Source: Lentisphaeria bacterium
GTDB taxonomy: Bacteria; Verrucomicrobiota; Lentisphaeria; JABSQK01; JAWLHB01
Reading direction: 5' to 3'
DNA: 64,000 nucleotides
NCBI GenBank assembly: GCA_041690595.1
Contig: JAWLHB010000005.1
Coordinates: forward strand, 186,001 to 250,000
A program made the position numbers and the translations under genes. Positions 1 to 64,000 of this stretch are shown here, piece after piece (within the stretch, counting starts at the first letter, position 1; each line of letters starts with the position of its first letter). The notes under the pieces were generated by a model that was given only the letters and a program-made list of their open reading frames with translations, was not told the DNA's origin and did no database searches.

Positions 1-689
1 TGGATCGCCCGCAACGCCCGCCCTACCCGCGAATGAATCAGATTCACCGCCAGGATCAACGACACCAGCACCAGCCCCCACGCAATATAGAAATTTCGTA
101 TCCGCTCATCCGTGGCATATGCGCTCTGAATGACCAACCCCGGAACCAGTTCGAAGGGCGGCACCCCCGACAGACCATCCGCTCCACCCAGAAAGCGGCT
201 CGCCACCGCGATCTTCTGGACGATCAGGCCGAAGCCGAGCGTGGCCATCGCCAGGTAATGGCCGCGCAACCGCAGCACCGGCATGCCGATCAACCAGGCG
301 ACCACCACCGTGGCCAGCAGCGCCCCGCCACACGCCAGCCAGGGTGAAACATAAAGCAGAGACTCCCCGTAGATCGTCTCGCGCTCCGCCAGCAACCGCA
401 GCCCCCCAAGCAGCCGCACCACCACGTGCTCCTGGTGAGCCACCAGATTGAGCGTCGTCAGCCGCGCCGACACATACCCGCCTATGGCAAAAAATCCAGC
501 ATGCCCGATCGAGATCTGGCCGGCATATCCCATCAGCAGGCAGAGCCCGATGACCACCACCGCATAGTAGCTCGCCATCGTCAACTGCGTCAGATAGAAG
601 CTCTTGCCCGCCGCCGTCGCCGATATCTGAATCGCCACGCCGAAGACCAGCGTCAGCAGCAGCGGCAGGTACTTGCGAAATCCTCTCAT
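1..689 (-). CDS. livM: Branched-chain amino acid-type ABC transporter permease (LivM-like), 3' end runs off window
   Basis: Not in the ORF track. Manual translation from ATG at 689 gives MRGFRKYLPLLL...GLCLLMGYAGQISIGHAGFFAIGGY, the LivM signature. The start overlaps the livH stop (TGATG). Confidence 0.85.
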   Translation of the reverse strand, partial: MRGFRKYLPLLLTLVFGVAIQISATAAGKSFYLTQLTMASYYAVVVIGLCLLMGYAGQISIGHAGFFAIGGYVSARLTTLNLVAHQEHVVVRLLGGLRLLAERETIYGESLLYVSPWLACGGALLATVVVAWLIGMPVLRLRGHYLAMATLGFGLIVQKIAVASRFLGGADGLSGVPPFELVPGLVIQSAYATDERIRNFYIAWGLVLVSLILAVNLIHSRVGRALRAI

Positions 690-1591
690 CAGAATTCCTT
701 CAGTTTCCCGGCTGCGCTCGAGCCGAAAATGCCGCTTGGACGGATGCACAGCACGATCAGCAGCAGCGCCAGCGCCGTCACTTCCTTGTACGCGCCACCG
801 ACAACTGAAACGCTGAACGCTTCCAGGATGCCAAGGATCATCCCCGCCGCCACTGCCCCACCGCTGTTACCCAGCCCCCCCAGGATCGCCACCGTGAAGC
901 CTTTGATCGCCAGCGGCGTACCAGCATCGTACTGCGCGCCGCCGATCGGACACAGCACACTCCCCGCCAAACCACCGATCGCCGCCGACAGCATGAACGA
1001 GAGCGTCACCAGACGGCTCGTGTTGATCCCGCAAAGGATCGCACCCGTCCGATTCGCTGCACATGCCCGCATCTCGCGACCAAGATTACTCAGGCGGAAG
1101 AAGAGAGACAGCGCCACCACGATCACCAGGCAGATGCCCAACACCCATAGCACCTGCGGCGATACGTGCGCTCCGAAAACACTAACTGAACTCGTGCTCG
1201 TCCCCGACCATGGCGGAAGAAAGTGGGGCTTCTCGTCCCATACGTGCAGCGCCGCTTCTCGAATAAGAATAGAGACACCAATTGTGATGACGATCATCCG
1301 CAGCACCGACGGCGACTTCAGCCACCGAATGAAAACCAACTCCACCATCCCCCCCACCAGGGCCACGATCACCACCGCGATGACGATCGCAAGAACCAGC
1401 GGCACACGCGCGCCATCCGAACCCGGCACATACAGCGTCGCCGAGATCATCGCACCCAGCATCACAAACTCCCCCTGCGCGAAGTTGATGATCCCAGTCG
1501 TGTTATAGATGATGTTGAAGCCGATGGCGACGATCGCATAAATGCTCCCGTACGTGATGCCATCAAGCAGAAAATTGAGAAACTGGTTCAC
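689..1591 (-). CDS. livH: Branched-chain amino acid-type ABC transporter permease (LivH-like)
   Basis: GSIYAIVAIGFNIIYNTTGIINFAQGEF and KGFTVAILGGLG motifs; hydrophobic throughout. Confidence 0.9.
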   Translation of the reverse strand: MNQFLNFLLDGITYGSIYAIVAIGFNIIYNTTGIINFAQGEFVMLGAMISATLYVPGSDGARVPLVLAIVIAVVIVALVGGMVELVFIRWLKSPSVLRMIVITIGVSILIREAALHVWDEKPHFLPPWSGTSTSSVSVFGAHVSPQVLWVLGICLVIVVALSLFFRLSNLGREMRACAANRTGAILCGINTSRLVTLSFMLSAAIGGLAGSVLCPIGGAQYDAGTPLAIKGFTVAILGGLGNSGGAVAAGMILGILEAFSVSVVGGAYKEVTALALLLIVLCIRPSGIFGSSAAGKLKEF

Positions 1592-1619
1592 GCGAGTCCT
1601 TGGCGGAACAAAACAAGGT

Positions 1620-1659
1620 AAAGAAAGGGGCGGTACAGCCTCATGGCCGGCACCGCCCC
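1620..1659 (-). terminator. Intra-operon stem-loop with U-rich tail between the binding-protein gene and livH
   Basis: Minus strand GGGGCGGT...ACCGCCCC followed by TTTCTTT. Confidence 0.55.
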
Positions 1660-1675
1660 CCGTAAGCAGGAGTCG

Positions 1676-2872
1676 TCAGGGCGCCGGCGCGAACTTGCCG
1701 TCCTTCACGGTCAGCATTTCGAACGCGTCGATCTGCAGCCCGTTGTGATCCTCGGCCGACATGTTGAAAATGCCCGCCGTCCCGACAAAGCCCTTCGTCG
1801 ATTCGAGCGCATCGCGGACCTTCTCCTTGTCCAGCGAATCCGCCACGGTGATGGCGTTGACCAGAAGCATCAGCGCGTCGTACGCATGCCCGCCGAAGGT
1901 GCTGGCCGCCTCGCCGAACTTCTCTTCATACGCTTTCTTGTATGCCATCAGCACCTGCTTCTGGGGATGATCCTCAGGAAGGGCTTCCGCGATCAGCAGC
2001 CGACCGCAGGGGAAGAGGGTCCCTTCCGACGCTTCCGGCGCCTGCTCGACATACTTGATGTTGCCGTAGCCATGGCTCTGGAAGAGCGGGATCTCCAGCT
2101 GCTTCTGGCGCATGTTGCTCGCAATGATTCCTTGCGCCGACACGATGCTCCAGTTGACTACCGCGTCGACATTCGCCCCCTTGACCTTCGTCACCAGATC
2201 GGAAAGATTGATCGCCGCCGGGTCATACATTTCGAGCATGACCAGCTCGATCCCGTAGTCTGGAGCATACTTCGTCAACTGCTCCGCGCCACCCTTGCCG
2301 AAGCCGGTGCCGCCATAGAGCGCCGCAACCCGCTTGATGCCCATCGTCCGCATCCGGTCGAAGATCATCTGCGCGGCAAAGCTGTCCTTCTGCGGAGTCT
2401 TGAAGACGTAACGAGCTACCGGGTTGACGATCTCTTCCGCCGCCGCACACGACAGCATCAGCGTCTGGGTCTGCTCACAGATATCCTTCACTTTCATCGA
2501 TGGGCCGCTGCGCGTCGGACCGATTATCGCAAAGACCTGCTCTTCCTCGATCAACTGCTTCGCCGCCGAGACAGCCTTCGTGGCATCGCCGACCGAATCC
2601 ATCACGATCAATTCGATTGGGTGGCCGTTGACGCCCCCTTGTGCGTTGATCTGTTCGACCAGCATCTCCGCGGTCCGTTTCTCTGGTGCGCCCAGAAAGC
2701 CGGCCGGCCCGGTTACCGCGAATATCGCGCCGATCTTGATGGGTGGCTTCTGTGCCGCGGCCGCCGTGTCGGAAGCGGCATCAACCGGATCGCTCTTGCT
2801 GCAGGAAACCAGCAGCCAACCCGAAAGCAGCAACAGCAGCGTGGCAAGACATGTACGTTGAAGTTTCAGCAT
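1676..2872 (-). CDS. ABC transporter substrate-binding lipoprotein (LivJ/PBP1 family)
   Basis: Lipobox-like LLVSC; IKIGAIFAVTGPAGFLG; FGGHAYDA. Start trimmed to ATG 2872, which follows an AAGGAG RBS. Confidence 0.9.
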   Translation of the reverse strand: MLKLQRTCLATLLLLLSGWLLVSCSKSDPVDAASDTAAAAQKPPIKIGAIFAVTGPAGFLGAPEKRTAEMLVEQINAQGGVNGHPIELIVMDSVGDATKAVSAAKQLIEEEQVFAIIGPTRSGPSMKVKDICEQTQTLMLSCAAAEEIVNPVARYVFKTPQKDSFAAQMIFDRMRTMGIKRVAALYGGTGFGKGGAEQLTKYAPDYGIELVMLEMYDPAAINLSDLVTKVKGANVDAVVNWSIVSAQGIIASNMRQKQLEIPLFQSHGYGNIKYVEQAPEASEGTLFPCGRLLIAEALPEDHPQKQVLMAYKKAYEEKFGEAASTFGGHAYDALMLLVNAITVADSLDKEKVRDALESTKGFVGTAGIFNMSAEDHNGLQIDAFEMLTVKDGKFAPAP

Positions 2873-2945
2873 GGGAATTGCTCCTTGGCAGGGTAATGAT
2901 GACGCCGGCACAACAGCGCTGTGCCGGCGTCGCCACGAATGGTCG

Positions 2946-4247
2946 TTAGAACGTGAAGACGGTCTCGAAGCGCACCCACTCCGCGTTGTCGCCTTGCGCA
3001 TAGTAGTCGCCGGCATCGAAGTAGGAGCCTTCCAGACGGAAGATCAGATTCTTGGTGGGATAGTAGTCGAGGAACATGCTGTACAGGTGACCGTATTCGT
3101 CGCCGAAAGCACTCCCTTCGTCCGCCATCAGGTAATGATACTGAGCCGTGTACTTCAGGAGCGGCTTGTCCTGCGCATCAACCAGCAGGTTGACATCGCC
3201 CGCAATGCGGTACTGGTGCAGATTGGTCCAGTTGCCCCGGGTCATGTGAAGATAAAGCTCTTCACGATAGATCGGGTAGGCGCTGCCCAGCCACGGATAG
3301 AAGCCTTCATAGTCGCTGGAACTCGCATCGTCGCCGCTGAAGTACGTGTACTGGAGTTGCACGTGCGGCTTGTAGCTGCTCTCGGTCTTCGAGAAGTAGT
3401 CCAGACGCGCATCGATTATCCAGGTTTCGACGTCGACGGTACCTTCCATTTCCCCACGCTGCGTCGCCGCTTCCAGGCTGTAGCGGAAGGGGCTGTCACC
3501 GATCGCGCCAAAGAGACGCACGCCGGGAATGAACGCTTCCAGATCGCTGGAGTTATCCGTGTCGTTGACATCCGCATACAGGAGATAGATGTCGGTGTTG
3601 AAGGAAGCATCGAAGCAATGCGTCCAGTAGGCGCCCGCGATCTGCCATTCGCCCGGACGCAGCTGCCGATCCTGATCGTGCAGCAGCACGAAGTCGTCCA
3701 GTTCCCGGTTGTACAGGTAGAGCAGCGTCGTGGTATCCGCTTCGCCACGGTAACGCATCACCACGCCGTCGTAGTAGATCGTCCGGCCGACATCCATGGG
3801 CGTCCCTTCCAGGATGAGCATGCCATTGCCGAGGATAACTTCCTGGCGGCCGATGACAATATCCAACGGCAGGTCGCCGACATTGGAGAGCGTCAGCCGG
3901 AAGCGATCCAGGATCAGCTCATCCGGAAACTTGTAGTTGTAAGCGCCGCTGTCGTCAGGATTGTTCGGATCGCGTGCCGAGGTGCTGTACTCACGCCATT
4001 TGTTGGTCAGCTGCAAGTCGAAGCGCACATCGTCGGTGAAGGCGTAACCAACACGCAGACGCTCGCGAACCCGAATGTAGTTGTCTTTCTGCGAATTCTG
4101 CACGTCGACATGCGTCAAGCGCAAGCGAACATCCCCTCCGAACGACCACTTGCTCTCGGCTTCCTCGGCGTCCTGTGCAAACGCGCGAGGCGCCAGCAAG
4201 CATGCCGTGAGCACCACCATTGTCCAGCTGTAGAAACAGGATTTCAT
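2946..4247 (-). CDS. Outer-membrane beta-barrel, alginate-export (AlgE-like) family
   Basis: Signal peptide ending AFA-Q; GGDVRLR, IGRQEVILGNG and YFSGDD motifs; C-terminal aromatic signature VRFETVFTF. Start trimmed to ATG 4247. Confidence 0.75.
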   Translation of the reverse strand: MKSCFYSWTMVVLTACLLAPRAFAQDAEEAESKWSFGGDVRLRLTHVDVQNSQKDNYIRVRERLRVGYAFTDDVRFDLQLTNKWREYSTSARDPNNPDDSGAYNYKFPDELILDRFRLTLSNVGDLPLDIVIGRQEVILGNGMLILEGTPMDVGRTIYYDGVVMRYRGEADTTTLLYLYNRELDDFVLLHDQDRQLRPGEWQIAGAYWTHCFDASFNTDIYLLYADVNDTDNSSDLEAFIPGVRLFGAIGDSPFRYSLEAATQRGEMEGTVDVETWIIDARLDYFSKTESSYKPHVQLQYTYFSGDDASSSDYEGFYPWLGSAYPIYREELYLHMTRGNWTNLHQYRIAGDVNLLVDAQDKPLLKYTAQYHYLMADEGSAFGDEYGHLYSMFLDYYPTKNLIFRLEGSYFDAGDYYAQGDNAEWVRFETVFTF

Positions 4248-4642
4248 TACAGTCCCCCTGATTTTTCCAAAACTTGATAAGAGCAGCCAGACGATGGCCA
4301 CTCCATCTGTGTAAGATCCACCCTGCCCGACTTTCGCAAAACACGTCCCCTCCCCCTTATGGAGGCAGACCAGACCGGGCACAACAACCGGCCTGCCCCA
4401 CGTTGAATTTCCCACATTCACGTCACGATGACCAACAATGTATAAAAACAATCGACGCTTGCAACTCCATTTGCGCAAATTCCGTGACATCCGTCACAAG
4501 ACTTCTTGGCCGTTCCCAGTTTGACAGCAGCACAACCCGCGGTTACTCCTATTCCCGACTTTTTTTGTCTCACCATCTTTCGCATCCACCGCAACGTACG
4601 CCCGCCGGAAGATGCACTCACCGCAAAGGAGCAACCAGACTG

Positions 4643-5482
4643 ATGATAATCCACATGTTCCCCGGCCAAGGCTCACAGAAGATCGGCATGGGCGAAGGCT
4701 TGTTCGACCGCTACCCGGACCTGGTCGAGCAGGCCGATTCTCAGTTGGGCTATTCCCTTCGTCAACTCTGCCTGGAAGATCCCGATGGCAAACTGGCCCT
4801 GACCTACTACACCCAACCCGCCCTCTACGCCGTCAACGCGCTCAGCTATCTTGCCCGCATGGACGACGGCGCCGCCTCAGCCGATTACCTCATCGGCCAC
4901 AGTCTCGGCGAATACAATGCCCTCCATGCCGCCGGCGCCTATGACTTCCTGACCGGCCTGAAGTTGGTCCAGCGCCGTGGCGAGATCATGAGCAAGGCCC
5001 ACGGCGGCGGCATGGCCGCCGTCCTTGGCATGAGCGGCGATGAGGTGCGGGAAGCCCTCCGCGACAGTGCCATCGACACCGTCGACATCGCCAACTACAA
5101 TTCGCCCGGACAGATTGTCATCAGCGGCCTCAAAGCGGACGTCGAAGCCGCCGTTCCCGCCCTCGAAGCGGCCGGCGCCAAGCGCGTCATCCTGCTCAAT
5201 GTCAGTGGCGCCTTCCATTCCCGCTACATGCAGGATGCCGCCAGCGAATTTGCCGCCTACATCGGCCAGTTCTCCTTTAATCCCCTGCGCGTCCCCGTCA
5301 TCGCCAACCTCACCGCCAGTGAGTATGACGACGACCATGTCGCCGATACGCTGGTCGCCCAGATCGATCATTCCGTTCGCTGGACCGATACCATCCTCTA
5401 CCTCAGAACCAAGGGCGATGCCGAGTTCGAAGAAATCGGCCCCGGCAAAGTGCTCACCGGCCTCCTGCGCCAGATCAGGTAA
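4643..5482 (+). CDS. fabD: Malonyl-CoA:ACP transacylase (short PksC/FabD-like acyltransferase)
   Basis: FPGQGSQ, GHSLGE and GAFHS (malonyl-type) motifs; AAGGAG RBS before ATG 4643. Confidence 0.9.
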   Translation: MIIHMFPGQGSQKIGMGEGLFDRYPDLVEQADSQLGYSLRQLCLEDPDGKLALTYYTQPALYAVNALSYLARMDDGAASADYLIGHSLGEYNALHAAGAYDFLTGLKLVQRRGEIMSKAHGGGMAAVLGMSGDEVREALRDSAIDTVDIANYNSPGQIVISGLKADVEAAVPALEAAGAKRVILLNVSGAFHSRYMQDAASEFAAYIGQFSFNPLRVPVIANLTASEYDDDHVADTLVAQIDHSVRWTDTILYLRTKGDAEFEEIGPGKVLTGLLRQIR

Positions 5483-5515
5483 GCACCTTCACGCGGCGAG
5501 GCATGGCAGTTCATG

Positions 5516-7747
5516 CTATCGCCGAAAAAGGAGCCAGGCGGTGGCGAGCACGGTCTCCGGCCCCCACCGCGGTTCCTTCGCCATCACCTCCGCCAGTGTG
5601 GCGCCGACGGCGTCGTGATGCGTTTCCAGGTAATGCTGAAGCGTCTGCCGTATGCCCTCCTGATCGCGCTCGCGGAAGGCCTCGATGACTGGCGCGTGTG
5701 AACGTTGCCACAGCGCCGAGCGGCGGTTGATCTCCTCATTGAGCATCTCCGAAATGCTGATCTTCGTCGTCGAGCGCAACAGCCAGCCGTTCGGAATCAG
5801 CAGCCAGCCGCAGAGCACGTTGAGCAGCTCGTAATACTCCTCGCGGCTCGTCAACCGCTCCAGGCTTGCAAAGACAACCGGAGCCGCGCTGTACGCTTCC
5901 AGCCGCAGCAAAGCCCGGCAGCACGATGCGATCACCTGCAGGTTCTCTTCGTCGCTGCACGCCAGCAGCTCCGCCAGCGGCCCGCTGGCCGCGGCATTCC
6001 CCACCTTTCCCAGCGCCCGCGCCGACATCGCCCGCACCCGTGCGGACGAACTGTGCGTGAACCGATCGATCAACGCCTCATAGGCCGGCGCAAACTTCAG
6101 CTCCCCCAGCGCCCAGGCAAGGTGGTCGCTCAGGTGCTCGCTGCGCGGATCCTCGAACAGGCGCAGCAACGCCTCCCCCGCCACCGGCGAACCTGTGCGC
6201 GCCAGGCTGCGGATCGCCTCCACCTTCACGTCGTACTCTGGATCACCAAGCAGTTCCAGGAGCGGATCGATCACCATCGGATTCTTCTGCCATCCCAGCC
6301 ACCGCGCCAGCTCTTCCCGCCGCCCCTCGTCCTCATGATAGAGATGGCGCTGTGCCGCGATCGTCCGCACCGGCCCGTACAGAATCGACGTGAAGAAATC
6401 GCCCACCCCGAAGTAAGGACGCGCATTCGGCAACCGCCGGGCCAGCAGGATCGTCACCAGCGCAATGATCGGCACCGCGATGCACAGGTACCCCTTCATC
6501 CAGTCGAAGTGAAAGACTCCCCCCGCAAACGGCATCGTTCCCCTCGGCATCGCCAGATCCTCCAACAACTTGCCCCCCAGCAACGCCACCAGCGCGATCA
6601 CCACAAACGAACAGAGGCTGACGATATTCATCGCCGGCAGCGAATCCCGGTGGCGCACGTGAAAATGCTGGATCGAGGTGTTGGCAATGCCCATCCCCGC
6701 CACCAGCGCCCCATTGAAGAGGCCGAATACCCCCAGCAGCACCAGCGTCAGCCAGTCGGTCTCCGTGAAGGCGCTCAACTCCGCCGCCATAGGCGTCAGC
6801 GGGCGCATCGGCAGCAGCAAGACCGGCTGCACGAAGACGCAGAGTGCCAGCAACCCGATCAGCATCGGCCGGAAGCCCACCGTATCCGCCACCCGCCCCC
6901 AGAGCAGATACGACAGCGCTCCGCCCACCGTCACGCACAGCACATAAAGGGAAACCATGTTCGACGGCACCAGCAGCATCCGCCGAAGATAGATGACGAA
7001 GATCGGCATGTTGATCAGCGCCAGCAGCAGAATAATCAGCAGCGGCAGCCGCAGCAACCGTGAACTCCGCAGAACGACCCAGAAGCTGGCCCCCTCCCCT
7101 TCCCCATCGCCGCTTTCCTGTGATCGCGTCGGAATCAGCCGCAACCAGAAAATCTGATTCAGCGCCCCCAGCGCCGCGATTACCAGCAGCAGCTTGTATT
7201 GCATTTCCGTGATCTCCTGGCCCACGATCACCGCCACCAGCAGGCTCACCAGTGCCGTCATCGAGCTGAACCAGAAGCGCATCGTCGCAAAGAAGCTGCC
7301 ACGATCCGCGGTCGTCGTCAGATCCCGCAACATCGGCTGCCACACCGTGATCGCCCCAAGCTGCTGCCCTCCCACAAAGGTCATCAGCAAGCCCAGGTAA
7401 AGTGGAAAGGTGAGCGCCGATGCAGGCAGAAAAAGGAGCACCAGAATCACCCCCAGGCGCACCATCAGGCTCGCCAGCAAGGTCCGCTTAAGCCCGAACC
7501 GACGCACCGGGCCCAGCAACGGTATGCGCAGAATCCCCACCATCGGCGCCACCGCCAGAATCGTCGCGATGCGCTTTGGCGAATACCCGAGCACGTCGTT
7601 CGCAAAGACCTGCATCATCGCGCCTGCACAGATAAAGGTGGCCGTGTTCGCAAAGCTGTTCCCCAAGATCACGTACCGCTGCGCCCGCTGCCGCTCCGCC
7701 GGCGTCAGCGACCACGTTTTTCTATCTTTCAAATCCAGGTTGAACAT
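5516..7747 (-). CDS. MFS transporter fused to C-terminal HEAT repeats
   Basis: About 12 hydrophobic segments with WGRVADTVGFRP (MFS motif A-like), then HEAT repeats (VKVEAIRSLARTG, VRAMSARALGKVG). Start uncertain (7747 or 7756). Confidence 0.8.
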   Translation of the reverse strand: MFNLDLKDRKTWSLTPAERQRAQRYVILGNSFANTATFICAGAMMQVFANDVLGYSPKRIATILAVAPMVGILRIPLLGPVRRFGLKRTLLASLMVRLGVILVLLFLPASALTFPLYLGLLMTFVGGQQLGAITVWQPMLRDLTTTADRGSFFATMRFWFSSMTALVSLLVAVIVGQEITEMQYKLLLVIAALGALNQIFWLRLIPTRSQESGDGEGEGASFWVVLRSSRLLRLPLLIILLLALINMPIFVIYLRRMLLVPSNMVSLYVLCVTVGGALSYLLWGRVADTVGFRPMLIGLLALCVFVQPVLLLPMRPLTPMAAELSAFTETDWLTLVLLGVFGLFNGALVAGMGIANTSIQHFHVRHRDSLPAMNIVSLCSFVVIALVALLGGKLLEDLAMPRGTMPFAGGVFHFDWMKGYLCIAVPIIALVTILLARRLPNARPYFGVGDFFTSILYGPVRTIAAQRHLYHEDEGRREELARWLGWQKNPMVIDPLLELLGDPEYDVKVEAIRSLARTGSPVAGEALLRLFEDPRSEHLSDHLAWALGELKFAPAYEALIDRFTHSSSARVRAMSARALGKVGNAAASGPLAELLACSDEENLQVIASCCRALLRLEAYSAAPVVFASLERLTSREEYYELLNVLCGWLLIPNGWLLRSTTKISISEMLNEEINRRSALWQRSHAPVIEAFRERDQEGIRQTLQHYLETHHDAVGATLAEVMAKEPRWGPETVLATAWLLFRR

Positions 7748-7899
7748 AGATCCCATCCTTCTCGCTGCAAAAACTGCCGCCTCCACAGCCAATGTCAATC
7801 CACAATTTTCCATTGGCAACGACTCGCCAGCCGGGCAGAATGACGCTACACTTGATGCTGACGGATGTAAACCCGACCTTCACACGAAAGGTAGCTGCC

Positions 7900-9450
7900 A
7901 TGCCTGACACCGCAACAAGACCCAACATCGTCTACTTCTTCGTGGATGACATGGGCTATGGCGACGCCTCCTGCCTCAACCCCAACGGCAAGATCCCCAC
8001 GCCCAATATCGACCGACTCGCCCGCGAGGGGATGACCTTTACCGACGCCCACTCCAGCTCCGCCGTCTGTTCCCCCTCCCGCTACAGCGTGCTCACCGGT
8101 CGCTACAACTGGCGCTCCTCCCTCCAGGCCGGCATCGTCGGTATCTATGGCGCCCCGCTCATTGCCGCCGATCGCCTCACCGTCCCCGCCTACCTGCGAA
8201 AGCACGGCTACCAGACCGCCTGCATCGGCAAGTGGCACCTCGGCCAAGGCTGGCCGTTCAAAGCCGACGAGGAGACCTTCTACCCGCGCCCCGGCGAAGA
8301 TGGCGATCCGGAAGCCACCCCCGAGCAACTCCAGCGGTGGCGGGATGCCTTCTCGCAACCCACCACCGGTGGGCCCACCACCCGCGGTTTCGACTCCTAT
8401 TTCGGCGTCGACGTGCCGAACTGGCCCCCCTACTGCTTCATCGAGGATGACCACACCGTCGGCATTCCCTCCGACTTTCTGCCGGCCCGCCTGGTGGGCG
8501 ACAACCTAGCCAGCTACTCCGGTCCCGCCATGCCCTACTGGCACTTCGAGCAGCTCCTCCCGACCTGGGCCAGAAAGGCCGAGCAGCTAATCGCCGCCCG
8601 CGCCGCCGACGCCGAGCCCTTCTTCCTCTATCTGCCCATGACCTCGCCACACACCCCACTCTCCGTCAACAAACCCTTCATCGGCAAGAGTGGACTCGAC
8701 AATCTCTATGCCGACCTGGTCATGGAAACCGACCACATCTTCGGCCGGGTCCTCGCCGCCCTCGACCGGCACGGCCTCACCGACAACACCCTCGTCATCT
8801 TCGCCAGCGACAATGGCTGCGCCCACTACATCGGCGCCAATGAGATGGAAGCCAAAGGCCATTTTCCCAGCGGCCCCTACCGCGGCTACAAATCCGATAT
8901 CTGGGATGGCGGCCACCGCATCCCCTGCATCGCCCGCTGGCCCCGCCTCATCCGCCCCGGCACCACCTGCGACCAGCTCGTCTGCCTGGCCGACCTCATG
9001 GCCACCTGCGCTGAGATCATCGGCGATCCGCTCCCCGACGCCGCCGGCGAAGACAGCGTCAGCATGCTCCCCCTCTTCCACGGCAGCCGCAAGCCCACCC
9101 GCGATCATGTCGTTCATCATTCCATCGCCGGTAAGTTTGCCATCCGTGACAGCCGGTGGAAGCTCGTCCTCTGCCCGGGCTCAGGCGGCTGGACCCACAA
9201 CGATGCCAAGGCCGCCGCCGAGGGGCTACCCCTCGTTCAGCTCTACGACATGCAAGCCGATCCCGGCGAGAAGCACAACCTCGCCAAACGCCATCCAGAG
9301 CAGCTCCGCTCCATGCTCGCCCTCCTCAAACAGCTCGTCGCCGACGGTCGCAGCACCCCCGGCCAGCCACAGGCCAACGACGTGCCCGTCGACATCTGGA
9401 AGCTCAACACCATGCCCGGCGTCGACTCCAGCATTCTCGACGATTACTGA
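7900..9450 (+). CDS. Arylsulfatase (formylglycine-dependent, S1 family)
   Basis: RPNIVYFFVDDMGYGD, CSPSR (CxPxR), LTGR, GKWHLG, SDNG. Confidence 0.95.
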   Translation: MPDTATRPNIVYFFVDDMGYGDASCLNPNGKIPTPNIDRLAREGMTFTDAHSSSAVCSPSRYSVLTGRYNWRSSLQAGIVGIYGAPLIAADRLTVPAYLRKHGYQTACIGKWHLGQGWPFKADEETFYPRPGEDGDPEATPEQLQRWRDAFSQPTTGGPTTRGFDSYFGVDVPNWPPYCFIEDDHTVGIPSDFLPARLVGDNLASYSGPAMPYWHFEQLLPTWARKAEQLIAARAADAEPFFLYLPMTSPHTPLSVNKPFIGKSGLDNLYADLVMETDHIFGRVLAALDRHGLTDNTLVIFASDNGCAHYIGANEMEAKGHFPSGPYRGYKSDIWDGGHRIPCIARWPRLIRPGTTCDQLVCLADLMATCAEIIGDPLPDAAGEDSVSMLPLFHGSRKPTRDHVVHHSIAGKFAIRDSRWKLVLCPGSGGWTHNDAKAAAEGLPLVQLYDMQADPGEKHNLAKRHPEQLRSMLALLKQLVADGRSTPGQPQANDVPVDIWKLNTMPGVDSSILDDY

Positions 9451-9499
9451 TCGCCATCCCTATTTCTTCATCTCCTTCCCCACCTCTACGGAATCCACC

Positions 9500-10804
9500 A
9501 TGCCCAAGCTCCTCGACACCTACCAGCCCCCCACCCTCCCCGCCGCCGAGATCCACCATCTGCGCTCCCTCGCCCGCCAGATGACCGAGATTGCCGCCTT
9601 GCCCGTCATGGCTGAACGGCGCCAGCTCTGGACCGACATGAACGACGCCCGCCCTCATACCCGTCCCCCCTTCGCCATCGAAAGCTGGACCTTCGACCGC
9701 GACTTCATGCCCGACTCCATCTACCAGTGCGCCAGCGATCAGGGCCGCCGGCTCGAGAAGTACTTCCTGCGCCACATCCGCCATCACCAGCTCCTCGATG
9801 ACGATCACGTCTGCCCCGATACCTACGACATGGGATGGCATGTCTGGCACGATGAGTACGGCATCGAGATCCCCACCCAGTACATCAAGGACTCCGAGGG
9901 CATCGTCACCGGCTATCACTTCGACTGCCCCATCAAGGATCTCGACCGCGATGGCTTCGCCATGGTCAAGCCCGCCGAGTTTGGCGTCGATCGCGAGGGT
10001 ACCATGGCCGAGAAAGCCTTTCTCGAATCTCTCTTCGGCGACATCCTTCCCGTCGTCATCCGCTCCGGCACCTATGCCCACACCTGCCTCACCCAGCGTC
10101 TCATGCGCCTGATGAGCCAGGAAAGCATGTTCATGGCCATCTACGACTGCCCCGACAAGCTCCGCGGCCTCCTCCAACTCCTCCACGACAACGCCAAGCG
10201 CATGGCCCAGTGGGCGGAGCGCGAAGGGCTCCTCGTCGTCAACAACGGCAATCAATGCACCTGCGGCACCTGTTTCAACTTCACCACCCTCCTCCCCAGA
10301 CAGCCCGTCGTCCCCGGCCAGGTCAAGCTCAAGGACATGTGGGCCGGCATGGACAGCCAGGAGACCGTCGGCGTCTCACCCCAAGCATTCCACGACATCT
10401 TCTTCCCCTTCTACAGCGACCTCGCCGACATGTTCGGCTTCGTCTATTGGGGCTGTTGCGAACCGGCCGATCCCCTCTGGGAGAAATCCCTCAGCAAACT
10501 GCCCAACCTGAAAGCCATCTCCATTTCCCGCTGGGCAAACCAGGCCCGCATGGCGGAAGCCCTCGCCGGCACCGGCATGGTCTTCTCCCGCAAGCCCAAC
10601 CCCAATCTCCTCGGCGTCGACAGAGTCCTCGACGAAGAAGCCTGGGCAAAAGAGATCCGCGACACCCTCGAGCAGACCGTAAAGTACGACCTCCCCACCG
10701 AGTTCGTCGTGCGCGACGTCTACTCCATGCACGGCAACCTCGACAAAGCCCGCCGTGCCGTCCAGATCGCCAGGAGCGAGATCGACCGCCACTACGCCAG
10801 CTAA
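9500..10804 (+). CDS. Uroporphyrinogen decarboxylase/methyltransferase-like (URO-D superfamily) protein
   Basis: SQETVGVSP..F..IF.PFY, YWGCCEP and ISISRW motifs. The true start is ATG 9500; the upstream part of the track ORF is a shadow of the sulfatase. Confidence 0.6.
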   Translation: MPKLLDTYQPPTLPAAEIHHLRSLARQMTEIAALPVMAERRQLWTDMNDARPHTRPPFAIESWTFDRDFMPDSIYQCASDQGRRLEKYFLRHIRHHQLLDDDHVCPDTYDMGWHVWHDEYGIEIPTQYIKDSEGIVTGYHFDCPIKDLDRDGFAMVKPAEFGVDREGTMAEKAFLESLFGDILPVVIRSGTYAHTCLTQRLMRLMSQESMFMAIYDCPDKLRGLLQLLHDNAKRMAQWAEREGLLVVNNGNQCTCGTCFNFTTLLPRQPVVPGQVKLKDMWAGMDSQETVGVSPQAFHDIFFPFYSDLADMFGFVYWGCCEPADPLWEKSLSKLPNLKAISISRWANQARMAEALAGTGMVFSRKPNPNLLGVDRVLDEEAWAKEIRDTLEQTVKYDLPTEFVVRDVYSMHGNLDKARRAVQIARSEIDRHYAS

Positions 10805-10866
10805 GGCGGAACTCCCATTCGAGCAAGCTCCATGCGCTGCCGCTCGCCGAGGCAAAATGGACGGCA

Positions 10867-11331
10867 TCAACTGAACAGTCCACCCAACCTTCTCAGCACC
10901 CATGTCAGGATGGCATCGGATCCGGTGAAGGCCAGCCAATACGTAAGGAAGGCGGCAGACAACGCAAGACTGAAGACCAAGCCTTCGGTGCCAATGGTGA
11001 CGGTAACGGAGATGATTGCGGTGAAGACCACCACAGCCGCGACCCATGCCGATACTTTCAGCATGCGGCATAGCAAATGGAGGCCCCCCGTAACGAGGAA
11101 GAGAAACAGGCCGAAAGCCGCAACGCAGATGGCATAGAGGAGCACACCGAGGATCATGATGGGAAAAAGGAGAGGCCCACCCATGTCGCCGGTAACGAGG
11201 CAACTTATAAACAAGAAGATGATCGCAGCGAAGGCCAGAACCACCGGCACGGCGAGAAACAACACGAGATAGACTCCCGCCGCGACCGCGTGAGCAATCA
11301 GGAACGTTGCGGTGTCAGGCCATCTTGTCAT
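10867..11331 (-). CDS. Hypothetical integral membrane protein
   Basis: 154 aa, almost entirely hydrophobic with 4-5 TM segments. Confidence 0.55.
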   Translation of the reverse strand: MTRWPDTATFLIAHAVAAGVYLVLFLAVPVVLAFAAIIFLFISCLVTGDMGGPLLFPIMILGVLLYAICVAAFGLFLFLVTGGLHLLCRMLKVSAWVAAVVVFTAIISVTVTIGTEGLVFSLALSAAFLTYWLAFTGSDAILTWVLRRLGGLFS

Positions 11332-11415
11332 CTTGAACCATAACGAAGTGAGCGGGTGGCAGCCACAGTGATTCTCCTTTGCGCCCGTCTCTTGGCACCT
11401 TCGATAGCATGTGAA

Positions 11416-11531
11416 GACCGAACTTGAGGGTCGTGCGTATGCAGAATTCGCGATCCAGCGGGTCTTTGCATTTGCTCATGATGACCAGATTGTGAGCCCA
11501 GGAAAATTCCTCCAACCAGCAGTTGGAGTCT
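11416..11531 (-). pseudogene. Frameshifted fragment of a DUF1016/YhcG-family gene
   Basis: Reads RLQLLVGGI, then after a +1 shift SWAHNLVIMSKCKDPLDREFCIRTTLKFG, matching the conserved LQ.LV..ISW.HN..I...CKD...REFY block of DUF1016. The rest of the gene is absent. Confidence 0.7.
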
Positions 11532-11572
11532 TCTAACCGCTGATGACTCTGGTTGCGAGACTGGGTTGAAGC

Positions 11573-14500
11573 CTAAGGTTCGAGGGTGAAGGGGATGTCG
11601 GGAGGGGTGGGCTGGCTGGCGAGGAGTTCTTTGCAGCGGCGGGCCTTGGCGGTCATGCGGCATTGCTCGTACCAGGTGATGGCTTCGGCGTACTCCCCGC
11701 GGGCTTCGGCGTCGGCGCCCATGCTCTTGCAGTAGTCGCGGCGATTGCCGGCGGCAAGATAATGCTGGGCGGCATCCGTGAAACGCTCTTCGGATTCAGC
11801 CAAGGCGGCGCGACAGCGGTGGACGCGCGCTTTGTCGCCGCTCGCCTCGAAGCATCTGGCGGCGTCGGCGAAGAGCTGAATCCTCTGGTAGAGCGCCCCG
11901 GCGCGCGTGATCTCGCCGGCACGTTCCAGCTCTTCGGCAAAGATAGGGCGATCTTTGTAATTGCGATTCATGTAGGTATCAATCCCCGACATCCCATGCT
12001 GCGCGATGCGTCGGCGGAATCTGATGCGGATCAGGAGGCGGTTGATCTGCTCTTCCTGTGCCAAGTATACTGCTCTGGAGGAGGATGAGAGTAGACGAAG
12101 ACAGATCTCCTCGGCCAACGCATCGCGGCCAATCTCGAGAAAACTGGTGGCGGATGCAACGGGATCGGAGTTTCGCGTTTCGAGGGCATGCAGCCAGAGA
12201 GCTGCGTCGGCATGGGAAGAGCGGCGGAGGCAATGCATCAGTTGACGGGTCTGCCCCAGGCGTTCATAGAGGCGGGCGGCGTCGAGCCACTTCTGCTGGG
12301 ATTCGAAACTCTTCGCTTCATGAGCGAGCGCGCGATCGGAGTCGCCAACCGAGCGCCAGTGTTCGGCGGCGCCGGCGTGGTCGCCGCTGCGTTCGGCAGC
12401 CAGGGCGGCGGCGCGTGCCGCCTTCTGGTGAGAGCCAGCCTGCCGCCAGACCTGAGCGGCTTCGCCGTGCTGTCCGCTCTCCTCCAGCAGGGAGGCAACC
12501 TTGGCCAGATCGCCCTCCTGCCTGGCCATCTGGATGCGCAGGACGAGGACCTGATCTCGCATGCCGGCACGCATGTACAGGTCGATCGCCCCCTTGAGAT
12601 CGTTCTGCTTGACGGCAATGCGGGCGGCATCGACGAAGTTGCGGTTGCGCTCGTGGAGCTGGCGCATGCAGCGGCGGTAGCCGTCGGTGTCGTTGGCCTT
12701 CTGCCAGGCTTCGGCAGCTTGGCGAATCATGCCGGCGGCCTCGTAATTGGTGGCGGCGGCCTGCCATTCGCGTACGCTGTTGTAGGCTTCGGCGGCATCT
12801 CTATAATTGCCGATGCGGGCAAGGCAGGGGGCGGCGCGGCCAAGCTCTTCCAGAGCGATGAAGAGATCGGCGGCGCGGCGATCGCGGCCGACGCTCTCCT
12901 CGAAGGCGGCCATGGCCAGTTGCTCCTGGCGACGGCTTCCGGCGCGGCGATAGCATTCGGCGGCCTGGCGAAAACGGCCGCGCTCCAGAAAGTAGTTACC
13001 TTCCGCCGCCCATTGATCCGGCGACGTGGCAAAGAGCATGAACTTGGCGAGCGCATCCGGGGCATCCTGCTCGATAAAGGCGCGAAACTGGGGGCCCTGC
13101 CAGAGTTCGACAGCGGCCGGATCGGCCTCGTAGACGCCCAAATAGCGGCGCGCGCGGGTGATGGCGACATAGGCATGACGAAGCACCCGCCGGGCACCCG
13201 GATCTTCCTTCAACTCGGCATCGTCCTGGAGGATCTTCGCCCACAACTTGATGTCGCCGCCGAAGAGGTTCCAGATGACGCAACCGTCGAATTCGAGTCC
13301 CTTGGCGCCGGCGATGTCGAAGACGCGCTCGCTTTCGAGGTGTCGGCTCAGCCGCTCGGCATCCTCAACGGTGGGGACGATGATGGCGCAGCGGGGGCCG
13401 AAGCCCTTAACCTGTTCGATGACCTGCGCTTCCGCGCCGGTCACCAGGATGGGGGTGGAGCCGCGAAGGGTGGTCTCCTGAAGGTAGTCGTCGTCACTGC
13501 GGCCGGTACGATCGCGCTGCACGCGGACAAAGGCGTTGGCGATGCCGACGATGCTCTGTACGCTGCGATAGTTGCGGGTGAGGCTGCTGATCTCGGGCGC
13601 GGCAGAGCCGGGGGTGAGGTCGCGCAGGAGGGAGCGCAGCTCCGCCCAGCGGAAGCCGCTGGGATTGACGATCTGCTGCGGGTCGGCGGCGAAGAAGAGC
13701 CCGGAGAGATCGTGAACAAGCTCCAGGAGGAAGCGCATCTCGAGTTCCGTGAGGTCCTGCCCCTCATCGCAGATGACCTGGTGGTAACGCAGCTCGGGAT
13801 GGTCGCGCAAGGTGCGGAGAGCGCGACGCGCAAGGTCGATGTCGTCCATGCGGCCGCCGTCGCGGCACCACTCCTGATACTTGAGGAAGACCTGGTAGAG
13901 CCGGGGGCGCTCATGCGAGAAGAGGGGAGCCCGCTTGCGGCCGAGCTGCTCGTACTCTTCGCGGCTCAGGTGTTCGCGGGTAAGGTCGAGGCAGGAACCC
14001 TTGATGATGCCGCGAATCTCCTCCCAGGCCAGGGCGGCGTCGTTGCGCCGGTAGATCATCCTGTACCACTGCTCGAAGTGGGGATAGCGCAGGAGCTGAC
14101 GTCGCTCGACATGGCGACCGGCCAATTCTTCGAAGAGCTGGGGAAAGGTCTTGAAGTCGGGCAGGCTTCCGGGAAGTGGCTTACGGCGCGCGTGAAAGAG
14201 ATCGCGAAAGAGCTGCCTGGCGGCGTTGAGCAGGGGCTCGCTGTAGGTGACCAGCAGGAGGCGGCTGCCCGGCTGCTCGCAGACGGCGCGGGCGAGACGA
14301 TAGACGCTGACGGTGGTCTTGCCGGAACCGGCGGTGCCGCGCAGCAGTAGCGGGCCTGGCCGGTAGAGAGTGAGCGCCTGTTCGCGGCTGAGCTTGAGTT
14401 CGAGATCGCTGACGCCCGGGTCGTCGAGCAAGGCCTGCCATTCCTCTTCATCGGTGATGATGTCGGGATCGACCTCGAACCAGCGGATGGACTCGGTCAG

Positions 14501-14983
14501 TTCATCAGTAGTAGTGTTGATATGACCGGGGTCGTTGATCCAGGCGCTGAGTTGGGCGGTGTCGCTGGTCTCGTAGTCGGCGGCGGCTTCGGGCGCGACA
14601 GGCGGCTCGTCAATCTCCATGTCGGCGATGACGTCGAAGTCGAGGAAGCCCGTTTCGGGCTGCAAGTTCATGCGGCGGGCGCGATCGATGTGATCGTGAT
14701 CGACGATATCCCAAGCGAGAAGATAATGCTCGAGGGCGTGCGGAGGATGCGGCGAATAGGCGCGGCTGACGGTGAAGAGGAGACGCAGCGATCGGTCGAC
14801 CCTTGCCTCGTACACGAACTTCGAGATCCCCTTGAGGAGCTTGACGCGCGTACCACCTCCCCAACTGCCCAGCTGAAGACGCTCGAGGGTCTTCTGCAAC
14901 AGCCCGCGAACGCTCTTCTGCTCGCCGCGCAGCACGGGAACGAGGGTATGGTGCACCAGGATGTTGAAGAAGGGAGAAGCCAT
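11573..14983 (-). CDS. UvrD-like SF1 helicase with N-terminal RelE-like domain and C-terminal TPR-like repeats (TRANK1-like architecture)
   Basis: GTAGSGKT, ICDEGQD, AADPQQ, LTRNYRS, AKGLEFD, YVAITRAR; many AA..Y..AG helical repeats in the C-terminal ~470 aa. Confidence 0.85.
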   Translation of the reverse strand: MASPFFNILVHHTLVPVLRGEQKSVRGLLQKTLERLQLGSWGGGTRVKLLKGISKFVYEARVDRSLRLLFTVSRAYSPHPPHALEHYLLAWDIVDHDHIDRARRMNLQPETGFLDFDVIADMEIDEPPVAPEAAADYETSDTAQLSAWINDPGHINTTTDELTESIRWFEVDPDIITDEEEWQALLDDPGVSDLELKLSREQALTLYRPGPLLLRGTAGSGKTTVSVYRLARAVCEQPGSRLLLVTYSEPLLNAARQLFRDLFHARRKPLPGSLPDFKTFPQLFEELAGRHVERRQLLRYPHFEQWYRMIYRRNDAALAWEEIRGIIKGSCLDLTREHLSREEYEQLGRKRAPLFSHERPRLYQVFLKYQEWCRDGGRMDDIDLARRALRTLRDHPELRYHQVICDEGQDLTELEMRFLLELVHDLSGLFFAADPQQIVNPSGFRWAELRSLLRDLTPGSAAPEISSLTRNYRSVQSIVGIANAFVRVQRDRTGRSDDDYLQETTLRGSTPILVTGAEAQVIEQVKGFGPRCAIIVPTVEDAERLSRHLESERVFDIAGAKGLEFDGCVIWNLFGGDIKLWAKILQDDAELKEDPGARRVLRHAYVAITRARRYLGVYEADPAAVELWQGPQFRAFIEQDAPDALAKFMLFATSPDQWAAEGNYFLERGRFRQAAECYRRAGSRRQEQLAMAAFEESVGRDRRAADLFIALEELGRAAPCLARIGNYRDAAEAYNSVREWQAAATNYEAAGMIRQAAEAWQKANDTDGYRRCMRQLHERNRNFVDAARIAVKQNDLKGAIDLYMRAGMRDQVLVLRIQMARQEGDLAKVASLLEESGQHGEAAQVWRQAGSHQKAARAAALAAERSGDHAGAAEHWRSVGDSDRALAHEAKSFESQQKWLDAARLYERLGQTRQLMHCLRRSSHADAALWLHALETRNSDPVASATSFLEIGRDALAEEICLRLLSSSSRAVYLAQEEQINRLLIRIRFRRRIAQHGMSGIDTYMNRNYKDRPIFAEELERAGEITRAGALYQRIQLFADAARCFEASGDKARVHRCRAALAESEERFTDAAQHYLAAGNRRDYCKSMGADAEARGEYAEAITWYEQCRMTAKARRCKELLASQPTPPDIPFTLEP

Positions 14984-14989
14984 GAAACC

Positions 14990-15796
14990 TCAGGTGGCGG
15001 CATAGCTGTACGTGGTGTCGATCTCGATGGTTCTGGAAATCCGGTGCTGTTCGGCGACGATCATCTCGACATCTCCACGCTCCATCTCGGCCAGGCGGCC
15101 GGCCATGAGATCATGCACGAGCCGCGGCCGATTGCATTCTTCGCTGAGGTGCGCGAGAATCAGGTGCCGGGTGCGGGAGCCGACGATATTGGGTACCAGT
15201 TGCGCCGCCAACTGGTTACTCAAATGGCCTCGCCGGCTGAGGATGCGGTTCTGCAGCCGAATCGGGCGACGGGACTGGCGCAGCAGCTCGGGATCGTGGT
15301 TACTCTCCAGAATGATCGCTTCGCAATCCTTCAGCTTGAAGGGAACGGCCGCTCCCGGATGGCCAAAATCCGTCGCGATCCCGATGCGGCAGCCTCCCGC
15401 ATGAACGATGAATCCAACCGGATCGACCGCGTCGTGGCAGATCGAGAAGGCATCGACGCGAAAAGGGCCGACATCGAATGGAGCACCATTGGCAAAGATG
15501 CTCAGCCTCTCGGGAGCATTTTCCTTATACCTCAGCCGCTCGGCTGTCAGGGCATTCGTGTAGACCGGCGCATCGGTATGGCGGTCGGCAAAGACGCGGA
15601 GGCCTTTGATATGATCGGCATGCTCGTGGGTAACGAGCAGACCGCGGATACTATCGGGGGGGATGGCAGCGTCCATCATGCGGCGCTTGATTTCAACTCC
15701 GGAAAAACCCGCGTCGATCATCAACGAATGATCGCCGAACCGGAGCACCATGCAGTTGCCGTCACTGCCGCTGCCGAGAATCGTCACATTGAGCAT
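14990..15796 (-). CDS. MBL-fold metallo-hydrolase (YycJ/WalJ-like)
   Basis: LGSGSDGN, THEHADH, HDAVDP, LESNHD, GHLSN, LAHLSEECN. Confidence 0.9.
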   Translation of the reverse strand: MLNVTILGSGSDGNCMVLRFGDHSLMIDAGFSGVEIKRRMMDAAIPPDSIRGLLVTHEHADHIKGLRVFADRHTDAPVYTNALTAERLRYKENAPERLSIFANGAPFDVGPFRVDAFSICHDAVDPVGFIVHAGGCRIGIATDFGHPGAAVPFKLKDCEAIILESNHDPELLRQSRRPIRLQNRILSRRGHLSNQLAAQLVPNIVGSRTRHLILAHLSEECNRPRLVHDLMAGRLAEMERGDVEMIVAEQHRISRTIEIDTTYSYAAT

Positions 15797-15927
15797 CAGT
15801 CACCTCTTGTTGCACGATGCAATGTAGATGGCTCCCAGCCGATTTAAACTGGCCTTCAGAGAATTGGTGGCGTATAGTAAGGCATCAGCTACAGTGATAT
15901 GGATATGGTAATCAGAGGAACGATCAT

Positions 15928-17400
15928 ATGGTACAGCATGGCTTGCATCTGAGCCAGGATTTGAGCCTGCGGCAAGAGCAGATTATTGCGCCGCATCAGA
16001 TCCAGTCGCTGGAAATTCTGGCGATCCCCCTGCTGGACCTGCAGGCCCGCGTCAATCAGGAGATGGAAGACAATCCCACCCTCGAGTTAATGGACTCCGA
16101 GAGCGAGCAGTTGATCGGCGATCCCATGGAAGAACTGTCAGATCCACAGTCGGACAACCGGGAGCTCGCCGGTGATGTCGCCGAAAAGGACGAGTACCTC
16201 GCCAACCTCATGCAGATTGACGACATGTGGCGCGAGTACGTCCCCCCCAACCATGCCAAGCAGTACGCCACCGCGGATGACGAGGAAAAGCGGCGCTACT
16301 TCTTCGATTCGCTGACTACGGAAAAGACCCTCGCGGATGACCTCCTCGAGCAATTACGCCTGAGCGATACCGATGACGAAACGGCCATGCTCGCCGAGCA
16401 GATCATCGGCAGTCTGGACGAGGCCGGCTACCTGCGCGCCACGCTCGAAGAGCTGGCCACAAGCATGGCGGCCGATACGGCGGCCGTAAAGAAGGCTCTC
16501 GATCTGGTGCAGACCTTCGAGCCTCCCGGCATCGGCGCCCGCGATCTGCGCGAATGCCTCCTTATCCAGCTTCGTCACAATGGCCGCGAAAACTCACTCA
16601 CCTACAAGGTGGTCGACAAACACCTCGAGGACATCGCGCGCAACCGCATCCCGCAGATGGCGAAGGCGCTGAAGACCTCCCCGCCGGCGCTCTATGAGGT
16701 CATCGAAGAGATCAAGCGGCTGCAGCCACGTCCCGGCAGCGCCTCGGAAAACAATCACGTCCAGTATGTACTGCCGGAACTTGAGGTGGAACTGGACGAG
16801 GAGCAGAACAACTACGTGGTGAAGTCGCAGCGCGACTATCTTCCCCGGCTGCGCATCTCCCCCCACTATCTGCGCATCCTCGAGGATCCCTCGGTGCCCA
16901 AAGAGGTGAAGCAGTACGTGCGGGAGAAGATCACCGGCGGCAATTTCCTGATCAAGAGCATCGCCCAGCGTCAATCGACGCTGCAGACAATCACGCAGAT
17001 CATCGTGGCGCGGCAACGCGCCTTTCTGGAAGAGGGCGAGGAGGCGCTGCACCCCTTGACCATGAGCCAGGTGGCGGATGAGATCGGTGTGCACGAGACC
17101 ACGGTCAGTCGTGCCATCGCCAACAAGTTTGTCCAGACACCGCGCGGTCTCTACCCCCTGAAGTTCTTCTTTGCCGGCGGCTATGAGACGGAAGATGGCG
17201 AGATGCTCAGCAGTCACAGCATCAAGCACAAGTTGCAGACGCTGATCACCGAGGAGAATCCCAACAAGCCCCTGAGCGATCAGAAGCTGGTGAACCTGCT
17301 CAAGCAGGATGGCTTGAATGTTGCGCGGCGCACCGTCGCCAAGTACCGGGAAGAGCTGGGGATACCCTCCTCTCACCTGCGCAAGAACCACTCAAGCTAA
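15928..17400 (+). CDS. rpoN: RNA polymerase sigma-54 factor
   Basis: RpoN box ARRTVAKYRE; HTH HETTVSRA; PPGIGARDLRECL. Confidence 0.97.
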   Translation: MVQHGLHLSQDLSLRQEQIIAPHQIQSLEILAIPLLDLQARVNQEMEDNPTLELMDSESEQLIGDPMEELSDPQSDNRELAGDVAEKDEYLANLMQIDDMWREYVPPNHAKQYATADDEEKRRYFFDSLTTEKTLADDLLEQLRLSDTDDETAMLAEQIIGSLDEAGYLRATLEELATSMAADTAAVKKALDLVQTFEPPGIGARDLRECLLIQLRHNGRENSLTYKVVDKHLEDIARNRIPQMAKALKTSPPALYEVIEEIKRLQPRPGSASENNHVQYVLPELEVELDEEQNNYVVKSQRDYLPRLRISPHYLRILEDPSVPKEVKQYVREKITGGNFLIKSIAQRQSTLQTITQIIVARQRAFLEEGEEALHPLTMSQVADEIGVHETTVSRAIANKFVQTPRGLYPLKFFFAGGYETEDGEMLSSHSIKHKLQTLITEENPNKPLSDQKLVNLLKQDGLNVARRTVAKYREELGIPSSHLRKNHSS

Positions 17401-17418
17401 CCGCAGGAAGGGACGCTG

Positions 17419-17952
17419 ATGGCGGGGGAGCAGGTACGAACCGGCGATGCGATGCCCGTTGCCCGGCCGCCGCACCCCATTGTGCTGGTTCTCGACCGCC
17501 TGCGCAGCGCCTTCAACGTCGGCAACCTCTTTCGCCTCGCGGAAGTCTGTCGGCTCGACCATATCGTCACCTGCGGCTACACCGCCACGCCACCGCATCC
17601 CAAGCTGGAAAAGACGGCTCGCGGGTGCGACAGCCTCGTCCCCTGCCGCCACGTGGAGAGCGCACGCGAAGCCGTCGCCCAACTACATGCGGAAGGCTAT
17701 CATGTGGTAGGCGTGGAGACGGTGCATGGCGCGCCCATGTTATGGGAAGGTGAGTGGTCGTACCCGGTCGCCTTCGTCTTCGGCAATGAAGCACTGGGCG
17801 TCAGCGAAGAGTCGCTGTCGGTCTGCGACAGCTATGTGCAACTGCCCGTCTATGGGTCCAAGAACAGCCTCAATGTCGCCAACTGCGCCGCCGTGGTTAT
17901 TTATGAGGCCATACGCCGCCTGGAGCAGCAAAGCCTGCCCACGAGCGATTGA
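17419..17952 (+). CDS. TrmH/SpoU family RNA methyltransferase
   Basis: VLDRLRSAFNVG, FGNEALG, SLNVA SPOUT motifs. Confidence 0.9.
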   Translation: MAGEQVRTGDAMPVARPPHPIVLVLDRLRSAFNVGNLFRLAEVCRLDHIVTCGYTATPPHPKLEKTARGCDSLVPCRHVESAREAVAQLHAEGYHVVGVETVHGAPMLWEGEWSYPVAFVFGNEALGVSEESLSVCDSYVQLPVYGSKNSLNVANCAAVVIYEAIRRLEQQSLPTSD

Positions 17953-18027
17953 TCCTCTCATTGCAGAGCCCTATATTGGATTTCATGACCAAGAGCGGAC
18001 AACCACCACAAAGGAAACCTCCGACCG

Positions 18028-18318
18028 ATGACTTGGGAAGACTTGAAAGCTCATAAGGTGAAGGTGTACAGCACCCCATGGTGCGGCGACTGCCGCCGAC
18101 TCAAGACCATTCTTGCGGAACATGGGGTCGACTTCGAAGAGATCGATATCGATGCCAAGCCGGAAGCAGCCGACTACCTGGCGAAACGAACTGGCCACAA
18201 AGCCATTCCGTACGCCGAGATTGACGACAAGGTAATCGTCAAGGGATGGCACAAGGATAAACCCGGACGTTGGGACGACACCCTCTTCCTCGAAGAGATT
18301 GAAACTGGACTGAAGTGA
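18028..18318 (+). CDS. Glutaredoxin-like (NrdH/mycoredoxin-type) protein
   Basis: VYSTPWCGDC active site and cis-Pro AIP. Confidence 0.88.
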   Translation: MTWEDLKAHKVKVYSTPWCGDCRRLKTILAEHGVDFEEIDIDAKPEAADYLAKRTGHKAIPYAEIDDKVIVKGWHKDKPGRWDDTLFLEEIETGLK

Positions 18319-18436
18319 AGTGAGTCGAGAGCTTGTAAACTTTCGTAAATCCTTACATAGTATATAGGTTTTTATCCGAAATCGCCGTATCACCGCGCTG
18401 AGGGTGCGGCGCAGCATCACAGGAGAGAAGCGAATC

Positions 18437-19408
<972 letters not shown>

Positions 19409-19480
19409 GGCCGTTCCAGCCCCCATGTCGATCAGGAGGCCGGTCCAGCGTCGAACAGGCGCGGGCCGGCCTTCCGCGTT

Positions 19481-20116
19481 TCAGGCGCCGACGCTGCCGA
19501 GCAGTCTCTCCAACTCCGCGGGAGTTGAAACGATGAAGTCTGGTTCCGCTGTTGATATCTTTTCCCTGGAGTGCCAACCCCAATCGACAGCGACGGTTTC
19601 GATGCCGGCTTCGCGCCCTTCGAGAATGTCACCGGCGGTATCGCCGATGTAGAAGGCGCGATTGAATCCCGCGGTGGCGGCAACAGTGGCGCGGATCTTC
19701 CGGGTCTTGCTGTCGTCGCTGTCGCCGCCGAGAATGGCGGCGAAACAATCCTCCAGGTGGTGAGCCCGCAGATAATGGCGTACAAACGCGGCGCTGTTCG
19801 AGGAGATGATATGGAGAGGATGGGCGGCGGCAAGGCGGCGCAATGCCGCCGGCATACCCGCGACCGGCGCGATCGACCGCGCCCCGGATTGGCTTGCGGC
19901 AGTCACGGCGGCCAGGACGGCGGCGCGCTCCGGCGGTGAAAGACCATGAGATGCCAGTCCTTCATAGACGTTTACAGAGAATAATTCGAGGACCTCCACC
20001 GGCGTGTTGATGGTGTCGCAACCTACAGATTTGCAGGCACTTATGATCACTTCTACCATGAAGTCCCGGGAGTCCACGAGGACCCCATCGAAGTCGAACA
20101 TCAACAAATTAGTCAT
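19481..20116 (-). CDS. HAD family hydrolase (phosphoglycolate phosphatase-like)
   Basis: FDFDGVLVDS, ISSN, YIGDTAGD; start trimmed to ATG 20116. Confidence 0.88.
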   Translation of the reverse strand: MTNLLMFDFDGVLVDSRDFMVEVIISACKSVGCDTINTPVEVLELFSVNVYEGLASHGLSPPERAAVLAAVTAASQSGARSIAPVAGMPAALRRLAAAHPLHIISSNSAAFVRHYLRAHHLEDCFAAILGGDSDDSKTRKIRATVAATAGFNRAFYIGDTAGDILEGREAGIETVAVDWGWHSREKISTAEPDFIVSTPAELERLLGSVGA

Positions 20117-20557
20117 GACTGGAGTTGTCGAAAAGGGTTCTGGACGCCATAGTGATAGAGTTGACCCTGCCACCATACCACGGGCAGGACACAGTGACAG
20201 CCCTCGCACGGAAATATGGGGAAGTTATGTGTCCAGACCGGTTCCTTGAAAGGGGAAATAAAGGTGGTGTTGGCAGGGCATGAGAGGGACAATTTTCGGC
20301 TGGCTCCAAGGCTTGGCAGTTTCGGGCTCAACTAGGGAAGGTCAGGACTTGATGCCGAAGATCGTGTCGCTCGTCAACACCAGATTAACGCCGCATTTGC
20401 CACTTGAGGAATGCTTTCCGACGATACGACGCAATATCTTGGTCGCATGCTCCAAGGCTGCCAGCTATCTGGCGCCCCCCGAGCAAAAACGCGGCGAGCG
20501 GCTGTTAATAACTTGTCAGTAAATTTGTCAGTTTTCGATTGAGGGTGGACAACGTCA

Positions 20558-21994
20558 ATGCAACAGGCACAAAATCTTTGGAACGCGGCGCTGGTCAAAC
20601 TGCGCGAATTGGTGGATGCGGATTCTTTCGAGCGATATTTCGCCGAGATTGTCCCCGTCACGTTGGATGAGAGCCGTGACACGCTGATCCTTGGCGTCAC
20701 GAGTGACTTGATCGCCTTCTGGCTCAGCGACAACTATGGCGGAGTCGTGGAAGAAGCCTTGCGGGAAGTCTGTGACGATTCGCTGGAAGTTGTGTTCGAG
20801 AGCGGTCATCAGCTTGCCAGCCTGACGACGCCGGCGGTGCGAAAACGGGTGGAAGGCGATAAGGACGAGACATCGACCGCCACCGCCACCGCGGTTGCCG
20901 TCGAGGAACGGCCGCGGCCGCGAGTGCGGTCACGGGAGAGCCATGACGACCACGATGGTGGCGACTACAACTCGAACTTCCCGTATCGGGGTGACTTCTC
21001 ATTCGACAACTTTGTGGTAGGGAACTGCAACAAGATCTGTTTTGCGGCCGCGCAGGCCGTGAGTGAGAAACCGGGGCGTGCCTATAATCCGCTGCTCATT
21101 TTCGGCGGTGTAGCCCTTGGCAAGACGCACCTGCTGCAGGCCATCGCGACCAATGTGATTGCTCGCAAGAAACGGGCCAAGGTGCAGTACGTCACCAGCG
21201 AGGAATTCGTCAACCAGTACGTGGAAGCGCTGCAGTCAAAGAAGCTCGGCAGTTTCCGCCGCCGCTTTCGCAGCCTGGATCTGTTGTTGATCGACGACAT
21301 CCAGTTCTTCGAGGGCAAGGTCGGTTCGCAGGAAGAGTTCTTCCACACTTTCAATGCGCTCCACAACAGCCATAAGCAGATCGTGCTGGCGAGTGACCGT
21401 ACCCCGCAGCAGATCGCCGGGCTGGAGCAACGCCTGGTCTCCCGGTTCGAGTGGGGACTGAGCGCCGAAATGCTCCCCCCGGATTTCGAAACGCGCCTGG
21501 CCATTCTCCGCAACAAGCAGGAGAAGCAGCAGATCAAGCTGAGCGACGAGGTCATGACCCTCATCGCCAACCGCATCCACAGCAACATCCGCAACCTGGA
21601 ATCGGCACTGACCCGCCTCGTCATGAACATCTCCGCCTTCAGTGACAACATGACAGTCGAACGCGCGGAGATGCTGCTGAAGGACAAGTTCGAGCAGGAA
21701 CGCAAGCCGACAATCAACATCGAACTGATCCAGCGCCAGGTCGCGGACCATTTCGATATCAGCCGTTCAGACATGATGAGCAAGAAGCGGCCGCGCAAGA
21801 TCGCCCTGCCGCGCATGGTCGCCATGTATCTGAGCCGAAAGTTGACGTCAGATTCCTTGCCTGCCATTGGTGATGCCTTCAACCGGAATCATGCCACCGT
21901 CATTCACGCGGTGGACAAGGTGGAACAGCTCATGAGCGCCGACGATTCGCTGCGCAATTCCGTAAGCATCCTGAAGCGGGACCTGGAAAGCTGA
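20558..21994 (+). CDS. dnaA: Chromosomal replication initiator protein
   Basis: FDNFVVG, YNPLLIFGGVALGKTHL, LLIDDIQF, QEEFFHTFN, RLVSRFEWG, and a domain IV HTH. Confidence 0.96.
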   Translation: MQQAQNLWNAALVKLRELVDADSFERYFAEIVPVTLDESRDTLILGVTSDLIAFWLSDNYGGVVEEALREVCDDSLEVVFESGHQLASLTTPAVRKRVEGDKDETSTATATAVAVEERPRPRVRSRESHDDHDGGDYNSNFPYRGDFSFDNFVVGNCNKICFAAAQAVSEKPGRAYNPLLIFGGVALGKTHLLQAIATNVIARKKRAKVQYVTSEEFVNQYVEALQSKKLGSFRRRFRSLDLLLIDDIQFFEGKVGSQEEFFHTFNALHNSHKQIVLASDRTPQQIAGLEQRLVSRFEWGLSAEMLPPDFETRLAILRNKQEKQQIKLSDEVMTLIANRIHSNIRNLESALTRLVMNISAFSDNMTVERAEMLLKDKFEQERKPTINIELIQRQVADHFDISRSDMMSKKRPRKIALPRMVAMYLSRKLTSDSLPAIGDAFNRNHATVIHAVDKVEQLMSADDSLRNSVSILKRDLES

Positions 21995-21996
21995 CG

Positions 21997-23277
21997 ATGC
22001 GAGTACCCGCGAGCCTTTTCCTCGCCTTCCGTTATCTGCGGCCCCAGTGGTCCTTCGTCTCCCTCATCAGCTTTCTCTCCGTACTTGGGCCGACCCTTGG
22101 CGTTGCGGTGCTGATCGTGGTGATGGCGGTGATGGCGGGTTTCGGGCAGGATATACGCAGCCGCATTTTCGGCATGCAGGCTCACATCACCCTTCAGCCG
22201 GCCTTGACGGACTACATCGACTCCCCGGATGTCTACGTCAAGAAGCTGCAGGAGATGGGTCTCAAGGCCACGGCGACCGCGCAGGGACCGGTGCTCATCC
22301 AGACCCGGCGACAGATCATTGCCAAGTTCATCAAGGGTATCGATCCGAGAACTGATAGTGACGTGACCATCATCCGCGAGAGCACCACCGGGACTTACGA
22401 CGTGAGCGGCGAGGAAGCCATCGTCGGTTCGGATCTCGCCTTTTCACTCGGCATCGGCATCGGCGACACGCTCGTGGTCCATTCGACCGGCAAGCTGCAG
22501 AGCATGGTGAAGTTCGACGAGGACGATCAGATCTACTTCGCCGAATCGGACGAAGTCTATCTGCCCGAGGAGCTGGAGGTCGTTGGCATCTTCGACCTGG
22601 GCATGTATGACTACGATTCAAACTTCATCCTTGTGCATCTGGAAAAGGCCAACGAGATCTTCAACCGCCCCTGGGAGTCGGCTGGTTCGATCCAGGTGTG
22701 GACGGACGACCCGGACAATCTGGACCCCATCGTCGACCAGCTCTTTGCGAACAGCTCCTTCTTCGCCGGCCTCGGAATGCTGACCTGGCAGCAGGTGAAC
22801 CGGCAGCTCTTTGGAGCGCTCAAGGTGGAGAAGAACATGCAGTTTTTCCTGCTGACCATCATCGTCGGGGTCGCGGCCTTCAGCATAACAGGCACGCTGA
22901 TCACCATCGTGGTGCAGAAGACGCGGGAGATCGGGGTCCTGAAGGCCATGGGCGCCACGCCGCTGACGATCCAGGCGATCTTCATGCTGCAGGGGGCGGT
23001 GGTCGGGCTGCTGGGGGTCCTGCTCGGGCTGGGACTGGGACTGCTGATCCTCACGTATCGAAACCATATCGCCGCCTTCCTGGGCAACGTCATGGGGGTG
23101 GAGGTTTTCCCGGCGGAACTCTATCAGCTGCCCCAGATACCCGCGCACGTGGACCGGCTCGACGTCCTGGCCATCGCGGTATCTACCTTTCTCATCTGTG
23201 TTCTGGCAGCCGCCATTCCGGCGCTGTATGCAGGAGCCATGACGCCGTCCAATGCCCTGCGCGTGGAAACCGGTTAA
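21997..23277 (+). CDS. Lipoprotein-releasing ABC transporter permease (LolC/E family)
   Basis: LGVAVLIVVMAVMAGF, KTREIGVLKAMGA; followed by lolD. Confidence 0.9.
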   Translation: MRVPASLFLAFRYLRPQWSFVSLISFLSVLGPTLGVAVLIVVMAVMAGFGQDIRSRIFGMQAHITLQPALTDYIDSPDVYVKKLQEMGLKATATAQGPVLIQTRRQIIAKFIKGIDPRTDSDVTIIRESTTGTYDVSGEEAIVGSDLAFSLGIGIGDTLVVHSTGKLQSMVKFDEDDQIYFAESDEVYLPEELEVVGIFDLGMYDYDSNFILVHLEKANEIFNRPWESAGSIQVWTDDPDNLDPIVDQLFANSSFFAGLGMLTWQQVNRQLFGALKVEKNMQFFLLTIIVGVAAFSITGTLITIVVQKTREIGVLKAMGATPLTIQAIFMLQGAVVGLLGVLLGLGLGLLILTYRNHIAAFLGNVMGVEVFPAELYQLPQIPAHVDRLDVLAIAVSTFLICVLAAAIPALYAGAMTPSNALRVETG

Positions 23278-23292
23278 CCAGTGAGGTGGCGG

Positions 23293-23970
23293 GTGACTGC
23301 CGCATTGACAGTAGAAAATCTGGTGAAGAGCTATCGCCGACGCAAGCATACCATCGAGGTCCTGAAAGGGATCGACCTGCAGGTGGACACCGGTGAATGG
23401 GTAGCACTCACCGGTCCTTCCGGATGCGGCAAAACGACGTTGCTTCACGTCCTCGGCGTCCTCGACAAGCCCACTTCCGGCCGGATTCTCTACTTCGACA
23501 AGAATACCACCGGCATGGGGTCACTCCGGCAGGCCAAGCTCCGGCGAACCCAGATCGGCTTTGTCTTCCAGTCCTCCCAGCTCTTTCCGGAGCTGACCGC
23601 CCTGGAGAATGTCATGCTGGCCGGCCGCCTGAACCGCCAGAGCGATACAGCCTGCCGGGCCGCGGCATTGGCCTTGATCGAGCAGATGGGCGTCGCGCAC
23701 CGGTTGCAGCACCGGCCAGCGGAGCTTTCCGGCGGCGAGCAGCAGCGCCTGGCCATCGCCCGCGCCCTGATCAACAAGCCCAGGATCATTCTGGCCGATG
23801 AACCGACCGGCAATCTCGACGCGAGCAATGCCGGCGAGATCATCCGCCTCCTCGAGGAACTTCGAGAACGCGAAAAGCTGACCGTCGTCATGGTGACCCA
23901 TGATCGGGATCTCGCCCGGCGCGCCGATCGCACGATGATCATGCAGGATGGAAAGCTGCGACGGCTGTAG
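23293..23970 (+). CDS. lolD: Lipoprotein-releasing ABC transporter ATPase
   Basis: GPSGCGKT, LSGGEQQR, LADEPTGNLD; GTG start at 23293 after GAGGT. Confidence 0.88.
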   Translation: MTAALTVENLVKSYRRRKHTIEVLKGIDLQVDTGEWVALTGPSGCGKTTLLHVLGVLDKPTSGRILYFDKNTTGMGSLRQAKLRRTQIGFVFQSSQLFPELTALENVMLAGRLNRQSDTACRAAALALIEQMGVAHRLQHRPAELSGGEQQRLAIARALINKPRIILADEPTGNLDASNAGEIIRLLEELREREKLTVVMVTHDRDLARRADRTMIMQDGKLRRL

Positions 23971-24013
23971 TGCTATAGTAAGGCACCCACCACGATCAGC
24001 AGCAGGCCCGTCA

Positions 24014-25027
24014 ATGAAAGCAATGGTATGGCACGGCCATGGAGAGCCCCCGCGGCTCATGGAAGTGGAATGCCCGGAACCCGGCCCGGGGGACGTGCAG
24101 GTGCGGGTGCTCACCTGCGGCGTCTGTCGTACCGATCTGCATCTGCTCGATGGCGACCTGACGGCACCCGCCCTGCCCCTCATCCCCGGGCACCAGATTG
24201 TCGGCACGGTCAGCAAACTCGGCCCTGATGCAAGCCGCCTTCAGGTGGGCGATCGGGTCGGGATTGGCTGGCTGGGCGGCGCCTGCGGCGCCTGCCGCTA
24301 CTGTCGCGCCGAGCGGGAGAACCTCTGCGACCAGCCGGAGTTCACGGGCTACACGAGAAACGGCGGCTTCGCGGAGTATACCGTCGCCCATGAAGATTAC
24401 TGCTTTCCACTGGCCGACGACTATCCGGCTGAGCTGGCCGCGCCGCTGCTTTGCGCGGGGCTGATCGGCTATCGTTCGCTGAACATGACCGACGGGGCGC
24501 GGCGTCTGGGCTTCTACGGCTTCGGCTCGTCCGCGCACATCCTCATCCAGGTGGCGCTCTGGCAGCAGCGAGAGGTCTATGTCTTCACGCGCGACGGAGA
24601 TCGCGATGGGCAGAGCTTCGCCCGCGAGCTTGGCGCGTCCTGGGCAGGAGGCAGCTCCGATCAGCCACCCGAACGACTCGACGCCGCCATTATCTTCGCG
24701 CCTGTCGGCGAGCTGGTGGTCTCCGCCTTGAAGGCATCGGCGAAGGGGGCCATCATCGTCTGCGCCGGTATCCACATGAGCGATATCCCCTCCTTCCCGT
24801 ATTCTCTGCTCTGGGAGGAGCGGCAGCTCCGTTCCGTCGCCAACCTGACGCGACGCGATGGTGCGGAGTTTCTCGACCTGGCCCCACGAATCCCGATCCA
24901 AACCCGCGTCACCACCTTTCCCTTGAGCGAGGCTAACCAGGCGCTGGAAGCCGTCCGCCAGGGAGACATCACCGGCTCGGCGGTGCTGCGGATCACCAAA
25001 CCGACGGAGAACGAACCATGCGTGTAA
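24014..25027 (+). CDS. Zinc-dependent alcohol dehydrogenase
   Basis: CGVCRTD, PGHQIVG, structural Zn site CGACRYC...NLC. Confidence 0.92.
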   Translation: MKAMVWHGHGEPPRLMEVECPEPGPGDVQVRVLTCGVCRTDLHLLDGDLTAPALPLIPGHQIVGTVSKLGPDASRLQVGDRVGIGWLGGACGACRYCRAERENLCDQPEFTGYTRNGGFAEYTVAHEDYCFPLADDYPAELAAPLLCAGLIGYRSLNMTDGARRLGFYGFGSSAHILIQVALWQQREVYVFTRDGDRDGQSFARELGASWAGGSSDQPPERLDAAIIFAPVGELVVSALKASAKGAIIVCAGIHMSDIPSFPYSLLWEERQLRSVANLTRRDGAEFLDLAPRIPIQTRVTTFPLSEANQALEAVRQGDITGSAVLRITKPTENEPCV

Positions 25028-25863
25028 TCGTGACTGGCAGCGGCGGTAATCTGGGAACGCACCTGATGCGACAGGCCATAGCCGGCTGGGAGATCCACGG
25101 CACCTGGCATCGCCGCGAACCTTCCTGGCCGCTTGGGCATCAAGTCGATCTGGCTGCTCCGGGCGCCATGGCCGCACTCTGCCAGAAGGTGCGCCCGGAG
25201 CTGATCGTCCACACCGCCTTCAGCCAGCAGGATATGGATCGCAACATTGTTCAGGCCACTGAACAGGTTGCTTCAGCCGCCCGCGATCAGGGTGCGGCCT
25301 TGATCCACATGAGCACCGATATGGTCTTCGACGGCAATTCTGGTCCCTACTCCGAAGCTGACGAGCCGCGGCCGATCTTCCCCTACGGCCAGGCCAAGGC
25401 TGCTGCCGAGCGGATTGTCCGCGAACTCCTGCCGGGGGCGGCGATCGTCCGCGCCTCGCTGATCATCGGCCTGGAACCTCTCAACCACAGCAGCGCCTGG
25501 CTGATCGACGCTCTGCGCAAGGGCGCGCGGGCAATGCTCTTCGTGGACGAAGTGCGCACGCCGATTGCGGCGGACGACCTTGCCGCCATGCTCTGGGAAA
25601 TCGCCGCCCTGCCGTCCGCCCGCCAAGGGGGCGTGTGGCATCTGGCCGGGCCGGAATCGTTGAGCCGCTTTGCGCTCGGGCTGCTGCTGGCACGCCATTT
25701 CGGTCTCGATCCATCCCTGCTTCAGCCCGTCCTCAACCGAGAGCTGGCGGAGCCACGACCGCGCGACCTGCGGATCAATACGCGGCGAGCGGATGCGGAG
25801 CTGCGTCATCGGCCACGAAGCGTAAGCGAGGTCCTGGCATTGGGCAGCGCCGTGGCAGGCTGA
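25018..25863 (+). CDS. dTDP-4-dehydrorhamnose reductase-like (RfbD) SDR oxidoreductase
   Basis: VTGSGGNLG, STDMVFDG, YGQAK. Confidence 0.85.
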   Translation: MRVIVTGSGGNLGTHLMRQAIAGWEIHGTWHRREPSWPLGHQVDLAAPGAMAALCQKVRPELIVHTAFSQQDMDRNIVQATEQVASAARDQGAALIHMSTDMVFDGNSGPYSEADEPRPIFPYGQAKAAAERIVRELLPGAAIVRASLIIGLEPLNHSSAWLIDALRKGARAMLFVDEVRTPIAADDLAAMLWEIAALPSARQGGVWHLAGPESLSRFALGLLLARHFGLDPSLLQPVLNRELAEPRPRDLRINTRRADAELRHRPRSVSEVLALGSAVAG

Positions 25864-25937
25864 AGGACTGGACATTTGCCCCGGACAGGGCAGTGTACAC
25901 GCATCGTCAAACCCGAGCTTAACCCGAGGTGAACCCG

Positions 25938-28900
25938 ATGCGAACCGCCCTGTTTCTCTGCCTGTTGCCCCTGGTGCTGAGTGCCGCCGAACCGGTGATT
26001 TTCGGCATTCTCGAACGCGACGCGGAAAAGCACGATGTCGAGTTTCAGCACTACGATTCCTTGAAGAAAGAGCTGAAGGCCGTGGGCATCGAGGCGCTGC
26101 TGGCACCAATCGAGAGCGTCACCCAGGGTGGCTGGACGGAGGAGCGGATTTACCAACGGCTCAAGGCCTGCCACGTGGTGGCGCTGAGTCCCCATCCCGA
26201 GGGTTTTCACCAGCTCAATGACGAGTTGCGCGACCGCGCCGCCATGGTCGGCCGCGCTCTGCACCGCTACGTGTCGGAGGGCGGCGGCCTCTTCCTCAAC
26301 CTCCGTGGCGTGCGTTATCCCGGCGACGAGGACGAGAAGTACTGGAACCTGGTGATCGCGCCGCTCGGGCTGGAGCTGCTGCACGAAGGGACGTTTGACA
26401 AGAGCCGCGAGTTCAAGGCGGTTCGCGGCCGGGCGACGGACCTGGCGCCCTACTGGTACACCCAGAACATCACGCCGCACCCGATCACCGAAGGCATCGG
26501 CCGGCTGGTGCTGCCGCTTTACGATTTCGGCCACTGGCCGGGGTTGCCCGCCTGCCGCTATGACGACTCCTGGCAGGTGATCGTTCGCGGTGAGGCGGAG
26601 GCCGGCAGTTTCAAGTCCGGGGTCGTGGACAACATAGTCAACCTCGACGATCCCGGCACCTATGCGAGCGCCCCGCCGGTGGTGGCGGTGCGGACCCTGG
26701 GCAAGGGGCGCATCCTCTCTTATCCACTGACGCCTATCCACTGGCGCCTGAACATCAACAATCCTCTGTGGGCGGAAACGGTCGAACGGAGTGGCGATCC
26801 GGGCCGGGGCCTGCGTAGCGACAGCCAGCAATTGATCGTCAATGGCATCAAGTGGCTGGGCGAACCGGCGCAGGCCGAGCCGGGCTTCGGGACGCATGCG
26901 TTTGTACCCTACGAACCCATCCGCTACCCGCCCCGGGTCGAGTGGGATGGCCGGCCGTACTCGCCGCCCGCCACGACCGACCAGGTGCGGGGCATTTTCG
27001 GGGCGATCAGCAATCATGCGGGCGGCGCGGGAACAGTCGCCGAGTACGCCGCCTCGGCGCGGGCCGCCGGGCTCGCCTTCGTGGTCTTCGCCGACCCTCT
27101 CGAACAGCTCACTCCGGAAAGCCTCGAACAGCTCAAGGCCGATTGTCTGGCGGTGAGCGACGAGACGTTTTACGCCTGCCCCGGCCTGCAATTCACCACC
27201 GGCGTGGAGATGCGCTGGGCCATCTGGGGCGAAAAGCTCATTTTCCCGCAGGAGACCAAGGAATCCCCGGGCAAGCCCTTTGTTTACAAGCAGTGGGAAA
27301 ACGGCCGGATCAATCATCGTGGCTGGTACGCGGCGGATTGCGGCTTCCCCGGTACCGCGCTGCTCGATTATCGAGAGCTGCGCGACAAGGGCGGCCATCC
27401 CGAAAATCTCTGGTGGTTCTATCATTATCTGCCCTGGGTTTACGATCGCGACCAGCTTGCCGCCGATAATCAGCGGGATTACCTCGATGGTCTGGCCGAT
27501 CTGCGCTGGGCGGCGCTGACCAGCTACACCCGCATCACCAGCCCCGCCGACGTGGCGTTGGCCGCCGCGACCTGCTGGACCGCCTTCGCCGATCTCGAGG
27601 CGGCCCGCAAGGGGCTCAACACCCGATGCGCCGCGTACTGGCAGGCACTGGGCGGCCGCCAATATGTGAGCCAGGGGCCAGTGATCACGGCTTGGCAAGT
27701 GGTCAACAACCAGATGGAGGAGAACTGGCGCTATACCCGAGGCGGCCAACGGGTGCAACTGCGCTTCGCCGTCACCAGCCCCGCCGGCATCCGCGAAGTC
27801 ATCGTCCACGACGCCAATGAAGGGCCGATCCGCCGCTATCTCGGTCACGGCGCGGCCGAACTCAGCCGCGAGTTCGAGGTGGTGCATGACAAACAGCACT
27901 GGCTGGCCCTCGAGGTGATAGACGGCGACGGCAAACGCGCCTGGTCGTGGAATATCCTGGTCTACGCCTACAAGGGCGGGCTGTTCCGTTGCGGCGACAA
28001 CCTGAACATCCTCGGGCCGACCGGCATCCTCTGGCACCCGGACCGCAGCGAGATGTTTCCGATGACCAAGATGCTTCAGAATGCGGAGAAATACTCGCTC
28101 CAAGGCTGGGACCGCGGCGGCCCGATGTGCCCGCTGCCCGAACTGGGGAGCCGTCAACTCGTCAATGTAGCCGGCCGCGGCTGGTACCCCACCCGCGAAC
28201 GGGAATATGCCTATGTCGGCAATGTCATGAAGGTGCACATGAGTTCGCACAACATCCACCTGGCGAGCATGCGCCTCGATTTCCTGGCGCAGATGCATGA
28301 CACCCCGGAGCGCCCCGGCCCCGCCTTGGCAAGCATCCCTCTGGACCTCGGCCCCACCGACTACTTTGCGCGCAATCACACGATGCACGCGTTCACCTCG
28401 CGCAAGGACATGTACACCACTTGGAACCACCGGCGCTGGCACGAAGGTTTCCAGAACTATCGCGGCGGTCTGCTCTACCATGAGGGCGAATTCCGCATCA
28501 AGGAGGATTTCACCCTCGGCCAGACCCCGGGCTTCCTGATGATGGATATGCGCGTGCCCGTCGAGGTGGACCGCGGCTGGGGCACCACCGCCATCGCCAC
28601 CGATGCCGACGGCAGCACCAAGGTTGTCACCTGGGACGGCACCGCCAAACGCCTCCAGGCCGCGGGCGACGTTCGCCCCGGCGGGTATGTCGCCTGGTTA
28701 CCCAACCTTGCGGGCTTCCACGCCGTCATGCTTCCCCACGACGCGACGCTCTCCTACAGCATGGATCTGCCACGTTCCATCAGCATCGGCATCGGCCGCC
28801 AGGGCCAGGAGTTCAAGGCCGGCGACGTCATCAAGTACCGTTTTGCCGTCGCCAACTTCGCCGATGCCCGCGACGGCAACCGGCTGGCCGAGCATCACTG

Positions 28901-29438
28901 CCGCATCCTCAATCTGGCTGGCGGCAGCGACGGCTATCCCTACACCATGAAAGCGGGCCAGCTGACGGACGCGACCGTCTACTTCACCGCCGCCGCCGAG
29001 GACGGCGAAGCGGCGATGAGCATCGGCCCCGTCCCCGACCTGGTGCTCGACCTGCCGATCCGGGTCACCGGCCTGGAGAATAACGGCTGCGCCGCGGTCC
29101 ACACCCGCCGCCGTCCCTGGTTCCGCTTCATTCCCGTGGTCGGCGACACCGCCTACGTCCAGGAAGACGTGGACCAGAGCAACGATATCTGGGTCGGCAA
29201 CATCTTCCGCTGCGACCGCCCTGAGGTCAAGCTGACGGTGGTGGCCGACGGCCAGGCCGATGGTGTCCCTCCGCGGGTCGAGGTCCACAACCCGACCGAC
29301 GCCGCGCTACGGGCGGTCCTGCACTCGCCGGCCGGCACCCCGGTGTTCGGCGGCAAGACCGCGACCGTTGACGTTGCCGCCGGCGCCAGCGTCTGGCTGC
29401 GGCTCGATGCCGATGGGGCGCTCGAAATCATGCCGTAA
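25938..29438 (+). CDS. Large secreted protein of unknown function (paralog 1): GATase-like + degenerate PHP-like + beta-rich domains
   Basis: Signal peptide MRTALFLCLLPLVLSA; collinear motifs shared with 37482-40946 and 40994-44524. Confidence 0.8.
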   Translation: MRTALFLCLLPLVLSAAEPVIFGILERDAEKHDVEFQHYDSLKKELKAVGIEALLAPIESVTQGGWTEERIYQRLKACHVVALSPHPEGFHQLNDELRDRAAMVGRALHRYVSEGGGLFLNLRGVRYPGDEDEKYWNLVIAPLGLELLHEGTFDKSREFKAVRGRATDLAPYWYTQNITPHPITEGIGRLVLPLYDFGHWPGLPACRYDDSWQVIVRGEAEAGSFKSGVVDNIVNLDDPGTYASAPPVVAVRTLGKGRILSYPLTPIHWRLNINNPLWAETVERSGDPGRGLRSDSQQLIVNGIKWLGEPAQAEPGFGTHAFVPYEPIRYPPRVEWDGRPYSPPATTDQVRGIFGAISNHAGGAGTVAEYAASARAAGLAFVVFADPLEQLTPESLEQLKADCLAVSDETFYACPGLQFTTGVEMRWAIWGEKLIFPQETKESPGKPFVYKQWENGRINHRGWYAADCGFPGTALLDYRELRDKGGHPENLWWFYHYLPWVYDRDQLAADNQRDYLDGLADLRWAALTSYTRITSPADVALAAATCWTAFADLEAARKGLNTRCAAYWQALGGRQYVSQGPVITAWQVVNNQMEENWRYTRGGQRVQLRFAVTSPAGIREVIVHDANEGPIRRYLGHGAAELSREFEVVHDKQHWLALEVIDGDGKRAWSWNILVYAYKGGLFRCGDNLNILGPTGILWHPDRSEMFPMTKMLQNAEKYSLQGWDRGGPMCPLPELGSRQLVNVAGRGWYPTREREYAYVGNVMKVHMSSHNIHLASMRLDFLAQMHDTPERPGPALASIPLDLGPTDYFARNHTMHAFTSRKDMYTTWNHRRWHEGFQNYRGGLLYHEGEFRIKEDFTLGQTPGFLMMDMRVPVEVDRGWGTTAIATDADGSTKVVTWDGTAKRLQAAGDVRPGGYVAWLPNLAGFHAVMLPHDATLSYSMDLPRSISIGIGRQGQEFKAGDVIKYRFAVANFADARDGNRLAEHHCRILNLAGGSDGYPYTMKAGQLTDATVYFTAAAEDGEAAMSIGPVPDLVLDLPIRVTGLENNGCAAVHTRRRPWFRFIPVVGDTAYVQEDVDQSNDIWVGNIFRCDRPEVKLTVVADGQADGVPPRVEVHNPTDAALRAVLHSPAGTPVFGGKTATVDVAAGASVWLRLDADGALEIMP

Positions 29439-29495
29439 GCCGTTACCTTATCCGACTATGCTCGAAGCACCAATTCCGTTACCCCACGAAGCTTA

Positions 29496-30737
29496 ATGAC
29501 CGTAAATACGATCGTGTGCCGCTATGGCGAACTGGCCCTCAAGGGCGGCAATCGCCGCCATTTCGAACGCCTCCAGGTGAAGGCCATACGTCGCGCTCTG
29601 GTGGATCTGGAAGGACTGGTCATCGACCGCGAGCGGGGCAGGATCCTCCTGCGCCGAAAGGGGCGGGCGCCATTCAGCGACGCTGATCTCAAGCTCGTGC
29701 GCGACCGTCTCAGCCAGCTGTTTGGCCTTGTAACCTTCTCGCCTTCATTTCAGATACCGTCAGAGCTTGCCGACATCGAACGATGCTCCCTCGAGCTCTT
29801 TGCCCAAGCCTATGCGGAAGCCGAAGCGTCTATTCCCGGCAGCCGGCCGATCTCCTTCCGGGTTCGCATACGACGCGCCGACAAGTCTTTCCCCATGGAA
29901 TCCGTCGAGCTGGGGCGATACCTCGCCGACAAGATCATTCCCCATTACCCGCGCCTGACCGTTGACCTGAGCGAGCGCGCTGAGCTGACGCTGGCGGTCG
30001 AGCTGCGCGAACGGCACAGCTTCATCTACAGTCATCGCTACAGCGCACCGGGTGGGTTGCCGGCAGACAGCGCGGAGCCTGGCCTCGCCCTCCTTTCCGG
30101 CGGCATCGATTCACCCGTTGCCTGCTATCTGGCCATGAAACGAGGTGTGCATCTCGACTTCGTCACCTTCCACAGCCATCCCTATACGCCCATGGACAGC
30201 GTGCACAAAGTCGCCCGCCTGGTCCAACGGCTCAACACCTTCCAACGGCCCGGACGATACTTCGCCTGCAACATGTCCGAAGCCCAGAAGATCATCCGCG
30301 ATCAATGCACCGAAAGCTATCGCACCATCTTCTACCGCCGTCTCATGATGCGCATTGCGTCGGCCATGACCAAGAGACTGCGTGGGCAGTTGCTGGTGAC
30401 GGGGGAAGTCATCGGCCAGGTTGCCAGTCAGACCGTCCCAAATCTGAACGCCATCGATGAGAGCGCGGGCCCCATCGTCATCCGGCCACTGATCTGCATG
30501 GACAAAGACGAGACCGTCGCCATCGCCAGAAGAATCGGCACCTTCGACATCTCCGCCGAACCATGCGCTGACAGCTGCACCGTCTTCGCGCCGGACAATC
30601 CCGCCACTGGCGTGAAGATGTACCGGGTTCATGAAGACGAGGCGGCCCTTGACATGGATGCCATGGTTGCCCAGTGCCTCGCCGCAACCGTCGAGGTCGA
30701 CCCGGAGAGTCTGGCGGAAAGCCCCTGGCGCATGTAA
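29496..30737 (+). CDS. thiI: tRNA 4-thiouridine synthase (short form, no rhodanese domain)
   Basis: RYGELALKGGNR, THUMP region, PP-loop LLSGGIDSPVA, GQVASQT. Confidence 0.93.
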   Translation: MTVNTIVCRYGELALKGGNRRHFERLQVKAIRRALVDLEGLVIDRERGRILLRRKGRAPFSDADLKLVRDRLSQLFGLVTFSPSFQIPSELADIERCSLELFAQAYAEAEASIPGSRPISFRVRIRRADKSFPMESVELGRYLADKIIPHYPRLTVDLSERAELTLAVELRERHSFIYSHRYSAPGGLPADSAEPGLALLSGGIDSPVACYLAMKRGVHLDFVTFHSHPYTPMDSVHKVARLVQRLNTFQRPGRYFACNMSEAQKIIRDQCTESYRTIFYRRLMMRIASAMTKRLRGQLLVTGEVIGQVASQTVPNLNAIDESAGPIVIRPLICMDKDETVAIARRIGTFDISAEPCADSCTVFAPDNPATGVKMYRVHEDEAALDMDAMVAQCLAATVEVDPESLAESPWRM

Positions 30738-30810
30738 ACGCGACTATCTCGCCGGCGGCGGAAGGAGCGGGCCGGCGCTGCATTCACTGCCTCGCCGGCC
30801 CGAAAACTAC

Positions 30811-31911
30811 TTAGACGATGCTCAACTCTGTTTCGCCATCGTAGAAGTGCGCCTTCTCGATATAGATGGGCAGTTCGAGCTGCTCGCCGACGCTGGTGCG
30901 CACGTGCGATTCCGTCCGGGCAATGAAGCTGTGCTTGCCGGTATTGAGGTAGAGATAGGTCTCGGATCCCATCGGCTCGATCACTTCCACCGAGGCCTTG
31001 ATCTTGGCCGGATTGGTCAATTGACGGGCCTGCTGGCTGCCCACGTCTTCAGGCCGGATGCCGAACCAGATCGGCTTGTCGATGTGCGGCCCCAGCTTGT
31101 CCTTCCACATCTCCGGAACGACAACGGCAAAGCTCTCTTCCTTGAAGATCAAATTGCCGCCTTCGGACAACAGCATTCCCTTGAAGAAGTTCATGGGAGG
31201 TGTGCCGATGAAGCCCGCCACAAAGCGATTGACCGGCTTGTCGTACAGCTCGGTGGGAGGAGCTACCTGTTGAATGAGGCCGTCCTTCATGACGACGATA
31301 CGGTCGCCCATCGTCATCGCTTCCACCTGGTCATGCGTGACGTAGATCATCGTCGTTTCCAGCCGCGTGTGCAGCTTGCTGATCTCCACGCGCATCTGCA
31401 CACGCATCTTCGCGTCCAGGTTCGAGAGGGGCTCGTCAAAGAGAAAGGCTTCCGGCTTGCGCACAATGGCACGTCCCACGGCGACGCGCTGGCGCTGACC
31501 GCCCGAGAGGGCTTTCGGGCGCCGATCGAGCAGTTCGCTGATGCCGAGGATATCCCCGGCGTCGCGGACGCGCTTGTCGATCTCGCTCTTCTTGAACTTA
31601 CGAAGCTTCAGCCCGAAAGCCATGTTGTCGTAGACAGTCATGTGCGGATAAAGCGCGTAGTTCTGGAAAACCATGGCGATGTCGCGATCTTTAGGCGGCA
31701 CATCGTTGACGACCCGCTCCCCGATGCGCACGGTGCCCTTGGAGATTTCCTCCAGGCCCGCGATCATCCGCAAGGTTGTCGACTTGCCGCAACCGGACGG
31801 ACCGACGAGGACGATGAACTCGTGGTTGTTGATGTCCAGATTGAAATCTTCCACGGCCATGACGTTGCCCGGGTAGATCTTGTAGACTTTATCCAGCTTT
31901 ACCTCTGCCAT
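30811..31911 (-). CDS. Sugar ABC transporter ATP-binding protein (MsmX/UgpC/MalK family)
   Basis: GPSGCGKST, VFQNYALYPHM, LSGGQRQR, DEPLSNLD, C-terminal TOBE region. Confidence 0.95.
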   Translation of the reverse strand: MAEVKLDKVYKIYPGNVMAVEDFNLDINNHEFIVLVGPSGCGKSTTLRMIAGLEEISKGTVRIGERVVNDVPPKDRDIAMVFQNYALYPHMTVYDNMAFGLKLRKFKKSEIDKRVRDAGDILGISELLDRRPKALSGGQRQRVAVGRAIVRKPEAFLFDEPLSNLDAKMRVQMRVEISKLHTRLETTMIYVTHDQVEAMTMGDRIVVMKDGLIQQVAPPTELYDKPVNRFVAGFIGTPPMNFFKGMLLSEGGNLIFKEESFAVVVPEMWKDKLGPHIDKPIWFGIRPEDVGSQQARQLTNPAKIKASVEVIEPMGSETYLYLNTGKHSFIARTESHVRTSVGEQLELPIYIEKAHFYDGETELSIV

Positions 31912-32078
31912 GCGCTTTCCCTGCCTTTGTCGAGTGATCTTTAAGATGTGCCGGGCATGCCGAAACGCTGCAACGGCTTACCCCTCCCCCATTCCAGTCG
32001 CCGACAGCGATGGCCACCCATGCGCGGCGCCCTTTCTGCCGCCGGACGACAAACTCGTATTTATTCACTTTGAAGTCG

Positions 32079-32108
32079 ATAATATTCCGCCGGAGCACCA
32101 GTTGTCAA
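32079..32108 (-). promoter_or_regulatory. Sigma-70-type promoter for the sugar ABC ATPase
   Basis: TTGACA-N18-TATTAT on the minus strand. Confidence 0.55.
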
Positions 32109-32284
32109 GTTTTTTCAAGGTGGAGGCAGCGCTTTTGGCGGGAATCCCTGAAGGGTTCGCCGACTCTCGATTGGCGCTTTCCACGCAGTTTGCCTTTTCA
32201 GCGACAAGCATACATAGTAAGTAATATTTTGCGGCTCTTGCGATTAAGTGTTTGTACGTTATTTAATGAGGACATCCCCTTTCC

Positions 32285-33373
32285 ATGCCGAAGATTATGT
32301 TGTTTATCGATGGTACCTGGCTCTACTTCAGCAAGGCGCGCCTCGGTGATCCCAACGCTCCCGACGACTTTCATCTCGACTACGGCAAACTGCCGGATGT
32401 GCTCCGCCAGCAGGTGAGCGATCAGCTCGGTTCATCCACCGAAGTGGAGGTGGTTCGCACGCATCTCTTCGGCAGCTATGCCTGGAACTACGATCTTCGC
32501 GACGACGAAGCCGCCCAGCGGCAGCGCGACTTCTTCTCCATGCTCAAGGAGAAATACCATTACGAGGTAGAGGTTTTCCCCATCGACTTCCGCGGCCGAC
32601 GTCTGCGGCGAGCGGATCGCAAGCCCGAAGATCCCTTCGAGCCCAAGGAAAAATGCGTCGACATCGCACTTGCCACCTGCATCATGTACTATGCGGCCAT
32701 TCCCAACGTCTACGACATTGCCGTAACCGTCGTGGGCGATCAGGATTACGTGCCCGTTCTGCAGTCCGTACGGCGTCTCGGCAAGCGGGTCTGCATTGCC
32801 AGTATTCAGAATTGCTGCTGCCCGGAATTTTCGGATCCATATGACGAAGCGCGGGTGAAGGACTTCGACATCCTCTGGCTGGACGACCTTCTGGACAACC
32901 TGGAACTCTCTTTCAAGCGCCACAAGGAGTATTGCCAAAGCCCTCTGCACAAGGGCAACCGGATGGTGATGACGACCTATTATCCCAGCCGCGGCGAGAA
33001 GTTCTACTGCGACGAGTGCCGCCACCTCTTCTCCCAGCAGAAAGAGCAGGCCATGGCCGAAGTCATGGGGCTCCAAGACGGGACACAGGATGAGCAGGAT
33101 GAGGATGAGGACGATCTCATCATGCTGGAAAGCACCCGCACCGGGCAGTACCTGACTGGCTTCGTGAAGACCACCTTCGACGATCGCGGCTATGGCTTCA
33201 TCCATGGCGCCGACGGCAAGGATTACTTCTTTCATCTCACGGATCTTCGCGACCTCGAATTCGAAAGCGTGGTGGATGGACTGAAAGTCTTGTTCGAGAT
33301 CAAGCGGGAGCCGAGCCATGGGCGAGCCGGCGCCGCACAGAATGTACGTGCCCGTTCCGCGTCATCGTCCTGA
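32285..33373 (+). CDS. NYN (LabA/DUF88) nuclease domain + putative zinc ribbon + cold-shock domain protein
   Basis: FIDGTWLY, KEKCVDIAL, GDQDYVP (NYN); CQSPLH...FYCDEC; RGYGFI..DGKDYFFH (CSD). Confidence 0.85.
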   Translation: MPKIMLFIDGTWLYFSKARLGDPNAPDDFHLDYGKLPDVLRQQVSDQLGSSTEVEVVRTHLFGSYAWNYDLRDDEAAQRQRDFFSMLKEKYHYEVEVFPIDFRGRRLRRADRKPEDPFEPKEKCVDIALATCIMYYAAIPNVYDIAVTVVGDQDYVPVLQSVRRLGKRVCIASIQNCCCPEFSDPYDEARVKDFDILWLDDLLDNLELSFKRHKEYCQSPLHKGNRMVMTTYYPSRGEKFYCDECRHLFSQQKEQAMAEVMGLQDGTQDEQDEDEDDLIMLESTRTGQYLTGFVKTTFDDRGYGFIHGADGKDYFFHLTDLRDLEFESVVDGLKVLFEIKREPSHGRAGAAQNVRARSASSS

Positions 33374-33476
33374 GCGCTGATAGCGCCAAGGATGACAAGG
33401 GGAGCCCGCGGACCAGCCAGCAGAGCGTTGCGCTCGACGGCTGTTTATCAATTCCTGTGACGCCGAGGGTTCCGAG

Positions 33477-34634
33477 ATGGATGACAACGACGAAAGGGAT
33501 GCACTGCCGAATGCACTTCGGCACCAGGCAGAGGTGGCCCACCAGGCTCTGCACGAGCTGCTGCGGCAGGCCCTACGCCTCTATTCGGCCAATCCGTTGG
33601 AGCCCCTCTCCGGGGAGCTGAAGCTGGACTGGTCCTCGTCCATGTCCATGGAGGATCTGGCGCAGCAGGTCCTGCAGCGCGTCAAGCTATCCGAAGCGTC
33701 CCGTGCCGTCATTCAGCCGGGGCGGGTCTACTGCTACAATTGCGCTTCTTCGAGCTGCGAACATGCGCAGCCGCCCACGCCGGGTCAAGTCTTCGCCGGC
33801 TACGCCAATACTGGCCGGCCCCGTTGGGAAGAGCTGCACAACGAGCTTGTCAGTCTGGGCGACGATCGGGTGGCGCAGCTCTTCGACAGCCGCCCCCGCC
33901 TTCTTGCGAGCATACTCGGCCGCAAACGCATCATCGCCGAACAGACGGTCGCCTACGGCCGCAACAGCATGCTCTATCGAATCATCGCCCAGCTGGTCAG
34001 CGGCTATGTCATGCTCGACGGCATTCGCCACGCCTTCACCGTACAGATCGTCGAAACCGCCGATCGCTCTCTCCATGTGCAGACCCTGATGGACGACCGC
34101 CTGCGCGTCGGGCTGGCCGATGCCACGCCCGCCTCTCATGCCGCCTGCTACCGCATCAATGACGCCATCAGCAAGCTGCGCCGCGACGTACGCAACCTCG
34201 TCGGTGAATGGCAAAACAGCCGAACCCGCGCGCAGCGCAAACAACAGCAGGAGCTTCTTTTCGGCATGCTGCTGCATCTGACCAACTCGATCGAGCAGAA
34301 GGGGCGCCAGGCACGACGGCGCACCACCCATGCCGAGGAGCGATCACAGGACAAACGTCCCGTGCACAAGGCAGCGCAGGACGTGGTCGATGCACAGCCA
34401 CATGACTTCTATCGGGATACGGTCCGCGAATCCAATGTGGTGGTCGGCAAGAACGGCCGCTGCCATGTCTTCAGCGACAGGGGCAAGCACATTACTTCGC
34501 TGCTTCTTACCGGGGACAAGCTGGAACGCCGCAAGCGCACCAATCGCTATGTGCGGTTGGAGTCCTCCGCCGTCCAGGAACTCCGCCCCCTGATGCTCGA
34601 TCACGTCAACGATATCGAGGTCGACAGCACCTGA
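33477..34634 (+). CDS. Hypothetical protein with Cys/His cluster
   Basis: 385-aa ORF fitting between its neighbours; YCYNCASSSCEH. Confidence 0.65.
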   Translation: MDDNDERDALPNALRHQAEVAHQALHELLRQALRLYSANPLEPLSGELKLDWSSSMSMEDLAQQVLQRVKLSEASRAVIQPGRVYCYNCASSSCEHAQPPTPGQVFAGYANTGRPRWEELHNELVSLGDDRVAQLFDSRPRLLASILGRKRIIAEQTVAYGRNSMLYRIIAQLVSGYVMLDGIRHAFTVQIVETADRSLHVQTLMDDRLRVGLADATPASHAACYRINDAISKLRRDVRNLVGEWQNSRTRAQRKQQQELLFGMLLHLTNSIEQKGRQARRRTTHAEERSQDKRPVHKAAQDVVDAQPHDFYRDTVRESNVVVGKNGRCHVFSDRGKHITSLLLTGDKLERRKRTNRYVRLESSAVQELRPLMLDHVNDIEVDST

Positions 34635-34747
34635 ACCGGAAACGGTAACGTTGCAACGATTGGCGAACTGCCCCTATGGTAGCAGCATGGGCGCAATGCG
34701 TGCGCGTCCCCCCTCAATCTTGTATCAGAACCAGCAGGAGCATAACC

Positions 34748-35173
34748 ATGGCACTACGCAAAGCCAGCGCCACGTGGCGCGGCAATCTCAAAGACGGCAA
34801 CGGCACGATCAGCACCAACAGCGGCGGCATACAGGGAGCCTACTCCTTCAGCTCACGCTTTGAAGAAGGCGGCGGCACCAACCCGGAGGAGCTTATCGCG
34901 GCGGCGCATGCCGGCTGCTACTCCATGGCTCTGGCACATATGCTCAGCGAAGAAGGCTTCGAGCCCACCCGCGTCAAGACCGAAGCAAGCGTCAAGCTGG
35001 AGAAGAAGGGCGATGGCTTCGAGATCACCCATATCCAACTCGACACGGAGGCAGAGATCGATGACATCGAAGAGGATGATTTCCAGAAATTCGCCAAGAA
35101 GGCGAGCAAGGAATGCCCGGTCTCCAAGGCTTTGAAAGCAGTCTCCATTGACTTGACCGCGAAGCTGCTCTGA
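34748..35173 (+). CDS. osmC: OsmC family peroxiredoxin
   Basis: GTNPEELIAAAHAGCYSMAL, CPVSKAL; AGGAG RBS. Confidence 0.95.
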   Translation: MALRKASATWRGNLKDGNGTISTNSGGIQGAYSFSSRFEEGGGTNPEELIAAAHAGCYSMALAHMLSEEGFEPTRVKTEASVKLEKKGDGFEITHIQLDTEAEIDDIEEDDFQKFAKKASKECPVSKALKAVSIDLTAKLL

Positions 35174-35184
35174 CCCAGTATCGT

Positions 35185-35224
35185 GCCTCCCCGGGAAAAC
35201 GTCCAGTTACCCGCCCGGGGAGGC
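35185..35224. terminator. Inverted repeat downstream of osmC
   Basis: 11-bp perfect arms GCCTCCCCGGG / CCCGGGGAGGC with an 18-nt loop; no U tract. Confidence 0.4.
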
Positions 35225-35324
35225 GATGCCCTGCTGACTCTCCTCGGGCAGCTTGACAGCAACGGTTTGCGATGTACAAGCTGTGGCGAAGGCGAGCGAT
35301 ACTTGAGCACCGGAGGATAACGAC

Positions 35325-36326
35325 ATGCTGCATGTGCACTGCGGGGATTGTTCCGCGGATGTTCAACGTCAAAGCGATTTGCCGGGCGACATCATCGTCT
35401 GGTGTGATCCCGTGAGCGCGGGACCTGCCCCCCGGGGCCTCAGCCTGGAGCAGTGGCGGGAGCTGCGCGCAGAGTATCTGGTGGAGTCCACCGGCCATGC
35501 CATGACCCGAGAAGCGTGCATCGCCTGGCAGGCACGGCAGGACGCGGCGCTCGAACGTTTGGTCGATCACGAGGAGGTCGTCTTCTGGTTCGATGGATGC
35601 ATGTACGATCAGACGATTCTCATTCGTCATCTTGACTGGCTTTCGCGGCGAGAGCGCGGCGTGACGACGTTGAGCCTGATCGACATCGGCGAGTTCCCGG
35701 GAAAGCCCGATTTCGTCGGGCTGGGAGAGTTGAACGCGCAGGAGCTGGCCAGCCTCTTTCCGAAGCGCGTCCCCATCGACGAGGAGTGCCTCAGTCTGGG
35801 ACGCGACGCGTGGGAGGCATACGGCAGCCCCGACCCGAGGGAGATCGAAAGCCTTCTTGCCAGTCACGACATCAGCCCGCTGCCCCACCTGCCGGATGCA
35901 TTGTGGCGCCATCTGCAGCAGTTTCCCGCGCTGGCCAACGGCCTGAACAGGCTTGAAAGTGAGGCCTTGCAGGCCATTCGCGACGGCCACCGGCGCCTGC
36001 GTGAGATCTTCCGGTATGCCTCTCAACAGGAAGAACGCCCCTTCTTCGGTGACACGACCCTGTGGTGGACTCTGCATCAGCTGGCAGACTGCGCGATCCC
36101 TCTGGTGTCGATTGACGACGGCCAGCCGCTTCCCCTGTGGCAACCGCCGGCTCAAACAGCCGATCGCACCGTCACGCTCACCGAAACCGGAGTGGCAGTC
36201 CTGGAAAAGCAGGCCGACTTCGTCGTCTTGAACGGCATCGATCGGTGGATTGGCGGCGTCCATCTGCGGGGACAGAGCATTCCCTGGCGTTTCGACAATG
36301 CCCACTCCCGTCTCGAACATCTCTGA
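35325..36326 (+). CDS. DUF1835-family protein
   Basis: MLHVHCGD, EVVFWF...YDQ, F.GLGEL, PFFGDT, GIDRWIGGVHL. Confidence 0.7.
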   Translation: MLHVHCGDCSADVQRQSDLPGDIIVWCDPVSAGPAPRGLSLEQWRELRAEYLVESTGHAMTREACIAWQARQDAALERLVDHEEVVFWFDGCMYDQTILIRHLDWLSRRERGVTTLSLIDIGEFPGKPDFVGLGELNAQELASLFPKRVPIDEECLSLGRDAWEAYGSPDPREIESLLASHDISPLPHLPDALWRHLQQFPALANGLNRLESEALQAIRDGHRRLREIFRYASQQEERPFFGDTTLWWTLHQLADCAIPLVSIDDGQPLPLWQPPAQTADRTVTLTETGVAVLEKQADFVVLNGIDRWIGGVHLRGQSIPWRFDNAHSRLEHL

Positions 36327-36429
36327 TGCGACCTTTGGCGCTCCTCGGAAGTCCGTGCTACACTAATGAACCGAGACGTCTGCAGAGGTCGCCAGTCAAT
36401 ATTACATATGTCATGGGAGACGGAACCGC

Positions 36430-37464
36430 ATGAAGAGCATGATGCTTACCGGCATTCGCCAGATGGAGATGGCGGAGCGCCGCGAACCGGCAATTTCCAG
36501 GCCCGATGATGTCATGCTGGTTATAGATACCGTCGGGGTCTGCGGCTCCGATATCCACTATTACGCGACTGGGCGCATCGGCAGCCAGGTGGTGCACTTT
36601 CCCTTTCCAGTGGGGCATGAGTGCAGTGCACGGGTTCTGGAGGTTGGCCCCGCGGTCAGAGAGCTGAAGCCGGGCGATCGCGTGGCCGTGGACCCGGCCA
36701 TAAGCTGCGGCGAGTGCGACCAATGCCGTGCCAACCGCCGGCATACCTGCCGCAACCTCCTCTTCATGGGCTGCCCCGGGCAGATCGACGGCTGCCTATG
36801 CGAGCGTTACGTCATGCCCGCCGAATCGCTCTACCGGATCCCGGACGCGATGAGCATGGAGCAGGCAGCGCTGGTGGAGCCACTGAGCATCGGACTCTAT
36901 GCCGTCAAGCTCTCGATCCCCATGCGCGGCGCCAGAATCGGCATTCTCGGAGCCGGTCCCATCGGCTTGTCGGTGATGACCGCGGCCCGTTATCTCGGCG
37001 CGGACACCGTCTACCTGACGGAGCCGGTGGCCAGTCGCCGGGAGCTTGCCGCGGAACACGGGGCCGATCTTGCGCTCGATCCGAGCGAGGGAAATGACCC
37101 CATCCTCGCGCGAGAGCCCGGACTATTGGATGTCGTTTTCGAGTGCAGCGGGGAACAGGCCGCCGTCGACCAGGGGCTGGCCCTGCTCAAGCCTGGCGGC
37201 AAGTTCATGATCATCGGCATCCCCGAGGTCGATCGCATCAGCTTTGAAGCCGATACCATGCGACGACGCGAGATATGCGTTCAGAACGTGCGACGACAGA
37301 ATGAGTGCATGCAGGGCGCCATCGACATGGTCATGCATCCCGATGTCGACGTCGACTTCATGATCACGCACCGCATGACGCTCAACGAGAGCAAGGCCGC
37401 TTTCGACATGGTCGACCAGAAGGCCGACGGCGTCGTCAAGGTCATGCTTCGCATCGACGGCTGA
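36430..37464 (+). CDS. Zinc-dependent sugar-alcohol dehydrogenase (sorbitol/L-iditol DH-like)
   Basis: GVCGSDIHY, GHE, CGECDQC, GAGPIG. Confidence 0.9.
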   Translation: MKSMMLTGIRQMEMAERREPAISRPDDVMLVIDTVGVCGSDIHYYATGRIGSQVVHFPFPVGHECSARVLEVGPAVRELKPGDRVAVDPAISCGECDQCRANRRHTCRNLLFMGCPGQIDGCLCERYVMPAESLYRIPDAMSMEQAALVEPLSIGLYAVKLSIPMRGARIGILGAGPIGLSVMTAARYLGADTVYLTEPVASRRELAAEHGADLALDPSEGNDPILAREPGLLDVVFECSGEQAAVDQGLALLKPGGKFMIIGIPEVDRISFEADTMRRREICVQNVRRQNECMQGAIDMVMHPDVDVDFMITHRMTLNESKAAFDMVDQKADGVVKVMLRIDG

Positions 37465-37481
37465 GTCCGGGCGTCAGGCCA

Positions 37482-40400
37482 TCACAGGTCGATGATCTGA
37501 GAGCTGCCCGCTTGCAGCACGATGGGCTGGGGCGGGAGTGTCACGCCGGCCAGTGGCGGGAAGGCGGGATTCACCTTCAGGCCAACCTCGAGCGCACCAT
37601 TGGTTGGATTGTGAAGCTCCAGCCGCCACGCCTCTTCCCCAACTTGGGTCAACAGCAGAAAAACATCGGGTTGACTGGCGGTGACGGGCTGACCGATGAA
37701 GAGATCGCTGCCCTCGCCGACGACCACGGTCGCCCATGCTTTCCTCTCGAAGGTGGCCAACGGTCGAGCCTTGCCCACGGTGCCATCGTACAGGAAGGAA
37801 CTCCAGCGGTCATTGAGACCCTGCACCAGGATCGGCAGGCTGGAGACCAGCTTGCCGGACAGCCGTCCCACCATCGCGCCGCTCTCGCTGCCGTCCACGA
37901 TCAGCGGATACATGCGACTGATCGCTCTGCCGCTCCGCAGGTCGGCACGATAGCGCGGCTGATCGACCCCGATGCCGAAGTCGAGTCGGAAGTTTTCGAA
38001 TGTTTCGGTGCTGGCGGCGCTGATATTTGCGGTGACGGGGGTCAACCGCGGCACACCCACCAGCAGGAGATCGATGCGGGCCGTCTCTCCTGCCCGGCGC
38101 GGGATCTTGTCTTCATCCAGCCAGAAGACGATATTGCCATGTCCCGGCAGGCTCATTTCGGCGCTCACTCCTTCGGTCAACGGAAAGACAGCGCCGCTGC
38201 CGAGGCTTGAATCGAGCAGGGCCGCGTACCCGCCCACCCCCAACGGCACGCGTAGTGAACGCCGCTGCGACAGCATGTTCTCCGCCTCGTGAAGCCCTGC
38301 ACGCAACCCCCCATCGGCTCCACGTATTGCCCACAGGCGATCGTCCCCGGCGCGTATGAAGCCGACCTGGCAGGAGGACGCATCCAAGTCGCGCTTCGCC
38401 GTCAGCTCCAGTTGCCACAGAAAGACCGCCACCGGGCTGTCCGGGTCGATCTGAAAGAAATGGTTGCGCTTGATGACGGTGAAATCGTCTGCTTCCGTCA
38501 CCTTCCAGAGGGTGTGCCAGACATTGGCGACTCGTATGTCATCCTCAAAACGCCAACGGAACTCGCCCTGACCGATATTGGCGTCGCGGCTGTGCATCAG
38601 CCGGAAGGCCTGAAGGCCGCCCGGCGAGGAGACCAAGCCATCGCCAATCTTCAGTTGCGGATTCATGAAAACCATCGGTTCGGTGAAGGCACCGCCATCG
38701 AAGGCAGGCGCTCCCAGGCGAGGGTCGTTCTTGAAGGTGCCCGATGGGGAGATCGCCATTCCCGCAATGCGCTTGTTGGGGGTAGCCAGCGGCTGATTTC
38801 CGCCCAGCATGAGGAAAGTCCCGTCCGAGCGCGGTACAAAGCCGTAGCTGAGTTGGTTGTTGCGATCGCTGCACATGAACTCTTCGATGCGATGGTTGCG
38901 GTCCCATTGATCGCCGGATATGGCCCGCCGATTGTTCACGTCCGTCGCGATCAGGACCAGGTTGTGCTGTTCGTCATGGCTCATATCCAGCGTGAAGGTG
39001 AAGCTCTTTTCGCCACCACAGAGAAAGCGCCGGAAGAGATGAGGACCGTCGTAGACCGCGACTTCATGCAGCCCCACCTCTGACGCCACCGTGCCGCGAA
39101 CCAACCAGCGATAGTTCTGCCAGACAAAGTCGCCCCGATTGTTGCCCTCGTAGTCACGCGTCCCCACGAAGCTCCAGTCGACAATGTCCGGCCCTTCGGT
39201 GATGTGAATGCGCACCGGATTGGCAGGATAGAACTGGCGTTGATTGAAGTAGGCAGGGACTGGCGACTCAGCCGCATCCGGCGCCGCCGGTGGCAGCCGC
39301 AAGACCGTCTGCCAGCGCAGATCGGCCAACTGCGCCGGGTCATCCATGAGTTCGATCGCCAGGGGGAGCGGCCCCTGACCGGAGTCGACCATGTCGAGAT
39401 AGCCGGAAGTGATATCTTCGAGCAGCTCCCCGTTTTGCCGGGTGATGACGCCGACTGCGGTATAGTTGGAGAACCAGTCATCGACGGGGGCGGCGTCCTG
39501 GCGGAAGAGGTAATTGCCCGGGGTGAAGGCATGGTTATAACTGAGAACATAGTGGAGGATGGTCATGGACAACTGCCCGCGCGGCTCACGCGGGTCGGCC
39601 GGATTCAAGCCTGGATCATACGAGACAAAGCGTTTCCCATCCTCCGAGAGCATTTTCTCCGGTGGATAGAGGAAGTTGGTGCCGCAGAAGAAGTAGTGGT
39701 TACCGATCTCATCCATGGCGGTGATACCGGGGATGGCGGCAAAGTCGGCGGAGCTGGCGGCCGCGCAGGCCTGCTTGAGCGCCTCGAACTCGGCCGGCGA
39801 GATTTCGGTCATCTCCTCCAGGAAGATCAGGTAGTCGAGTCCCTGTTCCTTGGCGGCCTGAACCCACTGCTCCACGCTTCCAGAACCTGACGATGCCGCC
39901 GTACGCGCGCCGATGGCCCCACGTAATGCGGGAAAGGGCCGCGGCTCCGGAATCGGCTTCGACCAATCGGTGGGTCCGACCCACTTCACCTTATAGGGAT
40001 CCTCCAGAAGCTGTGCCTGCATGGTGGCTCCCCCCAAGGTCTCTTCCTTCAGCGCCGGTTCCGCCAGCCAGCGCAGCGCATCGCGTACCAGCAGATAACC
40101 ATCGCTCTTGACCCCCTTCAGTCCGCGCTTCCGCACAATCTCCTCCAGCGTGGTGCCCGCCACATCCTCGATCAGGTACTCCGGTGTGATACTCAGGACA
40201 ACCACCCGCCCCTTGCCCCATTCTCGATAGGCAACAAGCGGCACGGAAGCATCGAAACGCCCCTCGCTGAACGAACCGAAATCATGACGATCCAGCGGTA
40301 CGGTGCGCGAGTAGCTGCTGGCTGAGCCCTTCACGGCAAGCTTCCACGCCTCATCCTGGATGCCGAAGAGGCACGTATGCACCTGGTGGCCGGCGCGCGT

Positions 40401-40946
40401 GCTCGACGGATACCAGAGGGAGGTGACGTTACCGGTGAAAGGTGACGGCTGGATCTGGTTCGTATGCGCGAATGGAATCCGCCAGGCGGTGGCGGCAACC
40501 TCCGTTCCCGGATCCATCACCTGCTCGTCAAAAAGGATCTCCAGGCCGAGCGGCCCGGCAAAAGCCCGCTGAGCCGCGAAACCTTCCGGATCCTGGCACC
40601 ACGTCGGCACAAAGAGGATACCCCCGCCTTCCCGCAAAAAACGATGCAGGAGTTCCACGTTGTTGCGGTTCTGTGGCGTCAGGCTCTGGTCCGCCAGCGA
40701 TAGCCCCATTCCCATGAGCACGATCGTATGATACTGACGCAGCTCATCCCATGTCAGTTCCGCCCCCATCAGCCCCCTGCTCACGGTGCGCGTGTTAACG
40801 GCAAATCCATCGGCATGCAGGGCCTTGGCCATTTCGTATCCGCAGCGATGATGACGGTGACCCGTGAAGAGCACGCCGGTCTCGCCGGCTTGTGCCTGGT
40901 CCGAAAGAAGAAACAACATGAGCAGCGAACAGAGAAGTGCTTTCAT
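37482..40946 (-). CDS. Large secreted protein of unknown function (paralog 2)
   Basis: Signal peptide ending AQA-G; same domain order as paralogs 1 and 3. Confidence 0.8.
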   Translation of the reverse strand: MKALLCSLLMLFLLSDQAQAGETGVLFTGHRHHRCGYEMAKALHADGFAVNTRTVSRGLMGAELTWDELRQYHTIVLMGMGLSLADQSLTPQNRNNVELLHRFLREGGGILFVPTWCQDPEGFAAQRAFAGPLGLEILFDEQVMDPGTEVAATAWRIPFAHTNQIQPSPFTGNVTSLWYPSSTRAGHQVHTCLFGIQDEAWKLAVKGSASSYSRTVPLDRHDFGSFSEGRFDASVPLVAYREWGKGRVVVLSITPEYLIEDVAGTTLEEIVRKRGLKGVKSDGYLLVRDALRWLAEPALKEETLGGATMQAQLLEDPYKVKWVGPTDWSKPIPEPRPFPALRGAIGARTAASSGSGSVEQWVQAAKEQGLDYLIFLEEMTEISPAEFEALKQACAAASSADFAAIPGITAMDEIGNHYFFCGTNFLYPPEKMLSEDGKRFVSYDPGLNPADPREPRGQLSMTILHYVLSYNHAFTPGNYLFRQDAAPVDDWFSNYTAVGVITRQNGELLEDITSGYLDMVDSGQGPLPLAIELMDDPAQLADLRWQTVLRLPPAAPDAAESPVPAYFNQRQFYPANPVRIHITEGPDIVDWSFVGTRDYEGNNRGDFVWQNYRWLVRGTVASEVGLHEVAVYDGPHLFRRFLCGGEKSFTFTLDMSHDEQHNLVLIATDVNNRRAISGDQWDRNHRIEEFMCSDRNNQLSYGFVPRSDGTFLMLGGNQPLATPNKRIAGMAISPSGTFKNDPRLGAPAFDGGAFTEPMVFMNPQLKIGDGLVSSPGGLQAFRLMHSRDANIGQGEFRWRFEDDIRVANVWHTLWKVTEADDFTVIKRNHFFQIDPDSPVAVFLWQLELTAKRDLDASSCQVGFIRAGDDRLWAIRGADGGLRAGLHEAENMLSQRRSLRVPLGVGGYAALLDSSLGSGAVFPLTEGVSAEMSLPGHGNIVFWLDEDKIPRRAGETARIDLLLVGVPRLTPVTANISAASTETFENFRLDFGIGVDQPRYRADLRSGRAISRMYPLIVDGSESGAMVGRLSGKLVSSLPILVQGLNDRWSSFLYDGTVGKARPLATFERKAWATVVVGEGSDLFIGQPVTASQPDVFLLLTQVGEEAWRLELHNPTNGALEVGLKVNPAFPPLAGVTLPPQPIVLQAGSSQIIDL

Positions 40947-40993
40947 GGGCAGGCAACGATTCCTCGATTCAGTTATTCGGTTACTGGTACAGC

Positions 40994-43900
40994 TTACTGG
41001 CCAGTCAGAAGACGATATTCGCCAGGCTGAATGGTCAGTTGCTGCTCGGCTATCCGCAGGCCGGGCAACTCCATCACCTGGCGAATGGTGGTGGTGATCG
41101 GCAACGCGGTGGGGTTGTTCACTGAGGCATGCCAGAGCGCCTCCTGCTCCCCGACAGCATCACGCAGGCAGGTTACCTGGATGAGAAGATCGCTCCCGGC
41201 CGCGTCGGCGATGAGCGGATGGCCGATGCGCATGTGCGTCTGCGGCGACATGCTGGCGAAGACGGGTACATGGACGGCACCAGCAAAGTCCACGCCCAGC
41301 TCCGTCCAACCGGTGTTCTCTTTGGAATAATAGTGGGTGCGGAAGCCGTCGAGCTGATAGAGCCCTGCCGTCCAACCGCGGTTCATGCCGTTCACGCGCA
41401 CCGGCAGATTGACGCTGAACCGTGTCTCCTGAGGCAGCGCGAACTCCACGGCGCCATTCTCCAGCTCCAGCTCGAAGAGACCGCCCCGCCGCTCACCGCG
41501 CGTGCCGCGGAGGAGTTCCATGCCGACGGGTTCGTTCAGCCAGCGCACGACATCTGCCAGTTGCGCAGCCTGCGACAGGCTCTGATCGAGGGGCCAGATC
41601 ATGCTGAACATCTCTTTCCAATAGGTTTCGCCCGGCTGCACCTGCCGTCCCTCGATGTCCGCCCAGAGTCGCAACCAGTAGGCGGTGGGTGGATTGAGTT
41701 CGAGGAAGAGCCTCTCGCCGCGATTGATGAGCAGGGCGGTATTGGTAGGGTCGGAGCTGAAAACGGCAAACCAGCCGCCGGGCTCGATGGTCATGCGGAT
41801 CGGCTTCGCCGGCAGTGTCGTCGCGTCGATGACGTTCTGAATATCCCCGTTGGGTGTACCGCAGGCGACAATCATGGTGTAGTCGGGGCGTCCGCGCCGC
41901 CAGCCGCTCATCCAGGTATGGAGGCGGTTGATGGTCATGGGCTGCTTCCAGGTAAACTCCTCGGTGAAGACGCCGGTGATCGGGCCGCCAAAAAGGCCCG
42001 GGCCACCATACCCCATCGGTTCGACGCCGGTGGTGTACTGGCCGTAGAAGGTGTGGCTGGCCCATAGATCGAAGCGTTCCTCGGGCACCAGAGGGCCGTA
42101 TCCCGTCCAGGCATTGGTCCAGCCGCGAAGAAACTCCGGTTCCAGCCGTCGTCCGCCGATCATGCGGCAGCGCGTCATCCCCTCATCGGAGCTTTCCACG
42201 AGGGGGATCTGGTACGGCATTTCGTGGTAGCGCCCCAGCGATGTCTCCAGCCAGGGATGGGTGAAATGGGGCGTGATCAGGGGCCGCTGCGCCAGGTGGG
42301 CGCCGCCGTCCCAGGAAGCGCCGGCCTGGAAGTCGGGCATGGTCGGTGTCTTCCCCATTGCCGGCCAGTGAGGCCCGTGTGCCAGCAGCATGTGGCCGCA
42401 GTCGTTGACGTGGTCGCTGCAGAAGACTGGGCAGAGGCTCGAGTCCTTATAGGTTCGGTGCGCAAAGGTGGTCGCCTTGCCCCCCTCCAGATCCTCCGCA
42501 ATCAGCACCAGGCTGCGCTGCACGATGCCGGAGAGAAAGAGGGTAGTTGCAAACTCCTTCTCGCCGTGGCAGTCAAAGCGGCGGAATAGCTCCTGGCCGT
42601 TGTAGATGCGGATCTCCTTCAAGCCCTTCTCGCTGGTGACATGAATGGGGATGACGTCCAGCGACCGACCGCTTACAAAGCGTTCGGCGCCAAAGGTGAC
42701 GACCCGCCGCTGCCCAAACCATTGATGAACCAGCGGCCCATCCGAGATGAAGAGGGGCAACCCGTCGTACGAATGCGACCAGCGCAGCGCGCGAGGCAGC
42801 AGGTGGTCGTGGCTGTAGACCGCCGCGCGAGTCAGCGCCTGCGTCTCCGCCGCCTGACGCATCTCCGCCGGCGACTTGACTATGTTGACCACAACCGGGC
42901 TCGGCACCGCGAAGCTCTGGCAGGTGGTCAGGTACTCGTCCGTCATGTCTTCGAGCAGTTGACCGTTCTCATAGGTTCTGACGGCCGCCGCGCTGTACGG
43001 GCGCAGGTCGTACATGCGCATCCCCTTGCCGGAATCCGAGAAACGGTAGAAGCCGACGTTGCCGCTATGGTGCCATTGCAGGAGCCAGTCGAGGGCATAG
43101 TTGCCGCGCGCCCACTCGCCGGCTTCATCCTGATACTGCATGTTGAAGAGCTTGCCATCGGGTCCGGCGAGGAGCCGCTCGTCGGGCCATAGCGGCTTGG
43201 GTCCGTACATGAAGATATGGTTGCCGATATTGGTGACCATCGCATAGCCGGGCAGCAGCAGCAGATCCTCGCCGGAGAGGGCGCTTGTCTCGGCGGTGAG
43301 TTGGGCCAGGCGCTCCTCAGTCAGCTGGGTGAACTCTTCCAGGAAGATCACGAAGTCGATCCCGGCGTCGCGTGCCGCGGCCGCGTACTCGGCCACGGTG
43401 CCGGAGCCGCCGCTGTGGGCGGTTTGGGCGCCGATGATGCCGCGATAGACTTTGCGGGGCGCCGCGGGAGGCTTGAAAGTGAGGGCCGCTTCGCTCTCGT
43501 GAACCGGCTCCTTCCACGGGGTGAAGGCGTCTTCCCGAAGCTGAGTCTCCAGAAGCCGCTGCGGGTCGGTGACGAAGCCACCGAGGGTGCCCTTGCCCAG
43601 ACTCTCGTCGGCCAGCCAGCGATAAGTATTCCGCAGGAGAAGTCCATAGTCGCTACGCCGGTTGCCAAGCCCTTTATCGAGGATTTCGCTCTGATAGAGC
43701 CACTTGCGGCCGGAACCGATCGAAAACTGGTGCCAGGTGTGGGCGGCAGCCAGTCGCCCGCCATTGGGCAGATCGCGGATCGCGAAGAGCGGGGCATGCT
43801 TCAGGGTTTCAGTTGGCATGGGCAAGTCGGGGCGCGGATGTATACCGCCGCGGTCGAAGGATGGCGGCGCGGTAAAGGCCGAATCGCCCATGCGGGCGAC

Positions 43901-44524
43901 AACCTGCCAGCTTTCATCCACGGTTACCGGCATGGTATGCGCGCCAAGGTAGTGCTGACCAAGCGGATACCAGTAGCCGGTGACACCTTCGCTGACTGGA
44001 GTCGGGGCGATCTTGTCCGTGTAGGCTGCCTTGATGTTGGGGAGGTTGGTGAAGGGCAGCGCCATGGGATCGTCGATGACCGCCAAGGGGAACTCCAGCC
44101 CCCACTCCTTCTTCAGAAAGTCATTCGGGATATGGCTCATCCCTGCGTTGGTGATCTGCATCAGCAAGCCGCCGCCGGCCTGCACGAAACGGTGCAGCAC
44201 CTCCATGTAGGCATCGGCAAAGGGTGGCCGCGGAGCATGCAGCCACTGCGCGTCGTGTTCGTCCACCGGCGGAAAGGTGACAATGACCACGACGTTGTAG
44301 GCCTGTACTTTCTCCCAGGTGAGTTGGGCGCTGCCTTCGGTGTAATCCACTTCAAATCCCGCCGCGGCCAGCTCACGGAGATAATCGAAGCCGACGCTCG
44401 CATACCGCATCTCGCCTGGACTGGCGAAGAGTATCGCCGGCTTGGCCTCCTGCGCTTGGGTGAGGGGGATGAGGGAGGTGACCAGGGCAAGTGTCAGCGC
44501 CATCACTGCGCAGCGGTGTCTCAT
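40994..44524 (-). CDS. Large secreted protein of unknown function (paralog 3)
   Basis: Signal peptide ending TQA-Q; same domain order as paralogs 1 and 2. Confidence 0.8.
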   Translation of the reverse strand: MRHRCAVMALTLALVTSLIPLTQAQEAKPAILFASPGEMRYASVGFDYLRELAAAGFEVDYTEGSAQLTWEKVQAYNVVVIVTFPPVDEHDAQWLHAPRPPFADAYMEVLHRFVQAGGGLLMQITNAGMSHIPNDFLKKEWGLEFPLAVIDDPMALPFTNLPNIKAAYTDKIAPTPVSEGVTGYWYPLGQHYLGAHTMPVTVDESWQVVARMGDSAFTAPPSFDRGGIHPRPDLPMPTETLKHAPLFAIRDLPNGGRLAAAHTWHQFSIGSGRKWLYQSEILDKGLGNRRSDYGLLLRNTYRWLADESLGKGTLGGFVTDPQRLLETQLREDAFTPWKEPVHESEAALTFKPPAAPRKVYRGIIGAQTAHSGGSGTVAEYAAAARDAGIDFVIFLEEFTQLTEERLAQLTAETSALSGEDLLLLPGYAMVTNIGNHIFMYGPKPLWPDERLLAGPDGKLFNMQYQDEAGEWARGNYALDWLLQWHHSGNVGFYRFSDSGKGMRMYDLRPYSAAAVRTYENGQLLEDMTDEYLTTCQSFAVPSPVVVNIVKSPAEMRQAAETQALTRAAVYSHDHLLPRALRWSHSYDGLPLFISDGPLVHQWFGQRRVVTFGAERFVSGRSLDVIPIHVTSEKGLKEIRIYNGQELFRRFDCHGEKEFATTLFLSGIVQRSLVLIAEDLEGGKATTFAHRTYKDSSLCPVFCSDHVNDCGHMLLAHGPHWPAMGKTPTMPDFQAGASWDGGAHLAQRPLITPHFTHPWLETSLGRYHEMPYQIPLVESSDEGMTRCRMIGGRRLEPEFLRGWTNAWTGYGPLVPEERFDLWASHTFYGQYTTGVEPMGYGGPGLFGGPITGVFTEEFTWKQPMTINRLHTWMSGWRRGRPDYTMIVACGTPNGDIQNVIDATTLPAKPIRMTIEPGGWFAVFSSDPTNTALLINRGERLFLELNPPTAYWLRLWADIEGRQVQPGETYWKEMFSMIWPLDQSLSQAAQLADVVRWLNEPVGMELLRGTRGERRGGLFELELENGAVEFALPQETRFSVNLPVRVNGMNRGWTAGLYQLDGFRTHYYSKENTGWTELGVDFAGAVHVPVFASMSPQTHMRIGHPLIADAAGSDLLIQVTCLRDAVGEQEALWHASVNNPTALPITTTIRQVMELPGLRIAEQQLTIQPGEYRLLTGQ

Positions 44525-44560
44525 GATGATCCTGCTGGTTCTGGATTCTCGGAATCGTGA

Positions 44561-45355
44561 TCAGGGAAAGGGATACGGGCTGTTGCGGACATACTTCTGG
44601 TAGCTCCAGCCAAGCAGCTTGGTGTGGTACCAGTAGACTCCGTTGGAGTCGTTGGGCGACCAGGGCTTGTCGAAGCTGCTGGTTGTAAAGGCCACCTCGA
44701 CAAAGTTGCTCGGATCCGTCACCCACGTTGCCGAGCCGTCGAAGAGACCCGTATTATAGCCGAGCCCGTGTTTATGGCGCGATGTGCCAAAGGGCGCCTG
44801 GGCATAGCCGAGGGCAGGATCGGAATCGGTGAAACAGATCTCGAAGGTCAGAACCTTGTCTGGATCGGTTTGCCCAAAGCGATGCCACTTCGCGTAGTTG
44901 AAGTTCTCGTTGCTGGAGTAGCTTGAGGTGGCGACCTGATAGCTGGTCTCCGCCCAGCTGGAGCCGAAATTGCTCCAGGCACCCCACCCATAGCGGGTAT
45001 AGCGATCGCCGCTGTCGCGGCCTGGACAGTAGAAGGTATCGGGCTCATTGATGTAACCTTCCCGGACGCAGATGCCGAGTCCGGTTGGTCCGTTGTAGTC
45101 GCCCCGGGCCCACCACGCCACCTTGACGTACTCGCGCCGCCACTCCGAGCGGCCGCTCGGGAGCATCCCGTCAAAGTCCCCGCCATACAAAGCGAGAACG
45201 AGGCCCACCTGCTTCATGTTGTTGAGGCAACTTGCCTTTCGTGCCATATTGCGCGCCTTGCTGAGGGCGGGCAAGAGCATACTGGCGAGAATAGCTATGA
45301 TGGACACGACTACCAGCAACTCGATCAGGGTGAAATTACGGTGCTGTCTGATCAT
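44561..45355 (-). CDS. Prepilin-type N-terminal cleavage/methylation protein with H-X9-DG motif (DUF1559-like)
   Basis: [51 protein letters not shown]. Confidence 0.92.
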
Positions 45356-45359
45356 GGTA

Positions 45360-46511
45360 TTATCTCCATTGTGGGGTTATCGATTCGGTGTTCACGACGT
45401 AGTTTCGTTCTGCTTTTTCCGGTAGACAGTCATGAGAAAGCCAATCGGGATGATCAAGTTGCGGCACCGGCACGGAGGCCGGCAGGAAGGTCGGTGCGAG
45501 CAGCTCGCGCAAAGGCTGATCATCCCTGTTGTTCACGGCATTCCAGATACGATCGTGCATGTCGATCGTATCGAACTGAAATCTGTCGATCCATGGGCAG
45601 CTTCCCTTCAGCGTGTCACTGAGCGCAACGACCTTGATGGTATCCGGCTTCTTGTGGTTGCTGCGCAGGAGCCAAATGGCCTTGGCGCCACTCTCCAGCG
45701 CGGGATAAATCAGCCCCGTTTGTGCCGGCAATGCGGCCAGACGCCGTGCCACCAGCCCGGATTCATAATCGGGGGCGGTGGCCAGAAGCATGCGCTCGGC
45801 AGGCCGCGCACCGGCTTCTGCTATCCCCTGAGCAACGCCGATCTCCGTCAGCAGCGACGATGGGGAAGGCCTGGTCCAATGGCCCAGCACGCGCAGTGAG
45901 GTGCACCCCGATTCGAGCAGATACCGAGCTGCCAGTCGCCCGGCTGCCGCGTAGTCGGGCATGAGATATTCCTGATCCGGCGGCTCAATGCGGTAATGCT
46001 CCGTATGGATCACGCGAACACCGGAGTCGGCCACCGCCTGCAGCATGTCGTCGTTGGCAGGCTTCAGCGGTGAACAGAAAGCGAGCAGCGCGTGGCTTTT
46101 CTGCTCGCGCACGCGCTCGAGAAAGCGCCGCTCGATCCGCGGATCCCACTCGGTCTCCTGGTGCAGAAAGATGTTGAGCACATAGCCAAGTTCCAAGGCG
46201 CGGTGCTGCGCGTGCATCACCAGCGCATTGTTCATAATGGCCATGCACGAGACGATGTGCGCACGCTCCCTCCGTGAATGGGGGAGAACGATGGTGCCTG
46301 CGCCCTGCCGGCTCTGGAGCCGATCTTCCTGGACCAGCAGAGAAATGGCCTTGCCTAAAGTTGGGCGACTGACATCGTACTTGCCGCACAATTCGCGACT
46401 TGGCGGCAAGAGACTTCGAGGGGGGAAATGGCAGGTGTCAAGATCCCTCAGCAGCAGCCGATAGGCCTTCTGCACGCGGGGCGACATGCCATGTGTACCG
46501 CTTGCCTTCAT
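45360..46511 (-). CDS. GntR-HTH / LacI-type ligand-binding transcriptional regulator
   Basis: [17 protein letters not shown]...SRQGAGT HTH followed by a PBP1-like domain ([13 protein letters not shown]). Confidence 0.85.
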
Positions 46512-46546
46512 ATACTCAGTATAGAGGCACGGCAGCCTTTTTGCAA
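46511..46546 (-). promoter_or_regulatory. Sigma-70-type promoter with overlapping palindrome
   Basis: TTGCAA-N17-TATACT, 6 nt before the ATG; palindrome TATACTCAGTATA at 46511-46523. Confidence 0.65.
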
Positions 46547-46585
46547 GTGCGGCTTTTTACCGATTTTTTACCAATTCCGGACCTA

Positions 46586-47653
46586 TCAGGAAGGCGGTGC
46601 ATCGCGCTGATCGACCAGGCCGAGACCGCGCAGATCGGCAACTTTTCCGGCGCGTTCGGCCTCATAGAGGCGCCAGATCACACGCAGGCTCTGGAGGCTG
46701 TCGCGGGCGCTTGTCAATGGCGGAGTGCCCTTCTGCACGCAGTCGAGGAAATGGCTCATCTGGCAGGCAGTATTCTTGCCGATCGGCGCCTGGAAGATGA
46801 GCTCTTCCGGTTCGGTGCGCTCAGGCTCTCCCGGTTTGTGCAGACCGATGTGCCGATGGAGGATGAGGCTTCCGTTGCGGATGTCGGCTTCGAGCATGCC
46901 TTCGGTGCAGTGCGCATGAAAGGCATAGCCCAAGCGGCTGCCTCGTGCTCCCCAGGTTCCCATGTGATAACCGATGCTGCCATTCTCGAACTTGATCGAG
47001 ACGTCGCTCGTTCCTTCCCAATCCATCCACGGCGTGCCGAAATTGGTTCCCAAGTGTGTACCTTCGACGGGATTGCCGAGATACCAGAGGAGCAGATCGA
47101 TGTAGTGGCAGCCGTGGCTGAAGAGCTGACCGCCGCCAAGGAGACGATGATCCGCTGCCCAAGGCATCCGCTCCTTGTTGACAATGGTCAACTGCTCCGT
47201 CCACAGAGAGACGTGAAAGACGTCACCGTACGTCTTCGCCTGCAGCACTCGCTTCATCTCGACCGCGAGGGCGTTATAGCGCATCACGTAGCCGACCAGC
47301 AGTACAAGGTTCCTTGCCTCCGCCAACTCGATCAATTCGAGGCATTCCGCCTCGCTGTTGGCCAGCGGCTTCTCCATCAAAACATGCTTACCCGCGTTCA
47401 GGCAATCCATGCCGATGGGATGATGCAGGTGATGCGGGAGGCTGAGAAGAACCGCATCCACCTCCGTCAGGATGTCGTGGTAATCCGAGACAACGCGTGC
47501 TTCCGGGAAGAGCTCGCTTGCCCCGGCGGCGCGCTCCGGCACCACGTCCACAAGGGCTGCGATCCGCAGCCGATCGCCAAGATCCTTGAATCCCTGCAGA
47601 TGAGAGCGACTCATCCCGCCACATCCGATCACGGCCAGCTTCATGACTGCCAT
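46586..47653 (-). CDS. Gfo/Idh/MocA family oxidoreductase
   Basis: AVIGCGGM, GKHVLMEKP, GGGQLFSHGCHYID; GAGGAG RBS before ATG 47653. Confidence 0.92.
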   Translation of the reverse strand: MAVMKLAVIGCGGMSRSHLQGFKDLGDRLRIAALVDVVPERAAGASELFPEARVVSDYHDILTEVDAVLLSLPHHLHHPIGMDCLNAGKHVLMEKPLANSEAECLELIELAEARNLVLLVGYVMRYNALAVEMKRVLQAKTYGDVFHVSLWTEQLTIVNKERMPWAADHRLLGGGQLFSHGCHYIDLLLWYLGNPVEGTHLGTNFGTPWMDWEGTSDVSIKFENGSIGYHMGTWGARGSRLGYAFHAHCTEGMLEADIRNGSLILHRHIGLHKPGEPERTEPEELIFQAPIGKNTACQMSHFLDCVQKGTPPLTSARDSLQSLRVIWRLYEAERAGKVADLRGLGLVDQRDAPPS

Positions 47654-47725
47654 AGTCAGCTCCTCAGTAAGGCTGAAGGTTTCCCGGCAGTATACGTCAG
47701 AATCCGAGGATCGCAAGCTGTTCAA

Positions 47726-49654
47726 TCAGTTCGGAACGCTCCGCGGCGTGCCATTGAGCAGGGCCATCAGCCGCTCCCCCTCCAGCGTCTCCTCGGCCTC
47801 GAGTGCATCGGCGATCGCCTGGAGACGTTCTCGGTTTTCCGAGAGCATGTGCATGGCTTCGTCATAGCAGAGATCGATGATCTTCTTCACGGCCAAGTCG
47901 ATCTCGCGGGCGGTCTCTTCGCTGTACTCGCGGCGCTGGGCGAGCTGTTCGCCGAGGAAGATCTCCTGATCGCCGTCACCGAAAGCGACATTCTGGAGGC
48001 TTTCACTCATTCCCCACTGGTTGACCATGCGTCGCGCCAGGCGGGTTGCCTGGTTGAGGTCATCGGCGGCGCCGGTGCTGATGTCGTCGAGCATGATCTG
48101 TTCGCTGGCGCGTCCCCCGAGCATGACCTTGAGCTTGGCGATGAGGTAGCCGCGGGTGAGCGTGTAATGTTCTTCGGGAAGCTGCTGGGTGACGCCGAGG
48201 GCACGTCCACGGGGAATGATGCTCACCTTGCTGACGATATCCGCCTCATGGCAGAGGTGGGCGACGAGGGCGTGGCCCGCTTCGTGCAGGGCAATGGCGG
48301 TCCGCTCGCGGCCCTCCAGCACGATGCCCCCGCGCGACTGTCCCATGAGAATTTTGTCCCGCGCCTCACTGAACTCCGCCATCCCGACCGAGTCCTTGTT
48401 GCCCTTTGCCGCCAGCAGTGCCGCTTCGTTGACGAGGTTCGCCAGGTCGGCGCCCGATCTCCCGGGCATTCCTTTGGCCAGGGACCGCAGATCCACGTCG
48501 TCCAGGAGGGGAACTCTGCGGGTATGCACGGCGAGGATCTGTTCGCGCTCGGACAAGGTTGGCAGATCGACGACGACCTGGCGGTCGAAGCGTCCAGGGC
48601 GGAGCAGTGCCGGATCCAGGACGTCGGGACGATTGCTGGCGGCCATGACCACGATATCATCATTGGGCTCGAAGCCGTCGATCTCGGAGAGCAGCTGGTT
48701 GAGGGTTTGTTCGCGTTCGTCATGGCCACCACCCAGCCCCGCGCCCCGGTGGCGCCCAACGGAATCGAGTTCGTCGAGAAAGATGATGCATGGGGAGTTG
48801 CGTTTGGCGGTGGCAAAGAGATCGCGCACACGAGAGGCGCCAACGCCGACAAACATCTCCATGAAGTCGGAACCGGTGATGCTGAAGAAGGGGACTCCGG
48901 CTTCCCCGGCCACGGCTCGCGCGAGGAGGGTCTTGCCCGTTCCGGGCGGCCCCACCAGGAGAACGCCCTTCGGAACGCGGCAGCCCAGGCGAGTGAAGTC
49001 GCCCGGTCGCGTGAGGAAGGCGATCACTTCTTTTAGACTCTGCTTTGCCTCGCTTACACCGGCCACATCGTCGAATGAGACCGAGGTACGTTCCTTGACG
49101 AAACGTTTGGCTCGGGAGCGGCCGATGGACATCAGCCCGCCGGCACTCTGCCTGGCCCGCCGCGCCGCCATCCACCCAAAGCCGATCAGGATGAGCAGCG
49201 GCAAGAGGGCAAAGGCCAGCAGCCACATCCCCATGCCATCCGATTGCTCTCTGGCAGTGAATTGAACATGATGACGACTGATCTGCTCCAGTAGTTCCTC
49301 ATCGCCAAAGGCGGGCATGACAGTGGTAAACTTCTTCACGCTCTCCATCTCTGGGTCGCTCCTACCGGGAAGCTCCCGTTCAACCTGTACGGCATTGATG
49401 AAGATGCCAGAAAGTTTCTCCCCTTTGGCGGTAATCTCTTCGACGTTGCCCTTCTTCAACTCGTTCTTGAAGGTGGTGTAGGGAATGCCTGGAGGCTGAG
49501 GCATGAACATCGGTCCCCAGAGCAGCGCGGCTATGATCAGTACAAAGACGATCATCCACGGACTCCAGCCGCTTCGCCGGTTGTCACGCTGCAAGTCGTC
49601 GCCAGGCAGATCACTGCCGCGCGGGCTCCCTTCGGGCGGCGGGGGATGTGGCAT
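47726..49654 (-). CDS. ftsH: ATP-dependent zinc metalloprotease FtsH
   Basis: Two TM segments, [25 protein letters not shown]. Confidence 0.95.
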
Positions 49655-49858
49655 GTCTACTCCAATATGTAAAGGCCGGGGGTTTCCAGTCTGCCTGTCA
49701 CCACGTGCGACAGGCCCAAAACCTGACTACACTTAGCAGGTAATCTGCCAACTCTGGTCAGTGCCGGCCTCAACCAGGCAAATGGCCGCCCGGATGATGA
49801 GACAGGCCTTCAACTGTCGCTGAGTTCAGGCACCTGGCCTTACAAACCGTAAAGAAAG

Positions 49859-52800
49859 CTAGCCACGATCGTCGACGTCGGTGACCGTCATGGTCCATGG
49901 CAACGGGGGCGTTTGGGCAGCCGTGGCGGGCCACCAGGCCATGACGCCATCTTCGTCTTCCGCCTGCACGTAGAACTCGAGCAGGCCCGGCCCCATTTCG
50001 TCCCCCGGCAGGATGGCTTGATAGGAGTCGCGGAAACGATGATGCATCGGCACCCCCCACCATTCACCGTCGCGCTCGGTACGGTAAACCAGGGTGACGC
50101 TTTCGATCTCCCGATCCGATCGGACGACGACCCTCTGCTGATAGGGCTCTCCCGCGGCAAGCTGCGAGGCAGGCTTGCATGCCAGAATGCATGATCCAGC
50201 CTCCCGGGCGCCCACGGTGACAGTAACGGGATGAGAACGCGGCCCCTCCCGGTCGCGTGCATCCAGCGCCGCAACCGCATAAGTCCAGGCACCGTCCTCG
50301 GGTCGATCAACAAACATGCGGCATTTGGGCTGCAGGGGCTTGGAATTCACCCGCACCCATTCGCCACCTTCCGCCGGCCGCCGATAGAGGATCAAACCGG
50401 CCACGTCATGCTGCAGTTCCCACGAGAGCCAGACCTCTGTCTGCATGCCGCGCGCCCGGAGTTCACGAGGTGGAGCCGCCACCAGATATCGCTCCAACTC
50501 GCCAATCGTCTCCCAGTATCTGGGCATGGGTTTGACGCAAAGCGTTGCCAGGACGCCCCAATCGCAGCGTGTGGTGAGTTTGCCGACCTGAGCCTCGATG
50601 GCGCCAGCCATGCCTGCGTTCACCAAGCGTTCATAGCATTCGGCGGCCAGCGTCGCGGCCTGTTCCGGGCTTGCCTTGGCACATGCCGCCACCTGCCGGG
50701 GAACATATTCGCCATCGGCCAGCAGAGTGGCAACGGCATCGAAGTGCATCACGAAATCAATGGAGTTAATAAGGTAATCGAGGCGCTCCAGCCGTCCGAT
50801 TCGTTCGCTTGCGACGAAGGTCTCACGCAGGCTGCGCAGGCGTTGCCGAATCTCCTTCAACTGAGCCATCTTTCCTTCGTGTCCAGCCACGCGAACAAGG
50901 TGGTGCAGCGCGAAAAGGAAGGTGTCGATAGCGCGATAGCCGGAACCGACCATGCCCTCGGTCACCAGATTGTAACGCAAGGCATACGCTTCCTCGTGAA
51001 TCTGCCAGAGGCCATGCCTCAGGACGCTTTCCTCCCTTTCGAGGGCCAGCCGTCGAAGCTGCTCGGCGATGGCCGTCATTTCCCTGACTCCGAGGCGGCC
51101 GACGTCCCGCTCATCCCTGGCGGCTGCTTCCGCCCGCAGATGGAAAGCTCCGCCCTGTGGATCTTCGTCGCCGCTGGGGATCTCGGCGAGGACACGGGCT
51201 ACCTCCTCGGCCAGAGGAACGAGGAAGGCCACGGCCTGGCTGTTCAAGTCAAAGGGGAAATGCGGCTGCCAACCTGTCCAATGCATGGCGCTGCATTCGG
51301 CCGTGCCATGCACACCCGTCCATCGTGCGCCGAGACGCTGAAGCGTAGCGAGGATGCCGGCCATCTCCTCCTGGTGTTCCTCACCAAAGGTCCGCCAGGC
51401 GAGGTCCATGTAGAAATGCTCCGGGTCGAGCTCCGGGTCCCAGGCAAAGCGGGCGATGAAGCCATTCTCCTCTTCCACATCCCGGGTGCGCCACTGCAGG
51501 TTCAGGAGCCCCTGGCATCCTTTCGCCAAAGCATCCGGGGCAAGGCGTCCCAGGGATTCGACGTGGGGCTGACGCGTCCAGCAGTCGTTGATGTCGCCTT
51601 CCACCCATGGCATGGCCCACCGCTCACGCCCGGGCGGCAACTGCCCCCATGGGGTGCTGACGTTGGTGCCGAGTGAAGCGTCGATATTTTCATGGCAGGT
51701 GAAGATCACCCCCGGCGGCAGGAGCTTGTCGTAGCCCAGGCAGTAGTCGGCAAAGCGCATCCACCGGTCGCCGCCCCACCCTACCAGCACCAGCCGGAGA
51801 TGCGGCGCATGGTTCTCGAGAAACTCCGCGGCTATCCGGCCGAATTCCCCGAACCGGACCGCTTCCCAGACGCGGTACTCGTTGCCGCAGTGAGCGAAAT
51901 GCGGGCGTCGGGCCTCCAGCAGTTCGGCCGCCGGGCCCGCGGCAGGAGGCTTGCTTCCCGTGCATCCACCGCTCTCATGCTGCCAGAGAGCGAAGTAGGT
52001 CAACTCGGGATTGCGCGCCAGAAACTGGGTCATTCGCGCGCGAAAGCGCGCCTTGACCTGCTCATCGGTCGGATCGGCGCCGTTGGGAGCCTCGAAACCG
52101 GCTGCCACACGAACGCCCCGCTGCTTCGCATAGCCGGTGGCGGCGCGAAAGATCGCCTCGGTCTGCTTGATCTCGGTTATTCTGTCCGGCAGATCGTCGC
52201 CGGCGGGACTCGACCAGATCTCTTCGTCATAACAGCGCCCTACCCCAAAGGAGAATTCGCTGGTCCGCAGGGCCGCCAGTGCACCCCATGGCTTGCTCAG
52301 CGACCCTGGGGTGCGTCCGCCGGCGAGGTACTCGCCATCCACTTCATAGGCGGCGCCGGGTTCATCGTCATACCAGTGCATGAGCAGGAGGTTCATGCGC
52401 TGGCGCGACAACTGGTCGAAAAAGAAACGATAGTCGGAGAGTCCCCAGTCGGTGACGCCGCAGAGGAAGTTATAGTGAAGCATCACGCCGCGGACGGGGA
52501 AGGCCGGTTCGCCGGCCAGTTCGAAATCCTCGGGGATGGAGATGGGGCCACGCAGATCGGGCAGGCAGTCACCGCCGTTGTAGAAACCGACGCCGAGGGT
52601 TTCCAGAAAGGCGTAGACACCATAGAGTACGCCGACGGGGGAGGCGCCGGCGATCACCAGATGATGGTCATTGCCACGGACCTTGACACTGATCCGATAA
52701 CCCTGGTCGGACAGGCGGCTGTCCTGATCCAGCTCGATCGCCACCCCCTTCGTGACCTTGCCGACGAGGGGGCTTTCCTGCCCCGTCAGCAGAAAGAGGT

Positions 52801-52900
52801 AGCGCGCGAGATCACCCGCTGCCAGTCGCAGCATGGCCCCGTCCTGATTTGCGATGACGATGGGGGCGCTCGCCAGTTCCAACTGCTTCTGCCTGGACAT
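49859..52900 (-). CDS. Putative glycoside hydrolase (GH67/GH20-type N-terminal domain, probable TIM barrel, C-terminal FN3/Ig-like domains)
   Basis: DQGYRI...IAGASPVGVLYGVYAFLETLGV..., PAFPVRG; FN3-like LYRR...FVD...YAVAALD...EGPRS; AGGAGA RBS before ATG 52900. Confidence 0.6.
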   Translation of the reverse strand: MSRQKQLELASAPIVIANQDGAMLRLAAGDLARYLFLLTGQESPLVGKVTKGVAIELDQDSRLSDQGYRISVKVRGNDHHLVIAGASPVGVLYGVYAFLETLGVGFYNGGDCLPDLRGPISIPEDFELAGEPAFPVRGVMLHYNFLCGVTDWGLSDYRFFFDQLSRQRMNLLLMHWYDDEPGAAYEVDGEYLAGGRTPGSLSKPWGALAALRTSEFSFGVGRCYDEEIWSSPAGDDLPDRITEIKQTEAIFRAATGYAKQRGVRVAAGFEAPNGADPTDEQVKARFRARMTQFLARNPELTYFALWQHESGGCTGSKPPAAGPAAELLEARRPHFAHCGNEYRVWEAVRFGEFGRIAAEFLENHAPHLRLVLVGWGGDRWMRFADYCLGYDKLLPPGVIFTCHENIDASLGTNVSTPWGQLPPGRERWAMPWVEGDINDCWTRQPHVESLGRLAPDALAKGCQGLLNLQWRTRDVEEENGFIARFAWDPELDPEHFYMDLAWRTFGEEHQEEMAGILATLQRLGARWTGVHGTAECSAMHWTGWQPHFPFDLNSQAVAFLVPLAEEVARVLAEIPSGDEDPQGGAFHLRAEAAARDERDVGRLGVREMTAIAEQLRRLALEREESVLRHGLWQIHEEAYALRYNLVTEGMVGSGYRAIDTFLFALHHLVRVAGHEGKMAQLKEIRQRLRSLRETFVASERIGRLERLDYLINSIDFVMHFDAVATLLADGEYVPRQVAACAKASPEQAATLAAECYERLVNAGMAGAIEAQVGKLTTRCDWGVLATLCVKPMPRYWETIGELERYLVAAPPRELRARGMQTEVWLSWELQHDVAGLILYRRPAEGGEWVRVNSKPLQPKCRMFVDRPEDGAWTYAVAALDARDREGPRSHPVTVTVGAREAGSCILACKPASQLAAGEPYQQRVVVRSDREIESVTLVYRTERDGEWWGVPMHHRFRDSYQAILPGDEMGPGLLEFYVQAEDEDGVMAWWPATAAQTPPLPWTMTVTDVDDRG

Positions 52901-52967
52901 GCGGTGTCTCCTGCTGGATTCGGTCATGGAGTTATCTGATCAACTATGGCTGCCGTCGCTCCGCTCG

Positions 52968-55900
52968 TCAACCGCCGGATGGCTGCAGGCGGAGACGGAG
53001 AGTCATCACCTTGAAGGGCGCGAAATGCAGATCGAGGCGATTGCCGGTGACGGCCACCTCCGCGAGTTCCTCTTCCAGCGCGTTGCAGAGTGAAGCACCC
53101 GCGAGGGCGAGGGCGGAGGTCATGCGGCAGATCCCGCGCGTACCGTGCGCTTCATAGAGGCGTACGATGAGATCCTTGCCGTCTTCACTTCGCTTGACAG
53201 TGTCGATAACCATGGCCGGCTGATCCACCTGCAGCCAGGAGATGCTGGCGGGCTCGGCAGCAGTGGGATGAATCGACAGGGGCATGTTGAAGCGCTGTCC
53301 GGCAGCCACGACACCGGCACTCTGGATGGAGCCCGCGTGCGGCATCAGGGCATAGCGGAAGCGGTGATGGTCGCCCATATCGGCTTCCGGATCGGGGGAT
53401 TTCGGGGAGCGCAGCAAGGAGAGTCGCATCACATTGCCGTGGGTCGCGTAGCCGTATTTGCAGTCGTTCAAGAGGGCGACGCCGAAGTCAGGCTCGCCCA
53501 GATCCGCCCAACGCTGGGCGCAGACTTCGAAGCGCGCCATGTCCCACGACTGGTTGAAGTGGGTCGGCCGACGCAGGTGGCCGAACTGCACTTCATAGGT
53601 GGCCATGTCACTGCGCACATTGATGGGGAATTCGACCTTGAGGAAGCGCCGGCTTTCATACCAGCAGACGCTGCAATCGAACTCGATCCACCGGCTCAAT
53701 GCGTCGAGTCGCACGATCTGCTTCAGGTGGCTCTGTTCGCTCAGCGCGTAGTCGAACTCGACGGCGATGCGCAGATCGTTCTGTTCGACGATCCGGCAAC
53801 TGGCAGCGGTCGGCATCTCCTGACGCTGCTCCAGATGGAAGACATCGACATCCCATGCTTCCCAGCGATTCGGCTGGTCGTTGTAGAAGACCAACTGGTT
53901 GGCAGTCCTGCCCGGTTCGATGGCTTCCCGGCCCTCCGGCAGCAGGATCAGGCTGGTCAGGCCCCCATCCCGTCGAATGGTGGCCCGCAGGTTGGCATTT
54001 TCGAGGACAAAGCCGTCGGCGGTTTCACGGAGGGAGACGGGTCGTTCGACGTTGCGGTGGGGCTGCTGAATCGCGTAGCCGATCGAGGGTGCCTGGACGA
54101 CCGCGGGAGCGTCACCGATGGTCACCACCTCGCGCCGAGCCATGCCCAGGGAGTTGAAGACGGCGACCCGACCGGCATCCTCGCCCTCCGGCGCCAGCGC
54201 ACCGAGCGATTCACGCAGCATCTGGCGTGAACGATTCTCGACATGCTGGTAATCTTCGGTGGAATCGCGATAGACTTCCGTGATGGAGGAGCCGGGCAGA
54301 ATGTCGTGGAACTGGTTGAAGAGAACGAGCTTCCACGCTTCGTCGAGTCCCTCACGGGGATACTCCGCGCCGTTGGTGATGGCATTGAAGGCGGAGAATA
54401 GCTCCGCGTCATGCAGTAGGTTTTCGCAGAGGCGGTTGTACCGCTTATTCAGCGCGTGGGTGGTGTAGGTGCCGCGGTGCAGCTCGAAGTAGAGCTCGCC
54501 GACCCAGACGAGGGGGTTCTTGATGTCTGCCGCGCAGCGCTCGAAGAAGCTCTCCGGATCGCGGATCTGAACCCGGGGCAGCCCTTCCAGATCGTTCATT
54601 CGGCGGATGCGCTCCAGCATCTCGGGGGTCGGACCGCCCCCGCCGTCGCCATAGCCGAAGAGCATGTAACTCTCGTTTGCCCGTTCGAGATCCTTGAAGT
54701 TGGTGACGTTGTGGACGACCTGTTCCACCGTCGCGACCGCATTGTAGGTATCGGCGGGCGGGAAGTGGGTGAGGACCTGGGAGCCATCGATCCCCTCCCA
54801 GAGGAAGGTGTGGCTCGGCAGCTTGTTGAACTGGTTCCACGACAGTTTCTGCGTCAGGAAGTAGTCGATGCCGCAGCTTCGCATGATCTGTGGCAACTGA
54901 CCGGAGTAGCCAAAGACGTCCGGGTTCCAGAAAACGCGGCAGCGCTTGCCGAACTCGCGCTCGAAGAGGCTCTGTCCATAGAGGAACTGACGCACCAGGG
55001 ATTCACCGTTGGGGATGTTGCAGTCCGGCTCTACCCAGCTGCCGCCGGTCGGCACGATCTGGCCGGCCTCGACCTTCGCGCACAGCTCCTTCCACAGCTC
55101 CGGCTGTTCCTCCTTCATCCATTCATACTGCGCTGCCTGCGGCCAGGCGAATTTGTACTCCGGGTAATCATCGGCATATCGGCAGACGGTGGCGAAGGTG
55201 CGGTAGCATTTGCGTTTGGTCTCGGCTCGCGGCCAGAGCCACGCGCTGTCGATGTGGGCATGGCCGACGGCCGAGAGGTTGTGCTGGTTGGCCCCATTGG
55301 TGGAGGAGAGGAACTCCTGGGCGATGCGCCTCGCCTGGCTCCAGGTCTTGCGGTCTGCCAGATCACAGACATTGATAATCTGGTTGGCGGCATAGAGCGC
55401 CTGCCCCGCGCGCGGGTTTCCGGCCGGCAGATGCTGCGCCATCTCGGAGATGACTTTGTAGTCGCAGAGCAGATCCCAGGCTTCGCGCTCGAAGGTGGCG
55501 ATCTCCGCCCGCCGCACCAGCCCGGTGAGATCGGCGGTGGAGGCGCTGCCCATGATGCCGAAGAGGTGATTGCAGGCGACCTCGATGTAGAGGGTCAGTT
55601 CCTGACCGCCGGTGGCCGAACGGGAGAGGATGTATTCCGGACGAATGGGGGGCTCGTTGCCATGCGCATGTGCGCCCTGGCTGCCCGTCAGCCCCTGCCG
55701 CGGCACGCCATCTTGCCAGACGCATGCTTCCGAGGTGCTGTCCCAGAGGAGGTGCACTTCACGGCCATTCCAAACTTCGGGTATCTCGATCTCCACCCGC
55801 ACCCAGTGGGTTGCCCAGAGCGGTCCCAGCTTCGCACCGACTTCCAGCGGCTCGTACTTGCCGCTCATCGCTTCCTGATGGCTGATCCGTCCCGGGGCCG

Positions 55901-56012
55901 CATAAACTGCCAGTTTTACGGGGGAACGCGCGGAATAGAGGCGTCCCCGCAACTTGTCAGCAGCACCAAACGCCTGTAGTCTTTCTTTGGTCAGATCAAG
56001 ATGTTTCAGCAT
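52968..56012 (-). CDS. Alpha-mannosidase, GH38 (cytosolic type)
   Basis: GHAHIDSAWLWP, WNPDVFGYS, GYGDGGGGP, ELYFELHRGTYT, NQFHDILPGSSI. Confidence 0.95.
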   Translation of the reverse strand: MLKHLDLTKERLQAFGAADKLRGRLYSARSPVKLAVYAAPGRISHQEAMSGKYEPLEVGAKLGPLWATHWVRVEIEIPEVWNGREVHLLWDSTSEACVWQDGVPRQGLTGSQGAHAHGNEPPIRPEYILSRSATGGQELTLYIEVACNHLFGIMGSASTADLTGLVRRAEIATFEREAWDLLCDYKVISEMAQHLPAGNPRAGQALYAANQIINVCDLADRKTWSQARRIAQEFLSSTNGANQHNLSAVGHAHIDSAWLWPRAETKRKCYRTFATVCRYADDYPEYKFAWPQAAQYEWMKEEQPELWKELCAKVEAGQIVPTGGSWVEPDCNIPNGESLVRQFLYGQSLFEREFGKRCRVFWNPDVFGYSGQLPQIMRSCGIDYFLTQKLSWNQFNKLPSHTFLWEGIDGSQVLTHFPPADTYNAVATVEQVVHNVTNFKDLERANESYMLFGYGDGGGGPTPEMLERIRRMNDLEGLPRVQIRDPESFFERCAADIKNPLVWVGELYFELHRGTYTTHALNKRYNRLCENLLHDAELFSAFNAITNGAEYPREGLDEAWKLVLFNQFHDILPGSSITEVYRDSTEDYQHVENRSRQMLRESLGALAPEGEDAGRVAVFNSLGMARREVVTIGDAPAVVQAPSIGYAIQQPHRNVERPVSLRETADGFVLENANLRATIRRDGGLTSLILLPEGREAIEPGRTANQLVFYNDQPNRWEAWDVDVFHLEQRQEMPTAASCRIVEQNDLRIAVEFDYALSEQSHLKQIVRLDALSRWIEFDCSVCWYESRRFLKVEFPINVRSDMATYEVQFGHLRRPTHFNQSWDMARFEVCAQRWADLGEPDFGVALLNDCKYGYATHGNVMRLSLLRSPKSPDPEADMGDHHRFRYALMPHAGSIQSAGVVAAGQRFNMPLSIHPTAAEPASISWLQVDQPAMVIDTVKRSEDGKDLIVRLYEAHGTRGICRMTSALALAGASLCNALEEELAEVAVTGNRLDLHFAPFKVMTLRLRLQPSGG

Positions 56013-56228
56013 ATCGGGAATACTCGCTTCTGGAAGTAGTGCTAAGAGGAACCGGCGCCGGGCTGGAGGGAATCGAGCGCCCATGGAAGTGGAAGTCGGT
56101 TAATTTAACGATCTCCGCCTGTTTAACCAGCCCCACGGCAAGGAATCATCAACCGCACCATTGTGCTGGACGCTCCAGCCTAACCGTCAACTCCCGGGCG
56201 CGCCGGGCGATCACCGCGCCACCCCAAC

Positions 56229-56933
56229 ATGATCCTGTTAGCGACGCTGCTCATTGTGTCAACTGCCCTTGCCGGCGCCTTCGCCGGTATCCTCTTTCCG
56301 CAGACCATGCTCCTGCGTGGCGCCCTCTTCGGTGGAATCCTCGGGGCGGTCCTGCTGGTTCTCGCCTGCTGGTCGCGTCAGCGTCTGGACGCAGGCAAGG
56401 GGCCGTCCCTTGCGCGGCTGATCGGGGTCGCCGCCGGCGGTGGGCTTGTGGCGGGGCTCTTCCTTCTCCTGCCGGCCCCGGCCACGTCGGGCACCGCCAT
56501 CACCCTGCATCCGCCGGTGGAGGTTGGATGGCTGGCCACGATCCTGCTTGCCATGGGGTATTCTCTCGCCTTTCACCTGGTCTATGCGTTGCGCTGGCGG
56601 GCGCCGCTGGTTGGTCGTACCCTCCCATTGCTCCTGGCCGTCGTGGGGATGGTTGTCGCCGCCATCCGCCACCTGCTGGTGAACGGCTTCGGCGACCCGG
56701 AAAGCACCCTCTTCTTTGCGTTGGTGACGGGGGTGCCCTTCGGGATCGCCTGGGGAACCGCCGTCGCATGGTTCGACCCGGCCTTCAGCATCTCCAGGTG
56801 GCGCCGCGTCCGCAAAGGGGGGGTAACCGCAAAGAACGCAGAGAGCGCAAAGAGGGGGCAAGGGTCGGACGAGTCGGACAAGTCGGACGAGTCGGACGGC
56901 AGAAGGAGGGCCGTTGGGGACACCCCTGCGTAA
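56229..56933 (+). CDS. Hypothetical membrane protein
   Basis: About 6 TM segments; the C-terminal tail is encoded by 9-bp repeats. Confidence 0.6.
   Translation: MILLATLLIVSTALAGAFAGILFPQTMLLRGALFGGILGAVLLVLACWSRQRLDAGKGPSLARLIGVAAGGGLVAGLFLLLPAPATSGTAITLHPPVEVGWLATILLAMGYSLAFHLVYALRWRAPLVGRTLPLLLAVVGMVVAAIRHLLVNGFGDPESTLFFALVTGVPFGIAWGTAVAWFDPAFSISRWRRVRKGGVTAKNAESAKRGQGSDESDKSDESDGRRRAVGDTPA
56828..56899 (+). repeat. Two adjacent 9-bp-period repeats
   Basis: CGCAAAGAA/CGCAGAGAG/CGCAAAGAG (56828-56854) and GTCGGACNN x4 (56864-56899). Confidence 0.85.
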
Positions 56934-56937
56934 GGGA

Positions 56938-57702
56938 CTAACGGGGCAGCGTGTACTTGGAGGGTCTGGCCGTGATCATGGCATCCAGGCGGCTCTGCCA
57001 GGCGGTCGGATTGCCGGGAGAGGCGTAGCCCTCGACCAAGGCGCGGCGTTCCTCGTCGCTGGTGGCAGCGAGGAGCCGCTCGTAGAGGTGATGCAGGTTT
57101 TCCAGTGCAGCTTCCGTGCTCACCGCGGCGGCAAAGCCGGCATCTTCGTAATCGAGCAGCAGGAATTCGGGCGCCTCCGCCGGGCCGTCGATGCGGGTGA
57201 GCAGGTTGCGTGCGGAAAGGTCGCGGTGGGTGACACCCGCCTTATGCATGCCGCGCACGAAGCCGCCCAGCCGTCGCAGCAGCTCTGACCTCCCGCCATT
57301 TCGCTCCAGTCGTACATCCACCCGCTCGTATCCATCCGCCAGCTCGGTAACGAGGAGCCCCGTTCCCCGGCGAGCGGCGGCAAAGCCGACGATACGCGGG
57401 CATGGAATCCCCCGGCGGGTCAACTCCAAACCCTTGTTGTAGGCGCGCCTGGCCTTGGAAAAACCCAAAAGATCGCGCAGTCGCGCCTTCAGCCGCCGGT
57501 CGTAGTAGAGCTTGGCGCAGTAGCGCTGGTCGTCCACGACCAGGGCCACGACTCCGGCCGAACCGCCAAAGCTGATCTCCCACATTGCGGCCGAATCCTG
57601 CAGGTCCCAGTTGCTGCCACGCCCGTCGTAGACGCCAAAGACCAGCGTCGCGACCTGCTTCACTACGTTCACATCCGGCGGATTGGCGGCGAGAATCTTC
57701 AT
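56938..57702 (-). CDS. Lipopolysaccharide kinase, Kdo/WaaP family
   Basis: HRDLSARNLL catalytic loop, LLDYE; overlaps the waaP stop. Confidence 0.8.
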   Translation of the reverse strand: MKILAANPPDVNVVKQVATLVFGVYDGRGSNWDLQDSAAMWEISFGGSAGVVALVVDDQRYCAKLYYDRRLKARLRDLLGFSKARRAYNKGLELTRRGIPCPRIVGFAAARRGTGLLVTELADGYERVDVRLERNGGRSELLRRLGGFVRGMHKAGVTHRDLSARNLLTRIDGPAEAPEFLLLDYEDAGFAAAVSTEAALENLHHLYERLLAATSDEERRALVEGYASPGNPTAWQSRLDAMITARPSKYTLPR

Positions 57703-58508
57703 CCTCTGGGCTTCCGTTGTTCTCTGGCATGCAGACGCTGCGCCGCGCGTTTCACGCGCAGCCAGAAGGAGCCATCGGCGCGCAGCGTCTCACGCAGGGA
57801 GCTGCCGGAGTAGAGACGCATAAAACGGAAAAGATCGCGTTGTGTCAAGCCGATGTCCATGGCCGAAAAATAGAGGCCGGCCACGTCCTTGACGCGCCAG
57901 CGCATCGGCAAGCGGGCTCGCAGCTGCGCACGGTGCAGGTCGATCAGCCAGAGGCGGATCTTCTCCGGGTCGACGTTGTCGCGTCCGCCGCTGATGTCCA
58001 GCAGGAAATGGCAGATGTAAAAGTCGCGGTGGTTCACACCGTGGGAGTGCAGGGTACGACTCATCCGTGCCACCTCCGCAATCAGAGCGCGCTTGAGCGG
58101 AACGGGCGGCGGCCGATGGGGCCACTCCCGGCAGAACGACTCGAGATCTTCCGTCTCCGTCAACTCTCTGGTGACGATGAACGACTCGCGTCCGGCGGGA
58201 TTGGCGCCACGCTCACCGAAGGCGGCGACCGTCATGGTCGGGACGCCAAGTGCCTCCAGTCGGCGAATAGCCGCATATTCGTTTGCGGCGCCAAGGATGG
58301 GCTTCTTGAGCATGAGGAGGTTCTTGACGATCTCCGACCAGCCGACGCCGCCATGTATCTTGGCGAAGTAGCTCTTCCCGTCCAGCTCGAAGCGCAACGT
58401 GCGTCGCGCCTTGACGTGGCGAAAGGTCTGGCCGTCGAGCGCTCGTGCGGCGGCAAATGGGTCGCGGCCGGCCCAGGCTTTGTTGAAGGTATCGTCGAGA
58501 ACTACCAT
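57699..58508 (-). CDS. waaP: LPS core heptose(I) kinase
   Basis: RRTLRFE...YFAKIH.GVGW.EI.KNL, NHRDFYICHFLL, LIDLHRAQ, KDVAGLYFS. Confidence 0.93.
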   Translation of the reverse strand: MVVLDDTFNKAWAGRDPFAAARALDGQTFRHVKARRTLRFELDGKSYFAKIHGGVGWSEIVKNLLMLKKPILGAANEYAAIRRLEALGVPTMTVAAFGERGANPAGRESFIVTRELTETEDLESFCREWPHRPPPVPLKRALIAEVARMSRTLHSHGVNHRDFYICHFLLDISGGRDNVDPEKIRLWLIDLHRAQLRARLPMRWRVKDVAGLYFSAMDIGLTQRDLFRFMRLYSGSSLRETLRADGSFWLRVKRAAQRLHAREQRKPRG

Positions 58509-59620
58509 TGGGGCCACTCCATGATGGCTTGGGCGGCGACGGTATCGAGGCCACCAAGCCGTTGGGGGCTGCTGTAGTCGCGGGCCTGTGCGGCGAGCTT
58601 GTGCAGTTCGCCTTCGGCAAGCAGCTCACGGAGACGCCGGTTCAACTCCTCCTGTGAAAAGGGTTCCTCCAGAACGATGCCGGCCCCTGATGCTTCCACG
58701 TGGCACGCATAGCCGCACTCGCCGCTGCAGAGCACCGGCAGGCCTGTGGCCAGGCTCTCTACCAGTGCCATCCCGGCCGCTTCCGTCCGCGCGGGGTGGA
58801 TCAGCAGATCGGCCGCCTGCATGTACCGTTTCACGTCATCGCGTGCACCGAGGAAGCGCACCTGCGCCCCCACCCACAGCCTGCCAGCCAGGCGCCCATA
58901 GGCGTCCGCCTCCCCCCGCCCGACCACTGCCAGTTTCACCGCCTGGCGCAGCGTCTCGGGCAATGCCGCGAGCGCCCGGATCGCCCGATCCACCCCCTTC
59001 GTCCGAAAGGCCGACCCGACCATCAGCAGGAGGACCTGTCCCTCTTCCAGGCCTAGCTCGTGGCGGATCTGGCGGCGATGGAGGGCGGCATCCGCGGGGT
59101 CGAAGAAGGGGGCCGCGACCCCGGGTGGCAGCATGCGGAGCCGCTGATCGGGCGTTCCGTGGAACTGCTGAAACTCTCTCTTCTGACGGGGCGTCAGCAG
59201 CAGGATGCGGCTCTTGCCATCGCCGAAAACAGCGCGTTCATGAGCAAGAAAAAGCTGGGTTCTGGGCAGCATCCGGGAGAGCAGGCTCCGCCGCGCCATC
59301 TTGGCGGCAAAGCAGGTATCACCGGCGAAATAGATATCCAGCCCCGGCATCGCATTGAAGCCGACCAGGCAATCCACCGGCTCGGTGAGAAGCGCGTCCG
59401 CCACCTGCTCGGCGAAATGCCTGGCCCGGGCATGATTCGAGAAGCCGCGACGCTTGAGAAGCCGCAGTTCCCACCCCTCCGGCAGATCGCCTTCCCACCG
59501 CATAGTGTAGACGCGAATGCGCGCCCCGGCCGCCTCGCATCGACGCGCGATGCGCAGAAAGTCACGCTGGAGCCCGCCATAGGGAAAGTAGTTGTACAAA
59601 CAAAATGCCAGGCGCTTCAT
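58502..59620 (-). CDS. waaG: LPS core glucosyltransferase (GT4)
   Basis: LAFCLYNYFPYGGLQRDF, VGSAFRTKG, HPARTEAAG; start trimmed to ATG 59620. Confidence 0.92.
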   Translation of the reverse strand: MKRLAFCLYNYFPYGGLQRDFLRIARRCEAAGARIRVYTMRWEGDLPEGWELRLLKRRGFSNHARARHFAEQVADALLTEPVDCLVGFNAMPGLDIYFAGDTCFAAKMARRSLLSRMLPRTQLFLAHERAVFGDGKSRILLLTPRQKREFQQFHGTPDQRLRMLPPGVAAPFFDPADAALHRRQIRHELGLEEGQVLLLMVGSAFRTKGVDRAIRALAALPETLRQAVKLAVVGRGEADAYGRLAGRLWVGAQVRFLGARDDVKRYMQAADLLIHPARTEAAGMALVESLATGLPVLCSGECGYACHVEASGAGIVLEEPFSQEELNRRLRELLAEGELHKLAAQARDYSSPQRLGGLDTVAAQAIMEWPQW

Positions 59621-59871
59621 CCGGTGTCTCCCGCGGGTAGCCTCCACAATAGTCCATCTCATCCCGGATTCAACAGCTTTGGGTAGGTGGTCGAAGGAGG
59701 TCCTGCTGCCATGTCGGAGGTTTCGCGCTCTATGCGGAGTCGCGGCGCGGACGAAACGGACGAAACACGGACGCGCGCACGGACGGAACGCGGACGCGCA
59801 TGTGAGGAGGTCGGAGGGGGTGGGAGCGAGGTGAGCCGTACTGGTTATTCCGAGAGCTTCCTGGGACGAGG

Positions 59872-59916
59872 GAATCGAAGGAATCGAGAGAATCGATAGA
59901 ATCGATAGAATCGAAT
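59872..59916 (+). repeat. 9-bp tandem repeat x5
   Basis: GAATCGAAG GAATCGAGA GAATCGATA GAATCGATA GAATCGAAT. Confidence 0.9.
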
Positions 59917-60178
59917 TGTTGAGAGGGCGACAGTTGACTCTGCTTGCGAAGGTTGGGGAGGAAGTGAGCGGGAGGGTCACCCTGGCGCGGTCGTTGACCG
60001 CAACCAATGGGTTCTCGAGTCTGAAGGACCGACGCCTCATGAGCCTGATATTGAGGCTAATTTGGCTGAAGAACATGAAGATTGGGGATGCGCCGCTCTG
60101 AGAGCGGCTCCAGTTGGGGACAACGGGCGGAACCGGACGGTTGAGGAGGCAATGGGGATGTGAGGAGAGCCAGGCGTC

Positions 60179-60411
60179 GGGGAGTGGCAACGTCCAACGC
60201 CGGTGCCACTCAGGCGAGTGGCGTGCCCAGGGTGCGCGGGAGGAAAGATGGAGGTTGGGGAGTGGCAACGTCCAACGCCGGAGCCACTCAGGCGAGTGGC
60301 GTGCCCAGGGTGCGCGGGAGGAAAGATGGAGGTTGGGGAGTGGCAGCGTCCAACGCCGGGGTCCGTCGGTGGACGGACGTAGCCGCCCTTCAGGCGAGTG
60401 GTGTGCCCAGG
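60179..60411 (+). repeat. 78-bp tandem repeat (about 2.3 copies plus a degenerate tail) carrying a REP-like hairpin
   Basis: Units start at 60179, 60257 and 60335; each full unit has GCCACTC-AGGC-GAGTGGC-GTGCCCAGG. Confidence 0.9.
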
Positions 60412-60448
60412 ATGAAGCTCAACTCAAGCAACACGAGGGCGAAATAGC

Positions 60449-60477
60449 TTGCAGAGCAAGCCCGGCAAATGTATACT
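60449..60477 (+). promoter_or_regulatory. Sigma-70-type promoter of the second prepilin-type gene
   Basis: TTGCAG-N17-TATACT; GGAGG RBS downstream. Confidence 0.6.
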
Positions 60478-60526
60478 TTCATATAGCCGCAAGCCATATA
60501 ACCATTCACCGAGGGGGAGGCTGATC

Positions 60527-61312
60527 ATGAATTCCCGCACCGATTTCGCCCGTCGCTTGTTTACGCTGATCGAGTTGCTGGTCGTCGTCTCGATTATTGC
60601 CATTCTCGCCAGCATGCTGCTGCCCGCGCTCTCCCGGGCACGAGACAAAGCCACGCAGACGGCCTGCTCCAACAACTTGAAGCAGATCGGCAATGCCCAG
60701 GGGCTGTATGCATCGGATATGGACGATTTCTTTGCGTTTGGCCAATACAGCATGTGGTGCGTCTTCCTGATGGACCATGGCTATCTGCCTGGCGATACCG
60801 TGGCCGCGGTTTCGCCGCTGGAGCCGGCGCGCTGGCATACCTACAGCGGCAACACCATCATCGCCAACACCGCCAACGCGGTCTGGTGTCCGGGAGCACG
60901 GCGGGACCATCCGGCCTACAGCAGTCTTGGCGGCATTTACAGCGGCTGGGAACAGATGTGGTTCGGCAACTTGCGCTGGGGTCGATCCACCTACGCGATG
61001 AATGCCGTCTGGAATCTGGGAACCGGCGACAAGACTCAGTCTTACGCGAATGGCGTCAAAGATTTCGGCAATACGCCCCGCGTGCACCGTCCCCTTCGCC
61101 TCGGCGGAGTCTACAAGCCCTCCGATCGGTTCATGATGGCAGATGGCGAGAAGATCGGCGGCTACATCGACGGCAACGCCAACTGGTTCTTCGACTTCCA
61201 CGCGGGTGCCGTCAACATGCTCTTCGGTGACTTTCACGTCGGCAGCATGAATATCGGCACCATCGCCAGGACCGACTGGAACAGCAGCATCTTCCCCTAC
61301 GCCGCGCCCTGA
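60527..61312 (+). CDS. Prepilin-type N-terminal cleavage/methylation protein (DUF1559-like)
   Basis: [57 protein letters not shown]. Confidence 0.92.
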
Positions 61313-61498
61313 GTCGCTGCCCGGTTCGGCGGATACACGGACAGACACGGACCGACAACGGAACGCGCACGCGAAGAAGTTGGCGGGATCGGGGGAACGG
61401 AGGCGAGCCTGCTGGTGATTCCGACAGGATTTGCAGGATCAACAGGATGGTTGAACATGGATCTGCTTCCTTTTGGTGGGTGGCGAGTGACGTATACG

Positions 61499-61756
61499 AT
61501 GTCGAGGCCGCTTACAGCTTTACTGAAGAAGCTCCTCTTGATTTTTCTCGGTCCTGTCTTGTTGCTTGCGCTTGTCGTGGTGGAGGCGAGGGAGATGCTA
61601 TCCTGGGGTATTGGCGGGCTGCTTGCGATCCCGATACTGCTGTATCTTGCCGCCGCGTTGGCGTTCATTCTGGTGAGAAGGATAGAAACGCCTAAGCCTG
61701 TTCGGAGGGAAGAGCAGATGAAGAGTGCCGGAGTCGATCATGAAGGCAAGGTCTGA
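61499..61756 (+). CDS. Small hypothetical membrane protein
   Basis: Two hydrophobic segments and a charged tail; start uncertain. Confidence 0.4.
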   Translation: MSRPLTALLKKLLLIFLGPVLLLALVVVEAREMLSWGIGGLLAIPILLYLAAALAFILVRRIETPKPVRREEQMKSAGVDHEGKV

Positions 61757-62258
61757 TGGCTCTGGCTGAGGTGCGGCGGATGCACGGACGGAACACGGAC
61801 GCGCACGTGAGGGGGGGGAGCGAAGTTGTTGGGAGGGCGAGCGTTGGCTCTGCTTGCGACGGGTGGGGAGACAGAGAGCGGGGGGCACCATGAAGAACAT
61901 GAAGCGCATGAAGGCGGCGGAGCCGCACAGGCACGTCGGATGGGACCGGGGGCGAGACGTGAACATTACGTGACACGACTTGACTTTTGAGTTATATGTA
62001 GTATGTTTTGAATCGAATAGGGGGACGCTTTATTGGTGCGACGGGGGTGCAGTGGGATAAGGCGAGTGCAATGGACGGATGTGGAGTCAAATCGGCGGGG
62101 ACAACGGGACGGAGTGTCGGGGGACGGACGTTCCGAGGTTTTGGGGTGGTGGCAATGCGAAGGAGGCCGGGCTCAAATCTACCACAAAGAGCGCAAAGAT
62201 CGCAGAGAAGGAGAAAGTGGTGGTTGCAGGTTTGGACCGAGGAATGGACCGAGGTTTT

Positions 62259-62358
62259 NNNNNNNNNNNNNNNNNNNNNNNNNNNNNNNNNNNNNNNNNN
62301 NNNNNNNNNNNNNNNNNNNNNNNNNNNNNNNNNNNNNNNNNNNNNNNNNNNNNNNNNN
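62259..62358. other. Assembly gap (100 N)
   Basis: Run of N; the 99 bp on each side (62160-62258 and 62359-62457) are identical. Confidence 0.99.
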
Positions 62359-62447
62359 AAGGAGGCCGGGCTCAAATCTACCACAAAGAGCGCAAAGATC
62401 GCAGAGAAGGAGAAAGTGGTGGTTGCAGGTTTGGACCGAGGAATGGA

Positions 62448-62677
62448 CCGAGGTTTTTGGGTGGTGGCGGAGCGAGGGAGGCTGCTCGGGAGAGTGGCGT
62501 GCCCAGGAGGGGGTGGCGAACCGAGGTTTCGACCGAGGTTTTGGGGTGGTGGCAATGCGAAGGAGGCCACTCGGGAGAGTGGCGTGCCCAGGAGGGGGTG
62601 GCAAGCCGAGGTTTCGACCGATGTTTTGGGGTGGTGGCAATGCGAAGGAGGCCACTCGGGAGAGTGGCGTGCCCGGG
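62448..62677 (+). repeat. 85-bp tandem repeat (about 2.7 copies) carrying the same REP-like hairpin
   Basis: GCCACTC-GGGA-GAGTGGC-GTGCCCRGG at 62481 (degenerate), 62566 and 62651. Confidence 0.88.
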
Positions 62678-62704
62678 ATGGGTAAAAATGGGGCGGTGTG
62701 GCTC

Positions 62705-62732
62705 TTGCAAATGGTTTAGTTCACCCTATACT
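62705..62732 (+). promoter_or_regulatory. Sigma-70-type promoter of the GntR regulator
   Basis: TTGCAA-N16-TATACT; AAGGAGG RBS before ATG 62753. Confidence 0.6.
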
Positions 62733-62752
62733 GTACTAAAGGAGGAGATCCG

Positions 62753-63877
62753 ATGGAGTTGTTGTCGATGCCACAGGATATCCGGTTGAAGGCCGATCAT
62801 ATCTCGAACGAGATTCGGGAAAGGATTGTCTCTGGCGGCTATGTCCCGGGGGAGCGTCTACCGACGCGGGATGCGCTGACGGAGCGTTACGGGGTGAGTA
62901 AGGTCACGGTGCAGCGGGCCCTGGAGGCGCTGGCCAATGAGGGTTTTGTTGTGGCGGATGGGCGGCGGGGGACGTTCGTGGCTGAGGGATGTCCGCACCT
63001 GACGCGATACAAGCTGCTCTTTCCGTTCAGCCAGATGTCGCAGCCGAATCAGTTCTGGCTGGCCATGGAGCGGGAGGCGGAGGCGCTGGGGAGTGAGCAT
63101 CTGGTGGAATGTTTTTTTGGTTTCGAGGGGCATCGCGGTTATCTGCGCTATGAATCGCTGATCGCGGATGTGGAGGCGAATCGCGTGGCAGGACTGATCT
63201 TCGCGGCGAATCCCTTTCATGTGGAAGGTTCGCCGCTGCTGACGCGACCGGGGATTCCGCGGGTGGCGGTGATGACGAAGTCGGTGCATCCGGGAATACC
63301 GGCGATCTGCCACGATACGCGGGCCTTCATTCACCTGTGCATGAAAGAGCTGGCGAGTCGCGGCTGTCGTCGACCGGCGGTGATCACGCCGCGCTGGCAT
63401 GACCATTTCGAGAGTATTCTGGATGAGGCGCTTGAGGAGTATGGGATGGAGACGCCGGATACCTGGGTACAGATCGCGACACTTGGAGAACCACAGTCGG
63501 CGGATCGGCTGGTGCGGCTACTTTTTGAGCCGTCGCGCGCGCATCGTCCGGACAGCCTCTTCGTGAGCGACGACAATCTGGTGGAGCATGCCACGCGGGG
63601 CTTGCGGAAACTGGGGCTGCGGGCGCCGGAGGATGTGACCATTGTAGCCGGCTGCAATTTTCCCTGGCCAACGCCGAGCTGCCTGCCGGTCACGCGGATT
63701 GGTTATTCGACGACGGAGCTGCTGCGCAAATGCGTGCAGGTAATCGATTGTCAACGGCGCGGCGAGGCAGTCGCTGACCGGATCGTCCTGCAGCCGATAC
63801 ACGAACGGGAGGTGCCGAAGATGCATGCACCTCAATGGATAAAAAGTCCGAGCATGAAGGAAACGAGTCACGCATGA
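62753..63877 (+). CDS. GntR-HTH / LacI-type ligand-binding transcriptional regulator
   Basis: PGERLPTRDALTERYGVSKVTVQRAL...RRGTFV; C-terminal RPDSLFVSDD...GLRAPEDVTIV. Confidence 0.9.
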   Translation: MELLSMPQDIRLKADHISNEIRERIVSGGYVPGERLPTRDALTERYGVSKVTVQRALEALANEGFVVADGRRGTFVAEGCPHLTRYKLLFPFSQMSQPNQFWLAMEREAEALGSEHLVECFFGFEGHRGYLRYESLIADVEANRVAGLIFAANPFHVEGSPLLTRPGIPRVAVMTKSVHPGIPAICHDTRAFIHLCMKELASRGCRRPAVITPRWHDHFESILDEALEEYGMETPDTWVQIATLGEPQSADRLVRLLFEPSRAHRPDSLFVSDDNLVEHATRGLRKLGLRAPEDVTIVAGCNFPWPTPSCLPVTRIGYSTTELLRKCVQVIDCQRRGEAVADRIVLQPIHEREVPKMHAPQWIKSPSMKETSHA

Positions 63878-64000
63878 AGCACCTGCGCCATCTGTTGCTT
63901 GCCGCCGTCTGTATATTGCAGGTCGTCGCCGACGATCGCACCATGTCGTTCAATACGGAGGTGGCGGTGTTGCCGGCGCCCGGTGTCATGACCATCGACG
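63874..64000 (+). CDS. Secreted protein, 5' fragment (runs off window)
   Basis: ATGA overlap with the regulator stop; MKHLRHLLLAAVCILQVVA-DDRTMSFNTEVAVLPAPGVMTID. Confidence 0.65.
   Translation, partial: MKHLRHLLLAAVCILQVVADDRTMSFNTEVAVLPAPGVMTID

Follow-up and report, generated by a model that had tools for sequence, protein, structure and literature searches.

The window (the whole 64,000-nucleotide stretch of DNA that was analysed) carries a gene whose single polypeptide starts with a RelE-fold domain and continues through an acidic linker and an SF1 motor into a helical solenoid (Table 1). We read the gene product as a self-inhibited, single-gene anti-virus RNase, with a probability of roughly 0.5. 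The open reading frame was intact with zero internal stops, its GC3 (0.79) was host-like, and the AF2 model of the 1136-residue protein had a mean pLDDT of 92.5. In a near strain, represented by low-depth contigs, 21 of the 24 base differences in the gene were synonymous.

Table 1. Features of the RelE-UvrD gene and its neighbours (positions are those of the window).
Feature	Residues	Positions	Strand	Remarks
Whole gene, 1136 aa		11573..14983	(-)	RelE-fold domain, acidic linker, SF1 motor, alpha-solenoid
RelE/ParE (BECR)-fold domain	5-104	14672..14971	(-)	Net charge +7
Acidic linker	108-197	14393..14662	(-)	Net charge -24; putative built-in antitoxin
UvrD-like SF1 helicase/ATPase	198-622	13118..14392	(-)	Most of subdomain 2B absent
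Family-specific insert in motor		13928..14038	(-)	W320, E322, R324, K328, G329, Y344
Alpha-solenoid	655-1122	11618..13021	(-)	31 predicted helices; putative sensor
MBL-fold hydrolase gene		14990..15796	(-)	Core neighbour, outside unit
DUF1016_N (YhcG-like) relic, weak		about 11420-11512	(-)	Downstream; E 8e-5

The N-terminal domain had been proposed to adopt a RelE/ParE fold, and two structural comparisons agreed on this. All six Foldseek matches at E<=1e-3 were YoeB/YafQ/RelE/ParE toxins, and all 13 VIA matches at Z>=8 were RelE/ParE-superfamily toxins, the best with a Z of 10.2 and an rmsd of 2.2 A over 94 residues. The domain also matched a RelE-named cluster in Atlas at 0.92, and its BECR fold places it in the BECR superfamily. 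Sequence searches with the domain alone returned zero matches in Pfam, PADLOC, NCBIfam and PDB sequences. Its conserved residues were K48, E59, R61, R67, H96 and D97. Among 115 aligned prokaryotic homologues, picked for carrying the domain, H96 was retained in 115, R61 and R67 in 114 each, K48 in 112 and E59 in 110. Basic and His residues were thus conserved on the sheet face of the domain, a RelE-type feature, and we take K48, E59, R61, R67 and H96 to be equivalent to the catalytic residues of RelE/YoeB.

In all 92 homologues compared, the domain was basic (+3 to +14) and the linker following it acidic (-7 to -25); the reference charge for 90-residue windows of the motor was 0 +/- 3.6. This pattern suggests that the linker, which was ordered in the AF2 model, may serve as a built-in antitoxin for the basic domain. 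The charge contrast was weak in 77 eukaryotic sequences (+4 and -2), where linker acidity was slight, whereas the bacterial linker was strongly acidic. No adjacent antitoxin gene was found, with 6 bp to a core MBL gene on one side and no small partner common across the loci examined, as the original prediction had it, and a type II toxin-antitoxin module was rejected on this ground. The BECR fold is shared with the type II RelE/YoeB/YafQ/HigB toxins and the RelE fusion Cami1, but these have an antitoxin gene, an HTH antitoxin or a CARF, whereas here the domain precedes a motor and a solenoid in the same chain.

The SF1 motifs, described as intact from the outset, were all located (Q, I, Ia, II, III, IV, V and VI at residues 198, 216, 244, 403, 431, 468, 557 and 604), and K222, D406, E407, Q409, D434, Q437, R473, K561, T609 and R610 were invariant in 94 of 94 aligned homologues. 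Pfam matches were to UvrD-helicase (E 2e-12) and UvrD_C (E 2e-7), and with motifs Q and I-VI intact the motor is a UvrD-like SF1A helicase. The span from motif IV to motif VI was 137 residues compared with 323 in PcrA, and therefore most of subdomain 2B is absent. A repair UvrD/PcrA/Rep helicase was ruled out, since those enzymes have the 2B subdomain that this motor mostly lacks, and the gene scored 42-46 bits against equivalog cut-offs of over 900.

About 470 residues of TPR-like repeats had been predicted after the motor. A helical arm of 470 residues was found in the AF2 model, but the canonical TPR description was dropped: many of the repeats had a spacing of about 13 residues (helix starts at 701, 714, 727, 740, 753 and 766), the best profile match of the arm was IFT172, and all Pfam TPR matches in the 1136-residue protein were under the cut-off. 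The modelled arm is an alpha-SNAP/IFT/clathrin-like solenoid rather than a series of canonical 34-residue TPRs. Its distal part was the fastest-diverging part of the protein, with 23% identity over the 26-29 nearest homologues compared with 59% for the motor. We infer that the solenoid is the sensor.

For an anti-virus RNase of this layout, the acidic linker would mask the basic RNA-binding face of the N-terminal domain, as a RelB-type antitoxin does. The solenoid might bind a foreign protein, or the motor might load aberrant single-stranded nucleic acid, and the ATP turnover so triggered would free the RelE-fold domain. Once freed, the domain would cleave either mRNA or tRNA, most probably on the ribosome, and thereby arrest translation in the infected cell. 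In its favour we counted the RelE fold, the conserved K/E/R/R/H, the charge pattern, patchy solitary occurrence and plasmid copies, together with some defence neighbours, the ARMADA type II pairing and the IFN-alpha induction of human TRANK1. Counted against it were the 17 of 28 loci with no recognisable defence neighbour and the 6 ambiguous ones, a window that is not a defence island, fixed housekeeping neighbourhoods, the lack of a PADLOC match beyond generic UvrD, host-like GC3 and the weak eukaryotic charge contrast.

The gene was patchy in occurrence, being present in 4 of 15 genomes of the order and in 1/60, 6/120 and 1/144 genomes of other samples, which upheld the view that it is not a core gene. 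One of the six copies in the sample of 120 was broken by three stops, two copies lay on cyanobacterial plasmids, and within the order one and the same site holds the gene in some genomes and is empty in others. A manual tally of 28 loci, made without a random control, gave 5 with clear defence neighbours, 6 ambiguous and 17 with none recognisable. Some members adjoined an ARMADA-like locus, pPIWI-RE, PDC-M55, DUF262 or VapC, and more distant members adjoined pAgo-SIR2 and TOTE genes. At a threshold of 1e-10, 3 of the 43 proteins of the window matched PADLOC models, all of them generic ABC or cold-shock matches, so the window is not a defence island; for the gene itself there was no PADLOC model beyond generic UvrD. 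The gene had zero matches in the phage collection and five weak relatives on viral contigs.

An enzyme of stress or RNA quality control is a less likely alternative, in which the motor would move along RNA or ribosomes that are damaged or stalled, the solenoid would dock on host machinery and the RelE domain would cut aberrant transcripts, with no virus trigger. Surroundings were housekeeping at most loci and synteny was lineage-stable: six Thermoanaerobaculia-like loci had a fixed housekeeping neighbourhood and three cyanobacterial loci also kept one, which looks like long vertical residence. Purifying selection in the near strain also fits this alternative, as does the fusion of a Upf1-like helicase (AAA_11/AAA_12) to several of the plant, chytrid and algal relatives. 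However, for housekeeping surveillance it would be unusual that the gene occurs in 1-27% of the genomes sampled, that some sites are empty, that one copy has decayed and that others sit on plasmids.

Among the neighbours in the window, the MBL gene does end 6 bp upstream of the open reading frame as first described, but it cannot be taken as part of the system or as a partner, because it is core: all 15 genomes sampled from the order have it, compared with 4 of 15 for the RelE-UvrD gene. Downstream, a match to the proposed DUF1016 relic was found but was weak (23 bits, under the Pfam cut-off of 32.8). No neighbour families except generic ones were common across phyla, and no partner gene was shared across loci, consistent with the predicted single-gene unit. 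The window contained no tRNA and no convincing flanking repeats, and showed no promoter excess.

Less probable still is a RelE-fold domain without catalytic activity, or of ParE type, that would bind RNA, DNA or gyrase and guide a DNA-processing motor. The fold alone fails to separate RelE from ParE (ParE chains matched at Z 7.9-8.4 in VIA) and the motor is of UvrD type, but the His was invariant and K/E/R/R near-invariant from bacteria to fungi, and the best structural matches were RNases, though with ParE within about 2 Z. In the available part of PMC11980606, the RNase catalytic residues are described as absent from ParE gyrase poisons.

RelE-UvrD fusions are already published. In ArmD of ARMADA type II, a RelE-like predicted RNase lies N-terminal to a GajB/UvrD-like helicase, as here; the pairing is essential, and Walker A is needed for defence (PMC12458937, available sections). 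There, ArmD closes an operon of four genes, whereas the gene here is solitary. Its same RelE-UvrD order and its need for three partners (PMC12458937, same sections), with some members of our family adjoining such systems, would suit an ArmD-like accessory subunit, inactive alone, acting in trans with R-M, DISARM/ARMADA-like or Argonaute systems, but this is the least probable reading, since no partner was common across loci and the ArmD-like protein of L013 lay outside the family (75 vs 730 bits on the family profile). That protein is 691 aa long, has no solenoid and was placed outside the family in the tree. ArmD membership was ruled out, as an operon with BrxHII-like, PglX-like and YprA-like genes was absent at this locus and the ArmD-like protein is a separate lineage. 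Gabija was likewise ruled out: no GajA nuclease is adjacent at this locus, and the GajB match (best E 9e-13) was weak, generic UvrD similarity to a protein that lacks the extra domains found here at both ends. Tiamat type I-K neighbourhoods also contain a RelE-fused helicase, which there plays an accessory part beside a GHL ATPase and a methyltransferase (bioRxiv 10.64898/2026.09.30.754977, in the portion available). The words 'helicase' and 'UvrD' are absent from the available main text and three supplements of Gerdes 2025. We found no paper on a solitary RelE-UvrD-solenoid family. The known RelE-UvrD fusions are all subunits of multi-gene systems; one that stands alone, with a solenoid arm and what looks like an antitoxin of its own, would give anti-phage proteins a new layout. 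Anantharaman and Aravind 2003 reportedly mentions RelE-SF1 helicase fusions.

Kinship with eukaryotic TRANK1 had also been put forward originally; kinship with a eukaryotic TRANK1-like family was found, and it extended beyond generic UvrD motifs to reciprocal profiles, a shared insert and the N-terminal domain. A eukaryote-only helicase profile scored 150 bits for the gene compared with 52 for the next UvrD in the genome, and the bacterial and eukaryotic families were reciprocal best helicase profiles. The RelE-like domain occurred at the same spacing, about 210 residues ahead of Walker A, in 94 of 125 eukaryotic relatives (mostly fungal and plant). K/E/K/R/H are kept in the eukaryotic domain, with the candidate catalytic residues retained in many fungal members, and the insert (WEEIR..IKG) was also present in one aligned eukaryotic relative. 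With similarity above that to other UvrDs, the insert and the RelE-like domain, the gene groups with the TRANK1/LBA1-like proteins of fungi, plants and algae. Judged by sequence, the RelE-plus-motor core is common to the bacterial gene and a large fungal and plant family. The eukaryotic relatives searched are 1800-4100 aa, whereas the bacterial protein is 1136 aa, and they often also bear ankyrin repeats or a further helicase of the Upf1-like kind, whereas the bacterial protein had no ankyrin Pfam match at E<=0.1.

The fungal and plant family is likely the TRANK1 family, a name based on one fungal member labelled TRANK1 by its depositor (CUA74878.1, Rhizoctonia solani); it may include animal TRANK1. 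Searches of long proteins gave no animal sequences among the matches listed, and the literature searched yielded no paper that connects TRANK1 with RelE, UvrD or bacteria. Heimdallarchaeota copies exist, with 1 in 150 further genomes of the phylum. AU tests did not reject a grouping of eukaryotes with Heimdallarchaeota (p = 0.55) or a placement of eukaryotes outside every prokaryotic member (p = 0.72), and an Asgard origin of the eukaryotic family is neither supported nor rejected. Tree support was SH-aLRT from quick trees, and 14 of 110 rows were left out of the family tree (near-duplicates, one partial, one weak).

We tentatively suggest that the family may be the prokaryotic form of TRANK1: a self-inhibited antiviral RNase-motor, encoded by a single gene, which passed into eukaryotes early on with its RelE-type active site preserved. 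If so, a poorly understood human gene that interferon induces could be assigned a biochemical activity, and bacteria would offer a model for it. Should animal TRANK1 belong, as the label suggests, an ATP-gated RNase would be the concrete prediction, and the family would be a candidate for immunity common to domains of life. Human TRANK1 is among the 400 most IFN-alpha-induced genes in the available part of PMC6880163.

The reading frame of the subject gene is uninterrupted, encodes 1136 aa and occurs once in its own genome. Pfam placed UvrD-helicase at aa 201-453 and UvrD_C at aa 557-616, and every TPR, SNAP and clathrin match in the protein fell under the cut-off. The SF1 motifs were intact (I to VI as predicted, and also Q), with key residues kept in 94/94 aligned homologues. 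Motifs IV and VI are 137 residues apart, compared with 323 in PcrA, and the motor therefore lacks most of subdomain 2B. The full-length AF2 model (pLDDT 92.5, pTM 0.75) begins with an N-domain of mixed alpha/beta structure, followed by an ordered linker, then the motor and finally 31 helices. The helical repeats of the proposed TPR-like array were confirmed but the TPR label was not, because many of these helices repeat at 13-residue spacing and the top profile match of the region was IFT172, which fit an alpha-solenoid better. Comparison with a near strain, through low-depth contigs, listed 24 differences within the gene, and 21 of these were synonymous (two runs, one study), a bias consistent with a maintained protein. 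The architecture of RelE-fold domain, motor and solenoid is well supported as real.

The N-domain was recognised by none of the sequence libraries searched (Pfam, PADLOC, NCBIfam and PDB sequences). Its predicted RelE/ParE-like fold was nevertheless supported by structure (model pLDDT 87.5): all six Foldseek matches at E<=1e-3 were YoeB, YafQ, RelE or ParE toxins, and VIA-align against 48,161 chains gave 13 matches at Z>=8, all RelE/ParE-superfamily toxins. The top match reached Z 10.2 (rmsd 2.2 A across 94 residues) and the earliest plainly unrelated one Z 4.9. An Atlas feature search ranked a RelE-named cluster third (0.92).

One feature overlooked by the original prediction is a charge pattern. 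All 92 of 92 homologues that have both parts combine a basic RelE domain (+3 to +14) with an acidic stretch of ~85 residues behind it (-7 to -25; -24 in the window protein), while 90-residue motor windows have a mean charge of 0 +/- 3.6. The contrast is weak in eukaryotic relatives (domain +4, linker -2; 77 sequences). Type II toxin-antitoxin pairs usually combine a basic toxin with an acidic antitoxin, and no antitoxin gene for the RelE-fold domain is present; by this analogy, we infer that the acidic linker may be a built-in inhibitor. Our best reading, at a probability of about 0.5, is a self-inhibited single-gene antiviral RNase. Infection would be sensed by the solenoid, or else by the motor, ATP turnover would push the linker off the RelE domain, and the freed domain would cleave RNA and halt translation. 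The distal part of the solenoid diverges fastest (23% identity vs 59% in the motor). Function is the weakest link of the whole case: the parts are observed, and we infer trigger, release and target.

Defence association of the family (the prokaryotic homologues) was mixed. A raw tally without random control covered 28 loci that combine a strong family score with a full N-domain, the split copy of genome G008 counted; 5 had clear defence neighbours, 6 had ambiguous ones and 17 had none. The clear neighbours were YprA-like and ArmD-like genes (L013), pPIWI-RE (L016), PDC-M55/GmrSD (L023), DUF262 (L087) and, as a weaker case, VapC on a plasmid (L086). The ambiguous six had Uma2 or PD-(D/E)XK nucleases, an SNF2 or, in the window, the DUF1016_N relic. 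The first set of neighbour ORFs numbered 173, of which 128 + 37 were scanned, and the second numbered 96, of which 63 were; several contigs stop close to the family gene. More distant members lie beside pAgo-SIR2 (L026) or TOTE genes (L037, L039); such neighbours were absent at L088, L099 and L041. The window itself is not a defence island. An RNA or ribosome quality control enzyme is a possible but doubtful alternative to the antiviral RNase.

In 115 prokaryotic homologues chosen for having the N-domain, H96 was present in 115, R61 and R67 in 114 each, K48 and D97 in 112 each and E59 in 110; these probably correspond to catalytic residues in RelE, YoeB and YafQ. ParE gyrase poisons lack the RNase catalytic residues according to the available text of PMC11980606, which favours an RNase, but ParE chains came within about 2 Z of the top structural matches. 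That the domain is non-catalytic or ParE-like is an improbable alternative.

RelE-helicase pairing has already been published and tied to defence. In the available text, ARMADA type II ArmD joins a RelE-like domain to a GajB-like UvrD helicase and belongs to an anti-phage system of four genes that depends on it (PMC12458937), and Tiamat type I-K is accompanied by a RelE-fused helicase (bioRxiv 10.64898/2026.09.30.754977). The searched text and three supplements of a multidomain RelE toxin survey (PMC11980606) contained no helicases, and the excerpt seen of a HEPN paper (PMC3710099) had no bearing on the subject protein. The window protein resembles ArmD in carrying a RelE-like domain on a UvrD helicase but is solitary, with a solenoid and a family insert, and the family profile gave the L013 ArmD-like protein 75 bits against 730; identity with ArmD is ruled out. 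When neighbours within 5 kb were clustered over 49 loci, synteny was chiefly at lineage level and no partner recurred across phyla; an accessory of another defence complex is the least probable reading.

The upstream MBL gene, proposed as a co-transcribed partner, proved to be a bystander. It is present in 15/15 genomes of the order, and the subject gene in 4/15, the window's genome counted. In three genomes the MBL gene directly adjoins proS; in G008 the family gene separates them. In one genus, the slot holding the family gene in G005 is filled by another gene in G001, G013 and partly G011. The family gene was therefore gained or lost alone. The predicted DUF1016 relic is real, although a weak match; the hydrophobic protein immediately past it possibly belongs to the same decayed insertion. 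The sole MBL gene beside a family gene outside the order (L024) is probably there by chance.

Coordinates of the subject gene, its neighbours and related loci
Location	Strand	Feature	Observation
window 11573-14983	-	subject gene	N-domain aa 5-104; linker 108-197; motor 198-622; solenoid 655-1122 (31 helices)
window 14990..15796	-	MBL gene	upstream
window ~11420-11512		DUF1016_N relic	downstream
window 10867-11331	-	154-aa hydrophobic protein	GC3 0.70 (lower); no family match
window 9500-10804	+	434-aa protein	no Pfam match; at least 7 paralogues in genome, 25-34% identity
window 5516-7819	-	MFS transporter	fused C-terminal HEAT repeats
L013:5996-11346		ARMADA type II-like pair (Scytonema)	YprA/DruE-like helicase + RelE-UvrD; opposite strand, 1.9 kb from family member
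L024:2328-3101		MBL gene (Marinimicrobia)	34% identical to window's; 1.7 kb upstream of family gene
L124:4170-7789		G008 copy	frameshift directly after RelE domain; assembly error or natural break
L018:5230-9945		Heimdallarchaeota member	
L027:7830-12824		Heimdallarchaeota member	
L127:3572-6484		Shigella motor relative (NC_007607.1)	25% identity across 480 aa

The strongest results are the N-domain fold and a RelE-plus-motor core shared with eukaryotes. Long proteins from chytrids, chrysophytes and plants scored 274-280 bits with the family profile, against ~80 for PcrA and UvrD. A chytrid-core search listed 120 proteins, the named ones fungal or plant; one, from Rhizoctonia solani, carries its depositor's name 'TPR and ankyrin repeat-containing protein 1'. 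The prokaryotic N-domain-only profile matched 94/125 eukaryotic proteins at E<0.01, typically ~210 residues ahead of Walker A as in the window protein. These 94 keep K48 in 82, E59 in 89, R67 in 92 and H96 in 81, with Lys at the R61 position in 90. Fifteen Upf1-fused or unassigned members retain a weak N-domain remnant (14/15 at E<0.02). Reciprocally, a eukaryote-only helicase profile gave the subject gene 149.7 bits and the genome's next UvrD 51.5, and a eukaryote-only N-domain profile ranked the subject N-domain first of 45,713 frames (E 0.003; next 5.4). The kinship with the eukaryotic family thus extends beyond generic UvrD similarity. The eukaryotic proteins form a single clade (SH-aLRT 100). 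In trees with PcrA-like and GajB-like outgroups, this clade and the prokaryotic family group together (SH-aLRT 91-95); topology tests did not fix the exact position of the clade relative to prokaryotic members, and the window protein is not especially close to it. The eukaryotic family is very probably that of human TRANK1, on the basis of one depositor's label and of background knowledge; the profile searches retrieved no animal sequences. In the available text, human TRANK1 is among the 400 genes most induced by IFN-alpha (PMC6880163), whereas TRANK1 is listed as interferon-independent in bovine endometrium (PMC8970397). Openly readable papers, searched without preprint supplements, yielded none connecting TRANK1 with RelE, UvrD or bacteria. 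A related clade of ~1400-1700-aa proteins (L028, L029, L032, L034, L036), from cyanobacteria and one gammaproteobacterium, has a different, longer N-terminus that the family N-domain profile did not match; it groups with the eukaryotic clade (SH-aLRT 90) in one quick tree.

Distribution of the family is patchy. A word search gave 240 matches among 7,992 candidates, and an exhaustive search 328 clusters at E<=1e-30. Named carriers, from 6/64 parts of the collection, include Lentisphaerales, Thermoanaerobaculia, cyanobacteria, Spirochaetia, Marinimicrobia, Bacillota and Heimdallarchaeota. In four other groups, 1/60, 6/120, 1/144 and 1/150 further genomes carry the gene (centres excluded), lower bounds with few candidates scored per genome. 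Two copies lie on cyanobacterial plasmids, and one cyanobacterial copy is interrupted by three stops. Spirochaetia genome G044 has two full copies ~20 kb apart (L022, L096). The Heimdallarchaeota members (L018, L027; proteins P0191, P0204, P0211) form one clade, in which P0191 and P0204 bear an extra N-terminal OB fold ahead of the RelE domain. A distant motor relative occurs on Shigella virulence plasmids (97 Shigella records matched), annotated as a UvrD-helicase domain or ankyrin repeat protein and flanked on one side by the polysaccharide deacetylase gene of a virK cluster and on the other by an IS4 element close to ospG.
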